NCBI GenBank assembly: GCA_964622225.1
Contig: CAZUOG010000001.1
Location: 4,830 to 68,829 of the forward strand
Source of the DNA: an uncultured Actinomycetes bacterium
Lineage (GTDB): Bacteria; Actinomycetota; Actinomycetes; Nanopelagicales; Nanopelagicaceae
Direction of reading: 5' to 3'
DNA: 64,000 nt
Below the pieces are notes generated by a model. That model was not told where the DNA came from, did no database searches, and saw only the letters and a list, made by a program, of their open reading frames with translations. The position numbers were made by a program, and so were the translations under genes. Shown piece by piece: positions 1 to 64,000 of this stretch; within the stretch, counting starts at the first letter, position 1; every line of letters begins with the position of its first letter.

Positions 1-614
1 AACTTACGGAGGCAATTCTTGGGCTTCTTGATTATGAAGGTTGCATTAATTTTGATGAGAAGTGCATCGATGAATTTAGTGTTGCCGAACGACGAGATTT
101 GGGAATCGGCTTTATTCCCGAGGATCGCCAGCGTCAAGCGTTGATGCTTGGTTCGCCACTTTGGGAGAACCGAATTCTCGGTTATCAACGAAAGAAACCA
201 ATCTTTAATGGTTTTATTTTGGATAAGAAAGCAACAATTCAAGATACCCGCGAAATCATGCAAGAGTTTGATGTTCGTGCTCCTGGCCCAAATACATTGG
301 CAACTGCGCTATCTGGCGGAAATCAGCAGAAATTTATTGTCGGTCGCGAAATGGTCCATGCACCGAAACTTTTAGTTGCATCCCACCCAACTCGTGGCGT
401 TGATGTTGGCGCACAAGGGGCAATTTGGGAAGAACTTCGCAAGGCTCGCGAAAAAGGGATGGCTATTGTCTTGATATCTGCTGACTTAGAAGAGCTCATC
501 GGAATGTCAGATCGATTATTGGTAATGCTTCGAGGAGAAGTAACCGCTGAATTGAATCCAGCCAACACCACACCAGAATCATTAGGCGCTGCAATGACGG
601 GAGCTAAGAAGTGA
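1..614 (+). CDS. ABC transporter ATP-binding protein, 3' part (5' end upstream of window); probable nucleoside/BMP-type importer
   Basis: Frame 3 is open from nt 3 with no stop, so the listed TTG at 99 is internal. ABC signature LSGGNQQK and Walker B LLVASHPTRGVDV. GTGA overlap with the next gene at 611-614. Confidence 0.85.
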   Translation, partial: LTEAILGLLDYEGCINFDEKCIDEFSVAERRDLGIGFIPEDRQRQALMLGSPLWENRILGYQRKKPIFNGFILDKKATIQDTREIMQEFDVRAPGPNTLATALSGGNQQKFIVGREMVHAPKLLVASHPTRGVDVGAQGAIWEELRKAREKGMAIVLISADLEELIGMSDRLLVMLRGEVTAELNPANTTPESLGAAMTGAKK

Positions 615-1714
615 AACTAAATCCAAAGAAGATTTACTTAGCGCTGCTTGCTCCAGTTTCAGCGGCAATTGTTTCAATCATCATTTCTAGTATTGCGCTT
701 CTAGCAACAAAGAAATCGCCGATAATGGCTTTCAAAACTATGTGGGAATTTGGCGCTTCAACAAGTTCTGTTATTGAAACTTTAAATACCGCTACCTCTT
801 ATTACATTGCAGCTCTCGCGATCGCGATTACTTTCCGAGCCGGTCTATTTAATATCGGCGTTGAAGGTCAATTGCGTTTAGCGGCGCTATTTTCAATGTA
901 TTTAGGTGCGATGTTCACGCTGCCTCCAGTACTTCATGTATTTGCGATATTTATTATTGCAATGACCGTAGGTGGATTGTGGGCGGCAATTGCCGGAATC
1001 TTGAAAGTAAAGCGCGGCATCAATGAAGTTATCTCCACGATCATGCTTAACAGCATCGCTGGCGCTCTTAGCGCATATCTTTTCTCGACATATTTTTCAG
1101 TCAAAGTTGTTGGTTCAAACAATTTATCAACTGCCACATTGCCAGAATCAGGTTGGATGCCGAATCTATCTTTCCTAACTAGCCACTTGGATAAGTCTGC
1201 CACTCAAGGTCGTGCAATTTATGGCATGTTTGCGGTTGCAATCGTGCTAGGTATTTCATTCTGGTGGATTGTAAATCGCACCAGATTTGGTTTTGAATTA
1301 CGTGCATCAGGAATTAATCCAATGGCAGCTCGTGTCAGCGGTGTAAATTCAAAGCGCATGATTGTTGTAGCAATGATCTCATCAGGAGCGATTGCTGGAC
1401 TTGCAGGATTACCAACAATCCTGGCAGAGACACATGCATACAATATGGGCTTCCGCGCGGGTCTCGGTTTCTCTGCTATCGCAGTTGCGTTACTCGGAAG
1501 AAATGGCGCAGTTGGCATGGCATTTGCCAGCTTGCTATTTTCTTTCCTAGAAGTTGCATCTAGATCGCTTGAGTTAATTGATATCGCTCCAGAAACTTAT
1601 TTCATTATGCAAGGAGCGATTCTCTTGAGTTCAGTGATTGCTTACGAGGTAGTTAGCAGGTACCGCGTCAAAGTAGTCTCTGATGAATTAGCAAAGGCGG
1701 TGCCAAATGCTTAA
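611..1714 (+). CDS. ABC transporter permease (first of two; sugar/nucleoside type)
   Basis: 367-aa multi-TM protein, translationally coupled to the upstream ATPase and the downstream second permease. Confidence 0.85.
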   Translation: MKLNPKKIYLALLAPVSAAIVSIIISSIALLATKKSPIMAFKTMWEFGASTSSVIETLNTATSYYIAALAIAITFRAGLFNIGVEGQLRLAALFSMYLGAMFTLPPVLHVFAIFIIAMTVGGLWAAIAGILKVKRGINEVISTIMLNSIAGALSAYLFSTYFSVKVVGSNNLSTATLPESGWMPNLSFLTSHLDKSATQGRAIYGMFAVAIVLGISFWWIVNRTRFGFELRASGINPMAARVSGVNSKRMIVVAMISSGAIAGLAGLPTILAETHAYNMGFRAGLGFSAIAVALLGRNGAVGMAFASLLFSFLEVASRSLELIDIAPETYFIMQGAILLSSVIAYEVVSRYRVKVVSDELAKAVPNA

Positions 1715-2948
1715 TTTAACTAAACCACTTCGTTTAGCGTTCTATGCGTTTGGAATTGTTTTTGCACTTTCTACTATTCGTTTAATCACTGGCGCTTCAG
1801 ATTTAACTAGTACCGGAACTGCATCTGCTGCATTATTGCTTTCTGTTCCAATTGCAATGGCAGCCCTTGGCGGACTCTTCTCTGAACGTTCCGGTGTTGT
1901 CAACATTGGTCTTGAGGGAATGATGATAATGGGCGCGTGGGGAGGCGGATTTATTGGTTCCAAATACGGTCCGTGGGCCGGTTTAGTTGCTGGTATTTTC
2001 ATGGGCGCAGTTGGCGCTTTAATTCACGCTATTGCAACAGTTGGCTTCGGGGTTGATCACGTGGTCTCAGGTGTTGCGGTAAACATCATTGCAGCTGGAT
2101 TAGTTCGTTACTTCTCAACCATTCTCTATAAGAACGGTACTTGGCTTGGGCCATCACAGTCGCCTGATATCAATGCCATCGGAACAAATGGTTTGCCGAT
2201 TCTCTCAGGTGGCAACTTCTTTGGATGGAAGAGCCCAGATTTGTTTGGCGCAATTGCAAAGAAGAATTGGTTCCTAATTTCTGATCTATTCTCAATTCTT
2301 CGTGGTTTAACTGGAGAAGTTTCATATGTAACCATGATTGCAATTGCATTGGTGCCACTTTCATATTGGTTCTTATGGCATACCGCTTTTGGTCTACGTT
2401 TGCGAAGTGCTGGAGAAGCACCAACAGCTGCAGAATCACTCGGTGTTAATGTTTATAAGATGAAATATGCAGGCGTAGTAATCTCTGGCGCTTTTGCTGG
2501 CCTAGGCGGTGCGTTCTTAGCAATCGTTGCCGCAAACCATTATCAAGAGAACCAAACAGGTGGACGCGGTTATATCGGTCTTGCTGCTTTGATTTTCGGA
2601 AATTGGCGTCCAGGTGGATTGATGTCAGGTGCTGCGCTGTTTGGTTTTGCTGATGCCTTGCAATTGCGAGACGCAGAAGCGGTACATGCGCTCTTGATGT
2701 TGGTTGCAGTAGCGATGATTGTCTTTGCAATCTTCAACTTCCGCAAGCGCAAATATGTAACAGTTGGAATTAGCTTTGCGATTTCAATTCTTGCAATCAC
2801 TCTTTATTACAAGATTGCTCAACTTCCTGGTCAATTCGTAACAATGACTCCATATGTAATGACTCTGCTAGTACTTAGCCTTGGCATTCAAAGATTACGA
2901 ATGCCGGCAGCAGATGGTGTTCCATATCGTCGAGGTGGCGGCAAGTAA
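1707..2948 (+). CDS. ABC transporter permease (second of two)
   Basis: 413-aa multi-TM protein. 8-nt overlap with the previous permease. Its stop abuts the cdd start. Confidence 0.85.
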   Translation: MLNLTKPLRLAFYAFGIVFALSTIRLITGASDLTSTGTASAALLLSVPIAMAALGGLFSERSGVVNIGLEGMMIMGAWGGGFIGSKYGPWAGLVAGIFMGAVGALIHAIATVGFGVDHVVSGVAVNIIAAGLVRYFSTILYKNGTWLGPSQSPDINAIGTNGLPILSGGNFFGWKSPDLFGAIAKKNWFLISDLFSILRGLTGEVSYVTMIAIALVPLSYWFLWHTAFGLRLRSAGEAPTAAESLGVNVYKMKYAGVVISGAFAGLGGAFLAIVAANHYQENQTGGRGYIGLAALIFGNWRPGGLMSGAALFGFADALQLRDAEAVHALLMLVAVAMIVFAIFNFRKRKYVTVGISFAISILAITLYYKIAQLPGQFVTMTPYVMTLLVLSLGIQRLRMPAADGVPYRRGGGK

Positions 2949-3343
2949 TGCAGATTAATTGGGAAGAACTTCATGCGCGCGCAATCAGCGCAATGAAGAA
3001 GGCATATGCGCCTTATTCAAACTTTCCAGTGGGTGTCTCTGCATTAGTTGATGATGGTCGAATTGTTGAAGGTTGCAACGTAGAAAATGCCTCTTATGGC
3101 CTTGGTTTATGTGCTGAATGTGGTCTAGTTTCAAACCTTGCAACTACGGGTGGTGGAAAGTTAATTGCAATTCTCTGCGTAGGTGGAGATGGTCAATATT
3201 TGGCACCGTGTGGTCGTTGCAGACAACTTTTATTTGAACATGGCGGTCCTGAGGCGCTACTAATGACACCAGATGGACCTCAGAAAATGTCTGAAATGCT
3301 TCCTTGGGCATTCGGACCTGATGATCTCGATTTACATAAATGA
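2948..3343 (+). CDS. cdd: cytidine deaminase
   Basis: 131 aa. Zinc motifs CAECGLV and PCGRCRQ. Confidence 0.9.
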   Translation: MQINWEELHARAISAMKKAYAPYSNFPVGVSALVDDGRIVEGCNVENASYGLGLCAECGLVSNLATTGGGKLIAILCVGGDGQYLAPCGRCRQLLFEHGGPEALLMTPDGPQKMSEMLPWAFGPDDLDLHK

Positions 3344-4620
3344 CAGAGCGTTACACAGCTCCTGAAATTATCGCGCTAAAGCGCGATCGAAATGTACTAA
3401 ATGACGATCAAATTGATTGGGTCGTTGATGCTTACACCCGCGGAGTAGTTGCAGACGAACAGATGTCAGCACTTGCCATGGCAATTCTTTTAAATGGAAT
3501 GGAACGCCATGAAATTAGCCGTTGGACTGATGCAATGATTCGAAGCGGCGAGAAGATGAATTGGTCAATGCTAGATCGACCAACAGTTGATAAACATTCT
3601 ACTGGCGGAGTAGGCGACAAAATTACTTTGCCATTAGTTCCGCTAGTTGCTTCATGTGGTGCTGCAGTACCGCAATTATCAGGCCGCGGTTTAGGCCATA
3701 CCGGTGGAACATTAGATAAATTGGAATCTATCTCTGGTTGGAAATCATCATTATCAAATGATGAAATGTTAAAAGTAATTCAAGATACCGGTGGTGTAAT
3801 TTGTGCAGCGGGAGCAGGTTTGGCGCCTGCCGATAAAAAGCTTTATGCACTTCGCGATGTAACTGCAACTGTTGAAGCGATTCCATTAATCGCATCATCA
3901 ATCATGAGCAAGAAGATTGCAGAAGGCACTGGTTCTTTGGTGCTTGATGTAAAAACTGGTAGCGGTGCATTCATGAGTGATCCTGTGAAAGCGCGCGAAC
4001 TTGCAACTGTCATGGTTGAAATCGGAAAGAGCGCTGGAGTAAATATCAGAGCGCTGATTACTGCAATGGATGTGCCCCTAGGTTTAACTGCCGGAAATGC
4101 CCTTGAAGTACGTGAGTCTGTGGAAGTGCTAGCCGGTGGCGGACCAGCGGATGTCGTTGAATTGACAGTGCTTTTAGCGCGAGAAATGTTGGAATTAGCA
4201 GGAATAAGAGGCGTGGATCCGGCAGATAATTTAAAAAATGGAAAAGCTATGGATCACTGGCGCAGAATGATCAAAGCGCAAAATGGCGATCCGGATGCTG
4301 CGCTTCCAACTGCAAAAGAGAAATTGGTTATTAGTGCAGAGAAGAGTGGAAAAATAACTCGAATGGATGCGCTTAAAGTAGGAGTTGCAGCTTGGCGACT
4401 TGGTGCCGGACGCTCAAAGCAGGGCGAACAATTACAACTTGGCGCAGGAATTGAGATTCACGCAAAACCAGGCGAGACCGTAAAGGCAGGTCAAGCCCTT
4501 TTCACTTTGCATACCGATAAGCCAGAACTCTTTGAGCGCGCACAAGAATCTTTGCAGGGCGCAGTTGAATTTGATTCAAAGTATCAACGTTTGCCATTAG
4601 TTCTGGAGCGCATCGGTTGA
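3340..4620 (+). CDS. deoA: thymidine / pyrimidine-nucleoside phosphorylase
   Basis: 426 aa. DKHSTGGVGDK motif. ATGA overlap with cdd. Confidence 0.9.
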   Translation: MTERYTAPEIIALKRDRNVLNDDQIDWVVDAYTRGVVADEQMSALAMAILLNGMERHEISRWTDAMIRSGEKMNWSMLDRPTVDKHSTGGVGDKITLPLVPLVASCGAAVPQLSGRGLGHTGGTLDKLESISGWKSSLSNDEMLKVIQDTGGVICAAGAGLAPADKKLYALRDVTATVEAIPLIASSIMSKKIAEGTGSLVLDVKTGSGAFMSDPVKARELATVMVEIGKSAGVNIRALITAMDVPLGLTAGNALEVRESVEVLAGGGPADVVELTVLLAREMLELAGIRGVDPADNLKNGKAMDHWRRMIKAQNGDPDAALPTAKEKLVISAEKSGKITRMDALKVGVAAWRLGAGRSKQGEQLQLGAGIEIHAKPGETVKAGQALFTLHTDKPELFERAQESLQGAVEFDSKYQRLPLVLERIG

Positions 4621-5627
4621 AAAATTTACCAAAAGTCTTACTCCATGATCATTTAGATGGTGGACTAAGACCAGAAACAATTATCGAAATTGCTGAAGAA
4701 ATCGGTTATAAGAATCTACCCACACATAAACCTGCAGGGTTAGCTGATTGGTTTCAGGAAGCTTGCGATTCAGGTTCGTTGGTTCGATATCTTGAAACCT
4801 TCGACCATACGATTGCCGTAATGCAACGTCCGCAGGATATCGTCAGAGTTGCCAAAGAGACTGTAATTGATTTGGCAGATGATGGCGTAATTTATGCAGA
4901 AGTTCGAGTCGCACCAGAACATTTCACCAAGAATGGAATGACCATGGAAGATGTTACTGAGGCAATGCTTGAAGGTTACCGAATAGGAGAAGTTCAAACT
5001 GGATTAAAAGTAAATACCATTCTCTGTGGAATGCGCCAGTTGGATAAATCTCAAGAAGTTGCGGAACTTGTCGTTAAATATCGAGATAAAGGTGTTGTAA
5101 GTTTTGATATCGCTGGCCCCGAAAAAGGTTTTGCACCTACACTTCAAAAAGTTACTTTTGATTATTTAAAACGCCATGAAATTCCATTCACGATTCATGC
5201 TGGTGAAGCAGATGGACCGCAATCAATAGACCTTGCGATAAATGCTTGCGGAGCAAAGAGAATTGGGCATGGGGTGCGAATCATTGAGGATCTGCCCAAT
5301 GGCAGAATCGCAAGACAGGTCTTAGAAGAACAGATTCACTTGGAGTTGGCTCCAACTTCGAACTTGCAGACCGGAGTAGCTGATACCTACGCCCACCACC
5401 CAATCGAAAAGCTCTTTGATTTGGGTTTTAACATTGGCATTAATACTGACAATCGATTGATGAGTCGAACCAATATGAGCCAAGAATTTAGCGAATGTGC
5501 AAAAGCATTTGGATGGGGGTTGGCTGAGTTTCGCGAATTAACGTTAAACGCAATGAACGCAGCTTTTATAGACAATAAAAGTGAGTATTTAAAGCGAATA
5601 GGGGCGGGTTATGATCAAATTCAATGA
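4617..5627 (+). CDS. add: adenosine deaminase
   Basis: LHDHLDGG metal site, TIHAGE and NTDN motifs. TTG start overlaps the deoA stop (TTGA). Confidence 0.9.
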   Translation: MKNLPKVLLHDHLDGGLRPETIIEIAEEIGYKNLPTHKPAGLADWFQEACDSGSLVRYLETFDHTIAVMQRPQDIVRVAKETVIDLADDGVIYAEVRVAPEHFTKNGMTMEDVTEAMLEGYRIGEVQTGLKVNTILCGMRQLDKSQEVAELVVKYRDKGVVSFDIAGPEKGFAPTLQKVTFDYLKRHEIPFTIHAGEADGPQSIDLAINACGAKRIGHGVRIIEDLPNGRIARQVLEEQIHLELAPTSNLQTGVADTYAHHPIEKLFDLGFNIGINTDNRLMSRTNMSQEFSECAKAFGWGLAEFRELTLNAMNAAFIDNKSEYLKRIGAGYDQIQ

Positions 5628-6786
5628 TAAAGATTTTCTAATCAATCCATATCCTGATTTAGCAAAACTACGTAGTGCAGGGAAACCAGTCTGGCACGAA
5701 GAAGCACAAATGTTTCTAGCTGGTAAATATGACGATGCAAACGCAGTGCTTCGCAATAAGTCTCTTGGGCGAATTTTTAAAGCGAAAGAACCAGAATCTG
5801 AGTGGTCTACTTTTAATTGGTTACACGCAGATTCTATTTTGGATTCTGAGCCGCCTAAGCACACTCGCTTACGCTCTCTAGTTTCTAAAGCATTTAATAA
5901 AAATATCATCGAAAGTCAACGAGAGACCATCAATAAGATTGTGGATGAGCTTATTGCTGACATTAATGCGAAGAATGGAGACTTTGATTTAATCGCTGAC
6001 TTTGCCGAGCCACTTCCAGTAAAAGTAATTGTCGCGATGCTCGGTTTTCCGGACGAAGACGAATACTTACTTCGTCCTTGGTCACAAGCAATTGTGAAGA
6101 TGTATGAAGTAAATCCAAGTGCCGAAGTTCAAGCAAATGCCAAAAAAGCAGCCACTGAATTCGCGGCTTATGTTCAGAAGTTGGCAGATGAACGTAAAGT
6201 GCAACCGGGTAATGACTTAATTACCGACTTAGTGCGCGTAGAAGAGCAAGGCGAAAAACTTAATGCCCAAGAGTTAATAGCGACTTGTGTATTGCTTTTA
6301 AATGCTGGACATGAGGCCAGTGTTAATGGATTTGGAAATGGCATGGTCGCCTTGCTTGAGCGCGAAAATCAATTCAAATTATTACGCGATAACCCAGATG
6401 CGCTTGCAGCTTCTGCGGTCGAGGAGTTTCTACGTTTTGATGCTCCACTTCATTTATTTGAACGAACTGCAACTGCGGATACCGAAATTGGTGGGGTAGA
6501 GATCAAGCAAGGTCAGAAAATTGCCTCTTTGTTGGGTTCAGCCAACCGGGATGAAGCCCATTTTGCTTACGCAGATCAGATGGATATCACTAGAGATCCA
6601 AACCCACATATTGGTTTTGGTGCCGGAATTCATTTTTGTTTAGGCGGACCATTAGCTCGTCTTGAAATGGGAATCGCGCTACCTAAATTAGTAAAGGCTT
6701 TTCCTAATATGAAGATTGCAAGCGATCCGGTGCGTCGCCCAACATTTGTTTTACGCGGTTATGAAAAGGTAGAGATTAAAGCTTAA
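5611..6786 (+). CDS. cytochrome P450
   Basis: Heme-thiolate loop FGAGIHFCLG, EXXR (EEFLRFD), I-helix NAGHEAS. Start lies 17 nt inside the add 3' end. Confidence 0.9.
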   Translation: MIKFNDKDFLINPYPDLAKLRSAGKPVWHEEAQMFLAGKYDDANAVLRNKSLGRIFKAKEPESEWSTFNWLHADSILDSEPPKHTRLRSLVSKAFNKNIIESQRETINKIVDELIADINAKNGDFDLIADFAEPLPVKVIVAMLGFPDEDEYLLRPWSQAIVKMYEVNPSAEVQANAKKAATEFAAYVQKLADERKVQPGNDLITDLVRVEEQGEKLNAQELIATCVLLLNAGHEASVNGFGNGMVALLERENQFKLLRDNPDALAASAVEEFLRFDAPLHLFERTATADTEIGGVEIKQGQKIASLLGSANRDEAHFAYADQMDITRDPNPHIGFGAGIHFCLGGPLARLEMGIALPKLVKAFPNMKIASDPVRRPTFVLRGYEKVEIKA

Positions 6787-7595
6787 ATCCCGACGGTATT
6801 CCATACAGTTTTAGCTTCCATAAAAGCCAAAATTCGAGCTGGGTGTTTAACTTTATTAAAAGCGTGAATGCGCTTTAAGTTCTCTGCGCCGGCGACTTTC
6901 AATTCGGTAACTTTCTTCGCTCCTGAAACATCAAGTCCATCAATATCCATGTGTGATGCCATCCAAGGCGCAAGTTCTTCAACTTTGCCTGTGAGGATGT
7001 TTATAACTCCTGCAGTGACATCGCTGGTAGCTAGGACTTCAGCAAAACTCATAGCTGGAATTGCTAAAGCATCTGGCGCAACTATTACCGAAGTATTTCC
7101 ACTTGCAATTACTGACATTAAAGAATCAATAAATTCAAGGAAATTTGGTTTTGAAATAATTCCGACCACACCTAGTGCTTCTGGGGTAGTGAAGTTATAG
7201 AAAGGTCCTGAAACTGGATTGGTAACTCCATCTAGCGCAGATAATTTGTCAGTCCATCCGGCATACCAAACGATTAAATCAATGGCCTCAGAGATCTTTG
7301 TTTTATCTCCAATTGCCTTAAGTTCGGCATCAAATTGTTCGCGACGACCTTCAAGCATTTCTGCAATGCGATAAATAATCTGTCCCTTTAAGTATGCGGT
7401 TGATTTATTCCAACCTCCGAAAGCGCCGCGTGCTGCAACAACTGCGTCGCGTAAATCTTTTCTAGAAGCTAGCGCTGGATTTGCAATGAAAACACCTTTA
7501 GCGTTCTTAACTTCATAAACACGGCCAGATTCTGATCGTGGAAATGCGCCATTTATATAAAGCTTGTAAGTTTTCTTTACGTCTATACGTGACAT
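6783..7595 (-). CDS. aldehyde-dehydrogenase-like protein lacking the catalytic domain (270 aa, no Cys)
   Basis: Aligns by eye to the N-terminal/cofactor half of the adjacent 486-aa ALDH (GVVGIISKPNF.., VIVAP.., GVINILTG). No ELGGK or catalytic-Cys segment. TAATG coupling to the upstream ALDH. Confidence 0.75.
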   Translation of the reverse strand: MSRIDVKKTYKLYINGAFPRSESGRVYEVKNAKGVFIANPALASRKDLRDAVVAARGAFGGWNKSTAYLKGQIIYRIAEMLEGRREQFDAELKAIGDKTKISEAIDLIVWYAGWTDKLSALDGVTNPVSGPFYNFTTPEALGVVGIISKPNFLEFIDSLMSVIASGNTSVIVAPDALAIPAMSFAEVLATSDVTAGVINILTGKVEELAPWMASHMDIDGLDVSGAKKVTELKVAGAENLKRIHAFNKVKHPARILAFMEAKTVWNTVGI

Positions 7596-9055
7596 TACTT
7601 AACCGTTCCTGAGGCTTTTAAATAAGAGCTCAAACCATGGCGACCGCCTTCGCGACCCCAGCCTGATTCTTTGTATCCACCAAAAGGTGAAGCGGGATCA
7701 AATTTATTGAATGTATTTGCCCAAATCACACCAGCTCGAAGTTGTTGTGCAGTCCACAAAACTTTAGAGCCCTTTTCACTCCAAACGCCCGCAGAGAGAC
7801 CAAAAGGAGTGTTATTAGCCTTCTCAATTGCCTCAGCAGGCGTGCGGAAAGTTAATACCGATAGCACTGGGCCAAAGATTTCTTCGCGAGCGATTCGATG
7901 AGCCTGAGTCACACCAGTGAAGATGGTCGGTGCAAACCAGAAACCGCTCTTAGGTAATTCGCACTTTGGTGACCAGATTTCGCCACCTTCTGCGCTACCA
8001 GATGCCGCAAGTTCTTTAATTTTCTCTAGTTGAGCTTTTGAATTGATGGCACCTAAGTCGGTGTTCTTATCCATTGGATCGCCAACCCGAATCTTCTCCA
8101 TGCGGCGTTGCAATTTCTTAATTACTTCTTCAGCTACATTCTCCTGAACTAGAAGGCGAGAACCAGCGCAGCAGACATGTCCTTGATTAAAGAAAATGCC
8201 ATTAACAATTCCTTCAACTGCTTGATCAATTGCAGCATCTTCAAAAACAATATTCGCGCCTTTGCCGCCTAATTCAAGTGTGGCAACTTTCTTAGTATCG
8301 GCAATTGCACGGGCAATAGATTTACCAACCTCTGTTGAACCGGTAAATGCAATCTTTGCTACACCTGGATGATTAACTAGAGCTGAGCCAGTTTCACCTG
8401 CGCCAGTGACGATATTTACTACTCCGGCAGGAAGTTCAGCTTGTTGGCAAACTTCTGCAAAAAGTAGAGCGGTAAGTGGTGTGCTCTCGGCAGGCTTTAA
8501 CACCACAGTGTTTCCAGCGGCTAAAGCTGGGGCAACTTTCCATGCCAACATTAAAAGTGGGAAGTTCCAAGGAATGATCTGGCCAACAACACCGTGCGCT
8601 TTTGGCGAAGATCCAACTCCGGCGTAATCAAGTTTGTCAGCCCAACCCGCGTGATAGAAAAAGTGCGCAGAAACTAGCGGAATATCAGTATCCCTGGTTT
8701 CACGAATTGGCTTTCCGTTATCAAGAGTTTCTAGCACCGCAAATTCACGCGCTCGTTCCTGCAAAATTCGAGCGATTCTGTACAGATATTTACCGCGTTC
8801 GGCACCAGATAATTTTGACCAAACTTTTGTGTAAGCGGTTTGCGCAGCTACGACTGCTTTATCAATATCGCCTTTGTCTCCATTTGCAACATGAGATAAG
8901 ACTTCCTCAGTTGCTGGATTGATTGTGGCAAAGTGCTTCTTGCCTTTAATAAATTTGCCGTTGATAAAGTGGCCATATTCTTTATCGATATTTACAATCG
9001 ATTTAGATTCTGGTGCGGGAGCGTATTCGAATGTCATATAGCCCTTCTTAGTCAA
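7595..9055 (-). CDS. NAD(P)-dependent aldehyde dehydrogenase
   Basis: 486 aa. IPWNFP, FTGSTEVG, ELGGKG, and catalytic Cys in GHVCCAGSR. Confidence 0.9.
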   Translation of the reverse strand: MTKKGYMTFEYAPAPESKSIVNIDKEYGHFINGKFIKGKKHFATINPATEEVLSHVANGDKGDIDKAVVAAQTAYTKVWSKLSGAERGKYLYRIARILQERAREFAVLETLDNGKPIRETRDTDIPLVSAHFFYHAGWADKLDYAGVGSSPKAHGVVGQIIPWNFPLLMLAWKVAPALAAGNTVVLKPAESTPLTALLFAEVCQQAELPAGVVNIVTGAGETGSALVNHPGVAKIAFTGSTEVGKSIARAIADTKKVATLELGGKGANIVFEDAAIDQAVEGIVNGIFFNQGHVCCAGSRLLVQENVAEEVIKKLQRRMEKIRVGDPMDKNTDLGAINSKAQLEKIKELAASGSAEGGEIWSPKCELPKSGFWFAPTIFTGVTQAHRIAREEIFGPVLSVLTFRTPAEAIEKANNTPFGLSAGVWSEKGSKVLWTAQQLRAGVIWANTFNKFDPASPFGGYKESGWGREGGRHGLSSYLKASGTVK

Positions 9056-9995
9056 TCGTCACGTAGTTAGGGCTTGAATAGAAGCCGTCGGTTAATTTCA
9101 TTCTCTGCATCAATAAATCATTTAATAAAGCGCTTGCTCCAATGCGGAAATACTTATTGTTTAGCCAATCAGGCCCTGCAACTTCATTAACCAGAACTAA
9201 TTGCTTGATGGCATCTTTAGTATTGCGAATACCACCTGCGGGTTTTACTCCAACCTGAAATCCAGTTAATTCGCGGAAATCGCGGACTGCTTCCAACATC
9301 ACCATTACTACTGGTGGGGTAGCAGCCGGAGTTACTTTTCCGGTAGAAGTCTTGATGAAATCTCCACCTGCCAACATTGCAATATATGAAGCTTTGCGAA
9401 CATTGTCGTAGGTAACTAATTCACCAGTTTCGAAAATAACTTTTAGATGAGCTTTGTCTCCGCAAATTTCTTTGATCTGGACAATCTCATCAAATACTTC
9501 GCCAATTCGGCCTGAAAGGAATGCGCCGCGATCAATCACCATATCAATCTCAGCTGCACCTGCATCAATAGCATCTTTGGTATCTTGTAATTTCACTGCC
9601 ATTGAAGCGCGACCTGAAGGGAAAGCGGTCGAAACAGCGGCGACAGGTATTGCCTGACCGCCTATTGAATCTAAGTGTGTACGCGCGACTTTAACCATGT
9701 CGTTATATACGCATACGGCGCCAACACTTGGAACTGTTGGATCAGATGGCGCTGGTCTAACTGCTTTGGTGCACAGCGCGCGAACTTTTCCTGGAGTATC
9801 CGCACCTTCTAAGGTTGTTAAATCCACCATTGAAATAGCGGTATCAATTGCCCAAGCTTTACTTGAAGTTTTGATACTTCGCGTGCCAAGAACCGCAGCG
9901 CGGGCATCAGCACCAACTTGATCTACTGGCGGCAGATTATTTAGAAATGACTTAAGAGAACCTTCAGAGCCATCAACTAGCCCAAAGAATTGCAT
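9048..9995 (-). CDS. deoC: deoxyribose-phosphate aldolase (long form)
   Basis: 315 aa. Schiff-base lysine context FIKTSTGK. 8-nt overlap with the downstream ALDH. Confidence 0.88.
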   Translation of the reverse strand: MQFFGLVDGSEGSLKSFLNNLPPVDQVGADARAAVLGTRSIKTSSKAWAIDTAISMVDLTTLEGADTPGKVRALCTKAVRPAPSDPTVPSVGAVCVYNDMVKVARTHLDSIGGQAIPVAAVSTAFPSGRASMAVKLQDTKDAIDAGAAEIDMVIDRGAFLSGRIGEVFDEIVQIKEICGDKAHLKVIFETGELVTYDNVRKASYIAMLAGGDFIKTSTGKVTPAATPPVVMVMLEAVRDFRELTGFQVGVKPAGGIRNTKDAIKQLVLVNEVAGPDWLNNKYFRIGASALLNDLLMQRMKLTDGFYSSPNYVTID

Positions 9996-10017
9996 ATCCG
10001 CCCTCCCAAGTTGCTAG

Positions 10018-11619
10018 TTATTGAAGTAATTGTTTCAGTGGTCCACGTAAAGTAGCAAGTTTTTCACTCGCTTCTTCTTCGGTTGCGCTAATAACTTCTA
10101 TATAACACTTTAATTTAGGTTCAGTTCCTGATGGGCGAACAATCACACGAATATCGCCGAGCCAGATGCGAAGACCATCAGTCGGAGGTAGGTCATTGGT
10201 TGGATTAGCTAAATCATCAATAGAAGTAACATCAAAACCGGCAATCTCTTTTGGAGGATTGGTGCGGAATTTGTCTAGAACCGCTCCAACTAATTTGATG
10301 TTCTCAACGCGAATTGAAATCTGTTCGGTCGCGTGAAAACCAATATTCTTCCAAATCTCTTGCAGGCGATCATAAATAGTTTGACCATTTGCCGCTAACT
10401 CTTCGGCAAGTTGGGCAAGTGCTATCGCTGCGCTTACTCCATCTTTATCTGAAACGGTAGCAGCATCAACTGAATATCCGATAGCTTCTTCATATGCGAA
10501 AGCTAAATTTGGAATCTGGGCTAGATATTTAAATCCCGTTAAAGTTTCGCGGAAATTTCTGCCGTACTGTTTGCAAACTTTACTTAGCGCGGAAGAGGAA
10601 ACAATTGAATTTCCATAATTACCGCTATTTGTGCGAGCAATCCAGTCTCCAAGCAAAACGCCAAGCTCATCGCCTTTTAACATGCGCCAACCATGTTTTG
10701 GGTCATTAATTGCTGCGGCGCAACGATCGGCATCTGGATCATTTGCTATAACCAAATCAGCGTTGACTGATTTAGCTTTAGCCAAACTTAGATCAATAGC
10801 GCCAGGCTCTTCGGGATTTGGAAATGCCACGGTTGGAAAATCTGGGTCTGGCTTTACCTGCTCTTCAACCAAGATTGGTGCATTAAATCCGGCCTTTTTG
10901 AATACCGCTTCAACTGTTTCAAGTCCAACGCCATGCATCGCGGTGTAAACAACTTTTAATTTTCCAGGTGTCTTTCCAATTTTTGCAGTTTGGGAGACAT
11001 AATTATTGAAAACTTCATCATTTAACTTATTCCAAGTAGTTCCGCGAGGTTGGCTCTTTAATGAAGTAATTTTGTCGATTTCAGCAGATATCAATTTATC
11101 CGTAGGGGTAATAATTTGAGAACCTTGATATTTAATGCCATCTACATCTGCATTTAAATAAACTTTATAGCCGTTATCCATAGGCGGGTTATGACTTGCA
11201 GTGACCATAATTCCCACATGCGCACCTAAATATTTGACTGCATGCGCCAAAACTGGAGTGGGTAGTGGTCGAGGCAAAACACTAACTTGCAAACCTGCGC
11301 CGCTAAGGATTGCCGCACTCTCTTGAGTGAAATCTTCAGAGCCGTAACGAGCATCGCGACCTATTACTACCGAAGTTAAATTTCGTTGCTTCATATATTG
11401 CGCAATAGCTGCGGCAGTTCTACCGACTACTGCGCGATTCATTCCAGAAGGTCCAGGTGCGATCGGACCTCGTAGCCCTGCAGTTCCGAAGGTTAGAAAA
11501 CCGTTAAATAATTTATCCAATTCAGTTTCATTGTTTGCATCAAGAAGTGCTTGAAGTGCGGCTGCAGTTTTTGGATCTGGATCGTCGGCAATCCAATTTT
11601 CGATTTCGGTTCTATTCAC
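10018..11619 (-). CDS. phospho-sugar mutase (alpha-D-phosphohexomutase family; probable phosphopentomutase role)
   Basis: 533 aa. Active-site TASHNPPMDNGYK. Sits upstream of deoC. Confidence 0.85.
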   Translation of the reverse strand: MNRTEIENWIADDPDPKTAAALQALLDANNETELDKLFNGFLTFGTAGLRGPIAPGPSGMNRAVVGRTAAAIAQYMKQRNLTSVVIGRDARYGSEDFTQESAAILSGAGLQVSVLPRPLPTPVLAHAVKYLGAHVGIMVTASHNPPMDNGYKVYLNADVDGIKYQGSQIITPTDKLISAEIDKITSLKSQPRGTTWNKLNDEVFNNYVSQTAKIGKTPGKLKVVYTAMHGVGLETVEAVFKKAGFNAPILVEEQVKPDPDFPTVAFPNPEEPGAIDLSLAKAKSVNADLVIANDPDADRCAAAINDPKHGWRMLKGDELGVLLGDWIARTNSGNYGNSIVSSSALSKVCKQYGRNFRETLTGFKYLAQIPNLAFAYEEAIGYSVDAATVSDKDGVSAAIALAQLAEELAANGQTIYDRLQEIWKNIGFHATEQISIRVENIKLVGAVLDKFRTNPPKEIAGFDVTSIDDLANPTNDLPPTDGLRIWLGDIRVIVRPSGTEPKLKCYIEVISATEEEASEKLATLRGPLKQLLQ

Positions 11620-11633
11620 GAACCTAATCTAGG

Positions 11634-13349
11634 TTAGTCGACAATTAGGCACAACTTAGTGCCGCTTGCAACCGTCTCACCAATTGCAGCAACTAGATTA
11701 GAAATCTTGCCAGACTTGTGAGCAGTCAATGGCTGTTCCATCTTCATCGCTTCAAGGACAATAATCAAATCGCCCTTTTGAACAACATCGCCTTCATTAA
11801 TCGCAATCTTTACAACTGTTCCTTGCATTGGCGCGAGCAACCCGTCGCCAGTTGCGCCACCTGAAGCACCTTTACGCGCTCTGTGACGTTTGTGAACAGG
11901 TTCAGGTGCATGCACTAATACTTCAAAGCGATGGCCATTAACTTCAGTGATGATGTGTTCTGGTGCTGCGTGTGATTGCACAACAGGTGACCCAGCTTCA
12001 TATTGAGGAATTTCATTTACAAATTCATTTTCAATGTAGCTGGTGTAAACCTTAAAATTCTTGGTGTAGTTATCATCTTCAAGAATAGCTCGATGAAACG
12101 GCAACGCTGTAGCTAGGCCTTCGATTTTGAATTCTGCAAGTGCTCGTTTCGAACGTTGTATAGCTTCTTCGCGAGTACTTCCAGTAACAATCAATTTAGC
12201 TAGCAATGAATCGAAATTACCGCCAATCGAATCATCTTTTCGGAATCCCGCATCTACACGGACGCCAGGGCCAGCAGGTAATTGCCATTCGGTAATTTGA
12301 CCTGGAGCTGGAAGGAATCCACGGCCAGGATCTTCGCCATTAATACGGAATTCAATGGAATGTCCGCGAATTTCAGGGTCAGCAAAGCCAAGTGTTTCAC
12401 CTTCTGCAATTCTGAATTGTTGGCGAACTAAATCGATACCAGTTACTTCTTCAGAAACCGGGTGTTCAACTTGTAAACGAGTATTTACTTCAAGGAAAGA
12501 AATGGTTCCATCTAGTCCAACTAAGAATTCACATGTGCCGGCACCTATGTAACCGGCTTCTTTCATAATTGCTTTACTTGCTCGGTAGAGCTCTTCATTC
12601 TGTTCTTTTGTTAAGAAAGGTGCAGGAGCTTCTTCAACTAATTTTTGATGGCGACGTTGCAATGAGCAATCACGAGTTGAAACTACAACGGCATTTCCGC
12701 TTTTATCCACTAAAACTTGTGTTTCTACGTGGCGTGGCTTATCTAAGTAACGCTCGACGAAACATTCACCGCGACCAAATCCAGCGATCGCTTCACGAAC
12801 TGCCGATGCGTACAACTCAGGAATTTCTTCAATTGTTCGTGCAACTTTTAATCCGCGGCCACCTCCTCCATGCGCAGCTTTAATTGCAACGGGGAGACCG
12901 TGTTCTTTTGCAAATGCCACAACTTCCTCGTGAGTTGCAACCGGATCTTTAGTTCCTGCAACAAGTGGTGCGCCTGCAGCCGAAGCAATTTTGCGAGCCG
13001 AAACTTTATCTCCGAGTGCGCGAATTGCTGCAGGAGGTGGACCGATCCAAATTAAACCTGCGTTAATAACTGCTTCTGCGAAATCTGCATTTTCAGATAA
13101 GAAGCCATAACCAGGATGAACTGCATCGGCACCAGATTCTTTAGCTGCATCAATTAATTTTTCAATATTTAAATAAGTCTGTGCTGCGGTGATGCCTTTT
13201 AGCGAATATGCGGTATCTGCCATCGAAGCATGAATTGAATTGCGATCTTCATCGGAGTAAACAGCTACGGATTCAATGCCGTGATCTCGACAAGCACGAA
13301 TTACTCGAACTGCAATTTCGCCACGGTTAGCAATTAGAACGCGCTTCAT
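11634..13349 (-). CDS. accA: acetyl/propionyl-CoA carboxylase alpha subunit (biotin carboxylase + BCCP)
   Basis: 571 aa. ATP-grasp biotin carboxylase N-terminus. Biotinyl-lysine motif EAMKME near the C-terminus. Confidence 0.9.
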
Positions 13350-13951
13350 TTTGCTCCAATTCGTTTAGCTTCCGGCCAGGAATAGCCTAAGTGTTCCAAA
13401 GTTCTTCGCAAATAGGCCATAGATAGTCCGACCACATTTGTGTAATCACCATTAATGGCGCTAATAAATGGTGAACTGAAACCATCCAAAGTAAAGCCGC
13501 CGGCAACCTTTAATGGCTCACCAGTAGCTACGTAATCTTTGATTAGTTCTTCATCTAAAGTATCGAAGGTGACAGTTGTAGTCACGCGATCTGCCAATTC
13601 TCGGCCTTGTTTGGTATCGATTACGCAATGACCAGTGTGTAATAAACCAGTTTTGCCACTTATACGTTTTGCTCGTTCAATTGCAATTTCTGGCGTCGCT
13701 GGCTTGCCAAAAGATTTGCCTTCGAACTCAAATGTTGAATCACATGCCACGATAATTGCATCCCCATCAACGATTTCACGTACCGTGTGAGCTTTAGTAA
13801 TTGCCAAAGCAATAACCATGTCGGCAGGAGACATTGAGTTAAAGTGATCAGTTTCTTCGTCAACATGACTCACAATAATTTCAGGATGCAAACCAGCACC
13901 TTCGAGTAAACGCTTACGTGAAGGGGATTGTGAAGCAAGAATTAAGCGCAT
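13346..13951 (-). CDS. maf: Maf-like nucleoside triphosphate pyrophosphatase
   Basis: 201 aa, [11 protein letters not shown]-terminus. Its position between accE and accA matches mycobacterial gene order as I recall it. Confidence 0.85.
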
Positions 13952-14139
13952 TAGATATTTCTGCCCGCTCCAAATTTAATCGCTTGCGGCATTGGCGCCC
14001 TCATAATTGGCTGCGCCCAAGTGCTTCGCTTAACTACTGGATCTTTTTCCACTCTTTTATGTTGCGAAAGTACTTGCGTGATAATTGCTAATTCTTCGTT
14101 TGAAGGCTTACCGCTAACAATCGTAAATCGAACTGTCAT
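13951..14139 (-). CDS. acyl-CoA carboxylase epsilon subunit-like small protein
   Basis: 62 aa, coupled to the carboxyltransferase gene stop. The position is typical of AccE. Confidence 0.6.
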
Positions 14140-15707
14140 AGTGGGATATTTCCGTGCTTTCGCGGAGGCAATGAATCTCTCTTAGTTTTTAATGTGCGAA
14201 GTACCTTAGTGATGTATTCACGTGATTGATTTGGTTCAATAACCGCATCCACAATTCCGCGTTCCGCGGCGTTGTAAGGATTTGCAAGTGATTCGTTGTA
14301 TTCAGCTATAAGTTGAGCGCGAAGTGCTTCTGGATCTTTAGCTTCTGCAATTTCTTTGCGGTAGAGAATATTTACCGCACCTTGTCCACCCATTACCGCG
14401 ATTTCTGCAGTTGGCCAAGCGAAAACTACATCGCCACCAATCTGCTTTGAGCCCATAACAATGTATGCACCGCCATATGCTTTGCGGGTAACAAGAGTTA
14501 CCAATGGCACTGTGGCTTCGGCATATGCATAAAGCAATTTTGCACCTCTGCGGATGATTCCATCCCATTCTTGTTCGGTCCCAGGTAAGAAGCCAGGAAC
14601 ATCAACTAAAGTAATGATTGGAATATTGAATGCATCGCAGAAGCGAAGGAATCTCGCTGCTTTTTCCGAAGAATCGATATCTAGAGTTCCTGCAAGTTGC
14701 TGTGGTTGATTAGCAATAATTCCAACAGTTTCGCCTTCGATGCGACCATAACCAACGATGATGTTAGGTGCAAAGTTTGCGTGAACTTCTAGGAATTCAC
14801 CTTCATCAAGAAGTGCATGAATTACAGTTTTCATGTCGTATGGCTGATTTGGTGAATCAGGAATCAAGGTATCTAATGCCGTATCAGTTGCCTTGCGTGC
14901 AAGTGTTTCAGTTGCAGGCAAATGTGGGGCACCATCCATGTTGTTACTTGGCAAATAAGAGAGCAACGCTTTTACATAATCGATTGCATCTTCTTCAGAA
15001 TCTGCGAGGTAATGAGCATTACCGGTTTTTGAAGCATGGGTATGCGCTCCGCCAAGTTCTTCCATTCCAACTTCTTCACCAGTTACTGTCTTAATTACAT
15101 CTGGTCCCGTGATGAACATGTAAGACTTCTCATTAACCATCACTGTGAAATCAGTAAGAGCAGGTGAATAAGCAGCACCACCAGCGCATGGACCAAGAAT
15201 TAAAGAAATCTGAGGAATCACACCAGAAGATCTAGTATTCAAACGGAAAATATGTCCGTACCCACCAAGAGCTTGCACTCCTTCTTGAATACGCGCTCCG
15301 CCAGAATCATTGATTCCGATCAGTGGAACGCCATTCTTTAATGCGAACTCCATAATCTTTTTGATCTTCTCCGCCATAACTTCGCCAAGTGAACCGCCGA
15401 AAATTGTGAAATCTTGTGAATAAACCGCGACGCTTCGACCATCTATAGTGCCAAATCCAATTACAACACCATCGCCGTATGGACGATTCTTTTCCATTCC
15501 AAATGAATATGAACGATGACGAGCGAACTCATCCATTTCTTGGAAAGAACCTTCATCAAGTAGGAGCGCAATACGTTCGCGGGCAGTTAACTTTCCCTTG
15601 GCATGCTGTTTGGTAATCGCGGTCTCGCCAGCTGCATGAACAGCTTCATCGAGTCTAGCGCGTAAATCCTCAATCTTGCCTGCCGTAGTTTTCAGATCCT
15701 TGCTCAT
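14136..15707 (-). CDS. pccB: acyl-CoA carboxylase beta subunit (carboxyltransferase)
   Basis: 523 aa. Duplicated crotonase-like carboxyltransferase fold, as in PccB/AccD5. Confidence 0.9.
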
Positions 15708-15725
15708 GGGCTTACCGTACCTGCT

Positions 15726-16439
15726 GTGGGTATCGAAGGTCTAAAGGTCGACGCAATTAATTCAAAAGTTGCGCAGTACTGGTCAGTAAGCGTGATGGAA
15801 GAAACTTCTTCCACCCAATTTGAATTGGCAAATAATTTTCTGCCCGGAAAAGTTTTAGTAGCGGAATATCAAAGCGCAGGTCGCGGAAGACTAGATCGCA
15901 AATTCGAAGTTCCTCCTAGAAAAGGATTAACTTTTTCATTTGCATTAAATGCTGAAAAAGATTTTGGTTGGATTCCATTGATAACTGGATTAGCTGTTTC
16001 CAAAGCAATAAATAATTATGTCGGAGAGAATATTGTTGAAATCAAATGGCCAAATGATTTATTAGTTAACGGGAAAAAATTAGCGGGTATATTGAGCGAA
16101 AAAGTTAAATCAGGTGCAGTTGTTGGCGTTGGCATCAATATTTTTCAGGAACAAAATGAACTTCCAATTGAAAATGCTTTATCGCTTAGTATGGTTACAA
16201 AGGTAGATAGAACACATTTACTTGTCGCAATTCTAAACGAATTGGGAAATGCGCTTACTAATATTGAAAACTTTAAGAATGAATACCGCGAAAAATGTGC
16301 AACTATTGGAAAGACCGTTCAAGTAACCTTGCCAAACGGTGAAATTATTGAAGATGTAGCGGTTGGAATCTCAGAAACTGGTTCTTTGTTGCTGAATTCT
16401 CGTGAAATTAGCGTCGGGGATATAGTCCATTTACGTTAG
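15726..16439 (+). CDS. birA: biotin--[acetyl-CoA-carboxylase] ligase (no N-terminal HTH)
   Basis: GRGRLDRKF biotin-binding loop. Divergent from the carboxylase operon. Start (GTG) uncertain. Confidence 0.85.
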
Positions 16440-16446
16440 GTAAGAT

Positions 16447-17559
16447 GTGGTCGTGAAGTCATTCCCGAGAGTCGGAATCATTGGATCTGGTCAATTAGCG
16501 CAAATGACTTTAGCGCCAGCTGCTGCGCTTGGAATTGATTTAATTACTTTGGCAAACTCTTCAGAGGATTCTGCCGCCCAAAGCTCCCCGCATATTGTTG
16601 GAGATTTTCGAAATCTTGAAGATGTTCGTAATTTTGTAAGAGGTTGCGATGTCGTAACTTTCGAACATGAATTGATTCCACTCTCAATAATTAAGACTTT
16701 AGAGAGTGAAGGGGTTAAGTTCTTACCTTCATCGAGCGCTTTTCAATACTCTCAAGATAAAGCGGTAATGCGGGAAAAGTTGGCGCATTTACCTAATCCT
16801 AAATGGCAAGTAATAACCGAGGCACCTGATTGGAATTATCCAGCCATTGCAAAATCCATCTCTGGCGGATATGACGGCCGAGGCATATGGAAAGTGAATA
16901 ACAAAGAGGAATTAAAAGATTTGTTAAAAGAAGTTCCAAAATTGTTACTAGAAGAACTCATAGCTTTTGACTTTGAAATCGCAGTTATGGTCGCCCGCTC
17001 TCCGCACGGACAAGCTGCAACTTGGGCACCTACAAGAACAGTTCAAAAAGATGGTATTTGTATTGAAACAGTAACTCCAGTTCCAGAATTTAATGAAGCA
17101 AAAGCTTTGGCTGCACAAAACCTGGCACTTCAAATAGCGGATGAAATTAAATTAGTTGGAGTGATGGCAGTTGAAATGTTTGTTAAGGGCGATGAGTTGT
17201 TTATCAATGAATTAGCTCTACGCCCTCATAACTCGGGTCATTGGACAATTGAAGGATCCATTACAAGCCAATTCGAACAACATTTGCGTGCGGTTTTAGA
17301 TTTACCTTTAGGCGATACTTCAATGACCGCAGAATGGGCGGTCATGGGAAATGTTTTAGGTGGAGAAAAGAGCGATATGTATCGACCATATTTACATTTG
17401 ATGGCTCGAACACCTGCGCTCAAATTTCACCAATATCGTAAAGAGGTACGCCCTGGAAGAAAGATTGGCCACGTAACTATTACCGGAAATAACCTCGTAG
17501 AATTGCGCCAAGAAGTTGATCATGCACTTTTGTATATGAGCGGAGAAATTGATGAGTGA
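16447..17559 (+). CDS. purK: N5-carboxyaminoimidazole ribonucleotide synthase
   Basis: 370-aa ATP-grasp protein immediately upstream of and overlapping purE. Confidence 0.9.
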
Positions 17560-18058
17560 TGTAGCAATCATCATGGGTTCAGATTCCGATTGGCCAATCA
17601 TGGAAGCTGCCGCAAATGTTTTGGATGATTTCGGAATTTCATATACGGCCGAAGTGGTTTCAGCTCATCGCATGCCAGATGAGATGGCAGAGTTCGCTAA
17701 ATCTGCCACCAAGAATGGCTACAAAGTTATTATCGCGGGAGCAGGCGGTGCTGCACATTTACCAGGAATGGTCGCATCTCTCACCGTGCTTCCGGTGATT
17801 GGTGTTCCAGTTGCACTGGCAAATTTAGAAGGCATGGACTCACTTCTTTCGATCGTTCAAATGCCTGCAGGTATTCCAGTTGCAACAGTGGGTATCGGTA
17901 ATGCAAAGAACGCCGGAATACTCGCTGCACGTATATTGGCTACCTCAGATAGCGCACTCCAATCTAAAGTTGAAAGTGCTATGCAGAAATTAAATGCAGA
18001 AGCGAAAGCAAAAGGTGCATCTTTAAAAGCTAAGCGCTCACAGAAGACTGGTTTTTAG
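17549..18058 (+). CDS. purE: N5-carboxyaminoimidazole ribonucleotide mutase
   Basis: IIMGSDSD and GGAAHLPGM motifs. Confidence 0.92.
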
Positions 18059-18453
18059 CGCTTCTTATATTCAATCGCTGGACAACGGTCCATGATTGCA
18101 ATTAAACCTGCAGCTTCAGCTCTTGCAACTGCTTTTTCATCAATCACATCTAGTTGCAACCAGACGGCTTTTGCGCCTATTTCAATAGCTTCATCTACGA
18201 CTTTTCCAACTAGTTTGGAATTTATAAAGCAATCAACTACATCAATTTGAAATGGAATCTCTGAGAGAGATTTGTAGCCCTGTTCACCATGTACTTCTTC
18301 AGCTCTTGGATAAACTGGAACAATTTTGTGTCCCTTATCTTGGAGAAGTTTTGCAACTCCAAATGCAGCGCGTTCTGGATTGTTTCCTAAGCCAACAATT
18401 GCCCAGGTCTTCATTGCTAAGACTTGATCAATTGAATTATCGTCGAAACTCAT
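18055..18453 (-). CDS. CoA-binding domain protein
   Basis: [13 protein letters not shown] Rossmann-like motif. I prefer the ATG at 18453, which forms an ATGA overlap with the ugd stop, over the listed upstream start at 18495. Confidence 0.75.
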
Positions 18454-19742
18454 GCACGACCTAACGCGTGAAAATCCCAACCGGCTGCTCGCCATTTATC
18501 GCGATCTAGCATGTTGCGTCCATCAAGAATTTTCGCCTGCTTTACAAGCGGCTTGATTGATGCAGGATCTAATTCTCGATACTCCTTCCATTCAGTTAGA
18601 TGAAGGATTAAGTCGGCTCCAGCAATGCAATCTTCGATCTTTTCTGCGAAATTAAGCGAAGGGAAACGCTTGCGAGCCGGCTCAATACCTTTTGGATCAT
18701 GGATTACTACTTGCGCGCCAGCTGCATGTATTTGTGCTGCAATATCTAAAGCAGGGGAGTCGCGCACATCATCGGAATCTGGTTTAAATGTTGCGCCAAG
18801 AACTGCGATTTTAAATGACTTGAGATCTAGTCCAAGTTCTTTTTCGACCACATTTATTACGCGCTTACGTGCACGTAAATTAATTGCATCAATATCTTTT
18901 AGGAATTCAACGGCTTGAGATGCTCCGAGTTCTTCGGCGCGTGCCATAAATGCGCGGATGTCTTTAGGTAAACAACCGCCACCGAAACCAATTCCAGCTT
19001 GCAAGAATCGATTTCCAATTCTTGGGTCATATCCGATTGCTTTAGCTAGAACAGTTACATCTCCACCAGCAGTTTCGCAGATTTCAGCCATAGCATTGAT
19101 AAATGAAATTTTGGTTGCAAGAAATGAATTAGCAGAAACTTTAACAAGCTCTGCAGTTGGAAGATTTGCGCGAACCCAAGGAGTTCCTTCTTTCAAATTA
19201 ACTGCGTAAGCTTCTTTTAGAATTTCTTCAGCGCGATCAGAAGTAACACCAACTACTAAACGATTTGGTCGCAAGGTATCTTCGACGGCAAATCCTTCAC
19301 GCAGGAATTCTGGATTCCAAGCAAGTTCGGTATGTGCTGGTAAGGTTTCCGCTAATGCTTGTGCAGTTCCGACTGGAACTGTGGATTTACCAACCAATAA
19401 GGAACCTGGTTTTGCTACTGCAGCAACTGCAGCGAATGCGCTCTTTACATAACTTAAGTCAGCGGCTAAGCCATCTTTCATTTGCGGTGTTCCGACACAG
19501 ATGAAATGCACATCGCAATCAGTAATCTCTGAATAATCAGTAGTGAACTTTAATTTGCCACCTTGAACATGTTTAGAAAGAAGTTCTGGCAGCACTGGCT
19601 CATAAAATGGAAGTTCGCCTCGAGAGAGAGCTTCAATCTTTGAAGCATCGTTGTCTACGCCCACTACATCAAGACCCATCTCTGCCATGCAAGCTGCATG
19701 GGTTGCGCCTAGATATCCAGTACCAATTACCGAGATTTTCAT
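18450..19742 (-). CDS. ugd: UDP-glucose 6-dehydrogenase family protein
   Basis: N-terminal GTGYLGATHA Rossmann motif. Catalytic Cys in GGGCLPKD. Confidence 0.88.
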   Translation of the reverse strand: MKISVIGTGYLGATHAACMAEMGLDVVGVDNDASKIEALSRGELPFYEPVLPELLSKHVQGGKLKFTTDYSEITDCDVHFICVGTPQMKDGLAADLSYVKSAFAAVAAVAKPGSLLVGKSTVPVGTAQALAETLPAHTELAWNPEFLREGFAVEDTLRPNRLVVGVTSDRAEEILKEAYAVNLKEGTPWVRANLPTAELVKVSANSFLATKISFINAMAEICETAGGDVTVLAKAIGYDPRIGNRFLQAGIGFGGGCLPKDIRAFMARAEELGASQAVEFLKDIDAINLRARKRVINVVEKELGLDLKSFKIAVLGATFKPDSDDVRDSPALDIAAQIHAAGAQVVIHDPKGIEPARKRFPSLNFAEKIEDCIAGADLILHLTEWKEYRELDPASIKPLVKQAKILDGRNMLDRDKWRAAGWDFHALGRA

Positions 19743-19787
19743 ATTGGGAATTCTAATAGGTATGGTACTTAAAGCTGCGAAAGGTCA

Positions 19788-20900
19788 TTATTTAACAGTT
19801 CCACAAGGGTTTTCGCTGGCTGTAGTTGTTTTAAATTTATCCACTACAGAAGGAGATGGAGACGCGCTCTTGATTGAATTGGCAGAAGGTTTAACTACAT
19901 CCACAACCGCTGTGTCGGTGCGAAGGCGATCGAATAATTCAGGGGCAAGTTTTTCATCCCAAATCACCACAGAACCTAAGCCGGAAACAAAGCCATTTGG
20001 ATTGCCAAGCGGAATTGTTAATGTGCGCATTTTTCCTGGAGTTAAATTCTTGATCTGCTTAGCTAAATTGACAATGTCTCCCTGGCTAAGAGTTTCATCC
20101 GTCTTGACTGTCTTAAATACAGCAGAAATTAAATCTTTAACTTTGAATGGATTTATTAGCACTCCTGTGCTGGTAGCTTTTCGGAAAATGGCTCCAATAA
20201 ATTGTTGCTGACGTTGCATACGTCCAATGTCTCCAAGACCATCAAAGTCACGTGTACGAACATACTTAAGCGCTTCAATTCCATTCAATGTGTGCACGCC
20301 TGCAGGTAGAACTAAGTGGCTACCTGGATCATTGATATCTCGTTTGGTGCAAACCTGAATTCCGCCTAAAGCATCAACAACATTTTTAAATCCTACGAAA
20401 TTAACTTCAACGTAGTGATCAATTCTTAGATTAGTTTTTGCTTCCAAAGTTTGAATTAGTAATGGTGCGCCGCCCCAAGCGAAAGCAGCATTTATTTTTG
20501 CTTGCATTTCAGGAACCTGAGTTTTTCCATCTAAAGCAGTGTGAGCAGGAATAGTTACCAAGCTATCTCGAGGAATGGAAATGACTACTGCGTTATCGCG
20601 AGATTTGCTAATGTGTACGAGCATCATGGTGTCAGATCGAGCACCTGCTGCAGATTTGGTAGTGCCTACTCGAAGCTGCTTAATCTCTTCAGCAGTAAGG
20701 CCTTCACGAGAATCAGAGCCAACCACTAAGTAATTAACGGCGCTCGAAGCTTTCTCTGGACGATTAATCAGGTTATTGAAAACGCTGACACGATCAATAG
20801 CCCCTGTTACCCGGCTTAAACCAACCCAAGCAATAGATGACAACAGGACAATTCCGATGGATGTCCATGTCAGATACTTAATTGCTTTAGGTGATTTCAC
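19788..20900 (-). CDS. LytR-CpsA-Psr (LCP) family glycopolymer transferase
   Basis: N-terminal TM anchor, then an LCP core (NYLVVGSDSR..., MMLVHI...). Confidence 0.85.
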   Translation of the reverse strand: MKSPKAIKYLTWTSIGIVLLSSIAWVGLSRVTGAIDRVSVFNNLINRPEKASSAVNYLVVGSDSREGLTAEEIKQLRVGTTKSAAGARSDTMMLVHISKSRDNAVVISIPRDSLVTIPAHTALDGKTQVPEMQAKINAAFAWGGAPLLIQTLEAKTNLRIDHYVEVNFVGFKNVVDALGGIQVCTKRDINDPGSHLVLPAGVHTLNGIEALKYVRTRDFDGLGDIGRMQRQQQFIGAIFRKATSTGVLINPFKVKDLISAVFKTVKTDETLSQGDIVNLAKQIKNLTPGKMRTLTIPLGNPNGFVSGLGSVVIWDEKLAPELFDRLRTDTAVVDVVKPSANSIKSASPSPSVVDKFKTTTASENPCGTVK

Positions 20901-20947
20901 GGCGAAATCCTACAAGAGTGACCCCGAAGCGATAGCGTTTCCCAGTT

Positions 20948-21916
20948 ATGGTTGAAGTGAATTCCAGCGCAGTTTCAGTAATTCTCCCAGTATTGAACGA
21001 AGAAGATTACTTAGCTCATGCAGTTACTGCGATTCTTGAACAAAACTTTAAAGGTACATTAGAAGTGGTACTTGCTATAGGCCCATCAAAAGATCGCACA
21101 TCAGAAATTGCAAAATCTTTAGCGGCTCATGATTCACGAGTAAAAATTGTTGATAATCCAACTGGTAGAACTGCAGCTGGATTAAACCTGGCAATACAGA
21201 ATTCAAGTTACCCAATTATTGTTCGAGTTGATGGACACGCGAATATTCCAAGCGATTACATTTCAATTGCAGTTGCGCAACTTCAAAGAACAGGTGCGGT
21301 TAATGTCGGAGGCATTATGGCTGCCGAAGGCGAAACTCCTTTTGAAAATGCAGTTGCTCGCGCTATGCGTAGTCCGCTTGGAGTTGGTGCCGCAAAGTTT
21401 CATACAGGTGGCAGCGAAGGCGAAACCGATACCGTTTATTTAGGGGTGTTCAAAAGAGAAGCGCTCGAAGCAATTGGCGGTTTCGATGAACATTTTACTC
21501 GCGCTCAAGATTGGGAGTTAAATTACAGACTTCGGAAAAATGGCGGCAAGATTTATTTTGATCCGCGATTGACTGTTACATATAGACCACGTAGATCATT
21601 AGTTGCACTTTCAAAACAATATTTCGAATACGGCCGTTGGCGCCGAGTGGTTGCTCGAACTCATAAAGGAACCATTAACGCCAGATACTTAGCACCACCA
21701 TTTACTTTCGTTGGGACAATATCTTCATTGCTACTCGGTTGGCTTCATCCACTACTCTTTATTCCAGCTGCGGTTTATGGATCTTTTTTGATTTTGGCTT
21801 CATTGGTCATTGGTAAATCAATGAAAGAGCGGTTATATCTTCCAGCGATTTTGTTCACGATGCATATGAGCTGGGGGATAGGCTTTATTACGTCTACACG
21901 ACGTTTTGTCAGGTAA
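20948..21916 (+). CDS. glycosyltransferase family 2 with C-terminal TM segments
   Basis: VSVILPVLNEE N-terminus, DGH/QDWE motifs, hydrophobic C-terminus. Confidence 0.8.
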   Translation: MVEVNSSAVSVILPVLNEEDYLAHAVTAILEQNFKGTLEVVLAIGPSKDRTSEIAKSLAAHDSRVKIVDNPTGRTAAGLNLAIQNSSYPIIVRVDGHANIPSDYISIAVAQLQRTGAVNVGGIMAAEGETPFENAVARAMRSPLGVGAAKFHTGGSEGETDTVYLGVFKREALEAIGGFDEHFTRAQDWELNYRLRKNGGKIYFDPRLTVTYRPRRSLVALSKQYFEYGRWRRVVARTHKGTINARYLAPPFTFVGTISSLLLGWLHPLLFIPAAVYGSFLILASLVIGKSMKERLYLPAILFTMHMSWGIGFITSTRRFVR

Positions 21917-22754
21917 CCTTTCCCATATGAGCAAAGCGGTAGAAGTTTACGAACCATTTCGTGCCGGCTTGCCTCCGCTAGGAAGATATTGGCGCTCGTT
22001 ATGGGCGCGACGCTCATTTATAAACGAATATGCCCGTTCTGAGCTCCATGCCAGCCATTTTGACTCGGTCTTTGGCCAGCTCTGGTTAATCTTGAATCCG
22101 CTTCTTTTGTCGGCAATTTATTTTGTGATGATCAGAATCATTTCTGGAAGTGGAGATAGCGCCAGATATGCGCACCTAACTGCGAGCCTCTTCCTTTTTT
22201 ATTTGGTCAGCAATGCAATGAATAGCGGTACAAAATCGATTACTTCAAGTGAGAATTTAATTTTAAATACTGCATTTCCTCGAATTGCGCTACCGCTTTC
22301 AACAACGGTTGTTGCCTTATTCAAGTTCTTGCCAACCATCCCGGTTTTCTTGATTATTAAATTTGCACTTGGATTAGATTTCGGAATAAATATGCTTTGG
22401 GGAGCAGTAGTTGTCATAATTGCATTGGTATTTGGTCTTGGTGTAGCGATCTTGATAGCTACTGCCAATGTTTATATTCGAGACATCTCCAATTTCTTAC
22501 CCTACTTAAATCGTGTTCTACTTTATTTATCTCCTGTACTTTTCGAAGCATCAAGCGTTAATCACAAATTAGCTATCCTTAAGCACATTAATCCTTTCTT
22601 TCCAATTTTGGATACCTGGTCTCGCGCAATGGTTCATAACGAAGCTCTAAATTGGAGCGATGTTGGTGTTGCAGCGATATGGGCTTTCGGAACATTCCTG
22701 ATTGGAACATATTTGTTCTTATCTCGCGAGAGAGAGTTTGCCGTCCGTGTCTGA
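21906..22754 (+). CDS. ABC-2 type polysaccharide/teichoic-acid export permease
   Basis: 282 aa, about 6 TM. Followed by a TagH/RfbE-like ATPase. Confidence 0.8.
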   Translation: MSGNLSHMSKAVEVYEPFRAGLPPLGRYWRSLWARRSFINEYARSELHASHFDSVFGQLWLILNPLLLSAIYFVMIRIISGSGDSARYAHLTASLFLFYLVSNAMNSGTKSITSSENLILNTAFPRIALPLSTTVVALFKFLPTIPVFLIIKFALGLDFGINMLWGAVVVIIALVFGLGVAILIATANVYIRDISNFLPYLNRVLLYLSPVLFEASSVNHKLAILKHINPFFPILDTWSRAMVHNEALNWSDVGVAAIWAFGTFLIGTYLFLSREREFAVRV

Positions 22755-23535
22755 TTTCCATAAAACAGGTGAATTAGCCGTATCGGTACAAGATTTAGGT
22801 CTAATTTATAAAACTACTATTGATAAGAAATTATCACTAACGAATCGAATTAGAAGTTTAGGTCGAGGCACTAAACAAACTCGCATTGTGAATGCGCTTG
22901 ACGGCGTAAATCTTGATATTGATTACGGAAGTGTTTTGGGCGTTGTGGGTGCAAACGGCGCCGGCAAGTCAACAATGATGCGTGTAATCAGTGGCATTTT
23001 GCCGCCAACTAGTGGACGCGTAGAAGTATATGGAAAAGTTTCAACTCTTCTTGCACTTGGAGTCGGTTTCAATAAGCAGATGACCGGCAGACAGAATGTA
23101 ATTCTCGGCGGCTTAGCTTCAGGTTTATCACGCGATGAAATTGAAGCCCACTTTGAAGAGATTGCAGATTTCGCCGAACTCGGCGACGCTATTGATGCAC
23201 CGATGCGCACCTATTCATCCGGTATGTACGCTCGATTAGGTTTCTCAGTTGCGGTGACTGTAAAACCAGATATTTTGATCGTTGATGAAGCGCTCAGCAC
23301 AGGCGACGCTCGTTTCAAAGAGAAGAGTCTGGCTAAATTAAAGGAATTGCGTGGCGATAACCGTGCGTTGATATTGGTAAGTCATGCACTGGGAACAATT
23401 CGAGAAGTTTGCAACGATGTAGCTTGGTTGCATAAAGGCAAATTAATTCAACGCGGCAAACCAAATGATGTTGTTGATGCATATCAGGATTTCCTTGCGG
23501 TCGGAAAGAGCGCAGTTGTTAATGAGGACGTTTAA
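22747..23535 (+). CDS. ABC exporter ATP-binding protein (TagH/RfbE-like)
   Basis: Walker A GANGAGKST, signature YSSGMYARL, Walker B ILIVDEAL. I prefer the GTG at 22747 (8-nt overlap with the permease stop) over the listed 22702. Confidence 0.85.
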   Translation: MSDFHKTGELAVSVQDLGLIYKTTIDKKLSLTNRIRSLGRGTKQTRIVNALDGVNLDIDYGSVLGVVGANGAGKSTMMRVISGILPPTSGRVEVYGKVSTLLALGVGFNKQMTGRQNVILGGLASGLSRDEIEAHFEEIADFAELGDAIDAPMRTYSSGMYARLGFSVAVTVKPDILIVDEALSTGDARFKEKSLAKLKELRGDNRALILVSHALGTIREVCNDVAWLHKGKLIQRGKPNDVVDAYQDFLAVGKSAVVNEDV

Positions 23536-24697
23536 AAGCTTAATAGCTCTTGCTTTATCTTTTTTTCTAATAAGTCCAGCTAATGCTGTTGAGAGTTTCA
23601 CTTTTTCCGGAAATGGTTTGGGCCATGGAGTTGGTTTAAGCCAAATTGGTGGCAAAGCGATGGCTTTAGAAGGTAAGAGCGCAGAAGATATTCTGAAGTA
23701 TTACTACACCGGTGTCACAGTAGAACCAGTTTCAGATTGGTATGACGTCCGAGTAAATATTGGACACCTGCTCACATCTGCTTCAATTCAAATGGTGAGT
23801 AAAACTGGCCAACTAAAAATAAATGATTATGTGATTTCAGATAATCAAACTGTGGCTAACTTCAGATACAGCCCTGCGGGTATTACTACTGTGATTAGAA
23901 AGTCCAAAACCACAATTGCAACTTTGCCCGCAACTAAAAGTATTTCAATCCTTTGGAGCGGTACCAGATTTCTCGACGGAGAACAGGTTGTCGTTGCATT
24001 TAATCCAGGCAAATCTCAACGTTACCAATATGGAAAAATGGATCTTCAAATTGTTGGTAAATTCTTTGAAGCCACGAATACAGTTCGTCTTAAAGATGAA
24101 TATTTATATGGAATATCAGAAGTTTCAAGTGCTTGGCCAACTGAAATGTTACGAGCACAAGCTATAGCTGCAAGAACATACGCAATTTCAAAAGCCGGAA
24201 TCTATCGCCCAAGTTGTGATTGCGATTTATATGGAACGGTTCAGGATCAATTATTTGTTGGCACTGCGAAGTTAACTGAACCAAAATACGGATCACTTTG
24301 GAAAGCAGCGGTAGATGCAACAAGCGTAGATGAAGAGACTGGTTTAACGATTACTTATATGGGAAATCCGATCAGCGCTTACTACTCCTCATCATCGGGA
24401 GGCACCACCGAAAGCGCACTAAATGCTTTTGGAACGGATGTAGATTATTTACAGCCAGTTTCTGACCCAGTGAGCTTGGATCCGGTACGAAACCCAAATT
24501 ACGCTTCATGGAAGCGCACGGTTAGAGAAGCAGTAGTGGCAAAGGCTTTTAATCTTTTAGATGTGCAGAGTTTGCAAATAATAGATAAAAGAATTGAAGC
24601 TACAAGTTTAAATGGCACAAAAGTTTCGTTAAGACTGGAAACTTTTAGATCTAGAACTGGACTGCCTTCGCCCTTTTTTAACTTCGCTCAAAATTAA
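23522..24697 (+). CDS. SpoIID/LytB-domain secreted protein
   Basis: From the ATG at 23522 the protein begins with a signal peptide, [30 protein letters not shown] motif. Confidence 0.8.
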
Positions 24698-25620
24698 TTT
24701 GAGTGAAGGATTGAATTTAAGCCGCCCCAAGAGCCAGTCTTTGATACAACTTCAAGTGCACCTGTTTGTGAATTTCGGCGGAACAATAAATTATCTCCAC
24801 CGCTTAATTCAGCAGCTTTAACAATTTGTCCATCCGGCAAAGTTACCTTTGCGGCTGCAGTTACATATGTACCTGCTTCAACGACACAGTTATTTCCAAG
24901 AGAAATACCTAGACCCGAATTTGCACCGAGTAGAGATTTTTCACCTATAGAAATCACTTGCTTGCCTCCACCAGAGAGTGTTCCCATAATCGAAGCTCCG
25001 CCACCAATATCGCTGCCGTCGCCGACAACTACACCGGCAGAAATTCTTCCTTCGACCATTGAAGTGCCGAGAGTTCCCGCATTGAAATTTACAAACCCTT
25101 CATGCATCACAGTTGTGCCACTTGCTAAATGTGCACCCAATCGAACTCGATCTGCATCTGCAATTCGAACACCTGATGGAATTACGTAATCAACCATTCG
25201 AGGGAATTTATCGACTGAGTAAACAGTTACCTGTCCATATTTTGCGCGCAACTTCGCACGCACTAATTCAAATCCCTCTACTTCGCATGGACCATGGTTA
25301 GTCCAAACTACGTTTGCGAGTAAGCCAAAAATCCCATCAAGTGATTGTCCGTGAGGCTTTAACAGTCGATGCGAAAGTAGATGCAATCTTAAATAAGCAT
25401 CTTTGGCATCAGCCGGTGCTTTTTCAATATCAATTTCAATTGAAACGACTTCTTTTTTAACACCGCGGATCTCATCGCTACCAGCAAGAGCTTGTAACTC
25501 TGGAGCTGGTTGACCACTAAGCGGTGTTAAGGATGGGTTTGGATACCAGACATCCAACACGACTCCGCTTGAGGTGATAGTCGCGATACCGTGACCTGAT
25601 GCAATAGATGACTTGGACAT
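24694..25620 (-). CDS. dapD: 2,3,4,5-tetrahydropyridine-2,6-dicarboxylate N-succinyltransferase (actinobacterial type)
   Basis: 308 aa. C-terminal left-handed beta-helix hexapeptide repeats. Confidence 0.82.
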
Positions 25621-25636
25621 GAGTGCATATTAGTCT

Positions 25637-26179
25637 GTGCGGATGAAAGTTAGCGTCTTCTGCTCGTCATCTCCGACTATTGATGAAAAACATATTCAAC
25701 TAGCAGCAGATTTAGGCGCGGGCATCGCAGCAAGAAATTGGACGTTGGTATCCGGCGGCGGAAAAATCTCAAGTATGGGCGCGGTAGCCAAGGCTGCAAG
25801 AGCGGGTGGCGCAAAAACAATTGGTGTGATTCCGGATGCGTTAGTAAAAATCGAATTCGCTGACCATGATTCAGATACTTTGCATGTTGTTAAAGATATG
25901 CGCGAACGTAAAGGATTAATCGAAGAGTTATCTGATGCATTCGTTGTTTTACCCGGAGGCGCTGGAACACTCGAAGAACTATTTGAGATTTGGGTTGGCC
26001 GATTCTTGAAATTTCATAACAAGCCAATCGCAATTCTTGATCCATTTGATTTATATAAGCCCCTATTAGAACTGGTGAATCATCTTGAAGCTGAGAATTT
26101 CGTGAAACCAGGCATGCAGGAATTAATTTATTGGGCACGTTCAGTAGATGAAGCACTCAATCACATTGCGGGTAAGTAA
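25637..26179 (+). CDS. LOG family (cytokinin riboside 5'-monophosphate phosphoribohydrolase-like) protein
   Basis: PGGAGTLEE motif and GGG.SSMG. The start may instead be the ATG at 25643. Confidence 0.85.
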   Translation: MRMKVSVFCSSSPTIDEKHIQLAADLGAGIAARNWTLVSGGGKISSMGAVAKAARAGGAKTIGVIPDALVKIEFADHDSDTLHVVKDMRERKGLIEELSDAFVVLPGGAGTLEELFEIWVGRFLKFHNKPIAILDPFDLYKPLLELVNHLEAENFVKPGMQELIYWARSVDEALNHIAGK

Positions 26180-26190
26180 ACTTTCTGATT

Positions 26191-26376
26191 GTGGAGCGTT
26201 TGATAATCGAAGTAATTGAGTCGCTCCCTGAGGAGTACCAATTTGTACTTCGCGCCCATTACATAGGCAATAAAAGTGCTTCAGAGATCGCAAAATTGCT
26301 TGGCGTACCTGCAGATTCTGTGGCGCGCATCATTAAAGCTGGCAAAGCTGCGCTCGCACGGGAATTAGGAATCTAG
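26191..26376 (+). CDS. stand-alone sigma-70 region-4-like HTH mini-protein (61 aa)
   Basis: LPEEYQFVLRAHYIGNKSASEIAKLLGVPADSVARIIKAGKAALAREL has the region 4.2 pattern of ECF sigma factors. No region 2 is encoded upstream, because LOG ends at 26179. Confidence 0.55.
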   Translation: MERLIIEVIESLPEEYQFVLRAHYIGNKSASEIAKLLGVPADSVARIIKAGKAALARELGI

Positions 26377-26443
26377 CGGCCGATTTGTAGCTGGCTGGCC
26401 CGATGCGAGATAATTCTCCTTCAGAACAATGGAGGGTTTTAAT

Positions 26444-26623
26444 ATGGCAGCAATGAAGCCGCGCACCGGTGATGGACCTATGGAAGTCACTAAGGAAGCT
26501 CGTAGCCTTGTAATGCGTATCCCTCTTGAAGGTGGCGGTCGACTAGTTGTCGAATTAAATGCAGAAGAGGCCGCAAATCTCGGTAGCTGCTTGCAGGCTG
26601 CTGTTCAGCTAATTAAGAAATAG
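26444..26623 (+). CDS. DUF3117-like conserved actinobacterial small protein
   Basis: MAAMKPRTGDGPMEVTKE...PLEGGGRLVVEL. GGAGGG Shine-Dalgarno 8 nt upstream of the ATG at 26444. Confidence 0.75.
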   Translation: MAAMKPRTGDGPMEVTKEARSLVMRIPLEGGGRLVVELNAEEAANLGSCLQAAVQLIKK

Positions 26624-26648
26624 CCAATCAGGTAGTAGTTTTACGCGC

Positions 26649-28085
26649 ATGCTAACTTTTAAGCGCGGAGATCAACTTTCAAAAAAAGCTAATCAGATTC
26701 TGCTGCCGGTAGTAGAAGGCAAAGTTTCCGCCCCAGAATTCGCCAAACTATTCGATTTAAATCTAGATGATGAATTGTCGTTCTTTCTAACCGCAGATAA
26801 ACCCCTTAAAGCTGGAGAGATATTTGAAATTCCAGTTAGCGCACAAGGTTATAAATGTGAACGCTTGAGTTTTGTTTCCTTTGGAAAATTAACTAATTCT
26901 GATTTACGTCAAGCAGGCGCTTCAGTTGGTCGAAGACTGCGTGGCAAAGGTGACTTGGTTTTCTTTAAGAGCAATTTGAAACCAGCACAATTGAAGTCAT
27001 TCTTAGTCTCATCCAATTTGGGAAATTTCACTTGGAATCTAAAAACTGGCGCAAAAACTTTCACTGCAGTACTTGAAGTATCAAATTGCGAAGAAGAAAT
27101 TTTAACTAAGGCACAAATTGTCTCTGATGCCGTAAATCGCGCTCGCCAATTGATACATACCCCTTCAAATATTAAGAACCCTGAATGGATTGCAAAACAA
27201 GCAAAGAAGTATGCAAACGGCACCAAAGTTGAAGTGAAATCCGGTGTTCAGCTAAATGAATTTGGTGGTTTAAAAGCAGTTGGCGGATCATCTCCTAAAC
27301 CAGGACCGCGATTTATAAAGATGTCGTATGCACCACGAAAATCTGGTGCCAAGCACATTGTGCTGGTAGGTAAAGGTATTACTTACGATACTGGCGGAAT
27401 TTCTTTAAAGCGTCCATACGACATCATGATTCCAATGAAGAGCGATATGGCTGGAGCGGCAGCATGCCTTGCAGTCATGAGTGCATTGAAAGATTTGAAA
27501 GCCAATGTAAAAGTTACAGCTTTATTGATGTGTGCGGAAAACGCGATTTCAGGAACAGCCCAACGCCCCGGAGATGTAATCACTCATTACGGTGGAAAAA
27601 CTGTCGAGATTCTGGATACAGATGCGGAAGGTCGTTTGGTGTTAGCAGATGGTTTGGCATATGCAGTTAAGAATTTAAAACCAGACTATTTAATCGATAT
27701 TGCAACCTTAACTGGATCGGCCACATTAGGACTAGGTAAGCAATATGCCCCACTATATTCAAGAAATATAAAGTGGATTCAAGAACTGCGCGAAGCGGGA
27801 GAATCATCGGGGGATCGTGTTTGGCATATGCCATTGATTAATGATTACGAAATTGCTTTGCAATCAGATATTGCTGATATTAATCAAACAGCAGACAAAG
27901 GTATTTTTAAAGCAGGCTCAGTGACGGCAGCGTTATTTTTGGAACAATTTGTCGGAGGCGCAAATTGGGCACATTTAGATATTGCTGGTGTTGGGCGCGC
28001 TGAAAGCGACGCTGGCGAAAATCCAAAAGGTGGAACGGGCTGGGGAGTACGTTTGCTACTTGAGTGGATTGGAAGTTTTAAGTGA
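26649..28085 (+). CDS. pepA: leucyl aminopeptidase (M17)
   Basis: VGKGITYDTGG and DTDAEGRLVLAD motifs. Confidence 0.9.
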   Translation: MLTFKRGDQLSKKANQILLPVVEGKVSAPEFAKLFDLNLDDELSFFLTADKPLKAGEIFEIPVSAQGYKCERLSFVSFGKLTNSDLRQAGASVGRRLRGKGDLVFFKSNLKPAQLKSFLVSSNLGNFTWNLKTGAKTFTAVLEVSNCEEEILTKAQIVSDAVNRARQLIHTPSNIKNPEWIAKQAKKYANGTKVEVKSGVQLNEFGGLKAVGGSSPKPGPRFIKMSYAPRKSGAKHIVLVGKGITYDTGGISLKRPYDIMIPMKSDMAGAAACLAVMSALKDLKANVKVTALLMCAENAISGTAQRPGDVITHYGGKTVEILDTDAEGRLVLADGLAYAVKNLKPDYLIDIATLTGSATLGLGKQYAPLYSRNIKWIQELREAGESSGDRVWHMPLINDYEIALQSDIADINQTADKGIFKAGSVTAALFLEQFVGGANWAHLDIAGVGRAESDAGENPKGGTGWGVRLLLEWIGSFK

Positions 28086-28708
28086 AATTTGATTTAGCGC
28101 AGTTTTCGGATAATTACATTCCCGAAGATCCGCACCAAACCGCCGCTCGCGAAAAAGGTGTCGAACTTGGCGTAGTTGACGCAACACCAGGTTCGGGTGC
28201 TTTTTTACGCTACGTTGCTTCTTTAATTTCGGCTCAGTCAGTTGTAGAAGTCGGAACTGGCTCTGGCGTCGGAACTCTTTGGCTACTTAAAGGTTTAATG
28301 AATTCCGGTGTTATAACAACTATCGATCCAGAAGTTCAGCATATTCAAATTGCTAAGCAAGTTTTAGCGGATGCAGATATCGCACCAAATCGATATCGAT
28401 TAATTACTAGTGATTACTTAGAAGTAATGCGAAAACTTGCAGATCGAGCATATGACTTGGTGGTTTTTCGCGGCGAACCAGAAGATGTGCTTGATGTAAT
28501 TGATGAAGCGCATCGAATTCTGCGAGTTGGTGGAATTTTGGCTATCGACCATTTCTTCGGTGGAGGCAAAGTGCCTGATCCTGCTCAAAGAGATCCAAAA
28601 ACTGTTGCGCTTCGTGATGCAGGAAAATTCTTAAAGAGCCAGAGCGAGGTTTGGTCGATTTCACTAAACCCAGTAGGCGACGCAGTTTTACTCGCGACGA
28701 AATTGTAA
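28082..28708 (+). CDS. class I SAM-dependent O-methyltransferase
   Basis: VVEVGTGSGVGT SAM-binding motif. 208 aa. Confidence 0.8.
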   Translation: MKFDLAQFSDNYIPEDPHQTAAREKGVELGVVDATPGSGAFLRYVASLISAQSVVEVGTGSGVGTLWLLKGLMNSGVITTIDPEVQHIQIAKQVLADADIAPNRYRLITSDYLEVMRKLADRAYDLVVFRGEPEDVLDVIDEAHRILRVGGILAIDHFFGGGKVPDPAQRDPKTVALRDAGKFLKSQSEVWSISLNPVGDAVLLATKL

Positions 28709-28721
28709 ATACGCTACCCAC

Positions 28722-29021
28722 ATGTTCGGAGATATCGGTTTCGGTGAAATGCTGGGACTTGCCATATTGGCGCTAGTCCTAGTCGGCCCTGATCGACTTC
28801 CTACTTTTGCAGTAGAAGTAGCAAAACTAATCAAAAAGTTTAGAACTTATGCAGTAAGCGCCACGGATCAAATTAAAGATTCACTTGGGCCAGGATATGA
28901 AAATCTAAAGCCAGAAGATTTGCATCCAAAGAACTTCATTAAAAAGCAGATAAATGAAGCATTAGTTGATGAACCTAAGAAATTAAATAGCAAAGCTAAA
29001 TTAGATCCAGAAATGCTATGA
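28722..29021 (+). CDS. tatB: twin-arginine translocase subunit TatB-like
   Basis: MFGDIGFGEMLGLAILALVLVGPDRLP N-terminal TM plus amphipathic helix. Confidence 0.8.
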   Translation: MFGDIGFGEMLGLAILALVLVGPDRLPTFAVEVAKLIKKFRTYAVSATDQIKDSLGPGYENLKPEDLHPKNFIKKQINEALVDEPKKLNSKAKLDPEML

Positions 29022-30130
29022 GCCAATTATTAGATGCACTAAGTAAAGTTATCGACCCTGAACTTCGCCGTTCTATTACTGAACTTGGCATGGTCGAAAA
29101 AGCTGAATTAAGCAACGGCCGCGCAGAAGTAAAAGTCTTACTCACTATCGCAGGCTGCCCAATGCGTGAAACGCTTACCAATGACATTCACAAAGCTCTT
29201 TCCGATATAAAAGAAATCAAAGAAATTGCTCTTGAATATGGAGTCATGAACGAAGCGCAACGTGAAAAAGTTCGCGACATTGTTCGTGGTGGCAAAGCGA
29301 AAGAGATTCCATTTGCTCGCCCAGATTCTCTAACTCGAGTAATTGGAGTTTCATCTGGCAAAGGTGGCGTTGGCAAGTCTTCGCTAACAACAAATTTAGC
29401 TATTGCGGTAGCAAAGCAAGGTTTTAACGTCGGTATTCTTGATGCAGATGTTTACGGACACTCAATTCCAAGACAGCTAGGCTTAATTGGGCAACGTCCA
29501 ACTGCAATTGATGACATGTTTATTCCGCTGGAAAATTACGGCGTCAAATGTGTTTCGATGGAAATGTTTAAACCTGATCGCGCTGAAGCAGTTGCATATC
29601 GAGGACCTATTCTCCACAAAGTTCTCTCACAATTACTTACTGATGCATTTTGGGGCGATTTAGATTTCTTATTTCTGGATTTGCCTCCAGGTACCGGAGA
29701 TTTGGCTATTTCGCTAGGTCAACTAATTCCAGCATCAGAATTGATAGTTGTTACAACTCCACAAGTCGCAGCAGCTGAAGTTGCTGAACGTTCAGGGCGA
29801 ATTGCTCATCAATTGAAACAACAAATTGTCGGCGTTATCGAAAACATGTCTGCATTTCCTTGCCCTAAATGTGGCGAGAGAATTGAGTTATTCGGAAATG
29901 GTGGCGGAGAAGCAACAGCAGCCAGACTGAGCCAATTAGTTGGGGCAGACGTTCCCGTTCTTGGTCATATTCCATTTAGCCCATCTTTACGTAATGGCGG
30001 AGACGAAGGCGCTCCAGTTGTAATTGGTGCTGAAACTGATCCCGCGGCTAAAGCAATAATTGAAATCGCGATGAATTTAACTCAACGTAAGCGCTCTCTC
30101 GTTGGCGTCCCGCTCAAATTGAACACTTGA
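29018..30130 (+). CDS. mrp: Mrp/ApbC-type Fe-S cluster carrier ATPase with N-terminal DUF59-like domain
   Basis: Deviant Walker A SGKGGVGKSS. CPKC motif. Confidence 0.9.
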   Translation: MSQLLDALSKVIDPELRRSITELGMVEKAELSNGRAEVKVLLTIAGCPMRETLTNDIHKALSDIKEIKEIALEYGVMNEAQREKVRDIVRGGKAKEIPFARPDSLTRVIGVSSGKGGVGKSSLTTNLAIAVAKQGFNVGILDADVYGHSIPRQLGLIGQRPTAIDDMFIPLENYGVKCVSMEMFKPDRAEAVAYRGPILHKVLSQLLTDAFWGDLDFLFLDLPPGTGDLAISLGQLIPASELIVVTTPQVAAAEVAERSGRIAHQLKQQIVGVIENMSAFPCPKCGERIELFGNGGGEATAARLSQLVGADVPVLGHIPFSPSLRNGGDEGAPVVIGAETDPAAKAIIEIAMNLTQRKRSLVGVPLKLNT

Positions 30131-30158
30131 TTCCTTAAGGCTCAATTAGAATTGCGGT

Positions 30159-31463
30159 ATGTCAAAGACCGCGCCTCGTACACAATCTGCGGTCCTTACT
30201 CGAAAAGGGATCCAGAGTTCACTGGTCTCAGTAGCCGGAATTATTGGTCGCCCAGTTAAAGATCAAGATGGTAGAGATCTTGGGAAACTGGTCGATTTTG
30301 TTGTACGCCATGGCGGCGAAACTTATCCTCCTGTTTCGGGCCTGATTGTCAAAGTTGCAGGCCGTCGTGCTTACATTGATGGTGCGCGTATCGCGAAATT
30401 AACTAAAGATGAAATCACGCTCTCATCTGCAAAAGTTAATCTAAATGAATATCAAAGACGTTCAGGTGAACAGTTACTTGATGGTGATGTGCTGGATCAC
30501 CAAATTGTTGATGTTAATGGACTTCGTGTAGTTCGTACTTCAGATCTTTATTTGGCGCCGCTCGATAGAGAAATTCGCCTTGTAGGCGTTGACGTTTCAT
30601 TTCGTTCTTTTGTGCGCCGAATTTTTCCTGGGACATTTGGTCGCAAACCTGGCGTAGATCAAGTAATTGATTGGGCTAGCGTGGCTTCTCTTGCAGATGA
30701 CGGAGGAGTGGTTAGAACAACTGCTACTCGCGAAGCGCTAAGTAAATTGCGTCCTGCAGATATTGCAGACATTATCGAAGACTTAGAGGGTCGCGAGCAG
30801 AGCGCACTCATTGAATTACTTGATCCAGATCTGGCGGCGGATGCGCTTGAAGAAATGGAAGATGATGAACTGCAAGGTTTGCTACGTGGTATTTCAGACG
30901 AACGTGCCGCAGAACTCTTGTCTCACATGGAACCAGATGAATCTGCCGAAGTTTTACGTGACTTGGATGAAGAGCACTCTGAAAGTATTTTGGCGCAAAT
31001 GGCTCCGGCGATGGCAAAACAATTGCGTCGCTTGGTGGAATTTGATGAGACGCATGCCGGCGGCATTATGACTACTCATATATTGATCGTTAAAGAGAGC
31101 GACATCGTTTCAGATGCTTTGAAATTACTAGTAGAGCATCGTGAACGCGATATTTCCGACGGTGTTACCGTTGTAGATTCAAAGGGAAAATTGCTCGATC
31201 ACATCCAAATTATTGAATTAATTGCAGCTAAACCATCAGAAAAGTTGGAAAATTTAGTAAAGGCTCCATTTCCAACGGCGGTCGGAATTGACACTCCATT
31301 AGAGGATGTAATCGAAGAATTTTCTAATAACCGCGGTTCTTCAGTAATTGTGGTTGATCAAAAAGGTAAACCAGTTGGCAGAATTTTGGCCGATGACATT
31401 ATTGACGCAATGGTTCCAGCAGAGTCCAGTGGATTAGCGCAAGGATCTGGAGCGCTTTCATGA
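30159..31463 (+). CDS. soluble PRC-barrel / MgtE N-terminal domain / CBS-pair protein (no membrane domain)
   Basis: 434 aa. An acidic MgtE-N-like helical repeat region (LDPDLAADALEEMEDDEL...) followed by two CBS-like segments. No TM helices. ATGA overlap with the next gene. Confidence 0.8.
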   Translation: MSKTAPRTQSAVLTRKGIQSSLVSVAGIIGRPVKDQDGRDLGKLVDFVVRHGGETYPPVSGLIVKVAGRRAYIDGARIAKLTKDEITLSSAKVNLNEYQRRSGEQLLDGDVLDHQIVDVNGLRVVRTSDLYLAPLDREIRLVGVDVSFRSFVRRIFPGTFGRKPGVDQVIDWASVASLADDGGVVRTTATREALSKLRPADIADIIEDLEGREQSALIELLDPDLAADALEEMEDDELQGLLRGISDERAAELLSHMEPDESAEVLRDLDEEHSESILAQMAPAMAKQLRRLVEFDETHAGGIMTTHILIVKESDIVSDALKLLVEHRERDISDGVTVVDSKGKLLDHIQIIELIAAKPSEKLENLVKAPFPTAVGIDTPLEDVIEEFSNNRGSSVIVVDQKGKPVGRILADDIIDAMVPAESSGLAQGSGALS

Positions 31464-32704
31464 GCACTAAATTAGATTCTCGCAAACTGCGCTTAGGCGC
31501 ATTTCTTGCTGTTATGGGCCCTGGAATTATTGCCGGGCTATCTGATGACGATCCAGCAGGCATCACAACATATTCTCAATTAGGAGCACAATTTGGTTAT
31601 CAACTCTTGTGGACTTTGGGAATCTCCACTATCGCTTTAATTCTTTTCCAAGATTTAGGTGCACGCATCGGTGTGGTGACTCGTCAAGGCTTAATTGGAT
31701 TGGTGCGCCAAAAATACGGCGCCCGCTCTGGAATGTTAAGCGCACTTGCATTGGTCATCGCAAATATCGGAACTATGACTGCAGAATTTGCAGGTATTGC
31801 GGCGGCTGGAAATCTCTTTGGAATTTCAAAGTACCTCACGGTGCCTTTGGCTGGAATTGTGGTTTCATTCTTAGTGCTCCGCGGAAGTTTTGCTCGCGTT
31901 GAAAAAGTATTTTTCATTCTGGCTTCTGTATTTATCTCTTACGTAATTGCAGGTTTCATGGCCAAACCAGATTGGTCAGCTGCAGCAAAAGGTCTATTAG
32001 TTCCTACTATGCCTTTTAACCATGATGCGCTCTTTATAGCGACTGCAACATTGGGTACCACGCTTGCACCTTGGGGACTTGCCTTTATTCAAAGCTATGC
32101 AGTTGATAAGCGCCTTACAAAAGAAGATTTAAAACTGCTACGAGTAGATGTTTGGACTGGTTCACTCTTAACCGGAATTATTGGATTTTTCGTAGTTATT
32201 ACTTGCGCGGCCACACTTAAAGCAAACGGTCAGACTTCTATTACTGATGCGGCGCAGGCAGCAGCTGCGCTCAAGCCTTTAGCTGGCACATTAGCAAAGG
32301 AGTTATTTGCACTTGGTCTGATTGGCGCAGCGCTACTAGCTGCTTCGATTTTGCCACTTTCTACAGCATATGCAGTCACGGATCTAACCGGAAGACCAGC
32401 TGCCTTAGATGACAAAGCGAGTGAAGCACCACTTTTCTATGCAACATTTGGTGCGATCACAATTGTGGCCGCAGCACTTGTTCTGATCCCTGGTGCACCT
32501 CTAATTCGAATTCTAGTTTTGACTCAGATTTTGAATGCAATTTTATTGCTTCCACTTTTACTTTATATGTTTGGCATTGCAAAAGATGAAAGATTAATGG
32601 GTGAATACAAAGCCACAAAAAAAATGCTTTTTGTATACACATTAATTATTGGACTGATTTTTATTTGCGTCGGGACTCTGCTCTGGTTTAGTACCGCAGG
32701 ATGA
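31460..32704 (+). CDS. Nramp (SLC11)-related transporter with non-canonical, NRMT-like metal site
   Basis: 414 aa, about 11 TM. TM1 DPAG (31550-31561) in place of DPGN. TM6 GTTLAPW (32054-32074) in place of GA.VMPH. Confidence 0.8.
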   Translation: MSTKLDSRKLRLGAFLAVMGPGIIAGLSDDDPAGITTYSQLGAQFGYQLLWTLGISTIALILFQDLGARIGVVTRQGLIGLVRQKYGARSGMLSALALVIANIGTMTAEFAGIAAAGNLFGISKYLTVPLAGIVVSFLVLRGSFARVEKVFFILASVFISYVIAGFMAKPDWSAAAKGLLVPTMPFNHDALFIATATLGTTLAPWGLAFIQSYAVDKRLTKEDLKLLRVDVWTGSLLTGIIGFFVVITCAATLKANGQTSITDAAQAAAALKPLAGTLAKELFALGLIGAALLAASILPLSTAYAVTDLTGRPAALDDKASEAPLFYATFGAITIVAAALVLIPGAPLIRILVLTQILNAILLLPLLLYMFGIAKDERLMGEYKATKKMLFVYTLIIGLIFICVGTLLWFSTAG

Positions 32705-33579
32705 GCGAGAAAAAACATTTAGCTTTTCCCAATAAAGCCGACTCAGTTCGGTTAGCAATTGGAGTTATGGGAATTGGTACATCTGGCCCATTAATTGCAC
32801 TTAGCACCATGCCAGTTTTGACTCTGATTTTTTGGCGCAACCTCGGCGGCGCAATTGCAACTTTCTTTACGAACTACAAAAAGTTGGAATTAAAAGATCG
32901 TGAAGGCTTCAAATGGTCTGCAATTGCTGGAGTAGTTCTGGCGGCGCACTTTGTTGGTTTCTTTCTTGCAATGCGTTATACATCGGTTGCATCCGGTACT
33001 GCGCTAGCTGCGCTGCAACCTATTTTCGCCACAATTTTTGCTGTTTTCACGGGACATCATGTTTCAAAACTTTCCTGGTTTGGCATGTTAGTAAGTTTTA
33101 TCGGCGTGCTCTTTATTTCCGGAATAGATTTACATTTTTCTTGGAGAGCTTTTCAAGGTGATTTAGCAGCGATAGTTTGTGCAGCTCTAGCAGCTACCTA
33201 TGTAAATCTTGGGGCGAAAGCGCAGCGCACAATACCTCCAACAACATATACAACTATTTGCTATTTCTTCTGTGCGCTAAGCGCGCTGCCATTTGCACTA
33301 ACTCAAGGAAATTTCATCCATTTTGCAGCACGTGAATGGTGGCTGGTACTGGGATTAATTATTGGGGCTCAATTGCTTGGCCATTCCATGTTTAACAGCG
33401 TATTAAAGAGAGTATCCCCAGCAATTGTTTCAATGGTCGTTTTCTTCGAAGTTCCTATAAGCGCTTTATTAGCTATTTGGTGGCTACGTCAGAAACCACA
33501 TTTAGGTATTTGGATTGGGATTGTTGTAATTATGGCAGGTAGTACTTTGGTGATTTTGGGCCGCACTGATGAAAATTGA
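32701..33579 (+). CDS. EamA/DMT family transporter
   Basis: 292 aa, about 10 TM in two repeated halves. Confidence 0.8.
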   Translation: MSEKKHLAFPNKADSVRLAIGVMGIGTSGPLIALSTMPVLTLIFWRNLGGAIATFFTNYKKLELKDREGFKWSAIAGVVLAAHFVGFFLAMRYTSVASGTALAALQPIFATIFAVFTGHHVSKLSWFGMLVSFIGVLFISGIDLHFSWRAFQGDLAAIVCAALAATYVNLGAKAQRTIPPTTYTTICYFFCALSALPFALTQGNFIHFAAREWWLVLGLIIGAQLLGHSMFNSVLKRVSPAIVSMVVFFEVPISALLAIWWLRQKPHLGIWIGIVVIMAGSTLVILGRTDEN

Positions 33580-34417
33580 TTTACATACTCATTCCAGTAA
33601 GAGTGACGGAACTATGTCACCAACTGAATTAGTACAACATGCAATCATTAATGGAGTAACTGTCTTAGGTCTTACAGATCATGACACTGTTGCAGGCTGG
33701 GATGAAGCAACTTCGGCGGCCAGGGGAGATTTTCAGCTGGTACTTGGTGCTGAAATTTCATGCCTAACTGAAGATCACAAAAGTATTCACATGTTGGGAC
33801 TTTTATTTGATAAAAGCGATGAACCTTTGCAAGAGGTATTGGGGGCAAGTCGCGATGACCGAATCCCGCGAATGAAAAAGATGATTGAACTAATGGCAGC
33901 TGACGGATTAAAAATCACTTTCGATGAAGTACTTAAATATTTACCCGATGGAACAACTTTAGGTCGTCCTCATCTAGCGGATGCTTTAGTGGGAAAAGGA
34001 ATAGTTAAGAATCGAGACCAAGCATTTGCAGAGTACTTAGCAAATGACTCTAAATACTATGTTTCACATTTAGCACCAACTCCAATCCAAGCGATTAAAT
34101 TAATAAGGAATGCAGGTGGAGTAGCTGTTATTGCCCACCCATACTCTTCTATGCGTGGTGAAAAGATTGACTTGGACTCTTTAAGAGCTTTAAAAAAAGC
34201 GGGTTTGAATGGTATTGAGGTAGATCATAGAGATCATTCCGCTGATGAACGCCTTAATCTCCGCGCTATTGCATCAGAATTAGATTTGGTAATTACCGGT
34301 TCGAGTGATTTCCACGGTTCTGGAAAATTAAATTTAATTGGTGAGAATGTCACATCTCCTGAACATTGGGAGCGATTAGAATCTCTTGCTAATGAACGAA
34401 GGGTTATAAAGAAGTGA
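33569..34417 (+). CDS. PHP-domain phosphoesterase (TrpH/YciV-like)
   Basis: IDLHTHSSKSDG N-terminal metal motif. 282 aa. Confidence 0.8.
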   Translation: MKIDLHTHSSKSDGTMSPTELVQHAIINGVTVLGLTDHDTVAGWDEATSAARGDFQLVLGAEISCLTEDHKSIHMLGLLFDKSDEPLQEVLGASRDDRIPRMKKMIELMAADGLKITFDEVLKYLPDGTTLGRPHLADALVGKGIVKNRDQAFAEYLANDSKYYVSHLAPTPIQAIKLIRNAGGVAVIAHPYSSMRGEKIDLDSLRALKKAGLNGIEVDHRDHSADERLNLRAIASELDLVITGSSDFHGSGKLNLIGENVTSPEHWERLESLANERRVIKK

Positions 34418-35019
34418 AAGATGTAAGTACTCTGACCTTTGCCCTTCAGGCATTTGTTACATTGATGGTGATTCTTGATCCACCTGGCAATGCGCCGATT
34501 TTCTTGGCTGTGCTCGGAGATCGCAGCGCCAAAGAGGGCCGACAATTAGCAGTTCAAGCCGCAACTATTTCGTTTTTAATCATTGCAGGTTTTGCACTCT
34601 TTGGCCGATTCTTACTTGATTACATGGATGTATCCATTGGCGCCATGCAAGCTGCGGGTGGTTTATTGCTATTGATGGTTTCTTTAAATTTGTTAACCGG
34701 CAAAGAAGATAACGAGTTAACTTCAGGTTCCAAGAATGTCGCAATGGTTCCGCTAGCTACACCTTTACTTGCAGGTCCTGGCGCAATTGTTGCGGTGATG
34801 ATTTTTGCGCATCAAGTTAAGAGCGTTGATATGGGAGTGGCACTAGCTGCATCAGTGATCGCAGTCCATGTTTTTGTTGCTTTAGCTTTGATGGCTTCCA
34901 CGTTTATTTTGAAGTTAATCGGAAAAGCTGGCGTTGATTTGCTGGCAAGAATCGCAGGTTTAGTGCTTTCTGGAATTGCGGTTCAAATGTTGGCGAACGC
35001 TATCCACGCACTCGCTTAG
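34414..35019 (+). CDS. MarC family integral membrane protein
   Basis: 201 aa, 6 TM. ILDPPGNAPIF motif. Confidence 0.78.
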   Translation: MKDVSTLTFALQAFVTLMVILDPPGNAPIFLAVLGDRSAKEGRQLAVQAATISFLIIAGFALFGRFLLDYMDVSIGAMQAAGGLLLLMVSLNLLTGKEDNELTSGSKNVAMVPLATPLLAGPGAIVAVMIFAHQVKSVDMGVALAASVIAVHVFVALALMASTFILKLIGKAGVDLLARIAGLVLSGIAVQMLANAIHALA

Positions 35020-36259
35020 TACGAGTGCGTTCCCGCTTTTCGCGAACTGGTCGTTCCATTTTTTCACTCTTTGGTTTTACCTCAAGGCTCTGAGTTCCCT
35101 TAGGAATTCCCAAATCTGTATAGAGATGATCCGATGAAGAATAGGTTTCTTGAGGTTCTGGAAATCCAAGTACCAGCGCTTGATTTATGTGTGACCAGCG
35201 AGTTAATTCATCCCAATCGACGAAAGTAACTGCAGTGCCGGAGGCGCCAGCGCGAGCAGTACGACCAATTCGGTGCACATAAGTCTTTTCATCTTCAGGG
35301 CACTGGTAATTAATCACGTGAGTAATTCCGTCGATATCAATGCCGCGTGCTGCAACATCTGTAGCCACGAGAATGTCATGCTTTAGAGATTTGAAATCTT
35401 TAAGAGCATTTTCGCGTGCGCCTTGTCCTAAATCTCCATGAATAGCAACAGTGTTAAAGCCACGCGCTTTCATGTCATCAGCAATTTGCTGGCAAGCTCT
35501 TTTAGTTCTACAAAAAATCATGGTTGGCCCACGACCTTCAGCTTGGAGAATTCGTGCCAGCATTTGAGGTTTATCGAGAGCGTGTGCACGATAGACAAAC
35601 TGTTTAATTCGACTTACAACTGCACCGGCATCTTCAACTTCTGCTCTTATATGAGTTGGTTGATTTAAGAATTTTCTCGCAAGCGTGACTACATCTCCTG
35701 GCATGGTTGCTGAGAAAAGCATGGTTTGAGTGCGAGATGCAGTTAGCGTGAAAATCTTTTCCACATCAGGCAGAAAACCTAGATCTAACATTTCATCTGC
35801 CTCATCAAGCACTAAATGTTTAACTTCACTTAAATCCAGCGCTTTTTGTCGATGCAAATCTAATAAGCGACCAGGTGTGCCAACCACAATATCTACACCT
35901 TTTTTCAATTCGGCGATTTGCGGTTCCATTGGTCGGCCGCCATAGATTGCGGTGACACGTAAATCTGGCCCGATAGATAACTTATTTAGCTCTTCTGCAA
36001 CCTGAATTCCCAATTCACGTGTCGGAACTACAACCAGTGCAACGGCTTTGCCAGAACCACGTTTCACGTTATTGAGTATGGGTAAACCAAAACCTAAAGT
36101 TTTTCCGGTTCCAGTTTTTGCCTGTCCGATGATGTCAACACCAGTTAGTGCAAGGGGGATTACTGCTTCTTGAATCGGAAAAGGATTAACGAATCCAGCT
36201 GCGGTAATTGAATTTAAAAGTTCAGGTGATAACCCAAGATCAGCGAAAGTCTTACTCAA
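35000..36259 (-). CDS. DEAD-box ATP-dependent RNA helicase
   Basis: AKTGTGKT, DEAD, SAT, HRIGRTARAG. TTG start directly abuts the upstream stop. Confidence 0.9.
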   Translation of the reverse strand: MSKTFADLGLSPELLNSITAAGFVNPFPIQEAVIPLALTGVDIIGQAKTGTGKTLGFGLPILNNVKRGSGKAVALVVVPTRELGIQVAEELNKLSIGPDLRVTAIYGGRPMEPQIAELKKGVDIVVGTPGRLLDLHRQKALDLSEVKHLVLDEADEMLDLGFLPDVEKIFTLTASRTQTMLFSATMPGDVVTLARKFLNQPTHIRAEVEDAGAVVSRIKQFVYRAHALDKPQMLARILQAEGRGPTMIFCRTKRACQQIADDMKARGFNTVAIHGDLGQGARENALKDFKSLKHDILVATDVAARGIDIDGITHVINYQCPEDEKTYVHRIGRTARAGASGTAVTFVDWDELTRWSHINQALVLGFPEPQETYSSSDHLYTDLGIPKGTQSLEVKPKSEKMERPVREKRERTRTKRVRG

Positions 36260-36484
36260 CTATTTGCCAAATCCAACGCGGCGTTCAGATTGTTCGCCAA
36301 TTTCGACGAAACCAATCTTCGCTGCTGGAATAATATATTCGCGACCTTTACTGTCTGTAAGCGAGAGGGTAGTACCAGCTGCGATTGCTTTATCAACAGC
36401 CGCTTTAATGTCTTTTGGACTGTCTGCAGATTCGAATGCAATTTCAGATACAACATCAGAGACTGCAATACGGATATGTGCCAT
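36260..36484 (-). CDS. DUF3107-like small protein
   Basis: 74 aa. Its position between a TetR gene and the DEAD helicase matches mycobacterial synteny as I recall it. Confidence 0.7.
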   Translation of the reverse strand: MAHIRIAVSDVVSEIAFESADSPKDIKAAVDKAIAAGTTLSLTDSKGREYIIPAAKIGFVEIGEQSERRVGFGK

Positions 36485-36502
36485 TTTTAGTAACCTTCGT
36501 TT

Positions 36503-37108
36503 CTAGTTTTCATTACGCGGGAAGCCGGAAATGCCTCGCCAAATAATATTTGTCGCAAGAGTTTGTGCTTGTTCGCGACTCAATTTTGAATCACGTTCCA
36601 ACCAGTGGCGCGCAGTAACCTGCGCACTGCCGATTAGTCCAACACCTAAGAGCATCGCTGCTTCTTGAGGTAAACCTGTATCTAATGAGATAACAGCGCT
36701 AACAGCAGCGGCACAGTCGTAAGTCATTCGATTTAATCTTTCGCGAACCGCTGGCTCTATGTTCATGTCACTTTCAAAGAGCAATCTGAAAGCTTCACCT
36801 TCGGCTTCAATAAAATCGAAATAAGCAGCAATTGTTGCTTGTACACGTTTTGCATTATCTGGAGTCGATTGGATTGCTCTTTGAATTGCAAATACCAATG
36901 AATCAATATGTGTATCAAGAACTGCTAGGTAGAGATCAAGTTTTGATGGGAAATGCTGATAGAGCACAGGCTTGCTGACTCCTGCGCGATCAGCGATTTC
37001 ATCCATCGCTGCAGAGTGATAACCAGCGGCAGTAAAAACTTCTAGTGCTGCGGCCAATAATTGAGCTCGACGCTCATCACGTGGCAGGCGTCCCTTGTCG
37101 TTACTCAT
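36503..37108 (-). CDS. TetR/AcrR family transcriptional regulator
   Basis: N-terminal HTH AAMDEIADRAGVSKPVLYQHFPSK. Confidence 0.85.
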   Translation of the reverse strand: MSNDKGRLPRDERRAQLLAAALEVFTAAGYHSAAMDEIADRAGVSKPVLYQHFPSKLDLYLAVLDTHIDSLVFAIQRAIQSTPDNAKRVQATIAAYFDFIEAEGEAFRLLFESDMNIEPAVRERLNRMTYDCAAAVSAVISLDTGLPQEAAMLLGVGLIGSAQVTARHWLERDSKLSREQAQTLATNIIWRGISGFPRNEN

Positions 37109-37139
37109 TGGTGGAATCTTACTGGCAGAATTACTCGAT

Positions 37140-38252
37140 ATGAAAGCGCTAGTAGAACCAGGTCGCGCGCTTAGTGATGCAGAAAAAGAAAGATATTCAC
37201 GTCATCTGCTGATTCCAAATATCGATATCGAAGGTCAAGAACGATTAATTAATGCAAAAGTCCTATGCGTTGGAGCTGGCGGTCTGGGATCTCCAACCAT
37301 CATGTACCTAGCAGCTGCCGGCATTGGTGAAATTGGCATCGTTGATTTTGATCGAGTTGATGTGACTAATTTGCAACGACAAATAATTCACACTCAAAAC
37401 GATTTGGGGAAGAGTAAAGCCCTAAGCGCCAAAGAAAAAGTTGAATCGCTTAATCCAGGCACAAAGGTAAATACCTATGAATTTAAACTCGATTCAAATA
37501 ATGCGTTAGATATATTCAGAAATTACGATTTGATTATTGATTGCACTGATAATTTTGCTACAAGATATTTGATAAATGACTCAGCTGCGATTTTAGGTAA
37601 GCCATATATATGGGGAAGTATCTATAGGTTTGATGGTCAGGCTTCAGTTTTCTGGTCCAATGAAGGCCCTTGCTACAGATGCATGCATCCAACACCACCG
37701 CCACCTGGATCTGTGCCGAGTTGCGCAGAAGGCGGTGTGCTAGGTGTTTTATGCGGAACGATTGGTTCGATTCAAAGCAACGAAGCCATCAAATTAATTA
37801 CTGGGATTGGAAACTCACTGCTCGGAACTTTATTAATTTACGATGCATTGAATAGTAGTTATAAAAAATTAGAAATTAAAAAAAGCGCAACTTGCCCAAT
37901 TTGTTCCGGAATACAAAAAGAATTGCTGCCAGATTATGAGGATTTTTGCGGTTTGGGTGATGCAATTTCGCCTGCGCAATTGGCAGAAAAAACAAATGAA
38001 TACTTCCTGGTCGATGTGCGAGAGCCTGATGAACATACTGCACTTTCAATACCAGGAGCGGTATTGATTCCAAAGGGTAAATTTGAAGATGGCAGCGCAT
38101 ATGCTCTACTGCCAAGTGATCGCGAAATTATTCTGTATTGCCGAAGCGGTATTAGATCAGCAACTTGCTTACAATTACTTAAAGCAGCAGGTTTTATCAA
38201 CTCTAAACACTTACAGGGTGGAATCATCTCCTGGGAAGAGAGCAAACGATGA
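37140..38252 (+). CDS. moeZ: MoeZ/MoeB-type adenylyltransferase-sulfurtransferase (ThiF domain + rhodanese)
   Basis: GAGGLGSP, CxxC pairs, rhodanese loop YCRSGIRS. The ATG at 37140 avoids overlap with the divergent TetR gene. Confidence 0.88.
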   Translation: MKALVEPGRALSDAEKERYSRHLLIPNIDIEGQERLINAKVLCVGAGGLGSPTIMYLAAAGIGEIGIVDFDRVDVTNLQRQIIHTQNDLGKSKALSAKEKVESLNPGTKVNTYEFKLDSNNALDIFRNYDLIIDCTDNFATRYLINDSAAILGKPYIWGSIYRFDGQASVFWSNEGPCYRCMHPTPPPPGSVPSCAEGGVLGVLCGTIGSIQSNEAIKLITGIGNSLLGTLLIYDALNSSYKKLEIKKSATCPICSGIQKELLPDYEDFCGLGDAISPAQLAEKTNEYFLVDVREPDEHTALSIPGAVLIPKGKFEDGSAYALLPSDREIILYCRSGIRSATCLQLLKAAGFINSKHLQGGIISWEESKR

Positions 38253-39091
38253 GTCAGAAGAGAGCTTTACTTGTTCACGCACATCCAGACGATGAAACCA
38301 TTAACAACGGCGCCACCATGGCGAAAATGGTTTCTGAAGGTGTAGCAGTAACTCTTGTTACCTGTACTCGAGGAGAAGAAGGCGAAGTATTAGTGCCAGA
38401 GCTGGCACATTTAGCAAGCAGCGCAGAGGATAAGTTAGGCGAACATCGAGTTACTGAACTTGCTAATGCGATGAAGGAGTTAGGCGTAAAAGATCATAGA
38501 TTCTTAGGCAATTATCGCGATAGCGGAATGATGGGAACTCCACAAAATGATCATTCAAATTGTTTTTGGAAAGCCGACGTTGAAGAAGCAGCAAAGAAAT
38601 TGGCAGCAATTATTGATGAAGTAAAACCACAAGTTTTAATTACGTATGATGAATTTGGTGGTTATGGGCATCCAGATCACATTCAGGCACACCGAGTCGC
38701 AATGCGCGCATCTGAAATTTCAACTTGGGATATCCAGAAAATTTATTGGAACATCATGCCCAAATCTGTTGTAGCTAAAGGTATCGAAGCAATGAAAGCC
38801 CAGGGTAGCGATTTCTTTGGCGCCGAAAATGTAGATGATTTGCCATTTGTGAAAGATGATTCTTTTGTAAGTGCATTAGTTCATGCGCCAGAACAGGTGG
38901 AGAAGAAAATGGCCGCCATGAAGGCGCACGCCACACAAATAACTGTAGATGGCCCATTTTTCGCACTTTCAAATAATCTAGGCGTACAAGTATTTGGCGA
39001 TGAGTATTACACCTTGGTTAAGGGCACCAAGAGCGCTCCATTTAACGAAGATAATTTTGAAACTGATTTATTTAGCGGGGTAAAGCTCTAA
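38249..39091 (+). CDS. mshB: PIG-L family deacetylase, MshB-like (mycothiol biosynthesis)
   Basis: LLVHAHPDDE and GHPDH zinc motifs. Confidence 0.8.
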   Translation: MSQKRALLVHAHPDDETINNGATMAKMVSEGVAVTLVTCTRGEEGEVLVPELAHLASSAEDKLGEHRVTELANAMKELGVKDHRFLGNYRDSGMMGTPQNDHSNCFWKADVEEAAKKLAAIIDEVKPQVLITYDEFGGYGHPDHIQAHRVAMRASEISTWDIQKIYWNIMPKSVVAKGIEAMKAQGSDFFGAENVDDLPFVKDDSFVSALVHAPEQVEKKMAAMKAHATQITVDGPFFALSNNLGVQVFGDEYYTLVKGTKSAPFNEDNFETDLFSGVKL

Positions 39092-39983
39092 ATCTACAGC
39101 TATGGTGATTTAGGTAGTCTGCAGATTTGTATAGTTCGTAAGCTTCAGAATTTTCCATACGAACTTGGAGCGCCAACTTTGCTCCTGCTGATTCAGCTTC
39201 AAGAGCGTGTAACATCTTTCGGCCATAACCTTTTCCACGCTCTTCTTCGGTAACCCAAATTCTCGATAAAATCGCCCAATCATCGGCGAAAGCAATTCGA
39301 CCTATCGCAATCACTTTATTGCGCTCTTTGATTGTTAAATGTTTTGCGTTGCTCTTGGTTAGTAACTTATTAATCGGTTCATCACTATGTATTGCCAACC
39401 ATTCTGCTGTAGGTACATTTGATATCTCATAATCAAAATCAACTTTTTCTACAACTGGATTTTTTACTAAGACTTCAAGATCAAGAAGCTTCTTAAAACC
39501 ACGAGATTCAAGTTCCGCATCAAGTTCTTGATTAATACTAGGCACCAATGAAACCGTTGGAGCCAAGCCACGTTCCTGGTACCAATTAATCATCTGATCA
39601 ATGTGATCATCGCTTCCTAGAATTAATGCAGAATTGGCTCGACGGGTAACTCCGACATCAGCGCGAAATATCCAATTGCCAACAATCAACTCTTCCTTGG
39701 CTGGCCAAGTTTTATTTGCAATGCGTTCTAAATCGTAAATTCGAACGGAAAGGGGCGCACCGGAAGTTGCAGTTCTGGGAACATCGATGATTTCTCTCCA
39801 GATATAAATTTGAGCTGGATCAAATTGAATGATCTCTCCGTGGCGGTTTTTGAGTGAAGTTGGGGAGAGCAGGTGGCCAACTATGTCTCGAAAGCCTGGG
39901 TCATCATGCAGGCGGATTGTGACCCTTTTGCCAATATCACTCTCTGAAATCTGACCCACGCCTGAATAGTAAAGCCACTTCAT
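39072..39983 (-). CDS. GNAT family N-acetyltransferase (possibly cg3035/Rv0428c-like)
   Basis: 303 aa. C-terminal GNAT core (VTEEERGKGYGRKML). 20-nt convergent overlap with mshB. Confidence 0.7.
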   Translation of the reverse strand: MKWLYYSGVGQISESDIGKRVTIRLHDDPGFRDIVGHLLSPTSLKNRHGEIIQFDPAQIYIWREIIDVPRTATSGAPLSVRIYDLERIANKTWPAKEELIVGNWIFRADVGVTRRANSALILGSDDHIDQMINWYQERGLAPTVSLVPSINQELDAELESRGFKKLLDLEVLVKNPVVEKVDFDYEISNVPTAEWLAIHSDEPINKLLTKSNAKHLTIKERNKVIAIGRIAFADDWAILSRIWVTEEERGKGYGRKMLHALEAESAGAKLALQVRMENSEAYELYKSADYLNHHSCRFRALPR

Positions 39984-40000
39984 TTATGTAGAATCGCGCC

Positions 40001-40315
40001 ATGACATACGTAATCGCAGAACCATGTGTAGACGTTAAAGATAAGTCTTGTATCGATGAGTGCCCAGTAGATTGCATCTACGAAGGTTCACGCATGCTGT
40101 ACATCCACCCAGATGAGTGTGTTGATTGTGGCGCTTGCGAACCGGTTTGCCCAGTAGAAGCGATTTATTACGAAGATGATGTCCCAGCAGAACAAGCAAA
40201 TTTCCGCGAAAACGCGCCACAATTCTTTATCGAGTTAGGTTCTCCTGGCGGAGCTGCGAAAGTTGGACAGAAAGATTTCGATCCAGAGTTCGTTAAGAAT
40301 CTTCCTGCTAAGTAA
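40001..40315 (+). CDS. fdxA: 7Fe-type ferredoxin
   Basis: [14 protein letters not shown] and [12 protein letters not shown] cluster motifs. Confidence 0.9.
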
Positions 40316-40320
40316 TTAAC

Positions 40321-41373
40321 TTGAAGCTTCCAGATTTTCCTTGGGATGCGTTAGCGCCATTCGGTGAGAAGGCGAAAGCGCATCCTTCTGGTTTTATTGA
40401 TCTCTCTCAAGGAACACCGGTAGATCCAACTCCTGAGTTCATTCAGGAAGCTTTTAAAGCAGCTGCAAATTCACCAAGCTATCCTGTAACAGCAGGAACT
40501 CCTGAATTGCGGGATGCAATTTCAAATTGGGCCAGAACAGAACTAGGCGCATCTGGCGAATTCGGAGTATTGCCACTAATTGGCTCAAAGGAATTAGTTG
40601 CTTGGCTACCTACAATTTTGCAAAGCAAACAAGTTTTATATCCAGATATTGCGTATCCAACATATTTAGTTGGCTCGATGATTGCTAAAACAAAATCGAG
40701 CAGAGTTGATTTCGATGCAAATACTTGGCCGGATGCTGATTTAGCTTGGGTAAATACACCATCAAACCCAACAGGCCGCGTGAATTCAGATGAAGAGCTA
40801 AAAAGTGCTATCAATTGGGCGCAAAAAGGTGGAGTAGTTGTAGCGGATGAATGCTATTTGGAATTCGGAAATGGAATTAAACCAAAATCTATTCTTTCGC
40901 TAACTGATGGAAATAATAAAAATATTCTTGCTATTCATTCGTTGTCAAAGCGTTCTTCAATGGCTGGCTATCGCGCCGCGATGATGATTGGTGACAAAGA
41001 ACTAATCGCCAGAATTCTTGAAGTACGCAAACATGCCGGAATGATGGTTCCGCTTCCAGTACAAAAAGCTATGGTTGCAGCTTTAAGCGATTCTAAACAT
41101 GTAGCAGAGCAGCGCAGTAGATATAACGCTCGAAAGGAAAAAGTGCGCGCGGCCATTGAAAAGAATGGTTTCAAAGTTGATCACTCCGAAGCTGGACTTT
41201 ATCTATGGGCAACTCGAGGTGAATCAGATTGGGATTCAGTATCTTGGTTTGCCGAAAGAGGCATTTTGGTTACGCCTGGCCATTTTTATGGAGAAAAAGG
41301 CGGAAAACATGTGCGAATTGCGATGACTGCAACAGATGCGCAAATTGATGAATTAGTTAAGCGACTTGGTTAA
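40321..41373 (+). CDS. dapC: succinyldiaminopimelate transaminase-like class I aminotransferase
   Basis: PLP lysine context SLSKRSSMAGYR. Follows fdxA, as in mycobacteria. TTG start. Confidence 0.78.
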   Translation: MKLPDFPWDALAPFGEKAKAHPSGFIDLSQGTPVDPTPEFIQEAFKAAANSPSYPVTAGTPELRDAISNWARTELGASGEFGVLPLIGSKELVAWLPTILQSKQVLYPDIAYPTYLVGSMIAKTKSSRVDFDANTWPDADLAWVNTPSNPTGRVNSDEELKSAINWAQKGGVVVADECYLEFGNGIKPKSILSLTDGNNKNILAIHSLSKRSSMAGYRAAMMIGDKELIARILEVRKHAGMMVPLPVQKAMVAALSDSKHVAEQRSRYNARKEKVRAAIEKNGFKVDHSEAGLYLWATRGESDWDSVSWFAERGILVTPGHFYGEKGGKHVRIAMTATDAQIDELVKRLG

Positions 41374-41376
41374 TAA

Positions 41377-42372
41377 ATGGCTGAAGCAATTCTGTTAGTT
41401 GGCGGTTTCGGAACTCGCTTACGACCTCTGACTAATCATCGCCCTAAGCCGATGCTTCCAATCGCATCATTGCCTGTAACAGAACATCAGTTGGCAATGG
41501 CACATCGTGCAGGAATTAAAAGAATAGTGCTGGCAACTTCATATCTCTCAGAAGTTTTTATTCCATATTTTGGTGATGGCTCCAAGTGGGGCATGGAGAT
41601 CAAATATGCCGTTGAAAAAGAGCCACTTGGAACAGGTGGAGCCATCCGCAATGCCGCAAAAGAATTAGCAGGGGAACAACAGGTAGTTATTTTTAATGGT
41701 GATGTTTTAAGTTCGCATAATTTAAAAGCGCAAATTGATCTTCACATTAAATCAAACGCAGATGTAACTTTGCATTTAACACCAGTTGAAGATGCTCGCG
41801 CTTATGGTTGCGTTCCCACAGATTCAGAGGGAAGAGTTACGGCATTTCTAGAAAAAATGGAAAACCCGTTAACAAATACAATTAATGCGGGATGCTATGT
41901 ATTTAATAAATCTGTAATTGAATCAATTCCAGAAAATGAAGTCGTTAGCGTGGAACGTCAAACTTTCCCTGATTTAATTTCAGGAAACAAGAAAGTTATG
42001 GGCTTTATTGAAAAGGCATATTGGCTAGATATAGGTACTCCAAATGCTCTTATGAAAGGTTCACGAGATTTAGTAACCGGCATAGCTGATGCAGATGCAT
42101 TAGATAGATATAAGTTCTCTCATCGAGATAAGAATTATGTTTCTTTGAGCGACTCAATATCTGGAGAGTTTATGAATGGCAGTGCCATCGGTGCACATTG
42201 CCAACTTAATGATTGCCATGTTGATGGCTCGATAATCTCTGATGGGGTAGAGGCTGAAAACTGCGCCATCAAGAATTCATTTATCGAAATCGGCGCGAAA
42301 TTATTGCCAGGATCGGTAATTGAGAACTCATTTGTAGATCCGGATGGCGAAATATCGCCTCTTTTCACCTAA
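41377..42372 (+). CDS. NDP-sugar pyrophosphorylase (mannose-1-phosphate guanylyltransferase-like)
   Basis: LVGGFGTRLRPLT N-terminal motif plus a C-terminal beta-helix. Confidence 0.8.
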   Translation: MAEAILLVGGFGTRLRPLTNHRPKPMLPIASLPVTEHQLAMAHRAGIKRIVLATSYLSEVFIPYFGDGSKWGMEIKYAVEKEPLGTGGAIRNAAKELAGEQQVVIFNGDVLSSHNLKAQIDLHIKSNADVTLHLTPVEDARAYGCVPTDSEGRVTAFLEKMENPLTNTINAGCYVFNKSVIESIPENEVVSVERQTFPDLISGNKKVMGFIEKAYWLDIGTPNALMKGSRDLVTGIADADALDRYKFSHRDKNYVSLSDSISGEFMNGSAIGAHCQLNDCHVDGSIISDGVEAENCAIKNSFIEIGAKLLPGSVIENSFVDPDGEISPLFT

Positions 42373-42420
42373 ATTACCGTCCATTTCGTATAAAAACCCC
42401 ATTTTCTTTTAAAACCCCAC

Positions 42421-42449
42421 TTGACTTATGAGAGTTACACGCGTGTAAT
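42421..42449 (+). promoter_or_regulatory. candidate sigma-70-type promoter of the whiB2-type gene
   Basis: TTGACT (42421-42426), 17-nt spacer, TGTAAT (42444-42449). Confidence 0.4.
42435..42448. promoter_or_regulatory. perfect 14-bp palindrome TTACACGCGTGTAA overlapping the candidate -10
   Basis: Read directly. Reverse complement of TTACACG is CGTGTAA. Confidence 0.6.
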
Positions 42450-42514
42450 TCACCTACTGACTTGCAAGGGGAACTTGTAAGTCCAAGTATCCGAAACGAC
42501 ACAGGAGTCGATAT

Positions 42515-42781
42515 ATGCGTCAAGAAGGTCCAAGCATTCAGCTGGAAACTGGCGAGGTCGTCGAGCTTTCATGGCAAGAGCGCGCACTATGCGCACAGAC
42601 CGATCCAGAGGCCTTCTTCCCCGAAAAAGGCGGTTCAACCCGCGAAGCAAAGCGCGTCTGCACCTCATGCGATGTTCGCTCAGAGTGCCTTGAATATGCG
42701 TTGGCACATGATGAGCGCTTCGGAATCTGGGGTGGCTTATCAGAGCGCGAACGTCGCCGTTTAAAGCGCCGTTCAGCTTAG
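42515..42781 (+). CDS. whiB: WhiB family transcription factor (WhiB2/WhmD-type)
   Basis: Four Cys (C..., CTSC, C), GIWGG turn, basic C-tail RRRLKRR. AGGAG 7 nt upstream. Confidence 0.9.
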   Translation: MRQEGPSIQLETGEVVELSWQERALCAQTDPEAFFPEKGGSTREAKRVCTSCDVRSECLEYALAHDERFGIWGGLSERERRRLKRRSA

Positions 42782-42793
42782 TTTAAAGCCAAC

Positions 42794-42820
42794 TTTCCCT
42801 AATTTCCCTAATTTCCCTAA
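42794..42820. repeat. three perfect tandem copies of TTTCCCTAA
   Basis: Units at 42794-42802, 42803-42811 and 42812-42820, in the 68-nt whiB-GT intergenic spacer. Confidence 0.95.
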
Positions 42821-42849
42821 ATGACCGGATTCATTAAGACTTACACCTG

Positions 42850-45831
42850 ATGTCATCACAGGTAACAGCGATTCTGGTCGTACACGATGGTGCGACTTGG
42901 CTGCCACAGGTAGTGGCAGCGCTCGCATCTCAAACCAGAACTCCTAATCGCACGATTGCGGTGGATACCGGTTCTAAAGATGACTCAATTAAATTATTAA
43001 GCGGCGCGCGCATCAAAAGCATTTCAATTAACCGAGGTGAAGGTTTTGGAACCGCAGTTGCAGAAGCTGTAGCAACTTTGCCGCCAACTGAATCTGAAGA
43101 TGAATGGCTCTGGCTGTTACATGACGATAGTGCGCCAGATCATGAAGCTCTCGAGAAGCTATTAGCGGCAGTCGAAGATCGACCAAATATTGCAATGGTT
43201 GGACCAAAGATTTTGGGATGGCACGATCGCACACATTTATTAGAAGTTGGCATAAGTATTGCTCGAAATGGCGCTCGCTGGACCGGCCTTGAAGAAAAAG
43301 AATATGACCAGGGACAACACGATGGAACTTTTGAAGTTCTTTCAGTAAGCACTGCTGGTGCTCTTATTCGCCGTTCAGTCTTTGAAGAGCTTGGTGGATT
43401 TGATGAAAAATTAGATCTCTTTCGCGACGATGTTGATTTTGGATGGCGAATTCATGCTGCCGGCCAGTCAGTTCTGGTTAATACAGATGCCATTGTTTAT
43501 CACGCCGAAGCTGCAGCATCAGAAAGACGAGAAGTCGACGTTGATGAAGCCTTCCTACATCGACCACTTTTGCTAGATCGAAGAAATGCTGCATACGTAC
43601 TTTTAACTAATTCAACTTGGTGGATGCTTCCATTAATCACTCTTCAAGTTGTTGGCTCGGCTCTTGCTCGCGCAATTGGCTACCTATTCGCAAAATTGCC
43701 GGGATATGCATCAGATGAATTACTTGCGCTATTTAGATTGTTTACTCGACCAGACTTGGTTCGCGCTGGACGAAAATGGCGTAAAGAAGATCGATTAGTT
43801 TCACCAAGAATCGTCACTAAATTCATGCCTTCCAGAACGGTGCAATTTAGAAGTGCACTAGATTCAGTGACAGATAAAATTCAAGCAAAACTATTTCCAG
43901 CGCAGCAGAGCATTAATTCTGAAATTTCAGAAGATGATGATTTATTGGTTCAGAGCAAGACCAGAAATTGGAAGAGCCTTCTAAAGCGCCCAGATCTTGC
44001 CGCATTTATAGGTGTATTTATCTTCTCGATTGTTTTTTCAAAGAGCAGATTCGGTGCAATTGCCGGCGGTGCGCTACCTGAATCTCCAAAAGGTGTTTCA
44101 GAATTATGGAAGCTTTACGCTGAATCCTGGCATCAAGTCGGGTTAGGCAGTTCAAGTGCCACACCAACGTGGGTAGCTTTAATTGCACTTATCGGAACAA
44201 TAACTTTGGGTAATGCGCAGCTATTTGTATCTGTTTTGTTCTTATTTGCTCCAGTAATTTTATTTGGTGCGATATTCATTTGGTTGCGCAAAATAACTAG
44301 CCACATTTGGTTAGCAATTTTCGGAAGCGCGCTCTATGCGATTTCTCCGGTAGCACTTGCAACCATCAATTCAGGTCGTCTCGGAACGCTGATAGTAATG
44401 GTTATGTTGCCGTTAACTTTGCATTTGATGAGCGGAACTTTAGAAATCGAAAAATTATCTTTTCGTAGAATTTTTCAATTAGGTTTATTTCTTTCAATTA
44501 CGGTGGCATTCTCACTTCCGTATTTTGCGGCGCTGGGAATTTTCTATGTTGGGCTCACGATTTTTGATTATCTGCATGTATCAAAGGATGTACTTAAGAC
44601 ACGAATTCAAAATCGCGTATTATTGCTTGCAATTCCATTCTTGCTAAATGCGCCATTTAGCACCGAGGCACTTTTGCATCCAACCAGATTCTTACTTGAA
44701 CCAGGTTTAGCGCTATCAGGCGGCGGACCTAATTTGGCTTTACTTTCAAATCCCGGAGGAATTGGTTCGACACCATGGTGGATGATCGGCCCGTTCAGCG
44801 CGCTGCTGCTCATTTCAATTTTCTCCAGAACTAATGCTCGCTATTTCGCGTTCGTGGGATCAGGTTTTCTAGCGCTTGGAGTTCTGCTGTCAGGCCTTTC
44901 TTTCCCAGCTCGCGGTACATCAATTGGTTATCCACTTTGGACTGGAACATTCTTAGCAATTGCAACAATTGCGGCAGTTACCTCAGGCGCCATTGTCTTA
45001 GATCAATTGCGCAAACATTTGGAGAAATCTGCGGTTAATTACCGTCACGTATTAGCTGCTTTACTTCTTTTTTCTTCAATTATTTATACAGGCGGCGCCT
45101 CATTCTGGAGCTTAGTTACAGATTCGCCACTGCATACGATTTCTAATCGAGTATTACCAGAGTTCCTGGGAGTAACCCCTGGTACCAAAACAGTAGTAAT
45201 CAAAAAAATGGATGATGGTTCGCTTAATTACTTCATCGCAAGAGGTCGCGATATTTATCTTGGAGATCCAGATGTTGCTCCGGCGACTAATCCAGAAGTT
45301 TCTGCTGCCATTCGCGCCACAGTAGACGGAAGCGGAGTGACTGCAGGAAATACTCTTGCAGAGTACGGAATCAAATACTTATTTGTTAAGAATCCAGCAC
45401 CAGAGCCACTGGTGAGAACAATTGATGGATTAGGCGGTTATGTAAGAAATTCTGCAACCAATGATGGCATCACTTGGAGAGTTGTGGGAAATTCAGATCG
45501 ACTCGTTTTCAAGACCGTCGCTGGCAAAGTACAAACTTTAGAATCCAATGACATTAGCGCAAACTTCAAAGTTGATACACCAGGCACACTCAGATTAGCC
45601 GAGAACTTCGATAGCAATTGGAAAGTAATTGGCAATGGAAAGTACGTGGAAAGGAACATCAATTCGAATCTTCTTCCGGAATTTAAAATCGAAACTCCTG
45701 GCGAATATTTATTAATTCACGATGGCACTACTCGAAGAGCTCTTATGTCATTGCAAATCATCTTATTAATCTTCGCCCTAGTTATGGCTGCACCTGCGGG
45801 TCGACGCAAGAGAGATCGAGAGATGCCATGA
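42850..45831 (+). CDS. GT2 glycosyltransferase fused to a large polytopic membrane domain (993 aa)
   Basis: N-terminal GT2 (VDTGSKDDS, LLHDDSAPD), then about 14 hydrophobic segments and a C-terminal soluble region with a final TM. Confidence 0.8.
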   Translation: MSSQVTAILVVHDGATWLPQVVAALASQTRTPNRTIAVDTGSKDDSIKLLSGARIKSISINRGEGFGTAVAEAVATLPPTESEDEWLWLLHDDSAPDHEALEKLLAAVEDRPNIAMVGPKILGWHDRTHLLEVGISIARNGARWTGLEEKEYDQGQHDGTFEVLSVSTAGALIRRSVFEELGGFDEKLDLFRDDVDFGWRIHAAGQSVLVNTDAIVYHAEAAASERREVDVDEAFLHRPLLLDRRNAAYVLLTNSTWWMLPLITLQVVGSALARAIGYLFAKLPGYASDELLALFRLFTRPDLVRAGRKWRKEDRLVSPRIVTKFMPSRTVQFRSALDSVTDKIQAKLFPAQQSINSEISEDDDLLVQSKTRNWKSLLKRPDLAAFIGVFIFSIVFSKSRFGAIAGGALPESPKGVSELWKLYAESWHQVGLGSSSATPTWVALIALIGTITLGNAQLFVSVLFLFAPVILFGAIFIWLRKITSHIWLAIFGSALYAISPVALATINSGRLGTLIVMVMLPLTLHLMSGTLEIEKLSFRRIFQLGLFLSITVAFSLPYFAALGIFYVGLTIFDYLHVSKDVLKTRIQNRVLLLAIPFLLNAPFSTEALLHPTRFLLEPGLALSGGGPNLALLSNPGGIGSTPWWMIGPFSALLLISIFSRTNARYFAFVGSGFLALGVLLSGLSFPARGTSIGYPLWTGTFLAIATIAAVTSGAIVLDQLRKHLEKSAVNYRHVLAALLLFSSIIYTGGASFWSLVTDSPLHTISNRVLPEFLGVTPGTKTVVIKKMDDGSLNYFIARGRDIYLGDPDVAPATNPEVSAAIRATVDGSGVTAGNTLAEYGIKYLFVKNPAPEPLVRTIDGLGGYVRNSATNDGITWRVVGNSDRLVFKTVAGKVQTLESNDISANFKVDTPGTLRLAENFDSNWKVIGNGKYVERNINSNLLPEFKIETPGEYLLIHDGTTRRALMSLQIILLIFALVMAAPAGRRKRDREMP

Positions 45832-47102
45832 AAATAAAAAAATTGGCATATTTAGTCGTGATCTTTATCTTCGCTGCCGGAGCAGGCAATTATTTGCAAT
45901 CTGGCGCGGATTCCCGTAAGTACTCTGAAAATTACCCCGAATTAGTATGTCCAAATATTGGTGGTGCGCAATCACAAATTTCGCTAACTACCAGCAAGCG
46001 CCTAGTTAGATTCTTGCCAGCTAAAGATTTTAAATTTGTGTCATCAAAGACCACTCGTTTATCAACAAACCAGAGTTCGGTAATTGTGGATGGACAAGGC
46101 ACGAGTTCCATGGCCTGGATTTCAAAGTCTGGAAGTTGGGCTGGCGGAGTAAATTGTTTAGCGCCGCAAGCGGATCAGTACTTTGTTGGAGCAACTGGTG
46201 ATGTTTCAAGTAAAGCAAAGTTGGTGGTTATCAACGCAGGTTTGAGCCCATCAATTGTTGATGTCATTACCTACAGTGAAGGCTCATCGCTGAAAAAAAC
46301 AATTACAGTTGGCAGGAATCAAGTTTCAACTTTGAATGTTGTGGATTTAGCGCCTGGTGCTAAGTCAATTGGTATGCATGTTATTCCAAGAACTGGTCGA
46401 GTTACATCTTATTTAGTTGACGAAAGAGGCCGCGGCTTAAAAGTTTTAGGTGGTGATTTAGTAAATTCTCAATCAGGACTTTCTAGAAATCTACTTATCT
46501 CAGGAATACCTCATGCTGAAAAGTCGAAGACGCACGTTTTGCGAATTTTGAATCCTGGTGCTGCTAATAGTTACATTACTGTTGAAGTAGTATCTAAAGA
46601 TGGTAGATATGTACCAGTAGGCCTAGATAATAAGAAAGTGGATGCAGGGAAAGTTGCAGATATTTCATTTGATTTTGTTTCCAAGCAAACAAGCTTGGGT
46701 CTAAAAATTACTTCGGATCAACCCGTTGCAGTAGCTGTTTACAGCCGAATTGGAAATGATTTCACTTGGAGCACCGCGGTAAAACCTGGAATTACTGGTA
46801 CTTGGGCGATTACCGGGTTAGATCCTGAATTGCATTTAGTAGGCACCAATATCAAAGCCAAAGTAGTTTTGTTGATGGCTGGACAAAAGCAGGTTGTAAA
46901 AACAATTACTGGAACAGATTACGCGACTTACAAATTGCCTAAAGGTGCACTGGGAATACGTATTGATGGAATCTCATCAGATACCGCCGCAAGTTTGATT
47001 GTTTACTCTCAGAGCGGAGTGGGATTCTTGCCACTGGTTAACGGTTCACAATTGACCCGAAGCACCGTTCCAACGGCCAACATCGGCGTGTTAAATCCAT
47101 AG
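45828..47102 (+). CDS. membrane-anchored/exported hypothetical protein (possibly DUF5719-like)
   Basis: N-terminal anchor LAYLVVIFIFAAGAG. Beta-rich, Ser/Thr/Val-rich. ATGA overlap with the GT gene. Confidence 0.6.
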   Translation: MKIKKLAYLVVIFIFAAGAGNYLQSGADSRKYSENYPELVCPNIGGAQSQISLTTSKRLVRFLPAKDFKFVSSKTTRLSTNQSSVIVDGQGTSSMAWISKSGSWAGGVNCLAPQADQYFVGATGDVSSKAKLVVINAGLSPSIVDVITYSEGSSLKKTITVGRNQVSTLNVVDLAPGAKSIGMHVIPRTGRVTSYLVDERGRGLKVLGGDLVNSQSGLSRNLLISGIPHAEKSKTHVLRILNPGAANSYITVEVVSKDGRYVPVGLDNKKVDAGKVADISFDFVSKQTSLGLKITSDQPVAVAVYSRIGNDFTWSTAVKPGITGTWAITGLDPELHLVGTNIKAKVVLLMAGQKQVVKTITGTDYATYKLPKGALGIRIDGISSDTAASLIVYSQSGVGFLPLVNGSQLTRSTVPTANIGVLNP

Positions 47103-47132
47103 TCAAAACCAATTTACGACTAGTTTTCTCGT

Positions 47133-47498
47133 ATGAGTACTCGAATTGGTCGCCATTGCTCGCGATCAGGATGCCACCGCAAGGCTGCGATGACTCTTAC
47201 TTATGTATATGCCGAATCCATTGCAGTTCTGGGTCCGCTCGCAACATATTCCGAGCCGCATGCTTATGATCTTTGTGAAATTCATGGCGCGAAATTGACC
47301 GTTCCAAATGGCTGGCAAGTTATTCGCAAAGAAATCAATTCTGGCGATAATGGTCCATCAGATGAAGACTTAATGGCAATTGCCGATGCAGTGCGTGAAG
47401 TAGCAACTCGTGAATTTAAAGATAGCGATACAAATAGCAATGCGGTTCAATCAGCTATTGGAAGGCGAGGGCATCTTCGTTCAGTTCCAAACGCTTAG
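47133..47498 (+). CDS. DUF3499-like small protein
   Basis: CSRSGCHRKA...DLCEIHG pattern. Position upstream of pmm is as recalled for actinobacteria. Confidence 0.7.
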   Translation: MSTRIGRHCSRSGCHRKAAMTLTYVYAESIAVLGPLATYSEPHAYDLCEIHGAKLTVPNGWQVIRKEINSGDNGPSDEDLMAIADAVREVATREFKDSDTNSNAVQSAIGRRGHLRSVPNA

Positions 47499-47516
47499 CT
47501 GTAAAGAGAGCAGAAA

Positions 47517-48869
47517 ATGATTCCCAATATTTTTAAGGCATATGACATTCGTGGCCTAGTTGGATCCGAATTAACAAAACAATTTGCTTTCTCAACAGGT
47601 GTCGCATTTGCCAAATTTCTTGAGGTAGTACGCGAACCAGCCACAGTAGTTATTGGCGAAGATATGCGCCCATCTTCACCTGAATTGGCTGATGCATTTT
47701 CTGCAGGCGTTACTTCTCAAGGCCTTGATGTAATTAGAATAGGTTTGGCATCTACAGATATGCTCTATTTTGCAGCGGGAAAATTAAATCTTCCTGGAGC
47801 AATGTTTACGGCTAGCCATAATCCAGCGGAATATAACGGAATCAAAATGTGCTTAAGCGGCGCAAAGCCAATCGGTAAAGAATCCGGATTGCTCAGTATT
47901 GAGAAATATGTACGTGAAGGTGTTCCAGTAAGTATGCGTCCTGTGGGCAAAGAATCTCAACGTGAAATGCTCAATGAATATGTAAATCATTTGCTGAAAT
48001 TGGTAGATGTTTCATCAATTAGAAAGTTAAACATCGTCGTAGATGCAGGAAACGGAATGGCGGGGCATACCGCACCTGCAGTATTTGCAAAAATAAACGT
48101 TGATGTCATTGAAATGTATTACGAATTAGATGGTACTTTTCCAAATCATGAGGCGAATCCGATTGATGAAGAGAATCTAAAAGATTTAAAGAAAATGGTT
48201 AAGAAAAAAGGCGCTGATATTGGTTTGGCTTTTGATGGGGATGCAGACAGATGTTTCTTGGTCGATGAAAATGGAGCAGCTGTTAATCCTTCTTTATTAA
48301 CCGCACTGATTGCAGACCGCGAATTAAAAAAGAAACCAGGTTCACCGATTATTTATAACTTGATTTCTTCGCGCGCGGTAAAAGAAATTGTGGAAGAAAA
48401 TGGTGGCAAAGCACTACGTTCAAGAGTTGGACATTCATATATCAAAACTATGATGGTTGAATCAGGTGCGATATTCGGCGGTGAACATTCCGGCCACTTC
48501 TACTTTGCAGATTTTTGGCGAGCTGATTCTGGAATGTTGGCTGCGCTTCATGCGATTGCAGCTCTCGGTGAGAGTGGTAAATCGCTTTCAGAATTACTAA
48601 AGCCTTACGCACGATATGTCGCAAGCGGTGAGATCAATTCAAAAGTTTTAGATAGCAAAGAGATCATGGCGCACATTAAAGAGCTATATGGTTCAAAGCC
48701 TGGCGTGACTACCGATGAACTAGACGGTCTCACTGTTGATGGCGATACCTGGTGGTTTAATGTTCGCGCTTCCAATACGGAGCCACTCCTTAGACTTAAC
48801 GTTGAGGCTAAGACGCAAGGGGAGATGTCCGCCTTACGCGATGAGGTACTTGCGGTAATTAGAGGTTAA
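47517..48869 (+). CDS. phosphomannomutase/phosphoglucomutase
   Basis: TASHNPAEYNGIK and FDGDADR motifs. Confidence 0.9.
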   Translation: MIPNIFKAYDIRGLVGSELTKQFAFSTGVAFAKFLEVVREPATVVIGEDMRPSSPELADAFSAGVTSQGLDVIRIGLASTDMLYFAAGKLNLPGAMFTASHNPAEYNGIKMCLSGAKPIGKESGLLSIEKYVREGVPVSMRPVGKESQREMLNEYVNHLLKLVDVSSIRKLNIVVDAGNGMAGHTAPAVFAKINVDVIEMYYELDGTFPNHEANPIDEENLKDLKKMVKKKGADIGLAFDGDADRCFLVDENGAAVNPSLLTALIADRELKKKPGSPIIYNLISSRAVKEIVEENGGKALRSRVGHSYIKTMMVESGAIFGGEHSGHFYFADFWRADSGMLAALHAIAALGESGKSLSELLKPYARYVASGEINSKVLDSKEIMAHIKELYGSKPGVTTDELDGLTVDGDTWWFNVRASNTEPLLRLNVEAKTQGEMSALRDEVLAVIRG

Positions 48870-48937
48870 ACTAGGGCTCTGCGCGAGGCCTCGCCGATTC
48901 ACATATTCAAATTCTCACAGAATTTATAGGAGATTTA

Positions 48938-50215
48938 ATGTCTACGACGACCTCTATTAAGCACGATATTGCTAATCCAGCACTAGCAGCTGAAGGCAAG
49001 AAGCGCATCGAATGGGCAGAACGTAATATGCCTGTACTTGCACAAATTCGTGAACGTTTTGAAAAGACAAAGCCATTTGCTGGAGTTCGAATTGCAGCAT
49101 GTATGCACGTCACAACAGAGACTGCAAACTTAATGCGCGTTCTTAAAGCTGGCGGTGCAGAATTAGCACTATGTGCTTCTAATCCACTTTCAACTCAGGA
49201 TGACACTGCAGCAGCACTAGTTCACGAATACGGCATCAGCGTATTTGCTCGCAATGCTGTTGATCGTGATGGTTACTATGCACACATCAATGCAGCTCTT
49301 GATATCGAACCTCATCAGGTTTTCGATGATGGTTGCGATCTTGTGAACACACTTCACACAACTCGCAAAGAACTTTTGCCAAACATCACTGGTGGTTGCG
49401 AAGAAACCACAACTGGCGTTATTCGTTTAACTCAGATGGCAAAAGATGGTGCGCTTACATTCCCAATGATTGCTGTTAATGACACTGACACCAAGCACAT
49501 GTTCGATAATCGTTACGGAACTGGTCAATCAACTCTAGACGCAGTATTCCGTGCAACCAACTTCTTGCTTGCAGGTCGAGTACTTGTAGTTGCTGGCTTT
49601 GGATATTGCGGCAAGGGTGTAGCAGAGCGCGCACGCGGACTTGGTGCTGATGTGATTGTTACCGAAATCGATCCAACCAAAGCTTTAGATGCGATGATGC
49701 AAGGATTCCGCGTTATGCCAATGACAGAAGCGGCAAAGATTGGCGATGTATTTATTACTGTAACTGGTAACCGCGATGTGCTTCGTGAAGAACATTTCCA
49801 GGTCATGAAGGACGGCGCAATTCTTGCAAATTCAGGTCACTTCGATATTGAAATCGATGTTGCCTGGCTAGAACAGAACAACGTTAAGAAAAATGCCAAA
49901 ATGCGCCATCAAACAGATGAATATGTTCTTAAGAATGGCAATCGCCTATTGCTTCTTGCAGAAGGCCGCCTAGTAAACCTAGGTGCAGCAGAAGGTCACC
50001 CAGCATCTGTTATGGATCTTTCATTCTCAGATCAGGCACTTACAGCTGAATACTTAGTTAAAGAAGCAAAGAATCTAAAACCAGGCGTACATAACGTTCC
50101 TACCGAAATTGACAAAGAGGTAGCACGCTTGAAACTTGCAAGCATGGGTGGTGCAGTTGACGTACTAACACCAGCACAAGAGCTTTACCTAAACTCTTGG
50201 GAACACGGTAGCTAA
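48938..50215 (+). CDS. ahcY: adenosylhomocysteinase (short, insert-less form)
   Basis: [18 protein letters not shown] motif. 425 aa. Confidence 0.93.
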
Positions 50216-50901
50216 TGACATTAGTGCTTGTCGTCGATGACGATCAAGATCTCGCAGAGATGCTCGGCATTGTTTTAACTGGTGCCGGCATCGATGTTGA
50301 GATGGTTGGTCGCGGCGATGAAGCACTTGCAGCATTCCGTGAAACAAAACCAGATTTAGTTTTGTTAGATGTGATGCTTCCAGGAATAGATGGCGTTGAA
50401 GTTTGTAAACAAATTCGCGAAGAATCTATGGTTCCAATTGTGATGCTTACAGCTCGCGGCGATACACAAGATGTCGTCGCGGGACTGGAAGCAGGCGCGG
50501 ATGATTACATCGTTAAACCTTTTAGACATCCTTCAGAATTAGTAGCCCGTATTCGCACTCGATTACGTCGCTCAACTCTTCCTTCAACAGGTCAAGTCTC
50601 AATTGGTGATTTGAAGATTGACATGGTTGCTCATGAAGTAACACGTGCGGGACAGAAAATTTTGCTTACTCGTTTAGAGTTTGAATTACTTGCAGCGCTA
50701 GCTAAAGAACCGGGCCGAGTATTTACCCGCGAAGCGTTGCTTTCAGAAGTATGGGGATACCATCACTCTACTGACACTCGCTTGGTAAACGTTCACGTAC
50801 AGCGTTTGCGTTCTAAAGTTGAATTAGATCCAGATAATCCGGAAATTGTCCTAACCGTTCGCGGCGTGGGATATCGAGCGGGTTCAACGGCAAATAAGTG
50901 A
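50215..50901 (+). CDS. mtrA: OmpR-family response regulator MtrA
   Basis: Receiver domain (LVLLDVMLPG) plus winged helix (TVRGVGYR). TAATG coupling to ahcY. Confidence 0.88.
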   Translation: MTLVLVVDDDQDLAEMLGIVLTGAGIDVEMVGRGDEALAAFRETKPDLVLLDVMLPGIDGVEVCKQIREESMVPIVMLTARGDTQDVVAGLEAGADDYIVKPFRHPSELVARIRTRLRRSTLPSTGQVSIGDLKIDMVAHEVTRAGQKILLTRLEFELLAALAKEPGRVFTREALLSEVWGYHHSTDTRLVNVHVQRLRSKVELDPDNPEIVLTVRGVGYRAGSTANK

Positions 50902-52433
50902 AACTGACGCGTTGGTTGCGCCATTCCCTGGCAGCCCGAGTCGTTATTTCGACTTCATTACTTACATTTGCAGCCATTTGGATTGCAGGTTCTGCACTTT
51001 ATACAAACCTTTCAAATGGTATTAAAGGCGTTAAATATGAATCTTCGATTTCGGACACCAAAGCAACTGTTTACGCTTTGCAGTATCAGTTTCTATTAGC
51101 CGGTGGAAATATTAAGGCTATCCAAAAAGCGATTAATGACTTATCAACTAACGGTACAGTTTTCGGAACTACGACCAATACCGCGCCATATTTAGTTTTC
51201 ATACCTGCACCAAATACAAGTGTTAAAAAAGCAAATTTCACAACTGTTTCGGCATTTCTAACTGCTTCAATGATTCCAAAATCATTGCGCAAGGAAATTC
51301 AAAAAGACATCAAGCTCCACAGTTCCTATCAACGTATAACAAATACTTTCGGCCTCTCTTCAGAAGTACTTGTTGTGGGAAATCAGATTAATGTCCCAGG
51401 CGAAGGGCCATACGAACTTTATTTAATCTTCAATTTAGAAAATCAGCTCAAAACTTTAAATATTGTTTCAAATGCTTTGGTAGCTACAGGTTCTGCATTG
51501 GTATTACTTGTGGCTTTAGTTACATTACTAGTTGTGCGTCAAGTAGTTCGCCCCGTTCGCGAAGCAGCTAAAACAGCCGAGGCTTTAGCTTCTGGTGATT
51601 TGGGCAAGCGCATGGATGTACATGGTGATGATGAAATTGCGCGCCTTGGCAACGCATTTAATGAAATGGCTAATTCACTACAACTGCAAATTAATCGTTT
51701 GGAGAATTTGTCTTCTGTGCAACAGAGATTCGTTGGAGACGTAACGCACGAACTTCGTACTCCACTTACAACTTTGCGTATGGCAGCAGGAGTAATCCAT
51801 GGCTCAAAGAAGACTTTCGAACCAGCGCTTCAAAGAAGTGTAGAACTCATGATGGTGCAGCTAGATAGATTTGAACGCTTACTTGAGGATCTTCTGGAAA
51901 TTAGTCGTTTTGACGCGCAGGTAGCGGTGGTTGAACCTGTCGAATTCGATATCTGTCTGCTAACTACCAATGCAATTGATGATTTGCGCCTAGTTGCAAG
52001 CGAAGTTGGCGTTCACATTGAATTAGATCGACCAGCTGACTCAGTGTATGTAAAAGGCGATATTCGCAGAGTGGAGCGTATTTTGCGCAATTTACTAACT
52101 AATGCCATTGATCATGCCGAGAAAAAGCCAATCAAGGTGACCATTAAACATGACGAACATGCAGTAGCAATTTCGGTAAGAGATTTTGGTGTGGGCTTAG
52201 ATAAAGAAAGTTCATTGAGAGTTTTTGATCGATTCTGGCGAGCAGATCCATCACGTTCGCGCATTCGCGGTGGATCTGGACTTGGATTATCAATGGCTCT
52301 TGAAGATGCACGTTTGCATAATGGCGAACTTGAAGTTTATGGCGAGCCAGGCAAAGGCGCTAACTTTATATTAACTTTGCCAAAACATGCAGGTGGCGAA
52401 ATTCCACAACGCATCATTTCTCTTAAGTTCTAA
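50898..52433 (+). CDS. mtrB: sensor histidine kinase MtrB
   Basis: Two TM segments flanking an extracytoplasmic loop, HAMP, H-box HELRTPLT, G-boxes. Confidence 0.85.
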   Translation: MKLTRWLRHSLAARVVISTSLLTFAAIWIAGSALYTNLSNGIKGVKYESSISDTKATVYALQYQFLLAGGNIKAIQKAINDLSTNGTVFGTTTNTAPYLVFIPAPNTSVKKANFTTVSAFLTASMIPKSLRKEIQKDIKLHSSYQRITNTFGLSSEVLVVGNQINVPGEGPYELYLIFNLENQLKTLNIVSNALVATGSALVLLVALVTLLVVRQVVRPVREAAKTAEALASGDLGKRMDVHGDDEIARLGNAFNEMANSLQLQINRLENLSSVQQRFVGDVTHELRTPLTTLRMAAGVIHGSKKTFEPALQRSVELMMVQLDRFERLLEDLLEISRFDAQVAVVEPVEFDICLLTTNAIDDLRLVASEVGVHIELDRPADSVYVKGDIRRVERILRNLLTNAIDHAEKKPIKVTIKHDEHAVAISVRDFGVGLDKESSLRVFDRFWRADPSRSRIRGGSGLGLSMALEDARLHNGELEVYGEPGKGANFILTLPKHAGGEIPQRIISLKF

Positions 52434-52459
52434 TTAGCTTTAAGCGCCAGAATTAGTGG

Positions 52460-53101
52460 ATGCTGAATCCACTTAAGGAATTGCTTTTTCCGACACATTG
52501 CTTTGGTTGCAACGCACTTGGTTTAGAGATTTGTTCTAATTGCAGAAGATACTGGAGCCCTCATTTTTATATTCGAAACATTGAAGGTCTCACGGTTTAT
52601 TCATCCATTAGATATTCCGCAGTTGCTAGATCGATTCTATTAGGAGCTAAAGAGAATTCACTGAAAATAGCAGATGAGTTAATCATCAACGCCATAGTTG
52701 ATTGTATTCATCGACTACCCACAGCAATTTTACGTAATGCAATCCTGATGCCGATTCCTGGCTCAAAAAGAGCCATTCGCAAACGCGGTCGAGATTTCAT
52801 TGAATCAATTACCGATGAAGTTTCGCTTCGAACTGGAATTCCAACCAATACGGGAATGTTTGTTAAGAGAAGATTGTTAGATCAAAGTGGATTAAACGCG
52901 ATTGATCGTAAAAGAAATATTTTCGACTCTTTCGATTTTAATGGAGATTTAAGTAATAAAACCAATGTCGATATTCTCTTAATTGATGATTTGGTCACAA
53001 CTGGAGCGACACTTTTAGAGGCAAAAAGGGCCTTAAATGCTCAAGGTTTGGCAGTAAATCGGGCGATTACCGCCTGCATGGCGCAGACCCTTAACATATG
53101 A
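52460..53101 (+). CDS. ComF family phosphoribosyltransferase-like protein
   Basis: N-terminal CxxC...CxxC. PRTase loop [13 protein letters not shown]. Confidence 0.75.
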
Positions 53102-53123
53102 CACTGAACAGGAAAGGGAGCGA

Positions 53124-55784
53124 ATGTCTATTCTGGATCGCATTCTCCGTGCTGGCGAAGGTCGAATTCTCAAGGAGCTCGCAAGCATTGCCGAAGAGGT
53201 TAACTCATTTGAGCCAAAGATCTCGGCTCTTAGCGACTCTGAATTAGCTGCTAAGACTCCTGAATTTAAAAATCGTTTAGCCAATGGCGAAGATTTAGAT
53301 GATCTACTTCCTGAAGCATTTGCAGTAATTCGTGAAGCGGCTAAGCGCACCTTAGGGCAGCGTCACTATGACGTTCAGCTAATGGGCGGTGCAGCGCTTC
53401 ACAAAGGAAACATCGCAGAAATGCGTACCGGTGAAGGTAAGACCCTGGTCTCAACACTTCCGGCATATCTAAATGCATTGACCGGCAAAGGTGTTCACGT
53501 TGTAACTGTTAACGATTATCTTGCAGAGCGTGACTCTGAATGGATGGGGCGCGTACACCGTTTCCTTGGTTTAAAAGTTGGCGTGATTCTTGCTTCGATG
53601 ACTCCTGCAGAACGTCGTGAGGCTTACAACGCAGATATTACTTACGGAACAAATAATGAGTTTGGTTTTGATTATCTTCGCGACAACATGGCGTGGTCAC
53701 TAGAAGAATGCGTACAGCGTGGTCATAACTTCGCAATTGTTGACGAAACAGACTCGATTCTTATTGATGAAGCTCGTACTCCTTTAATTATTTCGGGTCC
53801 GGCAGATAAGCCAACCAAGTGGTATGTAGAGTTTGCGAATCTTGTTCAGAAATTAGAACGCGATGTTCATTATGAAGTTGATGAAAAGAAGCGCACTTCA
53901 GGAATTCTTGAAGCTGGCATTACAAAAGTCGAAGAGTTATTGCAGATCGGAAACCTTTATGAATCTGCAAATACACCACTTATTAGTTATTTAAATAACG
54001 CAATCCGTGCCAAAGAATTATTTAAGCGTGACAAAGATTATGTTGTTATGAATGGCGAATTACTTATCGTTGATGAGCACACTGGTCGAATTTTGGCTGG
54101 GCGTCGATATTCAGAAGGTATGCACCAAGCCCTAGAAGCTAAAGAACGTATTGAAATTCAAATTGAAAATCAGACTTTGGCGACAATTACACTGCAGAAT
54201 TACTTCCGCTTATACAAAAAAATCTCAGGTATGACCGGTACCGCGATGACCGAAGCTGCAGAATTCCATCAGATTTATAAGCTAGGCGTTGTTCCAATTC
54301 CTACAAACCGTCCAATGCAACGCAAAGATCAACCTGATTTGGTTTACAAAACCGAAGCTGGAAAATTTGAAGCAGTAGCGAAAGATATTACAGAGCGCTA
54401 CCGCAAGGGACAACCAGTTCTTGTAGGTACAGTCTCTGTTGAAAAATCTGAAGAACTTTCGGCAACTTTAAAGAAGTTTGGAGTTCCTCACGAAGTTCTT
54501 AACGCAAAGCAACATCAACGCGAAGCAGCGATCATCGCCCGCGCTGGTGTTAAAGGCGCCGTAACTGTTGCAACCAATATGGCTGGTCGCGGTACAGACA
54601 TCATGCTTGGTGGTAACCCAGAATTTATGGCGGACTTCGAAATTCAAAAGCGTGGTATTTCTCCAGTGGATAATCCTGCTGAATACGAAGAAGCGTGGCC
54701 AACTGAAATTGCAAAACAGAAAGCAGCAGTTGCTGCGGGGCATGAAGAAGTTATCGCTCTTGGCGGTCTGTATGTTTTAGGCACTGAACGTCACGAATCT
54801 CGTCGTATCGACAACCAGTTACGCGGACGTTCCGGTCGCCAAGGCGATCCAGGTGAATCTCGTTTTTATCTATCGCTTCAAGATGATTTGATGCGTCGAT
54901 TCAATTCTGCAATGGTGGAGCGATTCTTAACTGCAGCTGGAATTCCAGATGACCAACCAATTGAATCTAAAATGGTTTCAAATTCTATTAAGTCGGCACA
55001 GACCCAAGTTGAAGCTCAGAACTTTGAAATCCGTAAAAATGTTCTTAAGTACGACGATGTAATGAATCGCCAACGTGAAGTTATTTATGGCGAGCGTCGC
55101 TCAGTGCTTGAAGGAAAAGATATTTCAGAGCAAGTTCAGCGATTCCTTTCCGAAACCATCACTGCATACGTAACTGCAGCTACTTCAGACGGATACGCAG
55201 AAGATTGGGATTTAGATACTCTCTGGGCAGCGCTAGGTGCGATCTATCCAATCTCATTTACTTTGGCTGATTTAGAGAAGGAAGTAGGCGGTCGTAAAGG
55301 ACTTGATACTGAATTCTTAGCTTCAAGAATTGTTGAAGATGCGATTGCAGCCTACAAGAAGCGCGAAGAAACATTAACTCCACAAGTCATGCGTGAACTT
55401 GAGCGAAAAGTGCTGCTATCTGTTTTAGATCGCAAATGGCGCGAACATCTTTACGAAATGGATTACCTACAAGAGGGAATTGGCTTACGCGCTATGGCGC
55501 AACGTGATCCACTTGTGGAGTATCAGCGTGAAGGATTTGATCTTTTTGCTGCAATGATGGAAGGAATTCAGGAAGAAATTGCTGGATTTATTTTCAATGT
55601 TGAAGTAACAGTCGAAACAGAACATGTTCATGGTGGCGGATTGGATGCACCAAAGCCGCAACAACTTTCATATTCTTCTGCAGACGAATCGGGAGTTGTA
55701 AAGAGTGGGGAAGTTTCTCGTAACTCTTTATGTCCATGCGGTTCGGGCAAGAAATATAAGCGTTGCCACGGCGGAGCGAATTAA
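53124..55784 (+). CDS. secA: preprotein translocase ATPase SecA
   Basis: [28 protein letters not shown]-terminal zinc finger [14 protein letters not shown]. Confidence 0.95.
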
Positions 55785-55963
55785 ATTAAATCCAAACTGG
55801 TGCAGATCCATTTGTGATCTAAGCCTTCAAAACGCAATGCCATAGATCTTAAACGATCATTAAAACGAACTGTAACGGTACTTTCGCAAAGTCCATCCAA
55901 TGGTTCATTAATGTGAATTCTTCTAAATTTACCAACTTCTTTTTGATATCCAATAGAAGTCAA
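55781..55963 (-). CDS. Rv3235-like (DUF6459-like) ORF; only the part downstream of the sole canonical start (TTG). The open frame continues to 56170.
   Basis: The frame is open from 56170. The upstream part (..FAKSVLEIWAGKRSASQLSRYCHSAVYQDL..) looks like the conserved core of the family but has no ATG/GTG/TTG. See findings. Confidence 0.45.
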
Positions 55964-56258
55964 TAAATCTTGATAGACAGCGCTATGGCAATATCTGCTT
56001 AATTGTGAAGCGGAGCGCTTACCGGCCCATATTTCTAATACGCTCTTGGCAAAACTTTCTACGAATGTGTTGAGTTCAGGCAGTTCACTTGCCGAAGTAG
56101 GTTCAGGTTCAAAACCTGGAACGAAGTCTTCCTTGTATAGAGATGAGATTTTGTATAAATATGGTTTTGGTTAGGTGATAGTTTCCATGCGCCAAATCTC
56201 TAAAATTCAGAGCTTAAAGCCATCATTTTGTTTAATTAACTTACCTAGTCCTTAAGTC

Positions 56259-56278
56259 TGATTGTGGAAAAACAATCA
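56259..56278. promoter_or_regulatory. inverted repeat TGATTGT-N6-ACAATCA upstream of the SAF-domain gene
   Basis: Read directly. Ends 33 nt upstream of the ATG at 56311. Confidence 0.45.
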
Positions 56279-56310
56279 ATTCTTATGAGCTCGATTCTTA
56301 CTCTGCGAGC

Positions 56311-56901
56311 ATGAAAAATCGCATAGAAATTAAGAACGCAATCGCAATTACCGTAATTATCGCCTCTTTCTTTGTGGCAGTTGGGCTGGCACTTCTAGCA
56401 AATAACCGTGGCACTTATTGGATCGCAACTAAAGACTTAACTCCCGGACATATGGTCGATAGCACCGACTTCGTGCAGGCAAAAGCTGCTTTTGCTAGAG
56501 AAGCCAATGGTTATATTCAAGGTTCTCAAAATCCGGTTGGTTATTCAATATCAAAATACGTGTCGGCGGGAGAGTATTTGAATCAAAACTCATTAGTAGA
56601 AAGCAGCGGTGAAAGTAATGTAAAACTACTTTCATTTGCAGCTGCTGCCGCTGACTTACCATCGGGAATTCGAATCGGTGACGCAGTCAATCTTTATCAA
56701 GTAGTAAACGATGCTGGTGACGGAAAAGATATCCCCAGTGAACTAGTAATTGGAAATGTCTTTGTAGTTGATCTAAATCGCAAGAGTGAAAACTTAGGTG
56801 GCTCATCAATAGTCACTGTCGCAATCCCAAATGATTTTGTTGAAAGAGCTCTCAATGCAACAAGACGTGGTCGTATGGTTGTAGTGATTAATCATGGCTA
56901 A
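56311..56901 (+). CDS. membrane-anchored SAF-domain protein (CpaB/RcpC-like)
   Basis: N-terminal TM (AIAITVIIASFFVAVGLALLA), SAF-like segment ATKDLTPGHMVDSTDF, C-terminal VTVAIPNDFVERAL resembling the CpaB C-terminus. Confidence 0.65.
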   Translation: MKNRIEIKNAIAITVIIASFFVAVGLALLANNRGTYWIATKDLTPGHMVDSTDFVQAKAAFAREANGYIQGSQNPVGYSISKYVSAGEYLNQNSLVESSGESNVKLLSFAAAAADLPSGIRIGDAVNLYQVVNDAGDGKDIPSELVIGNVFVVDLNRKSENLGGSSIVTVAIPNDFVERALNATRRGRMVVVINHG

Positions 56902-57730
56902 ATTTGTAACCTATATTGCAGATCCTGAGCTTGAATCCAGTGTAATCAAAGCCATTGCAGCCATTAAAGGCGAATTAGCAGTGCGTGGGGTTTCAATTGA
57001 TCAAGTTCGTGAAGCCGAAAAAACCCCAGATATGACGTTAGTTTGCACCAGGCAAATTGATTTCGCTTTTCGAAGAGTTATCGTTGATAAGTCGATGTCT
57101 ACCAGTGAAATTTCAGAGATTCTTTTGCCAAGTAGTAAACAGCCACAATTCAATTTTAATGCAGATGGCGCCAAAGTGATTTGCTTCGTAGGTTTGTCTG
57201 GAGGGGTAGGAACAACTACTTTGGCAATTAATTACGCTTTCGAAAAATCACAAATTTCAACAGTAATGCTCTCAGATTTAGATGGAAAGAATCCTGATAT
57301 TGCTAGAGCGTTAGGTTTACATAGAATAGAAGGAAGAAATGAAAAAATTTCTAAATCTTTATTTGCATCTCAAGGCATACCAGCGCCTATGCAATGCGAT
57401 AAATATGTATTTGATTTAGGTAGCAATATTCACCATCCAATGTTGGAAATTGCCGATGAGATTTATCTAGTATCAAGAGTTGGTTTTAATACATTGGCAA
57501 GATTGCAGGAACTTGATTTAACACCGGCTGCTTTAGTAATTAATTTTGCCGATAGAACAAAGGCGCAAATTAAGTGGTTAAACCAAATCGAAGAGGCTTT
57601 TCCTAGACTCAATATTTTAAGAGTTCCATTTGATATTAAGGCCTTCGAGTCAGCTGCAGAGAGCAAGAGCGCTTTAATCGAGATTGCAGCGAATTCGCTA
57701 GCCAGAAAATCCATCGCTACTCTTGGCTAA
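56894..57730 (+). CDS. CpaE/MinD/ParA-like protein with degenerate Walker A
   Basis: VICFVGLSGGVGTTTLA (P-loop at 57191-57220) against the canonical KGGxGK[ST]. N-terminal receiver-like region. 8-nt overlap with the SAF gene. Confidence 0.65.
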   Translation: MAKFVTYIADPELESSVIKAIAAIKGELAVRGVSIDQVREAEKTPDMTLVCTRQIDFAFRRVIVDKSMSTSEISEILLPSSKQPQFNFNADGAKVICFVGLSGGVGTTTLAINYAFEKSQISTVMLSDLDGKNPDIARALGLHRIEGRNEKISKSLFASQGIPAPMQCDKYVFDLGSNIHHPMLEIADEIYLVSRVGFNTLARLQELDLTPAALVINFADRTKAQIKWLNQIEEAFPRLNILRVPFDIKAFESAAESKSALIEIAANSLARKSIATLG

Positions 57731-58077
57731 TGCGCGTTTATGTAGCCACCACCCCAGAGGCTCTCAAAGAGCTTTTGGCTGGAAGCGCCACATTTGATGA
57801 ATACCTAACTCCAGAGCAGTTTGAATTTGATACCGGAGTAGATGTTGAAGAGCGCGAACATTTAGTCAGCTTGCTTGCCGCGGATGATTCTTTGGAATTA
57901 AATCAAGGCAAAGTTGGACTGGTTATTGCTGCAGACCTAGATGAAGAGCAATTAAATGGTGAGTCATTCACTCTCACTTTCAAACAAGTTGCCGCACTTT
58001 TACATTCGCTTGATGGAGAAGAGCTTTCTTGGTTTGCACCTGAGGAAATTGCACATCAATTAGGCGGAATTATCTAA
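57730..58077 (+). CDS. highly acidic hypothetical protein (115 aa)
   Basis: About 24 Asp/Glu versus 5 Lys/Arg by my count. TAATG overlaps at both ends. Confidence 0.6.
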   Translation: MRVYVATTPEALKELLAGSATFDEYLTPEQFEFDTGVDVEEREHLVSLLAADDSLELNQGKVGLVIAADLDEEQLNGESFTLTFKQVAALLHSLDGEELSWFAPEEIAHQLGGII

Positions 58078-59459
58078 TGGCACAAATTGAGGAACTCCTT
58101 GAGGGCAATTCTCAATTGAATGCAGATGAGATCTCACACCTCAAGAAAATAGCTTCTGACTGGCAACTGATTGCAGATTTAAGTTTTGCAGATCTAGCAA
58201 TTTGGGTTGAGACCGAAGATAAGAGAAATATTGCAGTAGCTCAAGTTCGAGCAGCAACTGCGGCGACAGTTTTCCCTAAAGATTTTGTTGGTGATGTTGT
58301 TGATCAATTATTTCATGGAGCCGGAGTAGATTATTTTCCGATCAGGTTTCACAACAAAGTAATTGCACAAATTGCCCGCCATCACAATTCTGATGCCACA
58401 AGAGTGTCTGGGCGTCTTGAGGGCGAGTATCAGGAAATTGCCCAGCGAATTCTAGAAATGGTCGGTGAGGGAACATTCCCATTTGAAACCATTATTAGTT
58501 CCTTAAATCCTTCCCCTCGTGTTGGTGATGGGTTTATTAGATTAGATAAGAGCAGCGTTATTAAATATGCCAGCCCAAATGGTCGTTCTGCATTTAGCAG
58601 ACTTGGCTGGGAGAGTGAACTTGAAAACGTTCGACTTTCAGAAGTCGCTGCAGCCATTACACATCAATCAGTCACTCAACTCGACGAGACAATTAATATT
58701 CCACAGGTTTCTCAAATTGAATTGGAATCTCGTGGCGGAAGTATTGAATTAACAATTTTACCTTTGCTGCAAAGTGGTGTCAGATTAGGAAGCGTGGTTC
58801 TGCTTCATAACGTGACCGAGATTCGCCGCCGCGAACGTGAATTAATGCTTAAAGACGCTACAATTAAAGAGATTCATCACCGCGTGAAAAATAATTTACA
58901 GACAGTTTCAGCGCTATTAAGACTCCAATCAAGAAGAGTGGAGGATAAGAAAGCACAAGGAGCTCTAGATGAAGCAGTGCGCCGTATTTCTTCGATTGCT
59001 TTAGTGCATGAGACTTTATCTACTAGTGGCAAAGATGAGGTTGATTTCGACTCTGTTGTGGATTCATTAATTAGTCACGCCGTTGATTTAGCACCAAGAG
59101 TCCCGGGAAGTATTACCGATATTTCTGTCAAGCGATTAGGTTCATTAGGGGCGGTAGATCCAAAAGTAGCTACTCCGCTTTCATTGGTAATTACCGAGTT
59201 GGTGGCAAATGCAATTGAGCATGGATTAACTACAAAAGGCAGCAAAGTTGATGTAGTTTTCAGTCGCACAGGAAGTAGTTGCGTAGTGAAAATTGAAGAT
59301 GACGGCGTTGGATTGCCCGATGGGTTTACCCTAAAAGATTCATCTAATTTAGGTTTACAAATTGTGCGCACACTTACGGAGAGTGAATTAAAAGGTTCTT
59401 TAGAATTATCAGGAAACGAAAAAGGAACTACCGCGCAATTGCGCTTTGAAGTTCGTTAG
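58077..59459 (+). CDS. pdtaS: cytoplasmic sensor histidine kinase, PdtaS-like (GAF/PAS + HisKA_2-type H-box)
   Basis: H-box IHHRVKNNLQTVSALLRLQ, HATPase N/G boxes (ELVANAIEHG, DDGVGLP). No TM segments. Confidence 0.8.
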   Translation: MAQIEELLEGNSQLNADEISHLKKIASDWQLIADLSFADLAIWVETEDKRNIAVAQVRAATAATVFPKDFVGDVVDQLFHGAGVDYFPIRFHNKVIAQIARHHNSDATRVSGRLEGEYQEIAQRILEMVGEGTFPFETIISSLNPSPRVGDGFIRLDKSSVIKYASPNGRSAFSRLGWESELENVRLSEVAAAITHQSVTQLDETINIPQVSQIELESRGGSIELTILPLLQSGVRLGSVVLLHNVTEIRRRERELMLKDATIKEIHHRVKNNLQTVSALLRLQSRRVEDKKAQGALDEAVRRISSIALVHETLSTSGKDEVDFDSVVDSLISHAVDLAPRVPGSITDISVKRLGSLGAVDPKVATPLSLVITELVANAIEHGLTTKGSKVDVVFSRTGSSCVVKIEDDGVGLPDGFTLKDSSNLGLQIVRTLTESELKGSLELSGNEKGTTAQLRFEVR

Positions 59460-59731
59460 TTTTCTTCGTGGCGATTTAATTCAGCCATACGTGCACGATT
59501 ACGTGCAGCGCGGCGCTTCATAGCTCGACGTTCATCTTCTGAAAGTCCGCCCCAAACTCCTGCATCTTGTCCAGACTCAAGCGCCCATGCCAAGCATTGA
59601 TCCTTAACGGAGCAACGCATACAGACTTTTTTGGCTTCTTCAATCTGCGTAATCGCAGGGCCGGTGTTGCCTACCGGAAAGAAAAGCTCTGGATCCTCGT
59701 CACGGCATGCACTCTGATGGCGCCAATCCAT
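59456..59731 (-). CDS. whiB1: WhiB family transcription factor (WhiB1-type)
   Basis: MDWRHQSACRDEDPELFFP..., CMRC...C, GVWGG, basic tail. Confidence 0.9.
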   Translation of the reverse strand: MDWRHQSACRDEDPELFFPVGNTGPAITQIEEAKKVCMRCSVKDQCLAWALESGQDAGVWGGLSEDERRAMKRRAARNRARMAELNRHEEN

Positions 59732-59821
59732 GCTGAGAACCGTCCTTTATTGGTAGGGAATTAACTCAAGTTATGAGCTAACCAAAACAACAACGTCGTA
59801 TTCTCCAATAGTTATTAAATT

Positions 59822-59837
59822 GTTACAAGGGTGTAAC
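59822..59837. promoter_or_regulatory. palindrome GTTACA-N4-TGTAAC between tRNA-Arg and the whiB1-type gene
   Basis: Read directly. About 98 nt upstream of the whiB1-type ATG and 24 nt past the tRNA 3' end. Confidence 0.5.
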
Positions 59838-59860
59838 GCAGGATTGTGGGTGATTTAGAG

Positions 59861-59932
59861 CGCCCTCGGCAGGATTCGAACCTGCGCACCGGCCTCCGGA
59901 GGGCCGTGCTCTATCCCCTGAGCTACGAGGGC
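59861..59932 (-). tRNA. tRNA-Arg (anticodon CCG)
   Basis: Hand-folded cloverleaf. Acceptor GCCCTCG/CGAGGGC, D stem GCTC/GAGC, anticodon stem CGGCC/GGCCG with loop CTCCGGA, T arm GCAGG-TTCGAAT-CCTGC. No encoded CCA. Confidence 0.85.
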
Positions 59933-59989
59933 ATTGAAATGTTCAACGATTTCATAAACCATCGTAGTAGATGGAAGAATTAATTTGTT

Positions 59990-60883
59990 ATGGAGAAAGC
60001 TTATTTTGCAACAGGATGCTTTTGGGGCGCAGAACGTAGATTCTGGAATCTTCCAGGGGTCGTAAGTACATCTGTCGGTTACATGGGTGGACATACTGAA
60101 AATCCAACCTATGAAGAGGTCTGTAAGAAAACTACAAACCATGCTGAAACTGTTGAAGTCACCTTTGATCCGCAGCAGATTTCGTATCAAAGATTGCTTG
60201 AAGAATTCTTCACAATGCATGATCCGACTTCGCTTAATCAACAAGGTGGAGATATTGGAACTCAATATCGAAGCGCTATTTTTTACACCTCTCCAGAGCA
60301 GGAAGCGCTCGCATTTAATGCCGCAAAAGTCTATGGAAAAGTCTTGGCCAACGAAGGTTTAGGCGCAATCGTTACCGAAATTAATGATGCAAAACCTCAT
60401 AAGTATTGGTTAGCCGAGGAGTATCACCAACGTTATTTGGAGAAGAATCCAAATGGCTACGACTGCCATTCTTCAACAGGTGTTGCCTATCCATCGGTCA
60501 ATGAAGATGAATTGAAAAAAAGATTAGATCCTCTTTCTTATGAAGTATTGCGTAAAGGTGCAACAGAGCGCCCTTTTACAGGCGAATACACCGACACAGA
60601 CAAAGTTGGCGTATATAAATGCAAAGCTTGCAATTCCGAACTTTTCCGTAGCGAAACCAAGTTTCATTCAGGATGCGGATGGCCATCTTTCTACGCGCCA
60701 ACCGAAGCTGATGCTGTTATTTTGCTAGAAGATCGTTCACTTGCGCCAAGAGTCAGAACTGAAGTTCGTTGTGCAACATGTAATTCACATTTGGGACATG
60801 TTTTTGAAGGTGAAGGATTTGATACCCCAACAGATCAGCGTTGGTGCATCAATTCAGTTTCATTGATTTTGGAAGATATTTAA
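59990..60883 (+). CDS. msrAB: bifunctional methionine sulfoxide reductase MsrA-MsrB fusion
   Basis: N-terminal GCFWG (MsrA). C-terminal CKACNSELF, CATCNSHLGHVF and RWCINS (MsrB). Confidence 0.9.
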   Translation: MEKAYFATGCFWGAERRFWNLPGVVSTSVGYMGGHTENPTYEEVCKKTTNHAETVEVTFDPQQISYQRLLEEFFTMHDPTSLNQQGGDIGTQYRSAIFYTSPEQEALAFNAAKVYGKVLANEGLGAIVTEINDAKPHKYWLAEEYHQRYLEKNPNGYDCHSSTGVAYPSVNEDELKKRLDPLSYEVLRKGATERPFTGEYTDTDKVGVYKCKACNSELFRSETKFHSGCGWPSFYAPTEADAVILLEDRSLAPRVRTEVRCATCNSHLGHVFEGEGFDTPTDQRWCINSVSLILEDI

Positions 60884-61497
60884 TCTAAATCAATCGCGCG
60901 CCAGCAATACCAAGCGACGATGCTGCGATGAGGTTTAAATTTATCGCCTTTCTTGCCAAGTGCATCAGGGGTGATTTCTTCCTTTAATTTATGGACTTTT
61001 TCCCAACCGCGGCGCACTCCAAGATCTCCAGTTGGCCAGATATCAAGTCTTCCTAATTGCCACATCATGAACATATCTACTGTCCATGGGCCGATTCCCC
61101 AAAGGCTAGTTAAACTTTTGTAGACCTCTTCATCACCCATTTCGTGCAATTTATTGAAATCAACTTGGCGCTCAAGTGCAGCAGTTGCCAATCCCTGAAC
61201 AGTTTTAGCTTTCGCACCAGATAATCCTGCGCCACGTAATTGTTCGATCTCCATTGCCGCAACATTTTTAGGCGTCACTTTTCCGCACTCCAAAACAAAT
61301 CGTTCTTTAATTGTTCGCGCAGCAGCGGTTGCTAATTGCTGCGAGATTACCGAGGAGACTAACGATTCAAAATGACTTCGCTCAGGGTTACTTGTTCCGA
61401 TATCACAGAGTTCAGAACACTCGATTACCGGAGCGAAGCGTTTATCGATTTCAGCGATATCGCGAACGATTTTGCGCATCTTGGCCTGCGTGATCAA
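60880..61497 (-). CDS. HhH-GPD DNA glycosylase (3-methyladenine glycosylase II/AlkA-like)
   Basis: LWGIGPWTVDMF helix-hairpin-helix and catalytic Asp context PTGDLGV. Confidence 0.8.
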   Translation of the reverse strand: MITQAKMRKIVRDIAEIDKRFAPVIECSELCDIGTSNPERSHFESLVSSVISQQLATAAARTIKERFVLECGKVTPKNVAAMEIEQLRGAGLSGAKAKTVQGLATAALERQVDFNKLHEMGDEEVYKSLTSLWGIGPWTVDMFMMWQLGRLDIWPTGDLGVRRGWEKVHKLKEEITPDALGKKGDKFKPHRSIVAWYCWRAIDLD

Positions 61498-61507
61498 AGA
61501 GCCCCCT

Positions 61508-61523
61508 TATGAAAACTTTCATA
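61508..61523. promoter_or_regulatory. palindrome TATGAAA-AC-TTTCATA in the alkA-like/lacI-type divergent spacer
   Basis: Read directly. Candidate LacI-family operator. Confidence 0.45.
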
Positions 61524-61590
61524 ACCATGTAACGTTTGCATAGAATTTACATGTAGTTTCAGAGTTTTACATACTTCTACAGGAGAAGCA

Positions 61591-62592
61591 ATGGCAGGCA
61601 TCAAAGATGTAGCCCGAGAAGCGGGCGTATCTACTGCAACAGTTTCACGCGCACTTCGAGCAATGCAACATGTAAATCCTGAAACCAGAGCAAAAATCGA
61701 AGCTGCCGCAACTAAGTTAAATTACACATTAGCCTCGCTTAAGAACACTGAACCGAAGCGAGCAAACAGTGTTGGAATTATTGCTCCATATATCAGTCGT
61801 TGGTATTTCGCCAAAGTAATTCAAGGCGCGGAACAAGCTCTACAAGAAGCTGGTCTTGATTTACTGGTTTACAACATTAATCAAAATAACGATCGAAATC
61901 GTATTTTTAAAGATGAATATTTGCGCGGCCGAATTGATGCCTTAATTTCAATTAGTGTTCCCCTTAGTGAAGTTGAATTTCAATCAATTCTTGACTTAAA
62001 CATCCCAACTGCATTAGTGGGTACTTCAGATAAGCGAGTATCTAGTATTCGAATCGATGATGTCGCTGGCGCTAGAACTGCAACTCAGCATCTAGTGAAT
62101 CAAGGCCATAAGCGAATTGGACTAATCGGAGGAGTAAATAACAATCCATATCAATTCCCAGTACCGCGCGATCGCAGAATTGGATTTCTTCAGGTGTTAG
62201 AAGAGAGTGGAATTGAATTCGATCCAATGCATGAAGTAATTGGAGATTTTCAAGCCGCAACCGCAATGCAGGCAATGGGAGAATTGTTAGCAAGAAGAAA
62301 TCGACCAACTGCGATTTTTTGCGAATCAGATGAAATGGCAATTGGTGCAATCCAAGCAATTAAGAAACATGGATTAAAAGTTCCTGATGATATTTCAATT
62401 GTAGGTTTTGATAATCATGAAATGTCTGAGTACTTTGATTTAACTACCATCGAACAACCAGTACAAATGCTGGGCGAAATGGCAGCTTGGTCAATTATGG
62501 AAAAACTCAAGAAGCCGGCTTCGGATATGCCAAATTTAACTCTGCCTACTTCATTAATTGTGCGAAATTCGACTCGCAAAATTACTGCGTAA
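61591..62592 (+). CDS. LacI family transcriptional regulator
   Basis: N-terminal HTH IKDVAREAGVSTATVSRAL plus a periplasmic-binding-protein-like core. AGGAG 5 nt upstream. Confidence 0.9.
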   Translation: MAGIKDVAREAGVSTATVSRALRAMQHVNPETRAKIEAAATKLNYTLASLKNTEPKRANSVGIIAPYISRWYFAKVIQGAEQALQEAGLDLLVYNINQNNDRNRIFKDEYLRGRIDALISISVPLSEVEFQSILDLNIPTALVGTSDKRVSSIRIDDVAGARTATQHLVNQGHKRIGLIGGVNNNPYQFPVPRDRRIGFLQVLEESGIEFDPMHEVIGDFQAATAMQAMGELLARRNRPTAIFCESDEMAIGAIQAIKKHGLKVPDDISIVGFDNHEMSEYFDLTTIEQPVQMLGEMAAWSIMEKLKKPASDMPNLTLPTSLIVRNSTRKITA

Positions 62593-62619
62593 GCACGCTC
62601 TCTGTATTACCCTGCCCAT

Positions 62620-63762
62620 ATGAAACTTGAAGCAATGTCGCTTGCCGAAATGCGAACCCATCGAAGTGAAAAATGGCGCGGTTTCCCAGCAGACGTACTA
62701 CCGCTATTCGTGGCAGAGATGGATTTTCCAATCGCAAAACCAATTCAAGATATTTTGCTTGAAATGGTCTCCCATTCAGATATGGGCTACATAAGTTCGA
62801 TTCCAGAGCTGGGTAAAGCTTTTGCTGGCTTTGCCAAGCGTCATTGGAATTGGGATGTGAATCCTGAATATGTACGTCTATGTACCGATGTTGGCGTTGG
62901 TATGGTGGAAGTACTTCGTATTACTACGCAACCTGGTGACAAAGTTCTCGTGAATTCACCGATTTATCAGAATTTTTATAACTGGATTAAAGAGACCAAA
63001 GTAGAGCTTATTGATGTGCCATTTATCCAAGATGGCACGAAGTGGTCATTGGATTTTGAAGGCATTGAAAAAGTTTATGCAGCAGGATTAAAAGTTCATG
63101 CACTTTGCCATCCGCACAATCCGCTCGGACGAATCTATTCAAAAGAAGAGCTTTCTAAGATTGCAGATCTCGCTAAGAAATATGGTGTGACGGTAGTCAG
63201 CGATGAAATTCATGCACCACTTACTTTCCCTGGAAAAGAATTTGTGCCATTTCTAGCGGTAAGTCCAGCTGCAGCTGAAGTTGGAATTTGTGTAACAAGC
63301 GCAAGCAAAGCTTTTAATATCGCAGGTTTAAAGTCCGCACTTATTGTTTCTCAGACTCCTGAAAAACATGAGCTGCTTGCGAAGATGCCAATGTCTGTTC
63401 ATTTCCGATCATCAATCCTCGGCGCATTTGCGGCAGTAGAAGCTTTCAACAACTGCGATGAATGGCTAAAAGCAGCTATTTCCACAATTGAATCAAATGC
63501 GCACTACTTGAAAACTTTATTAGATACGCATTTACCTGCTGCTAAATATGAAATACCTGAATGTTCATATCTAGCTTGGATCGATGTAAGCGCACTTGGA
63601 TTAGGTGATGATCCCAGTAAAGTCTTTTTAGATAAAGGCAGAGTGGCATTCAATGCTGGAAAAATTTATGGTCCATCAGCAACACAATTTGTCAGAATCA
63701 ACTTAGCTACCAGCGAATCGGTATTGGCCGAAGCGGTAAATAGGATGGTTAAATCTCTATGA
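62620..63762 (+). CDS. PLP-dependent aminotransferase class I/II, MalY/PatB-type C-S lyase-like
   Basis: 380 aa. PLP lysine context SASKAFNIAGLK. Confidence 0.78.
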   Translation: MKLEAMSLAEMRTHRSEKWRGFPADVLPLFVAEMDFPIAKPIQDILLEMVSHSDMGYISSIPELGKAFAGFAKRHWNWDVNPEYVRLCTDVGVGMVEVLRITTQPGDKVLVNSPIYQNFYNWIKETKVELIDVPFIQDGTKWSLDFEGIEKVYAAGLKVHALCHPHNPLGRIYSKEELSKIADLAKKYGVTVVSDEIHAPLTFPGKEFVPFLAVSPAAAEVGICVTSASKAFNIAGLKSALIVSQTPEKHELLAKMPMSVHFRSSILGAFAAVEAFNNCDEWLKAAISTIESNAHYLKTLLDTHLPAAKYEIPECSYLAWIDVSALGLGDDPSKVFLDKGRVAFNAGKIYGPSATQFVRINLATSESVLAEAVNRMVKSL

Positions 63763-64000
63763 AACGCTACGACGTAGTTATTGCTGGCGCAGGCCACAAT
63801 GGCTTAGTCGCGGCAAATTACTTAGCTAAAGCCGGCAAAAAGGTTTTAATGCTAGAGGCTCAAGAACAAATTGGCGGTGCAACGCAGAGCGTGCAGGCAT
63901 TTGAAGATTATGACGCTCGCTTATCTAGATATTCGTACCTCATTGCGCTGCTGCCAGACAAAATTGTTTCTGATTTGGGATTAAGTTTTAAGAATCTATC
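63759..64000 (+). CDS. FAD/NAD(P)-dependent oxidoreductase (phytoene-desaturase-like), 5' part; continues past window end
   Basis: ATGA overlap with the previous stop. MKRYDVVIAGAGHNGLVAANYLAKAGKKVLMLE dinucleotide-binding motif. Open to nt 64000. Confidence 0.7.
   Translation, partial: MKRYDVVIAGAGHNGLVAANYLAKAGKKVLMLEAQEQIGGATQSVQAFEDYDARLSRYSYLIALLPDKIVSDLGLSFKNL

Follow-up and report, generated by a model that had tools for sequence, protein, structure and literature searches.

In the magnesium channel MgtE, the plug helix and the Mg2 and Mg3 sites couple sensing to the pore. A gene for a protein like the cytosolic domain of MgtE also adjoins most nrmT genes, which encode Nramp-related magnesium transporters (NRMTs). 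Shin et al. (2014; PMC4072509) report this pairing across phyla and propose feedback regulation from the cytoplasm. The pair from A. capsulatum was co-expressed in B. subtilis, which is the single such test described there, and rescue was not improved; the transporter itself acted mainly as a Mn2+ importer and mostly rescued Mn2+ deficiency. The role of the MgtE-like partner has been a standing question since 2014. Another NRMT, EleNRMT of Eggerthella lenta, carries both Mg2+ and Mn2+ without proton coupling (Ramanadane et al. 2022, eLife 11:e74589). At its ion-binding site, the Asp of other Nramps is kept, Asn is replaced by Gly, Ala by Thr, and Met by Ala, and the alpha-6b histidine positions are occupied by Trp and Asn (PMC8806188).

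We analysed a 64,000-nucleotide window from the streamlined, 1.1 Mb genome of a freshwater actinobacterium of the Nanopelagicaceae, and we propose that two of its genes (ORF A and ORF B, Table 1) form a magnesium-uptake cassette in which ORF A is a Mg2+-dependent brake on ORF B. We put the probability of this reading at roughly 55%. The two reading frames, their ATGA overlap, and the in-frame motifs DPAG (GAT CCA GCA GGC) and GTTLAPW (GGT ACC ACG CTT GCA CCT TGG) are exactly as given in the initial annotation, judging from the list of open reading frames and the sequence itself.

Table 1. Features of the ORF A-ORF B locus, in window coordinates.
Feature	Position	Strand	Description
mrp/apbC Fe-S carrier gene (left flank of slot)	29018..30130	+	Pfam ParA/NUBPL, E = 2e-83
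ORF A	30159..31463	+	434 aa; soluble PRC-PRC-MgtE_N-CBS-CBS; putative trans-acting Mg2+ sensor subunit
PRC-like barrel 1, residues ~29-90	30243..30428	+	Pfam PRC at residues 28-88, 17.2 bits, below cut-off; strands E32-88, pLDDT 85-91
PRC-like barrel 2, residues ~104-178	30468..30692	+	carries the NRMT-partner signature
MgtE_N helical domain, residues ~190-295	30726..31043	+	aligned to 2yvy
CBS pair, residues ~300-418	31056..31412	+	Pfam, 2yvy alignment and AlphaFold model
ATGA stop/start overlap of ORF A and ORF B	31460..31463	+	read from sequence
ORF B	31460..32704	+	414 aa; NRMT-clade SLC11 transporter (Mg2+/Mn2+ and probably no H+ coupling, by analogy with EleNRMT)
TM1 site DPAG	31550..31561	+	D31, G34 = EleNRMT D55, G58
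TM2-TM3 loop, residues 71-91	31670..31732	+	candidate docking site for ORF A; cytoplasmic side predicted from SLC11/LeuT fold
TM6 site GTTLAPW	32054..32074	+	T200, A203 = EleNRMT T224, A227
EamA/DMT transporter gene (right flank of slot)	32701..33579	+	Pfam EamA, E = 2e-30; 4-base overlap with ORF B

ORF B matches Pfam's Nramp family over 356 of the 357 profile positions (E = 2e-84). It scores 300 bits against EleNRMT (7qia, E = 4e-88) and at most 91 bits against other Nramps (E = 1e-24 or weaker), and it is about 48% identical to EleNRMT over 400 residues. In a quick tree search, ORF B clusters with EleNRMT and apart from MntH (SH-aLRT = 100), where MntH was represented by five sequences with DPGN and MPH motifs that do not sample clades A, B and C individually. 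The match to EleNRMT and the tree both place this Nramp-fold transporter in the NRMT clade and not with these MntH proteins, as had been suggested from its motifs. The substitution pattern that the initial annotation described is indeed the one published for EleNRMT (PMC8806188). We verified the correspondence in residue numbering between the two proteins, and W205 and I210 of ORF B occupy the two alpha-6b histidine positions. By analogy with EleNRMT, ORF B probably transports Mg2+ and Mn2+ without proton coupling.

In ORF A, Pfam identifies an MgtE_N domain (residues 197-297, E = 6e-23), two CBS stretches (E = 4e-13), and no membrane domain. The MgtE model TIGR00400 aligns only at profile positions 21-251 of 450, ORF A ends 16 residues past the CBS pair, and the C-terminal five-helix pore domain (PF01769) has no match anywhere in the genome. 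Since ORF A has no pore domain and covers just part of TIGR00400, it is not an MgtE channel. In the AlphaFold model (pLDDT 79.5), the C-terminal 235 residues (~190-420) superpose on the cytosolic domain of MgtE (2yvy; TM-score 0.78, rmsd 3.1 A, E = 2e-18), residues 30-90 and 104-178 form two beta-rich modules, and the tail (422-434) is disordered. The PRC assignment (PF05239) is below the cut-off of 21.2 bits in ORF A itself, but homologues exceed it (35.7 and 38.7 bits, with two stretches each; 30-39 bits for aligned homologues). Pfam and the model thus agree with the original description of a soluble PRC-PRC-MgtE_N-CBS protein without a pore. (A large homologue search with ORF A gave almost only near-identical freshwater sequences, so little was gained from it.)

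We compared ORF A to the Mg-site residues of TtMgtE as listed in PMC5882242, with the numbering offset set by the D91/D95/D226/D247/D250 pattern in the 2yvy alignment. D228, D260, and E264 of ORF A align with TtMgtE E59, D91, and D95 (the Mg7, Mg4, and Mg6 sites), and D413 and D416 align with D247 and D250. R392 is at the position of D226, so one ligand of Mg5 is lost. [quoted passage not shown]

The pairing is not limited to this genome. A gene similar to ORF A lies directly upstream of NRMT in 42 of 77 informative actinobacterial loci, which come from several orders and have differing flanks, and the pair also occurs, next to other neighbors, in other orders whose genomes are large and not streamlined. 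In the family itself, NRMT adjoins A in all 68 of the A-type genomes (68/68, among 151 genomes). The expected linkage of a sensor-like gene with NRMT is therefore conserved. The trees of A and B share a topology. At 27 NRMT loci, mostly from Solirubrobacterales, the upstream position has no gene like ORF A, which means that the transporter can function alone.

Residues specific to this partnership can be seen on both sides. In the second PRC barrel, E104, L107, D110, V111, D113, Q115, V117, D118, G121, R123, and R126 show at least 90% conservation, and in part full invariance, across all NRMT-linked partners, even those without CBS domains, and these positions differ in the paralogues that are linked to DUF1003. 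On the transporter side, 17 positions are at least 90% conserved in A-linked NRMTs and are changed or relaxed in the A-less NRMTs; six of the 17 (V72, Q76, G80, Q84, Y86, and G91) are in the TM2-TM3 loop, but most of the A-less set comes from a single clade, so phylogeny confounds the comparison.

We propose the following mechanism. The enlarged site of NRMT, with Asp, Gly, Thr, and Ala instead of Asp, Asn, Ala, and Met, accepts Mg2+ in a partly hydrated state along with Mn2+, and by analogy with EleNRMT, transport by ORF B would be driven by the membrane potential and not coupled to protons. Because an NRMT is an uncoupled electrogenic importer with no cytosolic domain, it needs a brake. ORF A probably forms a dimer via its CBS pair, and high cytosolic Mg2+ probably brings the N and CBS domains into a closed arrangement. 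The closed form would then dock on the cytoplasmic face of the transporter via the tandem PRC barrels, with the TM2-TM3 loop of ORF B as a candidate contact, and inhibit transport. We infer the binding of ORF A to ORF B, the direction of the regulation, and Mg2+ as the ligand that is sensed, and so too the gating of ORF B in trans.

ORF A could instead be a true partner of NRMT that is not a Mg2+-dependent brake: it might help NRMT to assemble or keep it stable, take over the imported ion as a metallochaperone, or use the CBS pair to sense adenine nucleotides or some other ligand. The conserved linkage and the shared phylogeny show partnership and not its direction, and a chaperone activity for the partner is also raised by Shin et al. 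(PMC4072509). Many partners, such as those in Mycobacterium and Microthrixaceae, keep PRC-PRC-MgtE_N but have no CBS pair, so the conserved core is less than a full MgtE sensor, and the plug-helix sites are missing from ORF A. Still, the five acidic residues kept from the N/CBS interface of MgtE argue for the brake, as does the physiological need for one that unregulated, uncoupled transport by NRMT would create, and we consider these other roles for ORF A doubtful.

In the Nanopelagicaceae, mrp and eamA border two types of cassette. Among 151 genomes from the family, the slot between these genes contains A and NRMT in 68, A' and DUF1003 in 77, and both cassettes in none. A and NRMT are gained and lost as a unit, and there have been at least three switches between the cassettes within genera. 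(The exclusivity could be simple allelic replacement at one locus.) A' is a paralogue that is 26-28% identical to A, shares its four-part architecture, and aligns over residues ~22-422. Its genes are on the opposite strand, and its partner is not an NRMT but a membrane protein of 160-200 amino acids with a cytosolic coiled coil and two helices, the second of which is near-invariant and preceded by an invariant outward-facing Asp. We take the soluble family that is paired with DUF1003 to be of the Rv1232c/Rv1231c type. The adjacency of a related soluble family to DUF1003, pointed out in the initial annotation, was borne out in other Actinomycetes; the source genome has no DUF1003 gene, and the gene downstream of ORF A is the NRMT. 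A local partner swap, with A evolving from a resident A', is ruled out because A and A' form two clades that split deep in the tree: the A' clade has support of 100, with A outside it. The closest relatives of A from other families come from Propionibacteriales and are linked to NRMT.

We also looked for CorA, MgtE, NRMT, and MgtA-type ATPases as importers of Mg2+ in genomes of the family. In the window's genus, CorA and MgtE are missing from all 20 genomes, so NRMT is probably the main Mg2+ importer of this genus. In the closed A-type genomes of a sister genus (G034, G073, G085, and G097), CorA, MgtE, and MgtA-type ATPases are all absent. The idea that NRMT replaces CorA is rejected, since CorA is found in 19 of the 68 A-type and 25 of the 77 A'-type genomes. 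One genus has three near-complete genomes with neither cassette and with no CorA or Nramp, so Mg2+ must also enter by some other route. With its tiny genomes, in which the cassette appears to be the sole recognizable Mg2+ importer, this lineage is a clean natural system for studying the partner's role.

These inventories also bear on whether the cassette is for manganese (or divalent cations in general) rather than magnesium, with ORF A responding to Mn2+. We think this is unlikely: CorA and MgtE are missing from the window's genus, the four closed genomes would otherwise have no Mg2+ importer, and the site residues of ORF B are identical to those of EleNRMT, which is Mg2+-competent. EleNRMT carries Mn2+ as well, though, and the A. 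capsulatum homologue that rescued mainly Mn2+ deficiency also has an adjacent MgtE-like gene (PMC4072509). The lack of an M-box riboswitch fits manganese too: RF00380 has no match at the gathering threshold in the window or at 18 related loci, and neither an M-box nor any other riboswitch was found upstream of the pair or at those 18 loci. The A. capsulatum member is also described as having no M-box (PMC4072509), so an M-box is not obligatory for these operons.

Eleven closed genomes with A' and DUF1003 contain no CorA, MgtE, NRMT, or MgtA-type ATPase, which puts DUF1003 forward as a possible conduit for cations. Tentatively, two unrelated membrane partners may share one kind of portable cation sensor, the PRC-PRC-MgtE_N(-CBS) protein, acting in trans; DUF1003 would then be an undescribed uptake channel for Mg2+ or divalent cations. 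The swap at this slot gives a lead to the role of DUF1003, a widespread domain of unknown function, and it may explain the Mg2+ supply of abundant freshwater Actinobacteria that have no known Mg2+ importer.

At the junction itself, the ATGA overlap alone is nothing special: from 26.6 to 35 kb of the window, 5 of the 9 junctions of genes on the same strand have a 4-base overlap. An overlap or abutment of A and B is kept among the orthologues in the family, and metatranscriptome contigs (31436-31517) cross the junction, although the RNA runs are represented by Logan contigs, which may include DNA. No transcript ends were seen in the RNA runs, which contain only 5-8% of the words, and scans for sigma-70 promoters and terminators gave fewer matches than in shuffled sequences, or no more. 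The adjacency is more than chance because it is conserved far outside this compact genome. That ORF A and ORF B are functionally unrelated neighbors in a streamlined genome, where ORF B likewise overlaps the unrelated EamA gene, is very improbable and is effectively refuted by the comparative data: the pair persists in large genomes with other neighbors, A and B co-diverge, the pair comes and goes as a unit across the 151 family genomes, and such pairs are reported across phyla (PMC4072509).

ORF A and ORF B are thus a well-supported further example of the pairing published in 2014 and not a new system. As in the operons of mgtE-like fragments with nrmT (Shin, Wakeman et al. 2014, PLoS Genet 10:e1004429; C. 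acetobutylicum Ca_c0685 and A. capsulatum Acp2976-Acp2977), the transporter is immediately downstream of a homologue of the MgtE cytosolic domain, on the same strand, and the same regulatory hypothesis fits. In contrast to many but not all of those operons, there is no M-box upstream. ORF A has two N-terminal PRC barrels within its 434 amino acids, a feature not described in the part of that paper drawn on here, and in TM1, the nrmT products described there have DAGG where ORF B has DPAG. Compared to the cytosolic domain of TtMgtE (T. thermophilus; 2YVY/2YVX), ORF A has the same MgtE_N superhelix and CBS pair and keeps the acidic residues of Mg4, Mg6, and Mg7 and half of Mg5, but it is a separate polypeptide with two additional N-terminal barrels, and it lacks the plug helix, the transmembrane pore, and the Mg1-Mg3 sites. 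ORF B and EleNRMT (PDB 7QIA/7QIC/7QJI/7QJJ) are in the same clade and share the Asp/Gly/Thr/Ala site and the Trp that replaces the first alpha-6b histidine. EleNRMT has DAGG, whereas ORF B has the same Pro as canonical DPGN; the second histidine position is Asn in EleNRMT and Ile in ORF B; and ORF B belongs to an Actinomycetota-wide sub-lineage in which DDDPAG and GTTLAPW are invariant. What is new here is the genus without CorA or MgtE, the A'-DUF1003 genomes without known importers, the swap at the mrp-eamA slot, the mirrored trees, the signature in the second PRC barrel, and the contrast in the TM2-TM3 loop; the signature, the loop, and the retained acidic sites give concrete handles for testing how an NRMT and its MgtE-like partner work together.

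We propose that A, the soluble PRC-PRC-MgtE_N-CBS protein, and B, the NRAMP-related (NRMT) transporter, form a two-part uptake system in which A would throttle the Mg2+ importer B when cytosolic Mg2+ is high. This is our best-supported reading, with a probability of roughly 0.55. B would import Mg2+ (and Mn2+) electrogenically and without proton coupling; A would be a CBS dimer whose acidic clusters resemble those of MgtE, and its PRC barrels would dock on the cytoplasmic face of B. Our analyses show what both proteins are and to which clade they belong, that A retains sensor residues, that the linkage of the pair is conserved and co-evolving, and that conservation in A and B depends on the partner; we infer the binding of A to B, the ligand that is sensed, and the direction of regulation. 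The initial annotation placed the two ORFs on the same strand with an ATGA overlap, and an ORF and frame check confirmed this, as well as the in-frame DPAG and GTTLAPW motifs of B.

Coordinates of the gene pair and of related features (positions in the window, unless the locus, L, or genome, G, of a relative is given)
Feature	Position	Strand	Remark
ORF A	30159-31463	+	434 aa
ORF B	31460-32704	+	414 aa
ATGA stop/start overlap joining A and B	31460-31463
TM1 site DPAG in B	31550-31561		in-frame translation
TM6 site GTTLAPW in B	32054-32074		in-frame translation
Slot (between mrp and eamA)	29018-33579	+	A + NRMT
Slot in sister genomes, same family and genus	L032-L042 (e.g. L032:1378-5162)	opposite	A' + DUF1003
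CBS-less partners	L079:3129-3998, L083:3093-3986, L090:3108-3983, L110:3141-3971
DUF1003 gene	L032:2458-2955	-	compared with 21 others, L028-L051
DUF1003 ORF as called	L047:2453-3043	-
TPP riboswitch	L047:2330-2433	-	70.6 bits
DDDPSG/GTTISPY variant	L160:1423-2682	+	genome G027
Fragment similar to A	G023:C2:886593-886811		73 residues

Pfam finds MgtE_N at residues 197-297 of A (E = 6e-23), two CBS stretches, and no membrane domain. The NCBIfam mgtE equivalog covers A over profile positions 21-251 of 450 only, which is the cytosolic part. An AlphaFold model (26 homologues as input; mean pLDDT 79.5, pTM 0.60) has beta-rich modules at ~30-90 and ~104-178, a helical domain at 190-295, a CBS pair at 300-418, and a disordered tail; residues ~190-420 superpose on the cytosolic domain of MgtE (2yvy; Foldseek TM-score 0.78, rmsd 3.1 Å, E = 2e-18). 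The PRC match in A itself is under the Pfam cut-off (17.2 bits), and aligned homologues exceed it with two stretches each (L090, 35.7 bits; L116, 38.7 bits). We also mapped the Mg sites listed by Maruyama et al. 2018 (PMC5882242) onto a HMMER alignment of A to T. thermophilus MgtE. E59 (Mg7) and D95 (Mg6) have acidic counterparts (D228 and E264), D91 and D247 (Mg4) are kept as D260 and D413, and of the Mg5 pair, D250 is kept as D416 and D226 is lost (R392). The alignment has no counterpart of plug-helix E258 and D259 (Mg2, Mg3) or of pore D432 (Mg1). From the model, the fold match, and the site mapping, A is an MgtE sensor module that lacks both pore and plug and carries two additional PRC barrels, so the original description of a soluble PRC-like, MgtE_N, and CBS protein without a pore stands.

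A might instead assist the NRMT in a way other than gating, which we consider unlikely. Shin et al. 2014 (PLoS Genet, PMC4072509) speculated that the MgtE-like partner of NRMT provides cytoplasmic feedback regulation or chaperone activity, and in the one pair that they tested (Acp2976/2977 of A. capsulatum), co-expression did not improve rescue. The acidic residues that A retains are those of the sensor.

B matches the Nramp profile of Pfam end to end (E = 2e-84). Among all PDB sequences, its best match is the Eggerthella lenta Mg2+ transporter EleNRMT (7qia; E = 4e-88, 300 bits, ~48% identity); the next Nramp reaches 91 bits, and MntH structures from Deinococcus reach ~73 bits. The EleNRMT residues that we reconstructed from this alignment agree with the published numbering; D55, G58, T224, and A227 align with D31, G34, T200, and A203 of B. 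In EleNRMT, partly hydrated Mg2+ is accommodated via Asn to Gly in helix 1 and Ala to Thr and Met to Ala in helix 6, and both helix-6b histidines are also substituted (Ramanadane et al. 2022, PMC8806188). The three changes that had been noticed in B are exactly these, and W205 and I210 occupy the two histidine positions. In a maximum likelihood tree of B, 21 actinobacterial relatives, EleNRMT, a second actinobacterial NRMT lineage (motif DAGG), and five canonical DPGN/MPH MntH proteins, EleNRMT and the DAGG lineage group with B and its relatives, and a branch with support of 100 separates them from MntH. As B does not cluster with MntH, we classify it as an NRMT, in agreement with the initial annotation. 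GTTLAPW is present in 22/22 (B and the 21 relatives) and DDDPAG at TM1 in 20/22; our motif scan missed TM1 in the other two (L099 and L129).

EleNRMT transports Mg2+ and Mn2+ but not Ca2+, and has no H+ coupling (Ramanadane et al. 2022, PMC8806188); the A. capsulatum transporter behaved mainly as a Mn2+ importer (Shin et al. 2014, PMC4072509). Still, we think it improbable that Mn2+ is the physiological substrate of B. CorA and the MgtE pore are absent from 20/20 genomes of the window's genus, so the NRMT is its only recognizable Mg2+ importer.

We also note a third Nramp-related variant, with DDDPSG at TM1 and GTTISPY at TM6, which is 34% identical to B and 28% to EleNRMT and has no adjoining sensor gene. 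Similar matches occur in eight more genomes (G068, G082, G094, G116, G131, G138, G110, and G143).

Scanning one genome per species, we found 595 relatives of B. The best 80 are all from Actinomycetota (Nanopelagicaceae, Propionibacteriales, Mycobacterium, Acidimicrobiia, and Thermoleophilia), and 42 of the 77 of these loci with upstream room have an A-like gene directly upstream. The block mrp-A-B-eamA is kept within the family (A 62-96% and B 71-92% identical), and outside it the flanks of the pair are unrelated, which upholds the proposed linkage. The trees of A and B share groupings (Nanopelagicaceae with Propionibacteriales, Mycobacteriaceae with Microthrixaceae, and an Acidimicrobiaceae pair), so the two genes are inherited as a unit. 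Five 4-base start/stop overlaps (GTGA/ATGA) occur among nine consecutive plus-strand genes of this 1.1 Mb, 74%-complete Nanopelagicaceae (acI) MAG (window 26649-35019; tatB/mrp, A/B, B/eamA, PHP/marC, and pepA/methyltransferase), so the overlap alone is no sign of functional coupling; with linkage conserved across differing flanks, it is very improbable that compaction alone made A and B neighbors. RNA-derived freshwater contigs cross the A/B junction (e.g., set X7 at 31436-31517, 0-2 mismatches), but this is weak evidence because of possible DNA carry-over.

The partners have three forms: the full PRC-PRC-MgtE_N-CBS protein; a 276-325 aa PRC-PRC-MgtE_N protein without CBS, in Mycobacterium, Microthrixaceae, and relatives; and a 228 aa protein in which the PRC domain alone was detected. 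The CBS-less partners end in a basic W-P-R-R-R tail, whereas the window's A ends in GSGALS. In 27 loci (L094-L130, mostly Solirubrobacterales), tblastn found no A-like gene upstream of the NRMT. Far from its intact A-NRMT cassette, the closed genome G023 has a fragment that matches the N-terminus of A at 64% identity and may be what is left of a second copy.

Across the NRMT-linked partners, the sole long invariant run is in PRC barrel 2 (E104, L107, D110, V111, D113, Q115, V117, D118, G121, R123, and R126), and these positions differ in the DUF1003-linked paralogues. In the transporter, 17 positions show conservation of 90% or more among A-linked NRMTs but are changed or relaxed in A-less ones. 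Six of the 17 cluster in residues 72-91, the TM2-TM3 loop, which should be cytoplasmic by SLC11 topology and is less conserved in the 27 A-less loci. Because phylogeny confounds this contrast, it only hints at a contact.

Almost all genomes of the class encode a protein, A', whose alignment with A spans residues ~22-422 at just 26-31% identity. Wherever we examined its locus, a protein of 157-210 aa comes next; the two that we scanned as representatives are DUF1003 (PF06210, E = 7e-37 and 4e-37). In Nanopelagicaceae, mrp and eamA flank A'-DUF1003 just as they flank A-NRMT, but A'-DUF1003 is on the opposite strand. The A' proteins form one clade (support 100) that follows taxonomy and A belongs to another lineage, so the whole cassette was replaced, rather than the partner exchanged. 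Among 151 family genomes that are each at least 85% complete, 68 carry A without A' (with NRMT beside it in 68/68) and 77 carry A' without A; 6 carry neither, and the two never occur together. Both states are found within each of three genera (g1, g5, and g10), which implies at least three switches. G017, a 76%-complete MAG, has both A and A', but its A is on a 2.9 kb contig, so it is probably a binning mixture. An EamA/DMT gene adjoins A'-DUF1003 in several other families of the class (L028, L031, L046-L048, and L051), so the eamA neighborhood is older than Nanopelagicaceae.

CorA is present in 19/68 A-type and 25/77 A'-type family genomes, and given this similar presence we rejected it as a substitute for NRMT across the family. 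Eleven closed A'-DUF1003 genomes (99-100% complete; G098, G109, G119, G126, G133, G152, G158, G163, G178, G062, and G076) lack any known Mg2+ importer: CorA, Nramp, and the MgtE pore are missing, and no MgtA-type ATPase scores above the cut-off. Each has one DUF1003, adjoining A'. The closed A-type genomes G034, G073, G085, and G097 have no CorA, MgtE, MgtA, or DUF1003.

DUF1003 has two hydrophobic helices joined by a short loop that contains an invariant Asp (D67) followed by a PF motif. Helix 2 and its boundary hold 16 consecutive invariant residues (QASYAAPLILLAQNRQ), then DRDR, and the C-terminal segment is charged. Judging from sequence, the invariant pattern resembles a pore-lining helix. 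Together with the slot swap and the closed genomes that lack any known importer, these features make DUF1003 a candidate cation conduit. That it is a cation channel or conduit regulated by A' is a tentative idea, to which we give well under even odds; it is testable, and is raised but not proved by our observations. Two caveats apply to it: in genus g18, three near-complete genomes do without either cassette, CorA, and Nramp, and the exclusivity of the cassettes may simply reflect replacement at one locus. Our literature search found no functional study of DUF1003. At L047, a TPP riboswitch is recorded as overlapping the DUF1003 ORF, as called, at its 3' end; this riboswitch probably belongs to the gene that follows.

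The initial annotation correctly described the A-B operon in a new lineage, but the pairing itself is not new, as Shin et al. 2014 (PMC4072509) had already reported that most nrmT genes adjoin a gene for the MgtE cytosolic domain. What is new is the allelic swap between A-NRMT and A'-DUF1003, with strict exclusivity across the 151 genomes; the PRC2 and TM2-TM3 signatures; and closed genomes that lack every known Mg2+ importer. [quoted passage not shown]

Follow-up and report, generated by a model that had tools for sequence, protein, structure and literature searches.

A compact SAF–ParA-like–DUF6912–pdtaS gene cluster of Nanopelagicaceae, probably joined by genome streamlining

In an acI (Nanopelagicaceae) genome, four overlapping genes place a soluble PdtaS-type histidine kinase directly behind a SAF-domain membrane protein, a ParA-like protein and a small acidic protein. 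Is this a dedicated machine for tethering PdtaS, or have genes with separate histories been brought together? We consider the second answer probable: genome streamlining would have joined two parts of a conserved actinobacterial block that were ancestrally apart, giving a cluster that is co-transcribed but modular. The window, meaning the whole 64,000-nucleotide stretch of DNA analysed, holds the following features at this locus.

53124–55784, plus strand: secA, an 886-aa ORF; belongs to the conserved actinobacterial block mtrB-comF-secA... and is its synteny anchor on the upstream side
55781–56170, minus strand: DUF6459 (Rv3235-family) gene remnant, divergent from the cluster and occupying most of the apparent 526-nt gap
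56171–56310, plus strand: putative promoter region, placed from gene positions; the one longer non-coding interval ahead of the cluster
56311–56901, plus strand: SAF-domain single-pass membrane protein, CpaB/RcpC/FlgA-like, 196 aa (sub-cut-off profile matches, TM helix)
56894–57730, plus strand: TadZ/Ssd/BcsQ-like protein of predicted MinD/ParA fold, 278 aa (fold and profile matches; lysine-less P-loop)
57730–58077, plus strand: shortened, acidic DUF6912 protein, 115 aa (PF21853 above cut-off)
58077–59459, plus strand: pdtaS, soluble GAF-PAS-HisKA_2-HATPase_c histidine kinase, 460 aa (Pfam and PDB 2ykf)
59456–59731, minus strand: whiB, WhiB1-type by synteny (Pfam Whib, 94.9 bits), convergent with pdtaS

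The original prediction described an overlap-coupled cluster. Its four same-strand ORFs, their coordinates and the junction sequences were all recovered, but there are three junctions rather than four. These are ATGGCTAA at 56894–56901 (SAF/ParA-like), TAATG at 57728–57732 (ParA-like/DUF6912) and TAATG at 58075–58079 (DUF6912/pdtaS), with overlaps of 8, 1 and 1 nt, respectively. Coding sequence makes up 96% of the window, and 27 of its 47 same-strand adjacent pairs overlap when longest-ORF starts are used. Chance alone would give three consecutive overlaps with a probability of about 0.19, so that the run is unremarkable. The flanking genes were as predicted, with secA upstream and a convergent WhiB gene downstream. 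The secA ORF matched annotated Tsukamurella secA with an E value of 0, and a 92%-identical ortholog at another locus (L001) has the SecA Pfam domains. The DUF6459 remnant is 67% identical to residues 30–157 of the L001 DUF6459 protein (tblastn, E 1e-66); an in-frame stop lies upstream, and the sole canonical start gives only 60 aa. At the other end, the stop codons of pdtaS and whiB overlap (...GTTAG... at 59455–59459). A scan found no terminator-like sites inside the four-gene cluster. Promoter-like sites there were fewer than in shuffled sequence (3, all weak, against 8.6 expected). On both grounds, the four genes most probably form a compact unit, predicted to be co-transcribed from the ~140-nt region at 56171–56310. 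A sigma-70 consensus scan of that region gave no match.

The SAF protein has one predicted N-terminal transmembrane helix (residues 11–29). Its profile scores all fell under cut-off (ChapFlgA 16.4, SAF 14.7, TIGR03170 27.6 and TIGR03177 17.3 bits). The 71-bit cut-off of TIGR03177 (CpaB/RcpC) was likewise missed by the Planktophila ortholog (29.6 bits) and by the counterpart at L085, a 60% GC locus outside the family (31.5 bits). The Planktophila protein does clear the SAF-related Pfam profile ChapFlgA, at 29.7 bits against 23.8. The CpaB/RcpC assignment of the window protein is one of sequence resemblance only.

Matches of the ParA-like protein to Pfam CbiA (18.5 bits) and TIGR03815 (18.3 bits) were also sub-threshold. 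For TIGR03815, with a cut-off of 154.45 bits, the Planktophila ortholog scored 23.7 and the L085 protein 56.3; the L085 match covers model positions 102–331 of 340, whereas those of the window and Planktophila proteins cover the P-loop region only. The AF2 model (pLDDT 82.9) comprises an N-terminal beta-alpha repeat domain (residues 1–80) and a MinD/ParA domain. Foldseek placed 3ea0 at the top (E 3e-8, probability 1.0) and BcsQ at E 8e-7; there were 173 PDB matches at E<=1e-3, and among the matches listed these were mainly MinD/ParA/Get3-type SIMIBI proteins. A profile search of the PDB likewise ranked 3ea0 best (E 4.4e-7) and BcsQ second (E 8.7e-5). The protein is thus predicted to adopt a MinD/ParA fold nearest to 3ea0, the ATPase-domain structure from a Chlorobium TadZ. 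The description of the first two products as CpaB-like and CpaE/TadZ-like agrees with their best NCBIfam matches (CpaB/FlgA and Ssd/CpaE_hom_Actino) and, for the second, with 3ea0 by sequence and fold.

The P-loop of the ParA-like protein, GLSGGVGTTT (residues 100–109), lacks both lysines of the deviant Walker A motif KGGxGK[ST]; it is invariant in 15 relatives in the family alignment, and the window-type family reads GLSGGVGTT[TS]. Planktophila-type proteins carry AAHAGAGCTS, SHSTGNT and similar sequences. High-GC relatives have WGPxGAPGR[TS]T, with Arg at the lysine position, and P-loop degeneration goes further in Nanopelagicaceae than in these relatives. The proposal of a Tad-derived pseudo-ATPase holds at the level of sequence, from which hydrolysis is predicted to be lost.

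The third product had been described as strongly acidic and without a recognisable domain. It is acidic (pI 4.05; D+E 24 against K+R 5), but it does contain a known domain: DUF6912 (PF21853), an uncharacterised actinobacterial family, is matched at 35.3 bits against a cut-off of 27, over profile positions 1–84 of 160. Orthologs from Planktophila and P0229 scored 60.5 and 67.7 bits. The window protein aligns with full-length Tsukamurella DUF6912 (193.9 bits) except for an internal deletion of ~30 aa, which explains its 115 aa against the 160–180 aa of the full-length family. Common motifs are an N-terminal MRxY..., EE.E and a C-terminal (E/D)LxW(F/Y)A..E. The AF2 model has a pLDDT of 90.3, and no PDB fold match to it was found (best E 0.32).

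Identification of the fourth product as a soluble PdtaS-type kinase was confirmed. GAF_PdtaS (95.9 bits), HisKA_2 (90.4 bits; HHRVKNN) and HATPase_c (49.2 bits) are above their Pfam cut-offs and are accompanied by a PAS domain, with no transmembrane segment predicted. Against 2ykf, the structure of the PdtaS sensor of M. tuberculosis, the protein gave E 2e-49 in an alignment that includes the EIHH motif; the two sensor domains are 41% identical. In M. tuberculosis, the gene for the cognate ANTAR response regulator PdtaR (Rv1626) is unlinked.

Within Nanopelagicaceae, gene order is kept far beyond chance. All four genes are present in 71 of the 74 species-level loci that span secA to pdtaS, in the collinear order mtrB-comF-secA-SAF-ParA-like-DUF6912-pdtaS-whiB(-)-msrAB. 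DUF6912 is followed by pdtaS in 81/81 loci, always with an overlap or a gap of at most ~12 nt. As the whole region is collinear, this tight junction is uninformative rather than contrary, although a functional partnership predicts the same. At least two acI lineages retain DUF6912-pdtaS but have lost SAF and the ParA-like gene: both genes are absent from L016 and L074, while L071 lacks SAF and keeps a C-terminal remnant of the ParA-like gene. The triad also evolves much faster than its neighbours. Identities between window and Planktophila proteins are 21–22% for ParA-like, 26–31% for SAF and 32–38% for DUF6912, compared with 48–50% for PdtaS, 80% for SecA and 91–94% for WhiB.

The outgroup sample was small: a single MAG from NCBI, three PLSDB chromosomes with wrong labels, and soil contigs, untyped and for the most part short, chosen by a GC-rich codon pattern. 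It covers high-GC rather than low-GC relatives of Nanopelagicaceae. L085 has the arrangement secA...SAF-ParA-like-WS/DGAT-DUF6912, with ATGA overlaps and no pdtaS; its SAF, ParA-like and DUF6912 proteins match Nanopelagicaceae proteins with E values down to 4.5e-14, 5e-10 and 6.7e-8, respectively. Through a DUF6912 motif, 80 high-GC metagenome loci were collected. In most of them DUF6912 comes immediately after DGAT, almost or entirely without spacing, and SAF and ParA-like lie upstream of DGAT wherever the contig reaches: both in seven loci, with ParA-like at the contig end in about ten more. None of the 80 contained pdtaS. Tsukamurella shares order and orientation in an expanded form: mtrA-mtrB-lpqB-PRTase...secA-(Rv3235 family)-WS/DGAT-DUF6912, then ~23 kb including msrA and aroA, then sigH-rsrA-pdtaS-whiB(-). 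In Nonomuraea, DUF6912 (206 bits) lies 11 kb downstream of secA, and pdtaS is ~2.9 Mb distant behind an opposite-strand gene whose translation reads as GntR-like. The convergent pdtaS-whiB pair recurs in Tsukamurella, Nocardia and Nonomuraea; no SAF, ParA-like or DUF6912 gene was found upstream of pdtaS in any of the three. For Tsukamurella, a member of the Mycobacteriales, this agrees with the original statement that mycobacterial pdtaS has no such upstream genes. Among the contexts examined, adjacency of the triad to pdtaS is confined to Nanopelagicaceae.

What had been proposed is a scaffold at the membrane, made up of SAF protein, ATPase-dead ParA-like protein and DUF6912, which would tether or position the soluble PdtaS or pass signals from the envelope on to it. 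The strict order and tight packing in Nanopelagicaceae fit such a complex, as does the pairing of a kinase that has no membrane anchor with a SAF protein that has one; scaffolding is a known role of MinD-like proteins with a dead P-loop, among them BcsQ and TadZ. We nevertheless regard it as very unlikely. What speaks for it amounts to adjacency, and the adjacency is family-specific. Three acI loci dispense with SAF and ParA-like while keeping DUF6912-pdtaS, overlapping junctions are nothing special in this genome, and elsewhere the triad has another frequent partner, WS/DGAT. A displaced tad locus with no pdtaS linkage had been named as evidence against the scaffold. Outside the family, linkage to pdtaS is indeed lacking in the contexts examined, and at L085 the triad is followed, 3.3 kb further on, by a complete tadA-tadB-tadC-flp-tadE-tad cluster; inside Nanopelagicaceae the linkage is conserved. 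That DUF6912 alone could be a PdtaS-specific modulator in this family, for example an acidic inhibitor or partner, beside an unrelated and decaying SAF/ParA-like pair, strikes us as more improbable still. Its adjacency to pdtaS outlasts the loss of the pair, the window form is shortened and remodelled (minus about 30–60 residues of the full-length family), and the usual DGAT neighbour is gone. The evidence is again adjacency in a collinear region, however, and other Actinobacteria place DUF6912 beside DGAT or a HAD hydrolase, far from pdtaS. Nor is the short form tied to pdtaS linkage, as the L085 protein (128 aa) follows DGAT.

The SAF and ParA-like proteins could instead be working accessory parts of a Tad/Flp pilus or competence system encoded elsewhere, next to pdtaS by accident. 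CpaB and Ssd/CpaE_hom_Actino are their best family matches, a SAF gene followed by a TadZ-like gene forms the 5' end of actinobacterial tad operons, and L085 has its tad cluster close by. Searches for the remaining machinery argue against this reading, which we judge unlikely. With L085 TadA as phmmer query (itself TIGR03819, 252 bits), no match at E<=0.01 was found among window ORFs >=40 aa or among ORFs >=50 aa within +/-10 kb in 80 Nanopelagicaceae loci. Queries with L085 TadB, TadC, Flp-like, TadE and Tad found none in the window or those 80 loci, although short pilins are hard to detect; TadA, TadB and TadC were likewise not found in the 80 high-GC loci. The expectation that the window lacks TadA, TadB/C and pilin was borne out. 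Every family score is far under its cut-off, and some acI lineages do without the pair. A Tad system also works without TadZ in an actinobacterium, M. luteus (PMC4322843).

Streamlining of a modular block remains the reading that we favour. One piece would be an old module downstream of secA, comprising the CpaB-like SAF protein, the TadZ/Ssd-like MinD/ParA-fold protein, with a P-loop probably unable to support normal ATP hydrolysis, and acidic DUF6912. The other would be the convergent pdtaS-whiB1 pair. Nanopelagicaceae would have lost DGAT together with every gene that separated DUF6912 from pdtaS, so that the remaining genes became contiguous and came to overlap like most genes of this genome. 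By analogy with TadZ and BcsQ, the SAF protein may serve as membrane anchor for the ATPase-dead ParA-like protein, and the latter may act as a nucleotide-independent or binding-only adaptor. DUF6912 may be a separate small cytoplasmic partner protein, and PdtaS the usual soluble kinase, sharing expression with the other three genes and not depending on them. A more speculative idea, to which we give little credence, is that SAF, the Lys-less TadZ/Ssd-like protein, WS/DGAT and DUF6912 downstream of secA form an unrecognised module of several actinobacterial lineages. Its membrane-anchored, hydrolysis-dead ParA-type hub would organise an envelope or lipid process (e.g. triacylglycerol or wax-ester synthesis), and in Nanopelagicaceae the acyltransferase would have been lost and hub and DUF6912 rewired onto the PdtaS pathway.

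For PdtaS biology the message is mainly cautionary: the operon should not be read as a sign that PdtaS has a partner in the membrane. Striking though it is, in what are the most abundant Actinobacteria of fresh water, genome compaction explains it best. Downstream of secA, the sampled lineages conserve an orphan CpaB-like/TadZ-like pair with a lysine-less P-loop; it stands apart from pilus machinery in most loci and appears unstudied so far. DUF6912 combines a confident predicted structure that has no solved-structure match with a WS/DGAT neighbour in most high-GC relatives sampled. The acI lineages lacking the SAF/ParA-like pair offer a natural comparison for functional tests.

Among known systems, the Tad pair CpaB(RcpC)-CpaE(TadZ), including M. 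tuberculosis TadZ/Ssd (Rv3660c, TIGR03815), comes closest. There too a gene for a single-pass SAF protein precedes one for a protein with an atypical Walker A; TadZ joins a small N-terminal alpha/beta domain to a MinD/ParA fold, an architecture that the AF2 model suggests for the ParA-like protein as well. The best NCBIfam matches (TIGR03177/TIGR03170 and TIGR03815) and the nearest structure point the same way. Unlike Tad loci, the cluster has no nearby TadA, TadB, TadC, pilin or TadE, its scores are far under the family cut-offs (17 against 71 bits and 18 against 154 bits), its P-loop is without any lysine (Arg in high-GC relatives) and the pair holds a conserved place downstream of secA. BcsQ (with BcsR; cellulose secretion) and FleN/FlhG, MinD-like proteins that position or scaffold other components, have the SIMIBI/MinD fold in common with the ParA-like protein, and BcsQ also a GGVGTT-type P-loop and an adjacent small partner gene. 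However, no bcs or flagellar genes surround the cluster, and the TIGR03371 score of 14.7 bits is far from the 157.85 of its cut-off. BcsQ itself retains Arg/Lys contacts and is an ATP-binding protein. The window DUF6912 differs from most high-GC relatives sampled in having no preceding WS/DGAT. With Mycobacterium PdtaS/PdtaR (Rv3220c/Rv1626) and convergent whiB1, the locus shares the full PdtaS architecture and the pdtaS-whiB pair; the upstream genes are sigH-rsrA in Mycobacteriales, whereas DUF6912 is the upstream neighbour only in Nanopelagicaceae.

The four same-strand ORFs and overlapping junctions described in the original prediction were confirmed on re-reading the sequence, every coordinate being exact. 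The four ORF calls and the flanking genes are as follows.

53124-55784, secA, upstream of the cluster
55781-56170, minus strand, DUF6459/Rv3235-family gene between secA and the SAF gene, divergent; 67% identical to its ortholog on the Nanopelagicaceae locus L001 (residues 30-157)
56311-56901, plus strand, ORF1, SAF protein (CpaB-like)
56894-57730, plus strand, ORF2, ParA-like protein (TadZ/Ssd-like)
57730-58077, plus strand, ORF3, DUF6912 protein
58077-59459, plus strand, ORF4, pdtaS
59456-59731, minus strand, whiB, downstream, overlapping pdtaS at the stop codons

The junctions read ATGGCTAA (ORF1/ORF2), TAATG (ORF2/ORF3) and TAATG (ORF3/ORF4). Most of the seemingly empty 526 nt ahead of ORF1 belongs to the DUF6459 gene, which leaves ~140 nt non-coding, and an Rfam scan of the cluster 5' region gave no match. 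The DUF6459 gene is apparently truncated (a truncated gene, pseudogene or sequencing error), with an in-frame stop upstream and a sole canonical start that leaves 60 aa. At 59455-59459, the pdtaS stop (TAG, 59457-59459) overlaps the convergent whiB stop (TAA, minus strand, 59456-59458), with neither spacer nor terminator between the two genes. A tRNA gene lies just past whiB (59861-59932, minus strand; Rfam RF00005, 64.7 bits), and msrA and msrB are fused into one 297-aa ORF (59990-60883). Many loci of the Planktophila type, an acI group within Nanopelagicaceae, gave two separate matches to this ORF (L002-L027 compared), which suggests split genes there.

The window is 43% GC and 96% coding. 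Judged by the source names of its close homologues, it belongs to Candidatus Nanopelagicaceae (the acI lineage). Counted with longest-ORF starts, 27 of its 47 same-strand adjacent gene pairs overlap, mostly by ATGA or TAATG, among them pairs with no functional relationship, for example the AdoHcy hydrolase gene and the ORF upstream of mtrB. Three overlaps in succession are expected in about 1 in 5 cases. Because overlaps are this common, unrelated neighbours included, the coupling of the cluster is nothing special. No terminator-like site was found inside the cluster and promoter-like sites were rarer than in shuffled sequence, so co-transcription of the four genes is likely; the same would hold for much of this genome. 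Within 50898-53101, mtrB is followed directly by a comF-like phosphoribosyltransferase gene, and then by secA. Absent between mtrB and secA are lpqB and raiA/hpf, found at this position in Tsukamurella (L206), another sign of compaction.

ORF1 carries a single, N-terminal TM helix and gave weak profile matches to SAF, ChapFlgA, FlgA and CpaB, all under curated cut-offs; its Planktophila ortholog scored above the Pfam ChapFlgA cut-off. The AF2 model of ORF2 (pLDDT 83) adopts a MinD/ParA fold. Its nearest solved structure, by both sequence profile and Foldseek, is 3ea0, followed by BcsQ, FleN/FlhG and Soj. The 3ea0 structure comes from Chlorobium and carries the PDB description 'ParA family ATPase'; we take it to be the ATPase domain of a TadZ. 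Among NCBIfam models ORF2 scores best with Ssd/CpaE_hom_Actino, though far under cut-off. Its P-loop, GLSGGVGTT[TS], lacks both Walker lysines and is invariant across the window-type family, justifying the earlier 'pseudo-ATPase' label at the level of sequence. ORF4 is, as predicted, a soluble PdtaS-type kinase, and a canonical one. ORF3 is acidic as claimed (pI 4.05), but it does contain a recognisable domain, scoring 35.3 bits against Pfam DUF6912, of which it is a short member. AF2 modelled it confidently (pLDDT 90), and no PDB fold match was obtained (best E 0.32). Literature searches found no mention of the DUF6912 family, of PdtaS together with whiB1, or of acI pili. Two window regions suspected from ORF sizes of holding a tad locus (29-35 kb and 0.1-6.8 kb) were ruled out by their Pfam content: Mrp, MgtE, Nramp, EamA, PHP, MarC, and ABC permeases with nucleoside enzymes.

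Conservation was assessed across 81 loci, comprising L001 and 80 species-level loci from a genome scan seeded with a Planktophila-type DUF6912. The DUF6912 group taken as 'distant' was Planktophila, hence the scan stayed inside Nanopelagicaceae, whose genomes are about 1.3-1.5 Mb. In all 81 loci pdtaS directly follows DUF6912, and the four genes keep the same order in 71 of the 74 loci spanning secA to pdtaS. The whole stretch mtrB-comF-secA-...-whiB-msrAB is collinear across these loci. Three loci show deletions of the SAF/ParA-like pair, natural ones unless they are assembly artefacts.

L016, 9991-9995, DUF6912-pdtaS almost directly after secA
L074, 2352-2500, DUF6912-pdtaS almost directly after secA
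L071, 762-1157, ParA-like gene reduced to a 132-aa C-terminal remnant

Since the DUF6912 type of L016 differs from that of L071 and L074, the pair appears to have been lost at least twice, leaving DUF6912 and pdtaS intact. ORF1-3 evolve much faster than neighbouring genes: identities between the window and Planktophila are 21-22% (ParA-like), 26-31% (SAF) and 32-38% (DUF6912), against 48-50% for PdtaS, 80% for SecA and 91-94% for WhiB. Five lake MAG records (L005, L007, L035, L054 and L074) bear the title 'Bifidobacterium breve' or 'Streptomyces griseus', although their gene order and sequences are those of Nanopelagicaceae; they are probably mislabelled.

Word-index homology searches (ParA-like, DUF6912, PdtaS profile) were saturated with acI and returned Nanopelagicales only; the PdtaS profile gave 7999 matches, and all 120 listed were acI. 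An exhaustive HMMER search with a DUF6912 profile yielded 38 representatives, nearly all acI-like. The one recognised outgroup was P0229 (DUF6912, 67.7 bits), encoded on the NCBI MAG contig L085 (GCA_038242765.1, 60% GC). Searching PLSDB by tblastn with P0229 and the L085 ParA-like protein gave no match. Chromosomal pieces labelled as plasmids in PLSDB were used as further outgroups; these are chromosomes or parts of them from Nonomuraea (NZ_LT559118.1, 11.85 Mb), Nocardia (NZ_LN868939.1, 2.66 Mb) and Tsukamurella (NZ_LR134451.1, 0.42 Mb), and they carry secA, pdtaS, whiB and other core genes. A metagenome scan for the C-terminal DUF6912 motif, its codon pattern made GC-rich so as to leave out acI, added 80 loci of 67-79% GC.

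No SAF, ParA-like or DUF6912 gene was found just upstream of pdtaS in the three PLSDB chromosomes. Tsukamurella has an expanded version of the window order: mtrA-mtrB-lpqB-PRTase...secA-(Rv3235 family)-DGAT-DUF6912 (193.9 bits), followed after 23 kb by sigH-rsrA-pdtaS-whiB. In Nonomuraea, pdtaS is preceded by a GntR-like gene on the other strand and followed by whiB; DUF6912 (206 bits) adjoins a HAD hydrolase gene 11 kb downstream of secA, with pdtaS ~2.9 Mb away. Nocardia likewise has pdtaS-whiB. Genes of the M. tuberculosis Rv3212/Rv3213c type beyond whiB1 were considered as a displaced SAF/ParA pair and dropped, because the Tsukamurella ATPase adjoins a PQQ beta-propeller and a helicase with no SAF gene, and SAF and ParA-like queries gave no match to it.

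The order on L085 is secA, DUF6459 (minus strand), a few further genes, CpaB-like SAF, ParA-like, WS/DGAT and DUF6912; SAF overlaps ParA-like, and DGAT overlaps DUF6912, by ATGA, and pdtaS is absent. Its SAF, ParA-like and DUF6912 proteins match their Nanopelagicaceae counterparts with best E-values of 4.5e-14, 5e-10 and 6.7e-8, respectively. In most of the 80 high-GC metagenome loci DUF6912 directly follows WS/DGAT, and longer contigs (e.g. L104, L109, L138, L152, L156, L159 and L162) read secA...SAF-ParA-like-(0-3.5 kb)-DGAT-DUF6912; L150 has secA-DGAT-DUF6912 without the SAF/ParA-like pair. Neither pdtaS nor tadA occurs in any of the 80. High-GC relatives have a conserved ORF ahead of the SAF gene, about 170-196 aa long and with no Pfam/NCBIfam match; no counterpart was detectable in Nanopelagicaceae.

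L085, 5838-6362
L104, 6175-6762
L159, 6838-7347
L138, 10733-11362

The simplest account of the four-gene cluster, judged from gene order, is synteny compaction. An ancestral block would have run secA, SAF/ParA-like, DGAT-DUF6912, many genes, then pdtaS-whiB1. Nanopelagicaceae would have lost DGAT as well as the whole DUF6912-pdtaS interval, and the remaining genes would have become contiguous and overlapping, as elsewhere in the genome. The original prediction, a scaffold tethering PdtaS at the membrane or feeding it envelope signals, is supported in its anatomy (Tad-derived, ATPase-dead, co-transcribed). Its dedication to PdtaS is not supported, as adjacency was the sole evidence and is lineage-specific, which removes the main argument; the full model is now quite improbable, and the PdtaS link is probably incidental. 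Recruitment of DUF6912 as a PdtaS modulator, to which the invariant DUF6912-pdtaS adjacency in Nanopelagicaceae might point, is slightly less probable still; in the relatives sampled DUF6912 sits most often beside WS/DGAT.

The SAF/ParA-like pair might instead still work for a pilus, of Tad or competence type, whose other genes lie elsewhere. L085 carries a complete tadA-tadB-tadC-flp-like-tadE-tad cluster (13676-18071; TIGR03819 252 bits; TadE Rv3654c-like) 3.3 kb beyond DUF6912 and ahead of prfB-ftsE-ftsX; given the tadA-less high-GC loci and the Nanopelagicaceae loci that lost the pair, we consider such a role unlikely.

Under synteny compaction, PdtaS would be functionally independent of ORF1-3 yet co-expressed with them. 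The wider actinobacterial neighbourhood of SAF, TadZ-like, DGAT and DUF6912 genes, an orphan and so far uncharacterised one, might deserve separate study. On L085 the ParA-like protein (best model Ssd, 56 bits) has the P-loop GPSGAPGRST; high-GC relatives share GAPGR[TS]T, in which Arg replaces Lys and the signature Lys is missing, and acI forms lack even the Arg. As the high-GC relatives are already Lys-less and the acI forms further degenerate, the P-loop is consistent with a non-catalytic role of long standing. If TadZ and BcsQ are a guide, the SAF protein may act as membrane anchor and the ParA-like protein as a binding-only adaptor, with DUF6912 as a putative small acidic cytoplasmic partner.
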